From a virus (taxonomy: Duplodnaviria > Caudoviricetes): a DNA stretch of 31,544 bases. The notes under the pieces are model-generated. The model saw only the letters and a program-made list of their open reading frames with translations, made no database searches and was not told the origin of the DNA. Every line of letters begins with the position of its first letter. The stretch's first letter is position 1. Position numbers and translations under genes: made by a program. The DNA is taken from the IMG/VR virus record IMGVR_UViG_3300044608_001478, positions 1 through 31,544 of that record; one strand, given 5' to 3'. Of this stretch, positions 1-31,544 are shown piece by piece.

Positions 1-145
1 TCATGAATTCTTGCATATTATATCCACTCAATAAGACATCTGGATCTTTATCAAATTGAATGAGATGACCACTCTCATGGGTGATGGTGGGTGCAATGTT
101 TCTCACTCCCCTATATGCCACTCCTGCAGAAGACATGGACCACCA
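1..145. repeat. Terminal direct repeat, left copy (circular overlap with 31400-31544)
   Basis: tcatgaattcttgc...catggaccacca matches 31400-31544 except A115 vs T31514. Confidence 0.97.
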
Positions 146-1606
146 TTTGAATGTTTGGGCTTTTTTTGAGATTGATGCCAAAACGTGTCCAGTCTTTGGT
201 TCTATTACTGCAATGATTCTCTGTGTGTTATTGTCTCCTCTCATGTCACTCATGATTCTGACTTTGCCATCCTTCTCCATTTGAATCAGTCTGTCAAATT
301 CAGTGTCCATTTGAATGGGTTTGAATTCGCAAACATAATCTTCTTTCCACATTATTTGCATATATCTTCCATCGATTGCACAATGACCATTTGTGTTTTT
401 GTCTATTTTTGGCAAATATCTTCCCTGATTTTTTGTTCCATTGAGTGTTTTTTGAGATGCCAATTTAGATCTATTCTCTGCATCATTTTTTAAAGTCACC
501 AAGGTGTTTTTTTTGTTGGCCACTTCATTGGCCCCATCAGATCCTTCCATAACTAAATTGTAGGAATCATTGACCTGTTTGGATTGAGATGATATGAACA
601 GAGACTGATCCAGTTCCTGGTTCCCCAATGCCTTTGCCCTCTCTTTTGCAGTGATCTGGACATCACTTTTGATCTCTTTGATCTGTTGATCCACTGCAGT
701 CTCCTCCTCTATGATTTGACCTGCTACCAGTTTATCATATTCCTCCCTCTCCCTTTTGGTCATTTTGAATGGGATGGCTGAATGTCTGCAGGAATATCCA
801 CCCCTGTAGGTGGCAAAGTTGTCTGTGTTGGTTCCTGGAATCATACCAGATCCATTGTTGAAGGCCCAGGTGATCTCATTAGAAAGTTCATCTTTGAGCA
901 GGATCTCTTTGCCCACCCATCTTACGCATTGGGGTCTGGAATCATCAATCAGACTTCCCACATATCTATAGGCATCAAGTCCCAAATCCTGGGCAATTAG
1001 TTGGTTGATCTGCCCATCATATTGGTTGAGGGCATCCCTGGAGATTTGAGTCACATATCTTTTGAATTGACCCTGTTTCTGTGGATCAGATAGGATGGTT
1101 GTCTCCAGGTAGTTTTGAAATTCCTCCAGGTTCATTCCTCCAACAATATTTTTAAAGATGCCCTGTTTGACTGGTTCGACAAATCCCTGTTCCATCCCAT
1201 TTCTGACCAGGTTGTCCAAAACATTGTTGACATTGGTCTTCTGCACGTTGTTGAGTTTTTCTGCAATCTCTGCAGGATCCAGATCATTGACATCTTTGTG
1301 GATGTCCACATTCATCTCTTTGATGGTGTCAAAGGATGAGATGTAGTTCTTTACATTTTTTGGATAGGATGAATCCTGGATCGCATCTGCAATGACTTTG
1401 TTGATGGCATTGACCATTGAGATGTTCTTATCATCAAAAAGGATCACTCCATCTTTGATGTTCATCTTTTTGACCTGCTTCATTACCCCATCCACAATGT
1501 TTTTTTCAATTTGTGAGAAATTCTGGAAGAGTGATTTGTCTGCCCCACTTATAAGTTTGATCTTTTTATTGATCAGACTCTGGATGTCTGTTGAGAATGT
1601 CTCCAA
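1..1606 (-). CDS. MuF/SPP1 gp7-like minor head protein with C-terminal HExxH zinc-metallopeptidase domain, 5' part (continues at 31399-31200; ~601 aa)
   Basis: Translated by hand from TTG 1606 (in-frame TAA just upstream; alternative ATG 1483), open to base 1. Contains YRYVGSLIDDSRPQCVRW and YRGGYSCRH (MuF-type Cys/His signature), then THESGH at 65-79. Lies directly downstream of the portal gene. Confidence 0.85.
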   Translation of the reverse strand, partial: METFSTDIQSLINKKIKLISGADKSLFQNFSQIEKNIVDGVMKQVKKMNIKDGVILFDDKNISMVNAINKVIADAIQDSSYPKNVKNYISSFDTIKEMNVDIHKDVNDLDPAEIAEKLNNVQKTNVNNVLDNLVRNGMEQGFVEPVKQGIFKNIVGGMNLEEFQNYLETTILSDPQKQGQFKRYVTQISRDALNQYDGQINQLIAQDLGLDAYRYVGSLIDDSRPQCVRWVGKEILLKDELSNEITWAFNNGSGMIPGTNTDNFATYRGGYSCRHSAIPFKMTKREREEYDKLVAGQIIEEETAVDQQIKEIKSDVQITAKERAKALGNQELDQSLFISSQSKQVNDSYNLVMEGSDGANEVANKKNTLVTLKNDAENRSKLASQKTLNGTKNQGRYLPKIDKNTNGHCAIDGRYMQIMWKEDYVCEFKPIQMDTEFDRLIQMEKDGKVRIMSDMRGDNNTQRIIAVIEPKTGHVLASISKKAQTFKWWSMSSAGVAYRGVRNIAPTITHESGHLIQFDKDPDVLLSGYNMQEFM

Positions 1607-1610
1607 TGTT

Positions 1611-3329
1611 TTAGATTATAGGTTCAAGAGTTGGTGCCTGTCCACCTGCCAGTTCTATCACATTACTACCAACATAGGAGTTGATGATGGGTTGAAGTTC
1701 TCTGTCCAGATCTGCAAAGATGGTGGAGAGTTGATTTTCCAAATAGGTGTTGCCTTTGTCAGTGACCAATTTCATGAGTATTTTGTAGGCAAAAAGGGAT
1801 TTTATTATATCATCTTTTTTGATAATGCCAGAGGCCAAAAGTACCTGCTTATCTTTTGAGTTGATGTGATAAATAGGATCGTATGACACCAGTATCTCCA
1901 CCATCCTGGAGATGGACTTATTCCCACTAAATCTCTTTTTTGCCAGATCCTTAGTTGTCTCTACCAAAAAGGCCACTGGGGCATTTTTGTCTGTGAGTTG
2001 GTTGATCTCATTAATCAAATCCACTTCTGTCTTCATGGAAAATGAGATAGGTTTGATGATCAATGGATCCATTGGATCACTCACATTCCTATATTTTTCA
2101 ATGAATTGGAGTGATTTGTAAATGATCTCATCAAAGATGTTGTTGGAGATCTTTGTTAGGACCATGAATGAGTCCTCTCTGTCAATCATCTTTGCAGTTC
2201 CACTCTGTGACTCATCAATGGTGTTGAGATGGAGTGCCTCCTCTGCCTTTTTGAGAAGAGTCTCCCAGGCATTGCCAGAATATTGAATCACATCCACTGG
2301 TGGTCCAATAAATCTGATCATGGGATCTGATGGTCCAGACTGCCCACCATCCAAAATGGAGTTCCCCTTCTCCCTCAAAAATACTCCAAAGGGTGATCTG
2401 GTGATCACTCTTCCTGTTCCTTTGCATATTCTACAGGCCACATTCTCCTCACTATCTGAATTCCAACAAAATCCATCCCTGCATCCAGGTGCAGAGCATG
2501 ACTCTGCCTGTTCCTCCCTGTAGGGGAAACATGATGTGGTCATCACTCCCTGCCAATCACTATATTGTCTGATGGCCTCATTGCCAAAAGGGACAAAGGC
2601 AGAAAAATATGAGTCAAAATATCCATCATCAGTGTAGTCACCACCCATCACTATTGCAGGGAGAGATCCTATGTTATGAGTGTAGACCAGGGTGAGTTTG
2701 AAACTTTTATCAGATTTTGTTCCAATCTGTTCATGTCTCCAAAATTCTGTTTTTGTCAGGGTGTAGTAGACCTCACCCTTCTCCACCAGTCTTCCATATT
2801 CTCTGATCATTGAATGTTCATCCTCTGCCTCCCAGGTGATGGCATCATCAGACAAATAGTAGATCTCATCAGAGTTCACAATGATAGGTTTGACCTCCAC
2901 TTTTTGAGATGAATCCACCATTCCTTCACCTTCTGGGATCCAGACCAGGAATCCATTGGGATCCTCAATCATTCTCCTGACTACATATTTTTGAATATAT
3001 GAATAGAAAAATTGACCACTGAATTTTTTTTGATCCAAATAGGATGAGAGTTCCTCACTTACCTGAATTGAGAAGTTGGCAGATCCAAAGATTCTATAAA
3101 GTTTATCAATGGCCCTGTTCATGGACCCTTTGGTGATGGGTTCATAGATGGATAGTCTGTATTTTTGAATTTCTGGATCCTCATTTGGTCTTCTGGATGT
3201 GAGGATCAATCCAGGACTTTTGCCTCTGGTATGGACAAACATGGTGTCTCTCACTCTCACCCATTGGTCAAAGTGTTTTGGTCTTTTTATTTTACCTAAA
3301 TTCTGGTTGAGAATTTCAATTTCAAACAT
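1611..3329 (-). CDS. Portal protein with an inserted Zn-finger-like segment
   Basis: 572 aa, immediately upstream of the MuF-like gene and the scaffold/capsid block. Portal-like motifs HNIGSLPAIVMGG and ESQSGTAKMIDRE. Internal CSAPGCRDG...CRICKGTG. Confidence 0.8.
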   Translation of the reverse strand: MFEIEILNQNLGKIKRPKHFDQWVRVRDTMFVHTRGKSPGLILTSRRPNEDPEIQKYRLSIYEPITKGSMNRAIDKLYRIFGSANFSIQVSEELSSYLDQKKFSGQFFYSYIQKYVVRRMIEDPNGFLVWIPEGEGMVDSSQKVEVKPIIVNSDEIYYLSDDAITWEAEDEHSMIREYGRLVEKGEVYYTLTKTEFWRHEQIGTKSDKSFKLTLVYTHNIGSLPAIVMGGDYTDDGYFDSYFSAFVPFGNEAIRQYSDWQGVMTTSCFPYREEQAESCSAPGCRDGFCWNSDSEENVACRICKGTGRVITRSPFGVFLREKGNSILDGGQSGPSDPMIRFIGPPVDVIQYSGNAWETLLKKAEEALHLNTIDESQSGTAKMIDREDSFMVLTKISNNIFDEIIYKSLQFIEKYRNVSDPMDPLIIKPISFSMKTEVDLINEINQLTDKNAPVAFLVETTKDLAKKRFSGNKSISRMVEILVSYDPIYHINSKDKQVLLASGIIKKDDIIKSLFAYKILMKLVTDKGNTYLENQLSTIFADLDRELQPIINSYVGSNVIELAGGQAPTLEPII

Positions 3330-3340
3330 CTTTTTGATTT

Positions 3341-4429
3341 TTAATAGTTACAGGAATATGTTTTTGAACAATCCACTCTTCTCATGGCAACATCAATCCA
3401 CCATTGATCACCCACCTCATTGTTTTTTGCAATATCTCCATCCACCACAATCTCATAGGAGTTGACATAGACTCTGGATCCATTGCAGATGTTTGCAATT
3501 ATTTTGGCCACCCTTTGTGGGACATGATATGTTCTCATCAACCACTTCTCTGTCATGGTGGAGGATGTTGTCTTCAATGTGGTCCCCACAAAATCTTTGA
3601 TGATCTCAAATGACTGCATCTCAAAAGATCCTTTCACCCTATATTGATTGACAAATGGGAAAAAATTCCCCAGGACCATGACGTCATCTGGATTTGATCC
3701 ATAGTAATATCCAAAACAATCAAATTGACCAAAATTTCCTTCCAGGAGAATGGTGTCATTTTTTTCTGTGCATTGCTCAAACTTGTATGGTTCCGTACAA
3801 AGGGAATAAGTTTGATCAATATCACTTGGATAGAAAGTAAATGACAAATAAAAGCATCCACCACTACTTGGGAATTGAGTCAATAGATCTGACTGGAGAT
3901 TCAATAGATCATTGACTCTGATCTGTTGAATATTTCTCCAGGTGACATCACCTTTGTAGTCATAGACAGGAAACATTCCAACAAAATACTCTGTTGAATA
4001 CATTGTCAATGAGATCGGATTCCCAAGTCCATCCAATAGCAAATCTCCAGAGCAACAATCATGGATGTAGGCATCCACCAAACCAAAGGGGTCCCACCCA
4101 AATACTGGTGGGACATTTGGATCCTGACCATTCAAACTATCAATTTGTTGGAATTGGAATATTAGATCATCAGAGAGATTAATGATGTTATAAAATAAAA
4201 GATCATTGCCACATGATCCACAATTCCATGTCTGATCACAATCACAAAGAAGTAGTCCATTGTTGACCACTGCCAGTCCACATGGGTTGTTTGGGTCACC
4301 TGGGACCCCACATTGAATGATCTCAAATTCACTGCAGACTATTCTGTCTAAGCAGGATGAGACCTCACAGGTTGGTGTGTTGTCACAGAAGATGTTTGCT
4401 CCATCTTGGTATGATGAGAAGTAGGCCAT
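3341..4429 (-). CDS. Cys-rich putative virion (tail) protein
   Basis: 362 aa with about 19 Cys counted by eye. Last gene of the block following the tape measure gene. Confidence 0.6.
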   Translation of the reverse strand: MAYFSSYQDGANIFCDNTPTCEVSSCLDRIVCSEFEIIQCGVPGDPNNPCGLAVVNNGLLLCDCDQTWNCGSCGNDLLFYNIINLSDDLIFQFQQIDSLNGQDPNVPPVFGWDPFGLVDAYIHDCCSGDLLLDGLGNPISLTMYSTEYFVGMFPVYDYKGDVTWRNIQQIRVNDLLNLQSDLLTQFPSSGGCFYLSFTFYPSDIDQTYSLCTEPYKFEQCTEKNDTILLEGNFGQFDCFGYYYGSNPDDVMVLGNFFPFVNQYRVKGSFEMQSFEIIKDFVGTTLKTTSSTMTEKWLMRTYHVPQRVAKIIANICNGSRVYVNSYEIVVDGDIAKNNEVGDQWWIDVAMRRVDCSKTYSCNY

Positions 4430-4433
4430 CAGT

Positions 4434-7364
4434 TTAAGGTTTTTTCATGAATAGACCACAGATTTGATATTTGCCCACTGGCAAAGATGTGACATCCACT
4501 TTGAATGTTGTTGGTCCATTGGAGAAGTTAGGATCCACATCATAGATCTGGACTGCATCCAGTTGAATGAATCCAGTTGTTGATGCATTGACACCATTAT
4601 CTTCCAAAAGATTGTTAATTCCATAGGGGAATGGATCCAGGAAGGCAATGATAGTCCCTACCATTGGATTCAATGTTCCATTTGTGTCCATGGTGCAAAG
4701 TAGATAGTCATAGGTCCCTGGACAGAATGGTCCTGCAAATGCCTCTGGTGGATTAGATCCTTTCACTCCCTCAATCTGCAATGGTTTCAACCATGATGTT
4801 GATGGGAGTGGATTTGTTTCAAAATCTGATGGATGTATTTTTCCAATGATGATCTGATTGACCACACATGGTTGAGTGAATAAACTGGAAATATCAAATT
4901 GGAAGACATACTCAAAAAAGATGTCTTTGTCACCCCAGTCAAAGGTCATGTTTTGGGTTGTCACAAAGGTATTGCCCAAAGATCCTGCAGGAAGTCTGTT
5001 GAATGGTGTGGCATTGTTGGCCACAAACACATTGGATCCATTCACTGGAAGAGTGTCCTCATATCTGACCCTGCCTTCCCATTGCAAAGTGATCAATGAT
5101 CCTGCAATGGCTGCCTGGAATCCTGAAGTGAGATTGTTCATGTCTCCTGGAAATCCCATTTGTCTGATTGATTGATATTGATTAAAATAGAAAAATGTAG
5201 TCTGTCCCAATGTAGGGAATCCCACTACTTTCCTGTAGACATTCAGGGTGATGTCCACCAAAAATTCAGTCCAGTTTTGGAGGGATGGGTTCCATCCATA
5301 ATCCTGGAGACATTGATCAAAGGATCCTGGACCAGATCCAGGAAGGGCAGTAATTTCATTTGAAATCCTTTCCTTCATAGTTGGACTAAAACAATAATTG
5401 TTCTCTGACTTCACATAGTCACTCCATGTTGATGTTGTTTCCATGTCACAACAGATTTCAATCCCAGGAATCTGGGTCACTGGAATCTGTTCAGAGATGA
5501 ATGAGTTGACCATGTTCCCAAAAAAGTCATAGGCCACTCCAATCAAATAATAGACTCCAATGGGATTGACTCCTGTTGGTCCTATGTGGACTGAACATTC
5601 ATAGGTGTTGGCTGCTATCAATGTAGGTGCAACCATTGGCCCCACAATCAAATTGTCCACTGGTGTATTAAAGGGGAAGGTGTAGACATTCACCCTGGAT
5701 GAATCATAGTTGCTTTTAAAGTCAGTAAAATTATTTATCCCACTGGCATCAATTAACCATAAAACGATATTTAAAATAGGTGTCCCTGCAGGATTTGTGA
5801 TTTGAAATTTGGCCTTTGTTTTCACAATGGTTGAAATATTCCCCACATTAACTGCATTCCTCTCAAAGGTGAAGACTGGATTTGTCATCTCACTGGCTCC
5901 ACCATAGAGTCCCTGATTGTAATATCTGCCAGTCATGGGGATGGTCTTTGTGATAAAACATTCAAATGGGACCTGATTTGGTGGGACTGGTGGTGTCTGT
6001 GTAGGATCACCAGTTCCAGGTTCATTCACCAGGACATTTGGGTCAACAATATAGGTCAACAGACACATTGTTTTGTCTGCATTGTAGACAGACTGGACTA
6101 CATTCTGGAATGGTGATGGTGCAAAGACATGGTTGTTCAGGAGTTTGGGTTGATTTGAAATCACCCCAGTGTCAATCCAGTTGTCCACATCTTCAATCAT
6201 ATAGAATTCCATGACAATCTGAAAGACATCAAGAGTCTGGAATTCAATGTTGACCTGGTAGTTTTTTTGACAATTTGCATTCACTCCTGCCCCATAAAGT
6301 GTCATCTGGTAGATGCCACCCATCATGGAAGGTTGAAATTTGATGTGCCAACCTGCAGGTGGAGGACCATCAATGTTCCCAGATCCATACTTCCCAGGAA
6401 TATTGCAGACCACATCCCACATCCATGGATTGAAATAGATGTCAATATTGGGACCAGAGAGAGTGTTGTTGTATTGATGAGAAAAATATAGGAATTTTTT
6501 CTCACCGATTGCAAATATTGTTTGGACCTCTCCAGATGTCAGATCACAAAGTCCTGCCTGATTTGGTAAAATAAATGGACTAAGTTCCTCTGATGAGATC
6601 CCCATGTCATAGCAGTTCAGACCACATCCTCCACAAATGACTGGAATTGGATTGATGTTGTATTTTTCAGCAATTGCTGAACAAATATCAAATTCAATAT
6701 TGCAGGGAGCATATTCACCATCACAGGCACAAAAAGTCCATTGGATCTGGGCATCTGTAAAAGGTGGAATGGTGATAGATCCTGGTGTTCCTGCTTGGGA
6801 AATTCCATCCACAAAATATTCAATATCTGGTGGGCCTCCACAATTAGTGTCACAACTACCAGGTGTCAAGTCCACCACTAAATTGAGACAGGTTGGATTT
6901 GAGATGATGATGTGATTTGGTTGAAGTTGGGTGCAGTCATCTTCACAAACAAACCAATCTATATCAAAAGGACCTGGAAATGGTGGGTTGAATGATGGAT
7001 CAACCACCACAAAATCAAAGTCAATATCCTGGGTGAAATTTGGTGTTTGTGCCTGGATTGATAGTCTTCCAGTCCAAGTGTCTCCTGGAGTGTAGCAGGT
7101 CCCACAAATCACCAATACAAATTTGATGTTTGTTGATTCATCCCCAGTCATTGTCAAATGAGGGACTAAAGGACTGGCCCATGGCAGACCATTGACTGAT
7201 TCTATATATCCACCACATCCATCACTCCAAATAAGAGCATGGATCTGTCTGTCCTGCTCACCTGGTGTCAAAGTGATCTCACATTCTATCTGTTGGCAAC
7301 AAATTGGGTAAATTGGATTGAGTCCGTTCCCAGTTATTTTCAAACAATTATTTACAAGTTGCAT
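4434..7364 (-). CDS. Large Cys/Pro-rich, beta-rich putative tail-tip / receptor-binding protein
   Basis: 976 aa with about 33 Cys and alternating beta-strand patterns. Two genes downstream of the tape measure gene. Confidence 0.6.
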   Translation of the reverse strand: MQLVNNCLKITGNGLNPIYPICCQQIECEITLTPGEQDRQIHALIWSDGCGGYIESVNGLPWASPLVPHLTMTGDESTNIKFVLVICGTCYTPGDTWTGRLSIQAQTPNFTQDIDFDFVVVDPSFNPPFPGPFDIDWFVCEDDCTQLQPNHIIISNPTCLNLVVDLTPGSCDTNCGGPPDIEYFVDGISQAGTPGSITIPPFTDAQIQWTFCACDGEYAPCNIEFDICSAIAEKYNINPIPVICGGCGLNCYDMGISSEELSPFILPNQAGLCDLTSGEVQTIFAIGEKKFLYFSHQYNNTLSGPNIDIYFNPWMWDVVCNIPGKYGSGNIDGPPPAGWHIKFQPSMMGGIYQMTLYGAGVNANCQKNYQVNIEFQTLDVFQIVMEFYMIEDVDNWIDTGVISNQPKLLNNHVFAPSPFQNVVQSVYNADKTMCLLTYIVDPNVLVNEPGTGDPTQTPPVPPNQVPFECFITKTIPMTGRYYNQGLYGGASEMTNPVFTFERNAVNVGNISTIVKTKAKFQITNPAGTPILNIVLWLIDASGINNFTDFKSNYDSSRVNVYTFPFNTPVDNLIVGPMVAPTLIAANTYECSVHIGPTGVNPIGVYYLIGVAYDFFGNMVNSFISEQIPVTQIPGIEICCDMETTSTWSDYVKSENNYCFSPTMKERISNEITALPGSGPGSFDQCLQDYGWNPSLQNWTEFLVDITLNVYRKVVGFPTLGQTTFFYFNQYQSIRQMGFPGDMNNLTSGFQAAIAGSLITLQWEGRVRYEDTLPVNGSNVFVANNATPFNRLPAGSLGNTFVTTQNMTFDWGDKDIFFEYVFQFDISSLFTQPCVVNQIIIGKIHPSDFETNPLPSTSWLKPLQIEGVKGSNPPEAFAGPFCPGTYDYLLCTMDTNGTLNPMVGTIIAFLDPFPYGINNLLEDNGVNASTTGFIQLDAVQIYDVDPNFSNGPTTFKVDVTSLPVGKYQICGLFMKKP

Positions 7365-7369
7365 GGTCT

Positions 7370-7377
7370 CAAATTTA
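7370..7377 (-). promoter_or_regulatory. Bacteroidota-type -7 box TAAATTTG
   Basis: Matches TAnnTTTG in the 21-bp intergenic gap, 5 nt before the ATG at 7364. No clear -33 box. Confidence 0.4.
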
Positions 7378-7385
7378 GTTTTTTT

Positions 7386-9194
7386 TTATAGAATACCAGT
7401 TACCTGGCAAGTCCTTTTGACAAAGTCAATCTGTACTTCCCTCACAATTCCATTGATCACCTGTCCACCTCTGATCAATCTCACATATTTTGCAAAGTTG
7501 AAATCATAGTAATTTGTGCAGTCAAATATGAATGTAAATTTGAAGTCCCATTTGGTCACTCCAGGAAGTCTGGGATCATCAATCCAATGGAATCCCACCC
7601 CATTATTTGGGATCCCATAGAGATTATTTTTATTTCCAGGCACAAACCAAAATGGATAATTGAATCTCTCATCTGGGGCTGCCCCTGGATCTCCTCCACA
7701 GAATGTGTTGTCATAGTCATATTTCACCTCACCATCAGAGGATGGGTTGTAGATGAGAAATTTGTAGTTGAAGGCAGTGTGTTGATTGACCAGTAATGCC
7801 CTATTATAGAATGAGAAGGCCCCTGCAAATACTGCATTGATCACCCCTCCAAGTGCATTCTGAAAAAAGGTGTAGATGTCTGTGTCAATTCCATCCTGTC
7901 TGTGTCTGGCTGCTCCCAATGGTAGGTTCACTGCCCTCTCTCCAGATTGTGATGGTGAGTAAGGGACATTCCAATCCACAATCTCATTGTACCTTGGGAC
8001 CAATGCCTCATTGCCCATGTAATCCTGGGCATCTGGAGCATACGCAAAACGTCCAAAGGCCCATCTCTCCTGTTCTGTCCAGTTGTAGCAGACCTGGTCA
8101 TCCACAATCTTCCCATCATTGAGAAGTTGTTCTGTGTCAATCCACTGGTTTAGTGTCAGAAAAAAGTCCTTTCTCTCCACAACCAGGATCCCATTCACAA
8201 TTCTGAATTCTGCATTGAATGTGGGTTTGACATATTCATTGAGTAAGGTTTCCAAAGTCTCCACTGGTTTGTTGTCATTGATCAATGTGAAGTCTGTTGA
8301 GTCTTTTTTTCTGCCCTTTTTTATTTGGGCTGCAAACAAAACTGCATTATAATAGGGAGATGATGGATCATTGAGGATGGATGACTGAAAAACCAATCCA
8401 CATTTGTCACAGACATTTTTGATGTAGTCTCTGATGTATGGTGATGGATGGAATCTTCCACAGGCAATGATTTGCCTGTTCGCATCCCTTATTGCATCAA
8501 ACATATAATTGATTGCCATCACTGGGTTGGTGAATGATGTGTTGCAATTGGGTGGATTGCAAAATGGACCAATTCTGATGGTGATAGTTCTCCCCAGAAT
8601 TCTGAATGATAGTGAGATCCCTTGACAAATGATCCTCACCAAAAGACAAATCAAATAAACACCACTTATCAATAGAAAAATGGCAGGTATCAATGGAAGT
8701 AGAATCAATTGAAATTGAATGTTAACCATAAACAAAATATAATACAAAACATATTGAATGAATTCTGGTTTCATCTCTATGCAATATCTGATGATGGGAT
8801 GGTTCCTGGAAAGGAATCCATTATGATTGTCCCAGATCAAAGTTGATCTGATGCAGTTGACCACAGAAGTGTCCTCCACCAAGTTGGCAGAGATCCAACA
8901 TCCAGGCTCACACCAGTCAATTGCATCACCTTTGATCAGACCCACAAAAACTGCATCTCTGCAACATGAATCATAGACTTTCACCTGGACCTCATTGGAA
9001 TATCCAATGGGATCATTCACCAGACTCTGATATAGAATTTGATAGGCATCATCATAAAAAGTGAGTTCACTGGAGAATGACTTTGCCAGTCCTCCATCAT
9101 CATCCTGGTTTCTCAAAGTCAAAACGAAGTTTTCCACTCCATCAATTCTGCCTGTGATGAGGGTTCCATTCAATTCTAACTTCATGGTTGACAT
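7386..9194 (-). CDS. Putative tail hub / tail-tip protein with a hydrophobic hairpin
   Basis: 602 aa directly after the tape measure gene. Hub-like segments (YIRDYIKNVCDKCGLVF; FNAEFRIVNGILVVERKDFF), a ~55-aa hydrophobic stretch and about 17 Cys. Confidence 0.6.
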   Translation of the reverse strand: MSTMKLELNGTLITGRIDGVENFVLTLRNQDDDGGLAKSFSSELTFYDDAYQILYQSLVNDPIGYSNEVQVKVYDSCCRDAVFVGLIKGDAIDWCEPGCWISANLVEDTSVVNCIRSTLIWDNHNGFLSRNHPIIRYCIEMKPEFIQYVLYYILFMVNIQFQLILLPLIPAIFLLISGVYLICLLVRIICQGISLSFRILGRTITIRIGPFCNPPNCNTSFTNPVMAINYMFDAIRDANRQIIACGRFHPSPYIRDYIKNVCDKCGLVFQSSILNDPSSPYYNAVLFAAQIKKGRKKDSTDFTLINDNKPVETLETLLNEYVKPTFNAEFRIVNGILVVERKDFFLTLNQWIDTEQLLNDGKIVDDQVCYNWTEQERWAFGRFAYAPDAQDYMGNEALVPRYNEIVDWNVPYSPSQSGERAVNLPLGAARHRQDGIDTDIYTFFQNALGGVINAVFAGAFSFYNRALLVNQHTAFNYKFLIYNPSSDGEVKYDYDNTFCGGDPGAAPDERFNYPFWFVPGNKNNLYGIPNNGVGFHWIDDPRLPGVTKWDFKFTFIFDCTNYYDFNFAKYVRLIRGGQVINGIVREVQIDFVKRTCQVTGIL

Positions 9195-9209
9195 ATCTTT
9201 TGCCTCCTT

Positions 9210-12200
9210 TTATTTTGCCCTCTTTCTAATTCTCTGATCCTTCCATTGGTAGTGACTTACCATCCCATGAATTCCTCTCTCATCAATGGAAAGACTCATT
9301 CCCTTTTGTTCCCTGATGGCCTTCTCAATTCTACCCAATTTATCATCCAATCCCATGTTGTTGACCACAATTATCTGTTCACCTATTCCCTGGGTGAGTA
9401 GTGGATTCCTTCCTTTGTGGATGTCTTCAAATAATGATCTAAATTTTTTTGTCTTCTCATTATTAAAAACAAATTCTCCTTTGTGGACCACCCCTGCAGG
9501 TTCATACTTTCCACCATGTCCTGTGAATCCACCCTCTGCAAATCCTGCAGCAGCACTCTGTGCCTGGGCCTTTGCTGCAATGAATCCAGATGCCAGTGCA
9601 ATGAGTGTGGCTGCAATGGTGAATGGGGCTGCTGCTCCTCCCTCTGCTGCTGCCTTTGCAATTGCCACTGCAGAGTTGGTCACCAGTTCAATGAGTGCCA
9701 GGGCCTGTTGTGCCCTCACAAACTTTGCCCTCTGTTTGGTCAATTTGTCAAGTCTCTCCTCCTCCAGTTGTAAAATCTCTGCATTCCCTTTCTCTGCAAT
9801 TGCTTTTGCCCTCTCCACTCTTTTTTCCTGCCCATTGATTGCCACCTCTGTCTCTTTGATCCTGGCATCAATGACCTGGTTGATCAGATCAATGGTGGCC
9901 TTTGTGACATCTTCAATGCCCTTGAGAATCTCCTGATTTTTTTTCTCTGATGCGTCAGTCTCAAGTTCTGCCCCTTTTTTGGTGATTCCATTGGCTTTGT
10001 CCTGTGCATCCTGTTTGATTTTAAGGATGTCCAATTCTGCCTGGGCAATGATATTAAGTCTCTCCTCCTGGGTGAGTTCCTCATTGAGAAGGACTAAATC
10101 CCTTTCCTTCTCTATTTGTGTGATCTGAACATTCTCCTGATCTTTAATATTTTGAATCTGTGCATTGATGTTTTCCCTGATATCCTGTTCAATGGCTGCC
10201 CTTTTCTTTTTGGATTTTGCCTTTGATAATTTATCCTGAAGATCTGATTCCAAATTCTCCAGGTCTTCAGCACTCTGTTCCAAAAAAGTCAATTCAGTCT
10301 CCAATTTTATCTGTGCTGCCTCTGCATCTGCATCCTGTTTCCTCTTCCTATACTCATCATCCAGTTTCAGTTTTTTCTGGTTGGTCTCATTCTGTGACTT
10401 CTCCAATTGTTTCTGCTGAATTTTGTCCAGTTCATTGCTCGCTGACTTTGTGAGTTTTCCCTCTGCTGCCAGGTCTGCCTTCCTTCTGGTGATGTCAGTT
10501 TTGATCTTCTCCTGTTGGAGAGTCTGCAAATCATCCAGTTGTTTTTTGGCAGATTCCAGATCCACTATTTTGGAGAAGGATATTGGTTGAGTTTCTATCT
10601 CCAAATTGATATCCTCCAATTCCCTTTGCAGGTTCAAAAGTAGGTTGGCTGCCTCCTGAATTGCCTTTGTGTCTATTGGGGCTCCCTTTGGTTTATTTTT
10701 GTTGATCTCTTCTGTGGCTTTTTTCCAGGCATCTTCTACCTTCTCAATGGCTCTATTTGTTTCTGCCAGTTGGTTTGAAGTAGCATCAAAGGCTGCCCCA
10801 CCTTTTGTGAGTCTTTCAATATTCTCACTGGACAAAAGTGCCTGTTGTTGTTCCTTCTGTTGAATCTCCAATGGGACCTGGACCTTCACACCACTGAAGG
10901 CATCAGAGACTGCCACCTTTGCCTTCTCTCCAGATGATTTGAATTCCTCCTCCACTGCCTTGCCTAAACCAGTGAAGTTTTTTCTGATGTTGGCCTGTTG
11001 GTCAAGTGTTAATTTGTCAAAGACCTGTCTGGATGTCTCTGGTAAATTTTTAAGTGCCTCCTCAAATGAATTTCCCAATGTTATGCCTCCACCTTTGAGG
11101 GTGAGAAGTTGTTTGGTGATTCCATTGACTGCATTCTCACTTGCCTTGCCAATAAGGTTGGCCTGTTGTTCATAGAGTGTGGCCAGGGTCTTCTCTTGTG
11201 ACTGAAGGAGGATCTTTGCCTTCAGTGACACCATCACCTGTTTGTAGGCGAGATCCAGTTGTTCTACAAATTTTTTCTCATCAGAGATGTTTTTCAGAGT
11301 GGCCCCATATTTTGAATTGATCTCTTGGATCAGATCATTTCTCTCTTTGGATCCTGCATTTGTTTTCTTTAAAGTAGCAAATAATTTTTTGAGTTCTGTG
11401 TCCTCTTTGGCCAAAGACTCTGCAGTCTGGGCAGTGAAGTTTTTGACTGCCTCCTGGGAGTCTATGAGTTCCTCATTGGACAGGGTCCATTGTTCTGTGG
11501 AATCTGCTATCTCACCAGTGGCATCACCCCAATCAGTAAGGAGTGCAATTCCTGTGGCCAAAAGTCCAAGTAATAATCCCAAAGGATTTGATTTGATGGC
11601 AAAATTCCATACCTTTTGGGCTGCTGCTGCAGATAGTGTGGCCACTGCATTTCTCCTCTGGGCAATGGTTCCCCTGGTTGTGGCTGCAGTGAATAGATTC
11701 TGAACAAACACCATTCCAGTTTGTAAAATTGCCCAGACTCTCTTTCCTGCTGCATTGAGGGCAGTGGATGTGGTGTTGAGAATGGTTGCCTGTGTGGCTT
11801 TGAACATTGCCCCTGTGTAGAGGATCACTGCTCCTGTGACTATACCAATGGCCACCCTGTTCTGATCCACAAATGTGGGAAGATTCTGAAGGGCTTCCAC
11901 CAGTCCAGACAAAACATCAATGAGGACTTCTGCTGCAGGTAGAAGAGCCTCTCCAATGGATCTTTGCAATGCACTCACATTCCCCTGCAATGTACTGACT
12001 CTACCAGTGAATGATTGTGAGAGGGCATCAGTTAGACCTGCAAACTTCCCACCTTCAGTGGTCAATGTTTTGAAGGCCTCCTCCAAATTTGAAAATGAGA
12101 TTTTCCCCTCACTCCCAAGTTTTTTGACCTGGTCAACATTCACTCCAAGTTGTTCTGCAAAGATTCCTAAAATTGGGACTCCTGCCTCTGTGAGTTGATT

Positions 12201-12719
12201 GATGTCCTCTGCATAGAGAGTCCCTGCCACCCTGGCCTTCCCATAGATGAGTGTCAATTCATTGAAGTCCTTGCCTGTACCTGCAGAGATGTCACCAATT
12301 CTTTGAAGGGTTGTGGTGAGTGTGTCTGCCTCCTCACCAAATGCCAAAAGTGCTTTCCCTGCATTCTGAACCTGTTCTGGAGTGAATGGTGTGGCCACAG
12401 AGAATTTTTCCAGATCTGCCAGGACCTTCTCTGCCTCCTGGGCAGATCCAAGGAATGTGGTGAAGGATATTTTGAGGGCTTCAAAGTCTGCTGCTGCCTG
12501 AATGGATCCCTTGCCAAAGTTGACCAGGACATCAGTCAAAGCAATTGCCCCAAATGTGGCTGCTGCTCCTTTTATTGTGTTGCCAAAATTGGACAGAATT
12601 CCTCCTGTCTTTTTTGCTTCTCCCTGGATCTTTGCAAGTTCAGACTGGACCTTACTAAGTTCTGATTTCAAAGAGGCAGTGTCTGCCTGAATTCTGAATA
12701 GAATATTTTTGACTGCCAT
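9210..12719 (-). CDS. Tail tape measure protein
   Basis: 1169 aa, Ala/Leu-rich and helical. N-terminal tape-measure domain (ADFEALKISFTTFLGSAQEA...ATPFTPEQV...GTLYAEDINQLTEAGVPI) and C-terminal lambda gpH-like motif GFAEGGFTGHGGKYEPAGVVHKGEFV. Confidence 0.95.
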   Translation of the reverse strand: MAVKNILFRIQADTASLKSELSKVQSELAKIQGEAKKTGGILSNFGNTIKGAAATFGAIALTDVLVNFGKGSIQAAADFEALKISFTTFLGSAQEAEKVLADLEKFSVATPFTPEQVQNAGKALLAFGEEADTLTTTLQRIGDISAGTGKDFNELTLIYGKARVAGTLYAEDINQLTEAGVPILGIFAEQLGVNVDQVKKLGSEGKISFSNLEEAFKTLTTEGGKFAGLTDALSQSFTGRVSTLQGNVSALQRSIGEALLPAAEVLIDVLSGLVEALQNLPTFVDQNRVAIGIVTGAVILYTGAMFKATQATILNTTSTALNAAGKRVWAILQTGMVFVQNLFTAATTRGTIAQRRNAVATLSAAAAQKVWNFAIKSNPLGLLLGLLATGIALLTDWGDATGEIADSTEQWTLSNEELIDSQEAVKNFTAQTAESLAKEDTELKKLFATLKKTNAGSKERNDLIQEINSKYGATLKNISDEKKFVEQLDLAYKQVMVSLKAKILLQSQEKTLATLYEQQANLIGKASENAVNGITKQLLTLKGGGITLGNSFEEALKNLPETSRQVFDKLTLDQQANIRKNFTGLGKAVEEEFKSSGEKAKVAVSDAFSGVKVQVPLEIQQKEQQQALLSSENIERLTKGGAAFDATSNQLAETNRAIEKVEDAWKKATEEINKNKPKGAPIDTKAIQEAANLLLNLQRELEDINLEIETQPISFSKIVDLESAKKQLDDLQTLQQEKIKTDITRRKADLAAEGKLTKSASNELDKIQQKQLEKSQNETNQKKLKLDDEYRKRKQDADAEAAQIKLETELTFLEQSAEDLENLESDLQDKLSKAKSKKKRAAIEQDIRENINAQIQNIKDQENVQITQIEKERDLVLLNEELTQEERLNIIAQAELDILKIKQDAQDKANGITKKGAELETDASEKKNQEILKGIEDVTKATIDLINQVIDARIKETEVAINGQEKRVERAKAIAEKGNAEILQLEEERLDKLTKQRAKFVRAQQALALIELVTNSAVAIAKAAAEGGAAAPFTIAATLIALASGFIAAKAQAQSAAAGFAEGGFTGHGGKYEPAGVVHKGEFVFNNEKTKKFRSLFEDIHKGRNPLLTQGIGEQIIVVNNMGLDDKLGRIEKAIREQKGMSLSIDERGIHGMVSHYQWKDQRIRKRAK

Positions 12720-12737
12720 CTTCTGGTCTTTGTTTTT

Positions 12738-13088
12738 TTATGTGGATGACATCCTCCTATTTGTTCCATGGCTTGGACCATTGTCACTTCCTTTGATTTT
12801 CTCCACTGATTTGTTTTTCTCATCAATGATCTTCATCCATGTGGAAATGGTCTGATAGTATTCATCAACAGAGAGGGACTCCATCACCTTCATCTCTGAT
12901 GGCTTGGAATCACAGACCAGTTGGTTCAAAAAGTTTATGTCATCAATATATCTGTTGATTTCAATTTGTGAATAGAGTGGTTGAGTTTTTCTATGTTGAC
13001 CTGGTTGATCTTCAAATATTCTACTATAGCGAATTCGGAGGACTCTGAAAACTTGGTTGTGAGTTTCCAGGCCCTTTCCAAAAAAAAA
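12738..13088 (-). CDS. Tail assembly chaperone, -1 frameshift extension (gpT-like part of a G-T fusion)
   Basis: The 63-aa ORF 12738-12929 has only a TTG start, but its frame stays open back to the T9 run at 13088-13080 and is closed by TGA TGA just upstream. It is in the -1 frame relative to ORF 12935-13519. Confidence 0.75.
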   Translation of the reverse strand, partial: FFFGKGLETHNQVFRVLRIRYSRIFEDQPGQHRKTQPLYSQIEINRYIDDINFLNQLVCDSKPSEMKVMESLSVDEYYQTISTWMKIIDEKNKSVEKIKGSDNGPSHGTNRRMSST

Positions 13089-13519
13089 GAGAGAGCCTCC
13101 TCATCAGACTTCAATAAGTCTCTTTTTTTCTTTTTTGACATCTCATCCATTCCTGTCTCATCCTCACCATCAATGACAAAGTAGATGGTGGCCAGTTCCA
13201 AAAGAGTTTCCTCTTCACCCAGGTAGTTGATCCTAAATTCCACCTCTGCCAATAGATGGAATAGATCCACAATCTTTCCCTCATTTGCATTCCTCTTCAT
13301 CTCCTGGATGAGTCTGATCATCTGATGTCTGGTCAGATTCATGTCTGCAAATCTGGTGGCCACCTCTGCTGATATGGCCCTCTTGGCAGGAATAGTCAAT
13401 GGGTTGTTGTATTCATACCATGACACACCATTTTTATCAGTGTAGATCTTTGTCATGGGGATCTTCCTGTCCATTGTTGTGGAGGATGTTCCCTTTGGTT
13501 TTGCTTTCCAGAATCTCAT
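12935..13519 (-). CDS. Tail assembly chaperone (gpG-like)
   Basis: 194 aa upstream of the tape measure gene. Contains the slippery sequence TCT TTT TTT TTG. Confidence 0.75.
   Translation of the reverse strand: MRFWKAKPKGTSSTTMDRKIPMTKIYTDKNGVSWYEYNNPLTIPAKRAISAEVATRFADMNLTRHQMIRLIQEMKRNANEGKIVDLFHLLAEVEFRINYLGEEETLLELATIYFVIDGEDETGMDEMSKKKKRDLLKSDEEALSFFLERAWKLTTKFSESSEFAIVEYLKINQVNIEKLNHSIHKLKSTDILMT
13080..13088 (-). other. Programmed -1 ribosomal frameshift site U UUU UUU
   Basis: In-frame X XXY YYZ heptamer, followed by an open -1 frame to 12738. GGAGG lies 7 nt upstream of the run. Confidence 0.7.
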
Positions 13520-13556
13520 CTCTTTGTCTGTTTTATGATTGATGGGTTGTTTGGTT

Positions 13557-13564
13557 CAAATATA
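13557..13564 (-). promoter_or_regulatory. Bacteroidota-type -7 box TATATTTG upstream of the tail chaperone/tape measure block
   Basis: Exact TAnnTTTG in the TerL-chaperone gap, identical to the boxes at 22552-22559 and 29923-29930. Confidence 0.5.
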
Positions 13565-13565
13565 G

Positions 13566-14849
13566 TCATTTGATGAATTTAATGAAGTCATGATGGTATG
13601 TCCAAAGGAAGTATCTGAAACAATCCAACAGATGGGTGGAATGTTTGTCTTTTGATTTGTCAACGTCACCCTGGGCATCAGTCTGGACTGACTGCAGATC
13701 ATTGATCAACCATTGACATGATGAGTCAATGGCAAATTCTGGATGTCTCTCCAAAATGGAGTTCACCAGGACTCTGGAATTCTTTATGGATGGATTGATG
13801 CTGGGGACTTTGAATGATGACTTTGGGAGATCCAATTGTGATTTGATGATCTGGTAGTAGTTCATGGATCCTTGGGTCATTGCAGATCTGTTTGATCCAC
13901 TGGCATCACCAGTCACTTGAAAAATCTGCCTGCCAAATGTCACCAGGATGGCCTCACATAATGCATAGATGTCTGAATTCCTCAATCTAAATTCCTTCAA
14001 TATTTTGATAGATCCATCATAGGATTGACCTGCCAGGCAAGTGATGGGATCCACATTGAAGTCAAATGACAGGATGATAGGATGACCCTTTTTGATCTGA
14101 AGTCCAGGTCTGACATTCCTGCTTTTTTGGAAGGCATAGGCAAAGGGTCTCTCCACATCCATGATGTCCCAGTTCCCTTTGACAAAGATCTCCCTGGTCA
14201 TCTCATCAATGTTGGCCAGTCCTTCCAAGTAAGTATCTGGAAGGGATGGATTGTCAACCATCAGTGACTGCAAGTAGTAGTGATCTGATGGTAGTTCACC
14301 TTTGATGGATGGTTCATGGAAGACCTCTTTGGTCCAGTTCTGTGATGGGTTGCAGGTGACCATGATGATGGGCATAGGTTGCCTCTCCATCCCTGGAATG
14401 ATGTGCCTGCCTGCCCTCAATTTGCATTTCTCAAAGGTCTTCCTCTGGCATTCCTGTCCTTCCTCAATCAAAAAGAAGTTTGCCTCAATTCCATCAAATC
14501 TGGTTAGATTTTTATCCTGCACATAGTTCTCTGGAAAAAAGGTGAGTGATGATCCATTGCGAAATCTCACCACTTGGTCTGTTTGGTTGAATGACTTGAT
14601 GAAGATTTTTGGGCATAGTTTAAAAAATGAATGGATGGTGGTCCTCTTCAGGGATGGCAAAGACTCTCGGATCACAAATGACTTTGAATTTGGATAGACC
14701 TTGGCCAACAGAATAAGTGTGGCCAGTGACACATAGGACTTCCCTCCACCTGCTGCTCCTCCAAATAGTAGGTGTCTGAATTTTCCAGAGAAGACTGCAT
14801 CAATGAATTCTTTTTGTTTTGCGTGTGGCTCAAATAGGACTCCACTCAT
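13566..14849 (-). CDS. terL: Terminase large subunit
   Basis: Adenine-binding PHAKQKEF, Walker A GGAAGGGKS, Walker B FFLIEEG, coupling motif TCNP, and nuclease residues FDFN / GDASG / HLLDCFRY. Confidence 0.96.
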   Translation of the reverse strand: MSGVLFEPHAKQKEFIDAVFSGKFRHLLFGGAAGGGKSYVSLATLILLAKVYPNSKSFVIRESLPSLKRTTIHSFFKLCPKIFIKSFNQTDQVVRFRNGSSLTFFPENYVQDKNLTRFDGIEANFFLIEEGQECQRKTFEKCKLRAGRHIIPGMERQPMPIIMVTCNPSQNWTKEVFHEPSIKGELPSDHYYLQSLMVDNPSLPDTYLEGLANIDEMTREIFVKGNWDIMDVERPFAYAFQKSRNVRPGLQIKKGHPIILSFDFNVDPITCLAGQSYDGSIKILKEFRLRNSDIYALCEAILVTFGRQIFQVTGDASGSNRSAMTQGSMNYYQIIKSQLDLPKSSFKVPSINPSIKNSRVLVNSILERHPEFAIDSSCQWLINDLQSVQTDAQGDVDKSKDKHSTHLLDCFRYFLWTYHHDFIKFIK

Positions 14850-15013
14850 GTGATGATGTTAATCAACCAAACTACTGAATCAATGATCCATCTTACCATA
14901 TTGATTGATCCAATGATGATTGAAATCAATATCCAGATGGTCAATGTCACTTGGGTTTTAAATTTGGGACCTGTCCAGTTCCAGTTCAATGGTTGGTTGT
15001 GTGTTCTTTTCAT
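14846..15013 (-). CDS. Small membrane protein (55 aa) between terS and terL
   Basis: Hand translation MKRTHNQPLNWNWTGPKFKTQVTLTIWILISIIIGSINMVRWIIDSVVWLINIIT. TGATG overlap with the terS stop and ATGA overlap with the terL start. Confidence 0.7.
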   Translation of the reverse strand: MKRTHNQPLNWNWTGPKFKTQVTLTIWILISIIIGSINMVRWIIDSVVWLINIIT

Positions 15014-15507
15014 CATTTGAATTTTATTGTTTGGTCCCCAATTTTAAATACCTGCTCCTCTCCTCCAAAGTCCATGGTCAGGTCTTCATTCCAGTGGACT
15101 GGATCACTATTTTTCAGGGCAAAAATGATGGCAGTGGCATTTGGTGAGATATATTTTTTACGTTTTTTCACCCTCTTTCCCACCAGTTCATTCTTTTTGT
15201 TGAAGATCTCCTCCACCTCTTGCTCCTCCACCCAGAATCCTTCCACTAATCTTTGAAGTCCAGTGGAGGCCTTCTCTCTGATTCCTTCCTTCTCCACTCT
15301 GGAATGGGCATCCTTGGCCTTTTTGAATAGTTCTGCAATTTCGGAAACGTCTGCACACCAATTCCAAAATGTCCTGGCAGTGACTCCGAGTTCACCACAA
15401 CAGGAATCCAAAGTCACACCACCAAGTTCATAGAGTTGGCAGATCTTCTGGGACATTTTTATTTTGTCATCCAAAGATCTCTTTGTGGTTTTTTTTTCAG
15501 TCTTCAT
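15013..15507 (-). CDS. terS: Terminase small subunit
   Basis: N-terminal HTH (TLDSCCGELGVTARTFWNW), PNATAIIFALKN motif typical of TerS, upstream of terL. Confidence 0.85.
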   Translation of the reverse strand: MKTEKKTTKRSLDDKIKMSQKICQLYELGGVTLDSCCGELGVTARTFWNWCADVSEIAELFKKAKDAHSRVEKEGIREKASTGLQRLVEGFWVEEQEVEEIFNKKNELVGKRVKKRKKYISPNATAIIFALKNSDPVHWNEDLTMDFGGEEQVFKIGDQTIKFK

Positions 15508-15542
15508 GATTTTGGTGGGTGATGGATCTGATAGTCAATGTT

Positions 15543-15550
15543 CAAAATTA
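15543..15550 (-). promoter_or_regulatory. Bacteroidota-type -7 box TAATTTTG upstream of terS
   Basis: TAnnTTTG in the intergenic gap at the early/late boundary. Confidence 0.45.
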
Positions 15551-15557
15551 CAATTTT

Positions 15558-15752
15558 CTAATCATTCTCATCATTTTCAGCATCCAAATCAATGAGATCA
15601 CAAAGGAGTTCCATGGATATGATCAATTGGCCCCTGGATTGTTCTATCATCTGCCACCTCCAGTGAAATTCATTGAGTGAGACATCTGGGTCATTTGCCC
15701 AATTGATTTGCAGATCATCAATGATCTGATTGAGAGTATTAATAGGATTCAT
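15558..15752 (-). CDS. Hypothetical acidic protein (64 aa)
   Basis: ATG start overlapping the upstream stop (ATGA). Confidence 0.65.
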   Translation of the reverse strand: MNPINTLNQIIDDLQINWANDPDVSLNEFHWRWQMIEQSRGQLIISMELLCDLIDLDAENDEND

Positions 15753-15865
15753 TTTTTGTTGTTTTTTTTTCTCTCTTTGACCTCATAATTTGCAAGTAGG
15801 AATGCAAAGACTCCAAAGGTGATGATCCAAATAATAAGAATTGATTTGAGAATGGTTTCAATCAT
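15749..15865 (-). CDS. Small single-TM protein (38 aa)
   Basis: Hand translation MIETILKSILIIWIITFGVFAFLLANYEVKERKKNNKK, with ATGA overlaps at both ends. Confidence 0.65.
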   Translation of the reverse strand: MIETILKSILIIWIITFGVFAFLLANYEVKERKKNNKK

Positions 15866-16041
15866 TTTCTGCCTTTTATATTCTCATCAATTTCCATCTC
15901 CATTCTTTTTTTGTTTTCCTCAAATTCCTTCAATTGTTGTTGCATTGTGAAGATGAGTGATGTTAATTGAGCAATATGTTGATTGATGAAATTGATTCCA
16001 TTCTGCAGGTTGGTGATATTTTGATTGTGCTTTATGCTCAT
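15862..16041 (-). CDS. Small coiled-coil protein (59 aa)
   Basis: Hand translation MSIKHNQNITNLQNGINFINQHIAQLTSLIFTMQQQLKEFEENKKRMEMEIDENIKGRK, with ATGA overlaps at both ends. Confidence 0.65.
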   Translation of the reverse strand: MSIKHNQNITNLQNGINFINQHIAQLTSLIFTMQQQLKEFEENKKRMEMEIDENIKGRK

Positions 16042-16280
16042 TTTTTTGATTTTTTAAGTGTCTCCCTATCATGTGGGTGGAGGGAGTTCATCCATTTGAT
16101 GTGGTTTATTTTTTGTTTTGTTTTAACGAGCAAATAGTTCATCCCATCCAGGAATCCCACTATTTTGAGAATCTTTGCCAAAATCCAAATGATTGATGCC
16201 AGGATGATGACCACCAAAGAAATTCCAAAATAAAATGGAAGTGCCAGGATGATTCCAAATTTGATTTTTAGATTTGTCAT
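16038..16280 (-). CDS. Hypothetical membrane protein (80 aa)
   Basis: Hydrophobic N-terminal half, basic tail, ATGA coupling. Confidence 0.7.
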   Translation of the reverse strand: MTNLKIKFGIILALPFYFGISLVVIILASIIWILAKILKIVGFLDGMNYLLVKTKQKINHIKWMNSLHPHDRETLKKSKK

Positions 16281-16720
16281 AATTTTAATTTTTCTATGTT
16301 TTCCATGTAGTTTTTTAAAATGTCTTTTTTGATGTAGAATCTGGATGGTTGATCTGGGACTCTGATCCCTGCCAATATCCTGGATTCATCCTTTGGTGGG
16401 ATCAGATTGATGCAGGTTGAAAGTAGTGCAAAACAGGAATGATTGTTGAACACATCAGTGATTTTGATGATAGGATCTTCATGCTCATGGTCAATAAAAC
16501 TTAACCAGGGAGTGATGCCCAGGTCTAAGGTTCTGAATTCTAAAAGAGTTTCTGACTTGTTAATGATTCCAATGATTTTGAAGTCCAGTGACTCATCTAA
16601 TTTTTTTTTGACATATTCCTGGATGAATTTATCCAGGTCATCTTGGGTTCCTATGAATTGGATGGATCTTGGTCCTTCCTCTTGATCAATCACATCAATG
16701 ATCCATTCCTGTTCCATCAT
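16277..16720 (-). CDS. Hypothetical protein (start probably 16720/16717 rather than 16795)
   Basis: ATG ATG at 16720/16717 minimises the overlap with ssb. Confidence 0.65.
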   Translation of the reverse strand: MMEQEWIIDVIDQEEGPRSIQFIGTQDDLDKFIQEYVKKKLDESLDFKIIGIINKSETLLEFRTLDLGITPWLSFIDHEHEDPIIKITDVFNNHSCFALLSTCINLIPPKDESRILAGIRVPDQPSRFYIKKDILKNYMENIEKLKL

Positions 16721-17048
16721 GGTCTGGATTTTTTGCAGTGAGTAGTTCCATTTTTTCCACCTGGATCTCCTGGACTTTGACTTCCTGTCCATCATTGTTG
16801 GTCCATGTTCTGGTTCTCATCTTGCCTTCCACCATCACTTTTGATCCTTTATGGCAGTATTTTTCCATGAAATTTGCAGTGGTGTCCCATGTGGTGCATG
16901 AAAACCATTCTGTGATCTTTTGTTTGTCACCATTCCTGTCTTTGTAATTTTCAGAGACTGCAATTGAGAAGTTGCAGACCTTTTTTTGTTGGTCAAATGT
17001 TTTGATTTGCAGGTATCCAATGTTCCCAATTAAGATGACTTTGTTCAT
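16695..17048 (-). CDS. ssb: Single-stranded DNA-binding protein
   Basis: MNKVILIGNIG...NFSIAVSENYKDRNG...TEWF...KGSKVMVEGKMRTRTW is the canonical SSB OB-fold pattern. Confidence 0.95.
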   Translation of the reverse strand: MNKVILIGNIGYLQIKTFDQQKKVCNFSIAVSENYKDRNGDKQKITEWFSCTTWDTTANFMEKYCHKGSKVMVEGKMRTRTWTNNDGQEVKVQEIQVEKMELLTAKNPDHDGTGMDH

Positions 17049-17073
17049 GTTGGTGTGAATTTAGTTGTTTTTT

Positions 17074-17961
17074 TTATAGTGTGAGAATATAGTCTTTGAT
17101 GATCTGTTCCACATCCACCTGATCCTCTTTAAATTTTTTGAAGTAGTGGTGGATGGTTAATTCATAACATTTTGAAACAATGTCATTTTTGCAAATATTT
17201 TCCAATCCATGTTCCTGAATTTGTTCATGGATTTTTCTGAATGATCTGGCATCATTGATGGTTTCCCAATTCTGATTTTTTCTTTCCATTTGGATTTTTA
17301 CAATATCAAATGCCTTACTATAGATATTTTTTTTTAATTCACTGGGAGCCTCAAACATTTTCATATCCTCCACCAAAGATTTGTATATGATTTTATATGG
17401 GCATATTCCAAAGGTGATGGATCCTGTTCTGTGGTAGTATCTCCAGGCAAAAAGGATGGTGTCTTCAATGAATTCAATTTGATCTTTTTTTATCTGCTCT
17501 GGTGTTTTTTTTACTTCTTTTTTTTCCTGCTCATCTTTGGCGTTTCTCAATTCTTTTATGGCTAAAGTCCTGATGTTATCATTGTAGGCCCTGATGACCT
17601 GTCCCAAATAGAGTGGTGAGAAATTTTGATAATGTGTTGCATCCATGCCCAGTTCTCCATTGATGAGCCTATGAAATGCAATTTTAAATTCCTCCAGACC
17701 ATAGTTGGACAAATCCTGTCTGATGTAGTTTATTAGGACTGCCTTCTGGACATCATCTGGGATGTTGTCTGCCTTGAGTCCAATCAGGGTGAAAATATAT
17801 CTTAGGACCTGTTTGATGGGTTCATCATCATTAGGATCCACCTGCCTCACTTTCATTGCCTGGGTGGCCAGAATTACCTCCCTATTTTTAGAAGTTACGC
17901 AATTTATCAGTGAAGGATTGTTTTGAAGTACCTGTGTTTTGTATATTTTTTTCAGAGTCAT
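17074..17961 (-). CDS. Hypothetical protein, possible replication accessory / helicase-loader-like
   Basis: 295 aa, overlaps the 3' end of the initiator gene. The lambda O-P-like position is the only functional support. Confidence 0.4.
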   Translation of the reverse strand: MTLKKIYKTQVLQNNPSLINCVTSKNREVILATQAMKVRQVDPNDDEPIKQVLRYIFTLIGLKADNIPDDVQKAVLINYIRQDLSNYGLEEFKIAFHRLINGELGMDATHYQNFSPLYLGQVIRAYNDNIRTLAIKELRNAKDEQEKKEVKKTPEQIKKDQIEFIEDTILFAWRYYHRTGSITFGICPYKIIYKSLVEDMKMFEAPSELKKNIYSKAFDIVKIQMERKNQNWETINDARSFRKIHEQIQEHGLENICKNDIVSKCYELTIHHYFKKFKEDQVDVEQIIKDYILTL

Positions 17962-18670
17962 TTTTTTTCCTTTTTAACCAGTTCAAAGATGTGAGATGGA
18001 CTGATGTGTAGTTGTTGATTTTTTTATAGTTTTCCATGTTCAAAAGGATGTCCTTTGTCTCATCCATTCCATAGGTCATCTCCAGGTTGACTGCCTGGTC
18101 AAATGTCAGTGGACTCTTCATCTTTGAAAGGTTGGGACAATTTTTTTCAATCATTTCAATTAATTCATGATTCTTTTTTTTAATTATATTTTTTTTATTA
18201 ATTGAAGATGAAGATGAAGATGAAGATGAAGGGGTTGGATTTTGGTTAGACTTTTGGTTAACCAAATCCTTTGAGTTTTTTTTGAATTTTGGGTTGCCTC
18301 CCATGATTCCACAGGCCTTTCTAATCTCTCTAAGTCTTTCATCTTCAACCATTCTCTTTGAATAGTATCTCCCAGATGGGTCCTGTCTGATGATGCCAAA
18401 ACCAGTCAATTCAGACCATATCCTCGACCACTTTTTGGAATCCATTCCGAGATATTTTTTGATCTGATCTGGTGTCAAATTATTTCCATTCACCATCAAA
18501 AATCCGACCTCTGATGATAGCCACATCCAACATAGAATGTCAATCCATACTCCTCTGGTCTCTGGACTGCAGAGTCTCAATGAAGGATCTGTCAACCAAT
18601 CCATTGCGTAAAATTGGAAGGCAGGAGCCTTTGTCCTGGAGTGTTTTTTTGGTTGGTCCTCTTCCATCAT
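17888..18670 (-). CDS. Phage replication initiator / replisome organiser (YdaU/DUF1376-like N-terminus)
   Basis: KAPAFQFYAMDWLTD...ETRGVWIDILCWMW...RYYSKRMV...GIMGGNPK, followed by a low-complexity linker and a short C-terminal domain ending WLKR. Confidence 0.8.
   Translation of the reverse strand: MMEEDQPKKHSRTKAPAFQFYAMDWLTDPSLRLCSPETRGVWIDILCWMWLSSEVGFLMVNGNNLTPDQIKKYLGMDSKKWSRIWSELTGFGIIRQDPSGRYYSKRMVEDERLREIRKACGIMGGNPKFKKNSKDLVNQKSNQNPTPSSSSSSSSSINKKNIIKKKNHELIEMIEKNCPNLSKMKSPLTFDQAVNLEMTYGMDETKDILLNMENYKKINNYTSVHLTSLNWLKRKKNDSEKNIQNTGTSKQSFTDKLRNF
18160..18266. other. Putative replication origin inside the initiator gene
   Basis: TTTTGGTTA repeated at 18240 and 18252, 14-bp palindrome TTTGGTTAACCAAA at 18253-18266, TGAAGA tandem at 18203-18231, and a pure A/T tract at 18174-18203. 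Confidence 0.5.
18203..18231. repeat. (TGAAGA)x4.8 tandem repeat encoding a poly-Ser linker
   Basis: Read directly; encodes the SSSSSSSSS run. Confidence 0.9.
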
Positions 18671-19122
18671 TTTGGTTTAATTTTGGTTAACCTATCCCCA
18701 TGATGTTTGGTTGAATTTTGCTTTATCTTTTTTGTAGTCCCCAAAGTCATGGCCACCTGGAGCAAATCATTGAATCTCTTATCCCTTCTTATCTTCTTTC
18801 CATTGAATACCCTGGTCAAATAAGATTGAGGAAATTCTGGGAAGTGAATGGAGAATGATTTCAAAGTCCTGTAGTGCCACTTGATCATTCTCCAAATTGA
18901 CATTCTGGTGGTGTCATCAATGATGGAAAGGTCATGATTTGATTTTGTTTCCTTGATCAAAGTCTGAATTGTCCATCCAAAGGCATCAACATGATCCTGG
19001 GACATCCTCCCTGCAAAATAGGACTGGGCTTTTTTAGGGTCCAGTCCTGTGATCATGATGAATCTCTGCAGTGTTTTGAATTTGGATTTGATTGTGGTCT
19101 TTTGTTTTTCAATAGATTTCAT
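18667..19122 (-). CDS. Basic protein with possible tandem HTH motifs (putative DNA-binding regulator)
   Basis: Two HTH-like segments, LQRFIMITGLDPKKAQSYFAG and LKSFSIHFPEFPQSYLTRVFNGK. Confidence 0.45.
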   Translation of the reverse strand: MKSIEKQKTTIKSKFKTLQRFIMITGLDPKKAQSYFAGRMSQDHVDAFGWTIQTLIKETKSNHDLSIIDDTTRMSIWRMIKWHYRTLKSFSIHFPEFPQSYLTRVFNGKKIRRDKRFNDLLQVAMTLGTTKKIKQNSTKHHGDRLTKIKPK

Positions 19123-20026
19123 TATCTGATATTTTTACAGATTTGATCTCCTGGTCCATGTGTTGATCAATGGTTCCATCTTTTGAATCTATAATGTTTT
19201 CCTGTTCCATTCCTTCCAGTGACTTCCTTCTCAATGTCAAATTCTCCAAAAAGTCATTGTTGTTGTGAAAATTTGGGTGATTATGATAGATGCTTTTCAG
19301 TTCAACAATGGATGTGGCCAAATGGATCACCACCAGAATATTTTGGAGATCCTTCTCCATTTCATCCAAGGCATCCTGGGTGATTTTATTTGGTTTTTTT
19401 GGGTCTGGTTTAGCCACCTTTTTTGATTTATCCTGTGGAGGATCCTGGATCACTGCCTGGAGTGGTTTGGTCTCTATGACATGGGCATCCTGCATGGTTG
19501 ACATCTCCTCTTGGGTGTATGGCATCCCTCCCAGTTCATCAGAAAAACACAATCTGAATCCCTGTGCCATTGCCACCTTTTTGATCATGGTCAAAGGTTT
19601 GTCTTTCCAGAATTGATTGAGTGTCCCATCCTTTCTTTTTTGGGCATATTCACCAAACCATACTTCATGGACAAATGGTTGATCCCAATCCTTTCTGTAG
19701 ATGGTGATGATTGCTTTCACATTTGAATTGGCCATGTCTTTTGGATTGATGAATCCTTCAGTGGTCACATTCCATCCTGATAGTCTGCCAGATCTCTCTG
19801 CCCTTTTGATGTAGGTTTCAAATCCTACTATGATGGAGAATTTGTCCAAGTATTTAATCGCATAGATTTCCCTCTTGAATGGGTTCAGTCCAAAGGCCTG
19901 GGAGATCTCAATGAAATGTGTCACCTCTGCCTTTGATAGGTTTTGGGCCAGGTTCATGGTCTCCAGATAGGTTTTAATTTTTTCTACATCAATGTTAGAT
20001 GGTGTCTGTGTTGCAATGTTGTTCAT
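19109..20026 (-). CDS. bet: Single-strand annealing recombinase, Bet/RecT family
   Basis: GLNPFKREIYAIKY...IIVGFETYIKRAERSG...WKDKPLTMIKKVAMAQGFRLCF...LGGMPYTQEEM. Confidence 0.92.
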   Translation of the reverse strand: MNNIATQTPSNIDVEKIKTYLETMNLAQNLSKAEVTHFIEISQAFGLNPFKREIYAIKYLDKFSIIVGFETYIKRAERSGRLSGWNVTTEGFINPKDMANSNVKAIITIYRKDWDQPFVHEVWFGEYAQKRKDGTLNQFWKDKPLTMIKKVAMAQGFRLCFSDELGGMPYTQEEMSTMQDAHVIETKPLQAVIQDPPQDKSKKVAKPDPKKPNKITQDALDEMEKDLQNILVVIHLATSIVELKSIYHNHPNFHNNNDFLENLTLRRKSLEGMEQENIIDSKDGTIDQHMDQEIKSVKISDNEIY

Positions 20027-20027
20027 G

Positions 20028-20525
20028 TTATAGAGATTTTAGAATTTGATAATTGTTTGTTTTTGATTTTTTAAGGAATTGGACAGAGAATTCCTCAATG
20101 TCCTGGATCACTTTTGGATCCCTCTGAATATTGACCCACTCAATCCATGCAGACATAGTATTAGGATAGTTATGATCTAAGGTCAATTGTTTTGCAAAGG
20201 ACATTTGTTTTGCAAATGCAGGAGTATAATTGTCAGAAATCCTTTCTATCTCTTCCCTTTTGTTTTTCCTGCTAATAGTGTAGTCATGGATAAATTCCAA
20301 AAATGATTCTACCATCTCAATTGATGGATCTGGTCCACTCCATTTCACCCTTCCTTTCACTTTGGTGAGATAATTTTCGTTAATCAACCAAGTCATCATG
20401 TATCTGTTCACCTTCCAGATTTTTGCCTGTTTAAAATAAGAAAATGGATTGAGTTTTGAAATATGATGCAGAAATTGCAGATATTTTATAATTGTGGATT
20501 TTCTGGATTTAGGATTTGAATTCAT
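20028..20525 (-). CDS. Hypothetical protein (165 aa)
   Basis: ATG sits within a 19-nt repeated initiation box. Confidence 0.7.
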   Translation of the reverse strand: MNSNPKSRKSTIIKYLQFLHHISKLNPFSYFKQAKIWKVNRYMMTWLINENYLTKVKGRVKWSGPDPSIEMVESFLEFIHDYTISRKNKREEIERISDNYTPAFAKQMSFAKQLTLDHNYPNTMSAWIEWVNIQRDPKVIQDIEEFSVQFLKKSKTNNYQILKSL

Positions 20526-20539
20526 GTTGTCTGTTTTTT
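20521..20539 (-). repeat. 19-nt box AAAAAACAGACAACATGAA, copy 1
   Basis: Identical to 20737-20755 and 21241-21259; includes the start codon. Confidence 0.9.
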
Positions 20540-20540
20540 A

Positions 20541-20741
20541 TTATTTTGTATCTTTATATTCTTTTAAACAATTTTGGCATCCAATATGCTCCACTTCTTC
20601 AATTACAGACCAATTACTTGATAGTGCTGGTGTACCACATAAATTACCTGTTCCTGATTTGTAAATGTGTGATGTGTTGCTCCACACGTTACCTTTGTTT
20701 CCATAAATGGAATAACCTGATTTTAGTTCTTTTTTGTTCAT
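20541..20741 (-). CDS. Small putative zinc-binding protein (H...LCG...CxxC)
   Basis: SHIY...NLCGT...IGCQNCLKEY. Exactly bracketed by two 19-nt boxes. Confidence 0.7.
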   Translation of the reverse strand: MNKKELKSGYSIYGNKGNVWSNTSHIYKSGTGNLCGTPALSSNWSVIEEVEHIGCQNCLKEYKDTK

Positions 20742-20755
20742 GTTGTCTGTTTTTT
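20737..20755 (-). repeat. 19-nt box AAAAAACAGACAACATGAA, copy 2
   Basis: Exact repeat. Confidence 0.9.
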
Positions 20756-21245
20756 ATGATTTTGGAATGGTGATCTCAATAGATGTTTTTGATGTTTTTA
20801 TAGGTGGGTAGAGTTCAATAATCTCACCTGTCTCATCATCCACCTGGGTGGTCTTTTTGGTCATGGACTTCAGTTGAGCCTCTATTGACTTAATCTCTTC
20901 CTTCAGTTCTGTGATTTTCTGGTTGTGGAGGACCCACAGAGATGTGTTGGAATAGTCATATTTGACCCCAGTCTCTTTTATTTTATAGGTTATCCCATTT
21001 CTTTTGACTCCCATCTTTGCCTCCAGACCATCTCTGTAAAGTTCATCCAGGGCCTTCTCTCTGATGTTGGCAATGGAATTCTCCAGGACCTGTGACATGA
21101 ATTCAATCCTGCCCAAAAAGTCCAAGGGATGATGGTTGCCAGAGTCATATTCCTGGATGATTTTATCTGCCACCAGGTTGACTGAATCTTTGGTCAGTTC
21201 CACCTGGTTGTTGATGATTTCAATTAGTGTTTGTTCGTTTTTCAT
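20754..21245 (-). CDS. Hypothetical phage protein (163 aa)
   Basis: Well-formed ORF with coiled coil and ETGVKYDYS / VDDETGEII segments. Confidence 0.75.
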   Translation of the reverse strand: MKNEQTLIEIINNQVELTKDSVNLVADKIIQEYDSGNHHPLDFLGRIEFMSQVLENSIANIREKALDELYRDGLEAKMGVKRNGITYKIKETGVKYDYSNTSLWVLHNQKITELKEEIKSIEAQLKSMTKKTTQVDDETGEIIELYPPIKTSKTSIEITIPKS

Positions 21246-21259
21246 GTTGTCTGTTTTTT
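21241..21259 (-). repeat. 19-nt box AAAAAACAGACAACATGAA, copy 3
   Basis: Exact repeat. Confidence 0.9.
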
Positions 21260-21493
21260 TTATTTTTTAGTTGTTTTTTTAAATGATAAATGAATCCAGG
21301 CAAAAATCATTGATGCCAAAGTGATCCAGAATAGAATGTCAATCTCCAGGACCACTCCCAGAATATTGAATGTTATCGCAATGACCAGGAATAAGATCCA
21401 CAGGAATTCTGATTTTTTCATGTTTGAATTTATTAGTGTGTTGATAAATGAAAGTCTTAGTAATAAGATCCACATAAATTCCAATTTGTTCAT
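21260..21493 (-). CDS. Small membrane protein with duplicated N-terminus (alternative start 21421)
   Basis: MNKLEFMWILLL...MKKSEFLWILFL; two to three hydrophobic helices. Confidence 0.65.
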   Translation of the reverse strand: MNKLEFMWILLLRLSFINTLINSNMKKSEFLWILFLVIAITFNILGVVLEIDILFWITLASMIFAWIHLSFKKTTKK

Positions 21494-21531
21494 GATGAGT
21501 TGTATTTTTGTGAGTCTGATTTTATGTTGTT

Positions 21532-21565
21532 ACTGCCCTGGGTGGAAAATTCTATCTGGGGCAGT
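21532..21565. other. Intergenic GC-rich hairpin
   Basis: ACTGCCCTGGGTGGAA-aa-TTCTATCTGGGGCAGT. Arms pair fully on the + strand using four G-U pairs; only the outer 7 bp are perfect on the - strand. Confidence 0.6.
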
Positions 21566-21575
21566 TCATGAAAAA

Positions 21576-22250
21576 TCACTCTTCTTTTGGATTTTTTATC
21601 TGCTGAAGGATTTCGTGAACATCCAGGATGACATCTTTGAAGATCTCTCCCTCAATTTTGTTTAATCGTGAAAGGATGGTGGGTCCCCACATCTGAATCA
21701 CATCCAGAGCCTGGGCCATCTGGGCAGACTTCTCCATGACTTTGATCACCTGGGAATAGTCCTCTATCTCTGACTCCAAAATTCCAATTTTTTTCCAGTT
21801 GTTCTTTGTTTCTCCCAAAGATCTAAAGATCTCCCACTTTGTTGAATCCATGTTGATCATCTTATATGTTCCCAACAAATTCATGTCATAATTAATCATC
21901 TGCAGAGACTGGGTGTCTTCCTGGATGTCTGACTCAATCGTCACCTCCACTGGAGTTCCACCTTCTGATTCCACATAGATGATGGGTTCATCCCCAATCA
22001 TATTCAATAAGAGTCCACTGGACCCCAATCCAATAAAGTACTCACCATTCCAGATGATCTCACCTGCCTTGGAAATGATCTGGGTGACCTTCCCATCCTG
22101 GATGACTTCTGTGACTCTTTGAGGATAAATTTTTTTATAAGATGTGATGAGGAATTTGTAGGCATCCTCTGCAGTTCCTGTGAAATCACCAAGGATCCAT
22201 TTTTCTGGAAGTTGTTGAAGTTGATAGGTGTAGATTTTGATTTGTGTCAT
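21576..22250 (-). CDS. Hypothetical early protein (224 aa)
   Basis: Long ORF with an A-rich leader. Confidence 0.75.
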   Translation of the reverse strand: MTQIKIYTYQLQQLPEKWILGDFTGTAEDAYKFLITSYKKIYPQRVTEVIQDGKVTQIISKAGEIIWNGEYFIGLGSSGLLLNMIGDEPIIYVESEGGTPVEVTIESDIQEDTQSLQMINYDMNLLGTYKMINMDSTKWEIFRSLGETKNNWKKIGILESEIEDYSQVIKVMEKSAQMAQALDVIQMWGPTILSRLNKIEGEIFKDVILDVHEILQQIKNPKEE

Positions 22251-22259
22251 GTTATTTTT

Positions 22260-22526
22260 TTAGAATGTAAATTGAATTACTAATTTTTTTGCACAATCAT
22301 TCCCAATTGGAAAAAAGCCTTGTGAATCTTCAATGTCATCACCTGAATAAGAAACAATGTTTCCATTGGTTAATAGATGAAGGAATCTACATTTTGGGTA
22401 GTTCTTAATTCTTTTACCACAACAGATGCATGAATTTGAATCATCACCATATAGTTCAATATTTGTTTCATAGTTTACAGATTGAATATCCTGAAGTGGG
22501 ATTTCAATAATTCTTTGAATGCTCAT
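22260..22526 (-). CDS. Small putative zinc-finger protein, first early gene
   Basis: CICCGKRIK...IGNDCAKKL; directly downstream of the consensus promoter. Confidence 0.7.
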   Translation of the reverse strand: MSIQRIIEIPLQDIQSVNYETNIELYGDDSNSCICCGKRIKNYPKCRFLHLLTNGNIVSYSGDDIEDSQGFFPIGNDCAKKLVIQFTF

Positions 22527-22551
22527 TTTTTTAGTTGTTGTTTGATGGATG

Positions 22552-22582
22552 CAAATATAGATCAGGGATTCAATTCTACAAA
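22552..22582 (-). promoter_or_regulatory. Consensus Bacteroidota primary-sigma promoter (early promoter)
   Basis: -33 TTTG (22582-22579), 19-nt spacer, -7 TATATTTG (22559-22552), 25 nt before the ATG at 22526. A second -7 box TAACTTTG lies at 22631-22624. Confidence 0.8.
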
Positions 22583-22695
22583 TTTTATTGCAATTTTATT
22601 TTACTTTTTTTTGCAGATTATGGCAAAGTTATTGACATTCAGTGATTTTATTTTCACTAAATGTCAATCAAAAATCATTTGTAATGGGTCAATTT

Positions 22696-23217
22696 TTATC
22701 CTCTACATGGAGGATCTCCAAAATAGAGTGCCATGACATTAAAATAGTTAATCGGACAGGTCATATTCACAACATTCATGTAGGCCTCATTGCAAATGTT
22801 TTTGGTGTGATCAAAAATAAAGAAGACCTCATCTCCTGGATTGACCAACAGAGAATTGGGAATTCCCCAAGTCAAATCATAAATTATACCACCAATAGAC
22901 ACATGAATTACTGCCACAGGATCATTCAAAAGATTTGTGGCAGTTGCTACAAATTTCAAATAAACAGAGCATTCAGTTCCACGAGAAAACCATGAATCTG
23001 AAATCATAGAGGAATTCCCAACAGGTGCAGTGGTCACACCAAAATAAGGAGAATCTATGCCAAAGTCACCACAACAGGGGGGTGGGACAGGTTCTCCTCC
23101 TGGACCAAAAACATTTTCCCATGATGCCTTAGATCCACAACAGGCAGGTCTTTGGTTGACTTTCTCATATTTTGATCCAAGGTCTTTGACCACCTGGTTG
23201 ATTGATTTTTTTGCCAT
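22696..23217 (-). CDS. Cys-rich putative virion protein (173 aa)
   Basis: 8 Cys including two CC pairs; beta-rich C-terminal half; end of the late block. Confidence 0.6.
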   Translation of the reverse strand: MAKKSINQVVKDLGSKYEKVNQRPACCGSKASWENVFGPGGEPVPPPCCGDFGIDSPYFGVTTAPVGNSSMISDSWFSRGTECSVYLKFVATATNLLNDPVAVIHVSIGGIIYDLTWGIPNSLLVNPGDEVFFIFDHTKNICNEAYMNVVNMTCPINYFNVMALYFGDPPCRG

Positions 23218-23218
23218 G

Positions 23219-23656
23219 TTATTCCTCCCACAATAGTTTTGAGATAATTGTCAAAATCATGTGTGAAAGGACCACACATGGAATAAACCACCACAGGGAC
23301 AAATCAAAGTGCCACCATGCAATAAAAAATGATGCCTGTGTCACCCATATATTTTGGCAAAAGGCACAAAGTCCCAGTGGGTTTGCTAAAAATCCCAATG
23401 GGTTTTTTGGATTGTCTCTCCAATACTTCTCAATCCATCTGATCCACCATCCAAAGATGTGACCTGGTTGGTAGGTAAATTGTAGAAAAAAAGACAGGAA
23501 GGATGATGTTGTGGCCACCAGTGCCACCATCATAAAACCATTTGACTTCATCTGAACAAAAATGCCCATGCAAAGTCCTATGACCATTCCAATGATCAAC
23601 ATCAAAATGGGCATAGTTGGAATGATGATCTCTTTGTCTTCTTTTTTTATAGACAT
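23219..23656 (-). CDS. ~4-TM membrane protein with a CxxC motif (DUF1360-like; candidate thiol oxidoreductase)
   Basis: Four hydrophobic segments; LGLCAFCQNIW (CxxC at 23368-23357) at the start of the third. ATG 23656 preferred over the track's 23674. Confidence 0.55.
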   Translation of the reverse strand: MSIKKEDKEIIIPTMPILMLIIGMVIGLCMGIFVQMKSNGFMMVALVATTSSFLSFFLQFTYQPGHIFGWWIRWIEKYWRDNPKNPLGFLANPLGLCAFCQNIWVTQASFFIAWWHFDLSLWWFIPCVVLSHMILTIISKLLWEE

Positions 23657-23976
23657 GATGTGAGTGGTTGACAAATTCCTGGAATTCCTTTGGCCATAAA
23701 CATACAGGCCCCATCAATCGTGACATGAGTGAAGTATGTTAGTGAGTAGGCTGCAGGGACCTGGATTTTGATCATGGTCTCCCCATTCTCATTGAAGACA
23801 TAGGGGATCTGGATCTGATCACCCAGGTCAAAGGTGAAGGTCTGGGTGAGGAATCCTCCATTGGCCCAGATCTCAAATGTCACCTGTGTTCCATTGGGCC
23901 AGGGACTTTGAAATCCAAAATCAATATTCTCACATGACATAAAACATCCAAGGTCTTTTGAACAATTGCAATTCAT
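23647..23976 (-). CDS. Small Cys-rich beta protein (109 aa), putative virion component
   Basis: MNCNCSKDLGCFMSC...GAC...GIC...TSCL, 7 Cys. Confidence 0.6.
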   Translation of the reverse strand: MNCNCSKDLGCFMSCENIDFGFQSPWPNGTQVTFEIWANGGFLTQTFTFDLGDQIQIPYVFNENGETMIKIQVPAAYSLTYFTHVTIDGACMFMAKGIPGICQPLTSCL

Positions 23977-23997
23977 GATTTTATTTTTTAAATTTTA

Positions 23998-24540
23998 TCA
24001 AAAATAAGATTTTTCAAACGTCAGATCAAAGTCAACTGCAACAAAGATGAGATTTTTGTCAAATTGTTTTGGTTTTGGGACCTCATCTTTCATCACCTGA
24101 ATGGAATCAATCTGACTCCTTCTGGGAATCATCTGGATGCCTTTGATGTCTGGTTGATCTGGAATCCTGCAGGACATGAGTCCCAATCTGATTCTCTCCT
24201 CCAGATTGTATGGATCCAGGCCTTTGCCACAGGCCACCAGTCTCAATTCATACCTGGTCAACATCCTTTTGTGATTACAGGTGAAATTTTTCCCATTTGC
24301 TGACTCCTCAAAAAAGATCTCCCCACCATCCCTGTGTCTGATATAGAAGTAGTCACTCTCTGTGTCAGAGATTCCTGCCCATTTGAATTCATTGGATGTG
24401 GGTGATGTCTGCATGAGGATTCTGCCCTCATCATCAATTCTGGCCAAAAAAATGGACTTATTAAATTCTGGGACATATCTGATGATCTCATTGCAGATCA
24501 TCTCCAGGAAGTCATGGATTTGTGTGTTCATAGTTGTCAA
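23998..24540 (-). CDS. Putative tail terminator / neck protein
   Basis: 180 aa after the tail-completion-like gene; C-terminal beta strand IFVAVDFDLTF. Call rests mainly on synteny. Confidence 0.45.
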   Translation of the reverse strand: MTTMNTQIHDFLEMICNEIIRYVPEFNKSIFLARIDDEGRILMQTSPTSNEFKWAGISDTESDYFYIRHRDGGEIFFEESANGKNFTCNHKRMLTRYELRLVACGKGLDPYNLEERIRLGLMSCRIPDQPDIKGIQMIPRRSQIDSIQVMKDEVPKPKQFDKNLIFVAVDFDLTFEKSYF

Positions 24541-25055
24541 ATAAATTGTGAGAGTATCTTATCTATTTTTTCTGTGACCAGGTCATCAATATAAATTTGA
24601 ATTGCAATCTCTTCCTTTTTTGTTGGTTCAAAAATCTCCATCTGTCCTCCACCCTTTTTTTTGCCCTGGATGATCTCATTGCCTATTGCCTTCTGGTAGT
24701 CTGTATCATTGTCAATTGCCAAAACCACTGAATCACCAGATTTGAGGACTTTGATGGATCCCATCAATGATCCAGTGAATGATAGGTCAACATATCCAGT
24801 CTGTAGTCCTCTGGGTGATTTTCTCTGTGCCCCTTTTGTCCCCTTCACTGGCCTTCCAATTTTTCTGATTCTGGCCCACTGGGATGAGTAGTCAGATGAG
24901 ATCAACTTATCTTCTGAATTCAGACCCTTGTTGAATATCCTCTGTTTGTATCTGCCCTCCAGGTTTTTGGCTGCTGCCAGCAGGATGTCTCCCTTCTGTT
25001 CATTGAGAGAGATGGTGATATTCTTTAATAATTGTGCAGCCTGGTCAAATGTCAT
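24537..25055 (-). CDS. Putative tail-completion / virion morphogenesis (neck) protein
   Basis: RIFNKGLNSED...YS..WARIRK...VDLSFTGSLMGSI pattern typical of this family. Confidence 0.65.
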   Translation of the reverse strand: MTFDQAAQLLKNITISLNEQKGDILLAAAKNLEGRYKQRIFNKGLNSEDKLISSDYSSQWARIRKIGRPVKGTKGAQRKSPRGLQTGYVDLSFTGSLMGSIKVLKSGDSVVLAIDNDTDYQKAIGNEIIQGKKKGGGQMEIFEPTKKEEIAIQIYIDDLVTEKIDKILSQFI

Positions 25056-25056
25056 G

Positions 25057-25503
25057 TCATTTTTTTACTGATTGTATCAAATATCCAAGGGCAAAGATTG
25101 CCACAATGATGAATGCCAAAGTCCAATAGATCTCCTTCTTTTTTGCAAGGGTCTGAATTCTCTCAATGGTGGTCTCTGTTCTGATCTTCTCAATGGTGAT
25201 GGTGTCTGCAGGACAGAGTGGTTCCACCCAGATTGAATCCCCAGGGAGTCTGACTATTTTTATCTGGACATCAGTTTTTTTGTCCAAAATAAAGATTGTG
25301 TCCATGTTCATCACAGACACAATGGTGTCAAATGATCTGATGGATGTGATGATAGTGGTGTCTATGAAAGTGGTCACCATATTGGTTGATCCTGGGAATC
25401 TCTCTGCACATCTCTGTGCAGAGATACAACCATTAACAACCATCATTTGGAATCCTATTGCCAGAAGGATCACTATTTTTTTGAGTCTCATTTTTGTAGA
25501 CAT
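25057..25503 (-). CDS. Putative unimolecular spanin (lipoprotein with C-terminal TM helix)
   Basis: Basic plus hydrophobic signal ending VNG-C, Thr/Ile beta-rich middle, C-terminal TM IYWTLAFIIVAIFALGYLI. Follows the holin. Confidence 0.6.
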   Translation of the reverse strand: MSTKMRLKKIVILLAIGFQMMVVNGCISAQRCAERFPGSTNMVTTFIDTTIITSIRSFDTIVSVMNMDTIFILDKKTDVQIKIVRLPGDSIWVEPLCPADTITIEKIRTETTIERIQTLAKKKEIYWTLAFIIVAIFALGYLIQSVKK

Positions 25504-25957
25504 CTATTTTTTTGTAGAATATCCCTGCAAAGTCCTTTTTTATAAGACCCAACAAAGACAAATTTTTTATGAGTGACACCAGGTTGACCATCACCAGTGG
25601 GACAAAGACTCCCTCATTCATCCAAGATAGAACAACCGATCCTTTTGACAAAGAGTTTGCAAAGGCCAACAAGGCAGTGTGGGACAATAGGGTCCACAGG
25701 ATCCTCATTGACTTCCTGGTCTCAAAGGCATCCCTCTTCCACGCCAAATACATCCCACTGATGTGATCTGCTATGATCAACAAAATAAGGGCATAGAAGG
25801 AAACTGCAGGGTCATAGATCCAGTCCACCACAAATGAAGACATTGACCCAAGGGTGAATCCTCCCATTGTGAACATTAGTAGGAATTCATTTTTCAAATT
25901 CAAAGAGAGGACAGAATTCATTATCTCTTTGGCCTCACTCAGTGCATAGATTTTCAT
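25433..25957 (-). CDS. Holin
   Basis: Several TM helices; LIIADHISGMYLAW...SLIKNLSLLG resembles phage holin family 4 motifs. Near the amidase and spanin. Confidence 0.75.
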   Translation of the reverse strand: MKIYALSEAKEIMNSVLSLNLKNEFLLMFTMGGFTLGSMSSFVVDWIYDPAVSFYALILLIIADHISGMYLAWKRDAFETRKSMRILWTLLSHTALLAFANSLSKGSVVLSWMNEGVFVPLVMVNLVSLIKNLSLLGLIKKDFAGIFYKKIDVYKNETQKNSDPSGNRIPNDGC

Positions 25958-26061
25958 CTTTTTGGTTTTATTGGTCTAATTGGTTTTTGTGGGGATGCAG
26001 GTCTGGGTTTGGATCCTCCACAGGATCCACAGGCCATGTAAATGTTGAGATCTTTAATCAT
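25954..26061 (-). CDS. Tiny basic CxxC peptide (35 aa, or 27 aa from ATG 26037)
   Basis: Hand translation MIKDLNIYMACGSCGGSKPRPASPQKPIRPIKPKR. A-rich leader; stop overlaps the holin ATG (ATGA). Confidence 0.6.
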   Translation of the reverse strand: MIKDLNIYMACGSCGGSKPRPASPQKPIRPIKPKR

Positions 26062-26082
26062 GATTTTTGTTTTTTGGTTTTT

Positions 26083-27024
26083 TTATGGTAGTCCCTGCAC
26101 ATATCTGGACTGATTGCAAGTGATACAACAATCATCCACCTTCTGCAACAGGGTGGGCAAAGATGCAATGAGAGTTTTCATGTGTTTTTCATACTGACTG
26201 GTGAATTCCTCCAATAAAAAAGCCCCCTTTTCTGAATCTAACAAGGTGATAGAATTCAGTCTATCTGTGGTCAGTGATTCCTTCACCACTTCAATTCCAG
26301 ATTTGTAAAGTATAGGGAAGACCAGTTTGTGGGCAAGGATGCAACCAAGTTCATTCTGTGAACATTCTGCATTTGCCTGGACCATGAGTCCATAGGTTGT
26401 ATTTGAATAGGATGATCCATTCCATCCAGTGGCCACAATGTATTGTGAATTTCTGGTGGTGCAGTTGCATCCAGGTTTGACTTTGGTGTTGTTGACATTG
26501 ATAGCACTATCATCCATAGTCACATAGATGGAGGCAGATGAAGAGAGGAAGTCTGGGAAGATTTCTGCATCTCCATTGGCATCAGTAGTGAATGGCCAGG
26601 AATAGGTGTTGACTCCATCAATGATCTCCACAGAATGGGCAAAGTTTACCTGTTGGATTTTTATTTTGATGGAATTGACTCTGATTTTCAAAAGTCTGGA
26701 TTGTTTAATTTTCAATTCCATGCCTCTGTCCAGTGCTGATGGAGGAAGATTGTTGGTTCCCCAATCACCTACCAGGATCTCATCCAGGATGGACTTCATT
26801 CTGAAGTAGGGCAGGGCATAGGTTGTCAAATCTGCCAGGACCAGACTGGTGGCAAAATAGATTTTGGATTTGAGAAATTCAAGTCCAGAGACATGGTCTG
26901 AATCCACTATGTCTGCAGCATATCGAAGATTCAATCCTTCCAGATCATTTATGTAGAATCCTGATTTTGGACTTTGGGTGAGACATCTCACTCCAATGAA
27001 GTCATTGAGACAATTTGGGAGCAT
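26083..27024 (-). CDS. Putative head-tail adaptor / neck protein with an inserted beta domain
   Basis: 313 aa, helical ends around a beta-rich core, 9 Cys (PGCNC, DDCCITC). Positioned after capsid and tail tube. Confidence 0.5.
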   Translation of the reverse strand: MLPNCLNDFIGVRCLTQSPKSGFYINDLEGLNLRYAADIVDSDHVSGLEFLKSKIYFATSLVLADLTTYALPYFRMKSILDEILVGDWGTNNLPPSALDRGMELKIKQSRLLKIRVNSIKIKIQQVNFAHSVEIIDGVNTYSWPFTTDANGDAEIFPDFLSSSASIYVTMDDSAINVNNTKVKPGCNCTTRNSQYIVATGWNGSSYSNTTYGLMVQANAECSQNELGCILAHKLVFPILYKSGIEVVKESLTTDRLNSITLLDSEKGAFLLEEFTSQYEKHMKTLIASLPTLLQKVDDCCITCNQSRYVQGLP

Positions 27025-27526
27025 AGTTAAATGGATCTATTTTGTAGATATTTTTATCAGATATTTTGACCAGGCATTTGTTGACCAGGTAGTCTGGGAC
27101 CCAGAATGATGGGCAGGATTTATTGTCAAATTGATTGTGACCTGCAATGATCACATCTGGATTGTAGGATAGGACCTCTGCAATGATAGTTGACATTGTT
27201 GCATTTTGGGCATCTGTCAATGTATTTTTTGCAGTCTTTTTATCCTGTGCCAGTCCTCCAACATAACAGAGATGCCTGGAGATGGAATTCATTCCTGCCA
27301 CCCCATTGGTGATCTCTTCACCATCAATCCATTTGTCGAAGTTGTGTTTGACAAATTTGTGTCTGGATCCATCCAAAAGGATGACATCTGAATATCCTAC
27401 CTGTTTCCATCCTCTGCCCAATGGTTTTGGTGCAGTGTGCCACTTTCTTATAGTCTGTGGTGTCACTTGCCTCCCTTCTGGAGTGGCAGTGCAATGGATG
27501 ATCAGATAGGTGAATATTTTACTCAT
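27002..27526 (-). CDS. Endolysin, N-acetylmuramoyl-L-alanine amidase (Amidase_2, T7 lysozyme-like)
   Basis: IIHCTAT, RGWKQVGY, CYVGG and IAGHNQFDNKSCPSF zinc-amidase motifs. Confidence 0.93.
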   Translation of the reverse strand: MSKIFTYLIIHCTATPEGRQVTPQTIRKWHTAPKPLGRGWKQVGYSDVILLDGSRHKFVKHNFDKWIDGEEITNGVAGMNSISRHLCYVGGLAQDKKTAKNTLTDAQNATMSTIIAEVLSYNPDVIIAGHNQFDNKSCPSFWVPDYLVNKCLVKISDKNIYKIDPFNYAPKLSQ

Positions 27527-28029
27527 GACTCTGGATCTTCAGTCAGTTCTGGAAATGGTGGGTTGAATGGTTCCTCCACCATTGGTGATGGTGATGGGAT
27601 CTCCAATGTTCCACTGATCAAAAAAGTGTCATATTTTGGATTCTCACATTTTTCAACAATGATATTGGGATAGGTCTCTTTCAACCAATTGAACATTCCC
27701 TGAATCTCTTTGTTTTCTTTATACCTATAGGCATACTTATTAAAAAGTAGAACAACAGATTCACCATTGCAGAGTGTCTCTTTCCAGGATTCCTGGACTA
27801 CAGAGATTGATTCATTTTCTGCCAGGGTAAAAAGTCCCATTTTTTTCCTTACCTCATTGAGTCCTTTTGTGTCTCTTCCCTGCAATGACCAGATGGGCCA
27901 TGTGTCATCATCTACCTGTCCCACCAAAATGGTGATGTCATAGGATCTCCCTATTCCATAGTGAATGGCATCCACTGCAGCAATGACCACTGGGTTGATA
28001 TTTTCAAGTTTTGGTTTTTCGTTTATCAT
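27523..28029 (-). CDS. Hypothetical protein with Pro/acidic tail (168 aa)
   Basis: ORF coupled to the amidase (ATGA). Confidence 0.7.
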   Translation of the reverse strand: MINEKPKLENINPVVIAAVDAIHYGIGRSYDITILVGQVDDDTWPIWSLQGRDTKGLNEVRKKMGLFTLAENESISVVQESWKETLCNGESVVLLFNKYAYRYKENKEIQGMFNWLKETYPNIIVEKCENPKYDTFLISGTLEIPSPSPMVEEPFNPPFPELTEDPES

Positions 28030-28051
28030 GATTTTATTGTTTAAATTTTAT

Positions 28052-28097
28052 CAAAAATAATAAAGGGACCCAAAGAATCAAATCCTGGGTCCCTTTA
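28052..28097 (-). terminator. Rho-independent terminator after the capsid and tail tube genes
   Basis: 12-bp stem TAAAGGGACCCA/TGGGTCCCTTTA (28061-28072 / 28086-28097), followed on the - strand by TTATTTTTG, which also matches TAnnTTTG. Confidence 0.8.
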
Positions 28098-28122
28098 ATA
28101 TTTAAACGAGTTAGTCAGTGGA

Positions 28123-28668
28123 CTACAAACCATCCAAATCCACCACCACTGGGCAGATCATTGTGATTGAGTTCCATGCCAGTGACCCATCAAGATAGGT
28201 TGACCCTGTGTTGTTGTCTTCAATCACCTCATCAATTTCAATAGTGAAATCATTGATGGGGCCATAGAAATAACCATCACAGGAATAATATCCCATTTTG
28301 TAATTTGATGACTGACTCTGGAATGTATTCCAAAAGTCATAAACTGCACAACCACCAGGTGTTGAATCTGTGTTGTAGTCCTGGAATGTGAGAGTCTTCT
28401 CACCACCAACCACTGATTCTGGTTGACATGATGCCACCCTTTTTTTGGTGAATGATCCTTTTGGTTTTTGACCCAAAATCAATCCAGAGAAGACTGCATT
28501 GTTTGCAGCGACTGCAGTGACCCAGGCAGACCGAAGAGTCCAGTCCCATGTTTCATCACATTTGATGAAGATTATTTGTTTTATCCCACCTGGTCTGGTA
28601 GTGATGCCACATCCTCCAGTGTATGATGCTGGTAGATCTGGGGCACATAATGTGTTGCATATTGCCAT
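28123..28668 (-). CDS. Probable major tail tube protein
   Basis: 181 aa, beta-rich; CG...GGIKQIIFIK, KRVASCQPE.VVGGEKTLTFQD, YYSCDGYFYG. Shares a terminator with the capsid gene, consistent with a high-copy protein. Confidence 0.65.
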   Translation of the reverse strand: MAICNTLCAPDLPASYTGGCGITTRPGGIKQIIFIKCDETWDWTLRSAWVTAVAANNAVFSGLILGQKPKGSFTKKRVASCQPESVVGGEKTLTFQDYNTDSTPGGCAVYDFWNTFQSQSSNYKMGYYSCDGYFYGPINDFTIEIDEVIEDNNTGSTYLDGSLAWNSITMICPVVVDLDGL

Positions 28669-28704
28669 GATATTTTTCCTCCTTTTTTTTTATTAATTAA
28701 TTAA

Positions 28705-29724
28705 TTAACCTGGACAAACAATTCCTTGGTCAGTGCTGCAATCTTCAAAAGATAGAGTTCCATTGATGTCTGCATCTGCACATGATGAATTTTGTGGCAC
28801 AAAGAATTGATTGTAATTCAAACTAAGTTCAACAAACCATTTTTCAGTGCAATCATCATAACTTGTTTTTAAGTCATAGACCAATCCAGTGAATGGATCA
28901 ACAATGGTTCCATGCTCAAAAGAGTCATTTCTTTTTGCATAGTCACCCACATATTTGTTCCAGGTGATTAACTGAACAGATCCTGGCGCAATAGCAGCAA
29001 ACATTGTGGATCCCCACAAAGTTGATGCAGATGGTGAATGATAGAAGTACGCATCACCAGTCATTCGTGATAGATCCATTCCACCAGAATTGCAACAGGC
29101 AATTTGTTGTGCCTTTGCAAATAGGTCAAAGTTTCCACCACCAACCAATAATGGTGTTCCCATGGCTCCCATCTCTTCATAGATGTGTTTCACATAGGCC
29201 CATGCCATTGGATTTGGTGATCCAGTTGATGTAAACAATGGGACGGGGTGAGCAGTGACTCCTGATGCATCAGATCCATAGTTCAATGCCTGTCCTGCCA
29301 AAAGTGCCTTCTCTAAAGAGACATTGATTGCATTCATTGCATTCATAATGTTCTGACCCACCCATAAATTGTCTGCCTCACATAATTTTCTCATCTCCAT
29401 TTCATCAAATCCCATTTTGTATTTAAGGCAATTGAATGAAGAGATGATTGTCTCTTTTGGTGCAGGATTGATTTCTGGTGTGCAGTTCAACACACAATCA
29501 TCCAATACAACATCATCACAGGCCTGGGCCACCCAGTTCACCTGTACTTGTCGAAATTTTCCATTAGTTGGGACTATTTGTGCCATCATCTGTGATCTGT
29601 TGATCTCGGACATGAGTGCATCAGTATACCCTACTTTTTGTCTTTTTAAAGAGGGAGAGTTCATCCCTGCAATATCATTAAGGTTGGCCTGTAGTTTACT
29701 ACAAAGGCCTTGAGTGTATGCCAT
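28705..29724 (-). CDS. Major capsid protein
   Basis: 339 aa after the scaffold gene, with an HK97-like layout (long helix NIMNAMNAINVSLEKALL, then GTPLLVGGG); 12 Cys. Confidence 0.8.
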   Translation of the reverse strand: MAYTQGLCSKLQANLNDIAGMNSPSLKRQKVGYTDALMSEINRSQMMAQIVPTNGKFRQVQVNWVAQACDDVVLDDCVLNCTPEINPAPKETIISSFNCLKYKMGFDEMEMRKLCEADNLWVGQNIMNAMNAINVSLEKALLAGQALNYGSDASGVTAHPVPLFTSTGSPNPMAWAYVKHIYEEMGAMGTPLLVGGGNFDLFAKAQQIACCNSGGMDLSRMTGDAYFYHSPSASTLWGSTMFAAIAPGSVQLITWNKYVGDYAKRNDSFEHGTIVDPFTGLVYDLKTSYDDCTEKWFVELSLNYNQFFVPQNSSCADADINGTLSFEDCSTDQGIVCPG

Positions 29725-29771
29725 TTTTTTAGCAGTTTTTTAAGTTAGAATGTTAGTGAATTTTGAATTGG

Positions 29772-29926
29772 TTTGGGACCAAAAAAAAAACCCGAAAACA
29801 GAATCATTCTCCACCATTACTGGTTTTGATGATGCCATTTTTGGGTTGGCTGAATCCCCTGTTGTGATTTTTGGATCACATTCCACAGGTGGTCATTTTT
29901 GGTCTGACCAGGACCCAGGTTCCAAA
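29772..29926 (-). ncRNA. Candidate structured cis-regulatory leader / attenuator upstream of the capsid gene
   Basis: Three hairpins sharing CCAAAAAU (29890-29910, 29863-29880, 29834-29850) and an alternative helix 29835-29845 / 29791-29801 followed by U10. Confidence 0.6.
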
Positions 29927-29930
29927 TATA
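29923..29930 (-). promoter_or_regulatory. Bacteroidota-type -7 box TATATTTG heading the capsid leader
   Basis: Exact TAnnTTTG just after the scaffold stop codon. Confidence 0.55.
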
Positions 29931-29936
29931 GTAAAA

Positions 29937-30752
29937 TTATTTACCAAATGTTCTCATCTGGGACATTTTATCAACATTTTCCTGTGCTGCCTTCAGACCT
30001 GGGAGATGGAATTTGGCCTCACCTCCCTCTGCCTGGAGAGTCTGTGTTCTCGCCCTGTTTGGTGTTGGATCTGGTGTTCCATTGGATTGTTTGATAACAT
30101 TGAGATCTCTCAATTGTGTCTCCAGGATCTCCTCAAATGACATCACCTTTGTCCCATCCTGGTTGAGTGGGTTCAGTCCTGCCTTTGTTTTGACTATGAA
30201 AGATCCATCATCATTCATGTCAATATCATAAAAGGAATTCAGATGACTCTGGATGGCAGGATAAACCACCTCTGGTTTCACAATCAATGATTTTGATCCA
30301 AGGATGGATTTGATGGCAATGTCTTTTTTGTAACTTTTTAGGACATCTTTGGCCTCCTGTTCCTTTTGTGGAATGACTTCCTCCATTAATTTTTTATTTT
30401 CCCTGGTCAGTTCCATGACTTTTGTCTGGAGTTCATCTGAAGTGGAAGATGATGTGGTCTTTGATTTATCCTGGGCCAGTGCCAGGATCTCCTCAAACTT
30501 TTTGTCTTTGATCTCTTCTGAAGTCAATCCAAATGTCTTTTTGATTTTGTGTTCCATTTTGGAGAGTTCTGTCCCTTTGATCTCATCTTTGATGGGTTGA
30601 ATGAATTCTGGATCATTTGATAGGACTTCCTTCCATGAGTCCTTCCAGGATTTTGCCAATTCATCGACTTGGATGTCTTCATCACTGGATAGTTTGATAA
30701 TCATGTCAGATTTGACACCAATTTTTTTGAGGAATGTTTCAAAGTTTTTCAT
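29937..30752 (-). CDS. Capsid scaffolding protein
   Basis: 271 aa, highly charged coiled coil, immediately upstream of the capsid gene. Confidence 0.75.
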   Translation of the reverse strand: MKNFETFLKKIGVKSDMIIKLSSDEDIQVDELAKSWKDSWKEVLSNDPEFIQPIKDEIKGTELSKMEHKIKKTFGLTSEEIKDKKFEEILALAQDKSKTTSSSTSDELQTKVMELTRENKKLMEEVIPQKEQEAKDVLKSYKKDIAIKSILGSKSLIVKPEVVYPAIQSHLNSFYDIDMNDDGSFIVKTKAGLNPLNQDGTKVMSFEEILETQLRDLNVIKQSNGTPDPTPNRARTQTLQAEGGEAKFHLPGLKAAQENVDKMSQMRTFGK

Positions 30753-30972
30753 CTTCTGTTGTGTTTTGAGTTGTTGTTTCTGTTGATTCTGGTTGTTTTT
30801 TGAATTTGCCTTTGATAGGTGTGTTCTGGATTATAGGTGGAGGAGTCTCCAGGATTTCCAGGTTGATCCATTTTTTTTGTTTTTTGAGGATGTTCACTGC
30901 AATATGAGTCATCTTACAGACTTTCCCATTTTTTGTGTTCATCACACTAACATACTGATTGAATGTTGTCAT
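30739..30972 (-). CDS. Hypothetical protein (77 aa)
   Basis: ATG with A-rich leader; overlaps the scaffold start. Confidence 0.65.
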   Translation of the reverse strand: MTTFNQYVSVMNTKNGKVCKMTHIAVNILKKQKKWINLEILETPPPIIQNTPIKGKFKKQPESTETTTQNTTEDEKL

Positions 30973-30993
30973 AGTTTTTTTTAAGTTTATAGT

Positions 30994-31203
30994 TTAAATA
31001 TTTTCTGCCTGTTCTTGTATTCCCTCCCACATATCAGGTGGGACCTGGACCCAAAACCATTCTGATCCTTCTGGATTGATAAATGGATTGTCAATCTCTG
31101 CCTGAAGGATGATTTTGTAGATGTTCACCAGTGACTCCATGTCACCAATCTGGACTGCCTGTTCTGTCAATTCAGACAGGGATTGAATTTGCTCTATTCT
31201 CAT
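30994..31203 (-). CDS. Small acidic protein (69 aa), candidate immunity protein for the MuF metallopeptidase
   Basis: ATGA-coupled to the MuF stop; position matches MuF toxin-immunity pairs. Confidence 0.5.
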   Translation of the reverse strand: MRIEQIQSLSELTEQAVQIGDMESLVNIYKIILQAEIDNPFINPEGSEWFWVQVPPDMWEGIQEQAENI

Positions 31204-31544
31204 TTTGTTTCTATTATGGTATCAAGTTTAATTCCTATTGACTGGGCATAGTCCTCAAACCAGGCAAAGACTTTGGGATGATTTGTTTTAAGTCCCTTTC
31301 TGTCATAGGTATAAAAGGTATATGCCTCTGTGAAAAATTCCATTTTGTTGCTCTCACCATATTCTGTTGGAGAATCTTTGAGGGTCAATTGATATTTTCT
31401 CATGAATTCTTGCATATTATATCCACTCAATAAGACATCTGGATCTTTATCAAATTGAATGAGATGACCACTCTCATGGGTGATGGTGGGTGCAATGTTT
31501 CTCACTCCCCTATTTGCCACTCCTGCAGAAGACATGGACCACCA
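31200..31544 (-). CDS. 3' end of the MuF-metallopeptidase gene (not an independent 111-aa gene)
   Basis: Same frame as 1-1606 through the terminal repeat. THESGHLI...SPTEYGESNKMEFFTEAY...HPKVFAWF matches the lethal-factor-like zincin pattern. Confidence 0.85.
   Translation of the reverse strand, partial: WWSMSSAGVANRGVRNIAPTITHESGHLIQFDKDPDVLLSGYNMQEFMRKYQLTLKDSPTEYGESNKMEFFTEAYTFYTYDRKGLKTNHPKVFAWFEDYAQSIGIKLDTIIETK
31400..31544. repeat. Terminal direct repeat, right copy
   Basis: 144/145 identical to 1-145. Confidence 0.97.

Follow-up and report, generated by a model that had tools for sequence, protein, structure and literature searches.

The window analysed, a stretch of 31,544 nucleotides, represents a genome of ~31.4 kb in circularly permuted form, the two ends sharing a 145-bp repeat. 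The features relevant to this work, all on the minus strand, are listed below.

1611..3329, minus strand: likely portal (by position), with a four-Cys CxxxxC...CxxCxGxG motif
3341..4429, minus strand: 362-aa protein of the distal tail block, 19 Cys
4434..7364, minus strand: 976-aa protein of the distal tail block, 33 Cys
7386..9194, minus strand: 602-aa protein following the tape measure (hub position), 17 Cys
22696..23217, minus strand: 173-aa protein with two CC motifs
23219..23656, minus strand: candidate thiol oxidase, a DUF1360/phrog_781-like membrane protein of 145 aa with an invariant C97-x-x-C100
23647..23976, minus strand: 109-aa protein with an N-terminal CxC arm and C102; its gene overlaps the membrane-protein gene
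23998..25055, minus strand: 172-aa neck-type protein (weak phrog_6195 tail match) and 180-aa likely terminator
25954..26061, minus strand: basic CGSC peptide of 35 aa, its gene immediately following the one at the adaptor position
26083..27024, minus strand: 313-aa protein, labelled adaptor by position; 9 Cys, five near-invariant
28123..28668, minus strand: likely tail tube, 8 Cys
28705..29724, minus strand: major capsid protein, HK97 fold, 12 Cys

The original prediction had placed a candidate disulfide-formation system and the virion proteins that it would act upon within 22696..29724 (minus strand); the 602-, 976- and 362-aa genes in fact lie at 3341-9194, outside that interval. Among its structural labels, fold comparison confirmed that of the capsid only (HK97; Foldseek E 5e-8). 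The tube is assigned from its place in the gene order together with a weak match to a profile, and the adaptor, hub and tip by position alone. The 173-aa protein was found in close relatives only and is not a core part.

The cysteine counts given originally were reproduced for the capsid (12/339), tube (8/181), 313-aa (9), 602-aa (17), 976-aa (33), 362-aa (19), 173-aa (8) and 109-aa (7) proteins, as was the lack of cysteine in the tape measure, the scaffold and the 194-aa chaperone. Nine virion-shell proteins together contain 108 Cys in 3692 residues (2.93%), compared with 48 in 3563 (1.35%) for 20 non-structural proteins (Fisher p = 3e-6). This content is high, is conserved among homologues and may be set beside the 2.1% cited for Agrobacterium phage Milano in the part of the literature available. 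In the 976-aa protein, 13 of the 33 Cys are near-invariant (21 homologues). Two proteins of the shell block show no enrichment, namely the portal, with 6/572, and the 172-aa neck-type protein, with no Cys at all; the 180-aa likely terminator contains four. The Cys-free tape measure, offered previously as an internal control, had to be given up because Cys-free tape measures are the norm in phages: Milano has 0/778, Pam3 0/588, NBD2 1/899, PDS1 0/1164, FPSV-S2 0/1102 and P2559S 0/1207.

Gain and loss of cysteines was followed in alignments of homologues. In the capsid (115 sequences), C77 and C99 are both present in 69 and both missing in 46, with neither ever found alone (0/0; four tree steps). 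C69 is accompanied by a Cys at 312-322 in 57/57 sequences, both being missing in the other 58/58, and a Cys near 156 is accompanied by a second one there in 17/17. The Cys count is even in 104/115 capsids and in 65/65 tail-tube homologues. The 362-aa protein shows perfect co-variation for the pairs 64/211 (six steps), 198/209 and 293/352. Across five families, a partner at phi >= 0.9 was found for 6/18 variable Cys columns, compared with 16/2637 columns of other residues. Odd counts are common in the 313-aa (51/71), 362-aa (27/40) and 109-aa (38/56) proteins, which fits bonds between proteins and also free thiols.

Since these cysteines come and go in pairs, disulfides are favoured over four-ligand zinc sites. 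The co-varying pairs are very probably disulfides, and the virion is in all probability disulfide-cross-linked. The proposal of a stapled virion is well supported by the paired gain and loss and by solved precedents in Milano, Jabs, PD491P1 and crAss001, whereas its catalyst stands as a candidate. The co-varying pairs predict particular bonds in an unsolved virion family. All 115 capsid homologues carry at least six Cys, leaving no Cys-poor relative as a negative control, and therefore the co-occurrence of the membrane gene with a Cys-rich capsid may reflect shared ancestry. No lineage lacking both traits (Cys-rich virion and membrane CxxC gene) was found, and no cultured phage matched the capsid.

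An alternative in which metal binding, for instance of zinc, is the main role of these cysteines, and in which there would be no disulfide network to catalyse, draws on the portal motif, which looks like a zinc site and has lost three of its four Cys together in one clade, and on the CxxC motifs present in several tail proteins. Repeated gain and loss in twos, between distant positions, speaks against it, and we regard it as very improbable.

In the membrane protein, the CAFC motif was correctly placed at a helix start: C97-C100 opens helix 93-117 of a four-helix model (mean pLDDT 70, built from six sequences). The four membrane spans originally proposed agree with this model, whereas the conserved core comprises three helices. 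CxxC is present in 225/226 rows of the family alignment, an invariance partly built in because the homologues were gathered with a CxxC-bearing profile; the only near-invariant residues are this motif and the glycine two residues upstream. A third Cys occurs at position 61 in 146/221 rows and is Thr in the window protein. By a positive-inside count, which here compares one long loop with short loops, the CxxC side has a K+R excess in 150/150 homologues, and the motif is predicted with good confidence to face the cytoplasm. The gene is kept in 26/28 related records and adjoins a small gene with an N-terminal CC/CxC, upstream or downstream, in 76/77 loci. No confirmed relative was found in bacterial genomes, and the top viral fold match was a crAss001 membrane protein (E 0.087).

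Sequence comparison identifies the membrane protein as a distant DUF1360/phrog_781 relative. The window protein gave no match to DUF1360 (Pfam PF07098) at E <= 1, and the curated cut-off was not reached; 3/150 homologues matched at E <= 0.01 (best E 0.0064). phrog_781, likewise unmatched by the window protein itself, was matched by 40/150 homologues at E <= 0.01 (best E 2.4e-6). Alignment of the family with the PDS1 gp55 set using hhalign gave a probability of 50% and E 1.6e-4, and 42% of the members of the top Atlas cluster (0.92) are DUF1360 proteins. Kinship with DsbB (PF02600) or VKOR (PF07884) was rejected, as neither Pfam family was matched by the 150 homologues at E <= 0.01; neither was found among 20 sequences at E <= 1, and a PDB sequence search with the membrane protein returned no match at E <= 10. 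Both lay outside the top 50 fold matches among 48,161 chains, a list that does not exclude fold kinship; the best match to the model (pLDDT 70, six sequences) was an unrelated transporter (Z 7.7, rmsd 5.4, 121 aligned). What survives of the DsbB/VKOR-analogue idea is an oxidase candidate with an invariant, predicted cytoplasm-facing CxxC kept in 26/28 records; it has no detectable DsbB/VKOR kinship and one invariant Cys pair.

The 109-aa gene is the partner linked to the membrane gene, and its product, for which Atlas, PDB and PHROG gave nothing usable, is likely to be either a partner of the membrane protein or a small virion part. The tiny basic CGSC reading frame noted originally is present (35 aa), with CxxC or CxC in relatives. 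The shuttle role proposed for it is unsupported: its gene is linked to that of the adaptor and not to that of the membrane protein, and purified virions of phage 7-7-1 were found to contain a look-alike. The peptide is likely to be a small virion component rather than a shuttle.

The membrane CxxC protein is a plausible candidate, on its sequence features, for the enzyme that makes the virion disulfides; that it is a thiol oxidase is suggested by analogy, at somewhat less than even odds. We propose, with a probability of roughly 0.45 for the joint explanation, that the virion is disulfide-cross-linked and that the DUF1360-like membrane protein serves as thiol oxidase. Bond formation would coincide with lysis or immediately precede it. 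If the analogy to DsbB and VKOR holds, the CxxC would take electrons from virion thiols and pass them to membrane quinone; the N-terminal cysteines of the 109-aa protein might relay electrons, standing in for the second Cys pair that the membrane protein lacks. More tentatively, the DUF1360/phrog_781-like proteins could be a novel type of minimal thiol oxidase, facing the cytoplasm and linked to quinone, with which tailed phages staple their virions inside the host, the membrane protein and the 109-aa CxC protein being a two-gene module and the Milano CPCC protein an independent version.

It is also possible, though we lean against it, that the virion is disulfide-bonded but that the bonds arise at lysis or later, either spontaneously or with the help of Dsb enzymes of the host. 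The membrane and 109-aa proteins would then act otherwise in morphogenesis (for example in membrane anchoring of assembly), and the CxxC would have a structural role or bind a metal. In the available part of the Jabs preprint (bioRxiv 10.64898/2026.07.24.740622) bond formation is proposed to be late and possibly spontaneous, and host DsbA or air oxidation is favoured as the source in the accessible text of PMC13576161, according to which the NBD2 tube disulfides were studied in recombinant protein with no other phage genes present. phrog_781 was matched in 0/3 of Milano, NBD2 and Pam3, all reported with virion disulfides. In Croceibacter phage P2559S a DUF1360-like CxxC gene is retained although the capsid has no Cys (0/342 aa; two Cys in 213 aa of tube, six in 426 of adaptor). 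This explanation leaves unaccounted for, however, both the near-invariance of only the CxxC and the preceding glycine and the fact that two distant lineages, each having Cys in tube and adaptor, carry the gene within their structural block. Air oxidation would moreover be limited in gut anaerobes such as the hosts of PD491P1 and crAss001. Flavobacterium phage FPSV-S2, considered as a likely gene-less control, failed as such, since the corresponding slot proved to hold a diverged gene with CxxC.

The membrane protein might instead be a redox enzyme working in the opposite direction, a reductase or isomerase that prevents oxidation of the virion cysteines or corrects mispaired ones up to the completion of assembly. 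The CxxC invariance, topology and gene linkage would fit this too; a lone CxxC gives no direction. Little would be gained, however, from a phage reductase in an already reducing cytoplasm, and no thioredoxin-fold Pfam match was obtained for the 40 window proteins scanned; we consider this reading improbable.

The accessible text of PMC13576161 (2026) states that descriptions of a dedicated thiol oxidoreductase in phages are lacking, and the Jabs preprint (2026), as far as available, calls the disulfide catalyst an open question. No report of a phage thiol oxidase was found in the mostly non-subscription literature searched. The locus points to a gene family in cultured phages (PDS1, PD491P1, B124-14), and the question is thus directly testable. 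If the proposal holds, DUF1360 gains a function, the acquisition of disulfides by virions within a reducing cytoplasm is explained and a natural cytoplasm-facing oxidase of <150 residues becomes available. A putative tie of DUF1360 to Bacillus spore-coat genes (yjcA) was not borne out by the source material available, where yjcA is listed as a sporulation gene only.

The membrane protein resembles DUF1360/phrog_781 proteins such as Parabacteroides phage PDS1 gp55 in being small, in its helix-start CxxC followed by an aromatic residue and in the location of its gene, which comes after the one at the terminator position within the structural block; it differs in its extra N-terminal helix and linked 109-aa gene. 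With DsbB and VKOR it shares a membrane helix that has CxxC at its N-terminal end, but it has one invariant Cys pair (C97, C100) instead of two, and its motif is predicted to be cytoplasmic rather than periplasm-facing. The poxvirus E10-A2.5-G4 pathway is alike in proposed purpose, namely virus-encoded virion oxidation in a reducing cytoplasm, and different in that no Erv/ALR or thioredoxin-fold Pfam match occurs in the 40 window proteins scanned. Such virus-encoded oxidation in poxviruses is described in the available text of PMC13576161. In Escherichia coli, inverted DsbB and VKOR serve as cytoplasmic disulfide catalysts, according to the accessible part of PMC5471842.

Close kinship with PDS1 or PD491P1 was rejected on capsid comparison probabilities of 0.1% and 7%; the PDS1 capsid has four Cys, compared with 12 here, and a PD491P1-type capsid was missing from the lists of both capsid fold searches. 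Parabacteroides phage PD491P1, whose capsid is hardly alignable (hhalign probability 7%), is nonetheless a siphophage of similar gene order with weakly similar tube N-termini and a gene annotated DUF1360 that is 98.8% identical to PDS1 gp55. Its virion is reported to be extensively disulfide-bonded (Cai et al. 2026, as cited in the available text of PMC13576161), the reported network being virion-wide. Tail disulfides are described for crAss001 in the accessible part of PMC10172136. Milano shows no phrog_781 or DUF1360 match and its shell proteins have no sequence kinship with those of the window, but it likewise combines a Cys-rich shell and tail with a Cys-free tape measure, and has a membrane CPCC gene (a different protein) beside a tiny basic CGCGC peptide. 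Mycobacterium phage Jabs also has a Cys-rich shell and tail, with disulfides in the solved virion.

The window corresponds to a circularly permuted phage genome of ~31.4 kb; its record is classed as linear, and a 145 bp direct repeat occupies its ends (1-145 and 31400-31544; 99.3% identity, one mismatch). Every gene is on the minus strand, and terminase, tape measure, holin, amidase, SSB and RecT were recognized with Pfam and PHROGs. The 339-aa protein was assigned an HK97 capsid fold (Foldseek E 5e-8; fold alignment Z 15.4, r.m.s.d. 4.4, 262 aligned); its relatives are numerous in IMG/VR, and comparison with cultured phages gave no match. A Bacteroidota host is weakly inferred from the database name Aequorivita on one 45% identical capsid and from gene order common with PDS1-type phages. 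Holin and amidase sit inside the head-to-tail block, as does a 148-aa protein (lipoprotein-like N-terminus, hydrophobic C-terminus, two conserved Cys) that is a possible unimolecular spanin. The relevant features are as follows.

1611..3329, minus strand: likely portal (by position)
3341..4429, minus strand: 362-aa protein of the distal tail block
23219..23656, minus strand: 145-aa membrane protein with CAFC (C97-C100), candidate thiol oxidase
23647..23976, minus strand: 109-aa gene
25057-25957 and 27002-27526, minus strand: holin (PF05105), amidase and the 148-aa protein
25954..26061, minus strand: 35-aa CGSC peptide
26083..27024, minus strand: 313-aa protein in the adaptor position
28123..28668, minus strand: likely tail tube
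28705..29724, minus strand: 339-aa capsid protein

Every virion-protein Cys count in the original prediction was reproduced on recount. The nine shell proteins hold 108 Cys in 3692 residues, against 48 in 3563 for 20 non-structural proteins (p = 3e-6), the exceptions being the neck protein (0 Cys) and the portal (6/572). The tape measure, offered as a control, is Cys-free as claimed but is a weak control, because it has 0 or 1 Cys in six reference phages.

The capsid set comprised 115 sequences (120 matches minus five of <320 aa, with the window replacing its near-copy), each with 6-14 Cys and 104 with an even number. C77 and C99 occur together in 69, are both absent from 46 and never occur singly (four tree steps); C69 is accompanied by a Cys at 312-322 in 57/57, and a Cys near 156 by a second one there in 17/17. 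For comparison, a same-residue partner at phi >= 0.9 was seen for 7/574 capsid columns of other residues that changed in 3-5 steps. The tube Cys count is even in 65/65, and in the 362-aa protein co-variation is perfect for 64/211 (29/0/0/11, six steps), 198/209 and 293/352. Over five families, a partner at phi >= 0.9 was found for 6/18 variable Cys columns versus 16/2637 other columns. Judged by these alignments, the virion-protein cysteines behave as pairs. Odd counts prevail in the 313-aa (51/71), 362-aa (27/40), 180-aa likely terminator (33/52) and 109-aa (38/56) proteins, which would fit inter-protein bonds and also free thiols. In relatives of the 313-aa protein, a Cys at alignment position 267 almost never coexists with one at 270, as though either could bond to a single partner on a different protein.

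Such paired gain and loss is unlike four-ligand zinc, so these sites are disfavoured and it is very improbable that the virion cysteines are mainly metal sites. The portal is excepted: its residues 278-302 carry CxxxxC...CxxCxGxG, which looks like a four-ligand zinc site and resembles a DnaJ-type zinc finger. Three Cys of this motif are jointly lost in the related loci L050-L052.

The membrane protein was predicted to have four helices, CAFC beginning the third. The first helix is absent from most homologues, so the conserved core is three helices, not four. C97 and C100 are present in 225/226 aligned rows (the exception stops short of the motif), an invariance that is partly circular because the set was collected with a CxxC-bearing profile. 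In 150/150 sequences the CxxC side carries more Lys and Arg, which predicts that the site faces the cytoplasm, although the compared loops are unequal in length. Comparison with VKOR, DsbB and DUF1360 had been proposed: phrog_781 was matched by 40/150 homologues, DUF1360 by 3/150, and hhalign against the PDS1 gp55 set gave 50%, pointing to a distant relative of DUF1360/phrog_781, while neither the protein nor its homologues matched DsbB or VKOR by sequence. No viral fold match reached E <= 0.001; the best, at E 0.087, was to a membrane protein of crAss001. The gene is present in 26/28 related records; the two others look truncated, the fetched loci ending before its slot (both ends checked for one of them, G017). 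In one branch (L128:1137-2342, L126, L125, L106, L117) the capsid ORF begins with a hydrophobic extension of ~65 residues, resembling a membrane anchor or signal sequence, which could hold capsid assembly at the membrane bearing the CxxC protein.

The 109-aa and membrane genes share a 10-base overlap. A gene with N-terminal CC or CxC adjoins the membrane gene in 76/77 loci (the exception is at a locus edge). It usually precedes the membrane gene but comes after it in L118, L121, L132 and L135; L043, taken as a further downstream case, was rejected as a wrong ORF. Because adjacency survives the change of order, the 109-aa gene is a better partner candidate than the 35-aa peptide. Duplicated or extended copies occur (L121, L122), a pattern that a virion decoration role would fit as well; in Milano, the linking protein LP1 combines a Cys arm with an Ig-type domain (PMC10491603). 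In one branch (L106:10592-11500, L110:819-1727, L117, L126 and L128), the gene immediately upstream of the pair encodes a conserved protein of ~302 aa that matches nothing encoded in the window.

The CGSC peptide is real: in 73/93 loci the next gene after the adaptor-position gene encodes a basic peptide with CxxC or CxC (49 distinct peptides: CxxC 31, CxC 18), and several of the other 20 have one further downstream. In L027, L028, L033-L035, L038, L039 and L049 a small basic gene of ~90-100 aa separates the adaptor-position gene from the peptide. The proposed shuttle role found no support: Milano gp5 (CGCGC) resembles the peptide in composition only, and its 7-7-1 counterpart, mapped to gp111 by GenBank notes and gene order, is present in purified virions (PMC3517404). 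This analogy favours a virion part rather than a shuttle.

The reading we consider most likely, with a probability of about 0.45, is that the membrane protein is an inverted equivalent of DsbB or VKOR in minimal form. The cytoplasm-facing CxxC would oxidize virion thiols, directly or via the 109-aa protein, handing the electrons on to quinone in the membrane; all catalytic steps are inferred. The chemistry is feasible, since inverted DsbB and VKOR serve as cytoplasmic disulfide catalysts in engineered E. coli (PMC5471842). A role as reductase or isomerase seems unlikely. Spontaneous formation of the disulfides, or host oxidation at lysis, is a lesser but substantial possibility. The expected co-occurrence of the CxxC gene with Cys-rich virions is supported by PD491P1, whose protein is 98.8% identical to PDS1 gp55 (both phages belong to one candidate genus; PMC10773633), and by the separate membrane CPCC protein of Milano described below. 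Against it, phrog_781 was found in 0/3 of Milano, NBD2 and Pam3, and P2559S keeps a gene of the family with a Cys-free capsid. The correlation has no negative control: a lineage without either trait was not found.

A phage catalyst of virion disulfides is stated as undescribed in PMC13576161 and is an open question in the Jabs preprint (bioRxiv 10.64898/2026.07.24.740622); none was named in the literature covered, which included few subscription journals. Disulfide-stapled virions are already known in Milano (PMC10491603), Jabs (preprint), crAss001 (PMC10172136) and PD491P1 (as cited in PMC13576161). New from the window are the specific co-varying Cys pairs, the order-independent 109-aa link and the evidence against a peptide shuttle. 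The membrane-protein family differs from DsbB and VKOR in having a single conserved Cys pair. Milano lacks this family but has its own 81-aa CPCC membrane protein, with tblastn matches in Milano, 7-7-1 and OLIVR4 only, directly before the 42-aa basic gp5 and just upstream of terminase (L137:3913-4287); gp4-gp5 is a possible independent version of a module combining a membrane CxxC and a small Cys protein.
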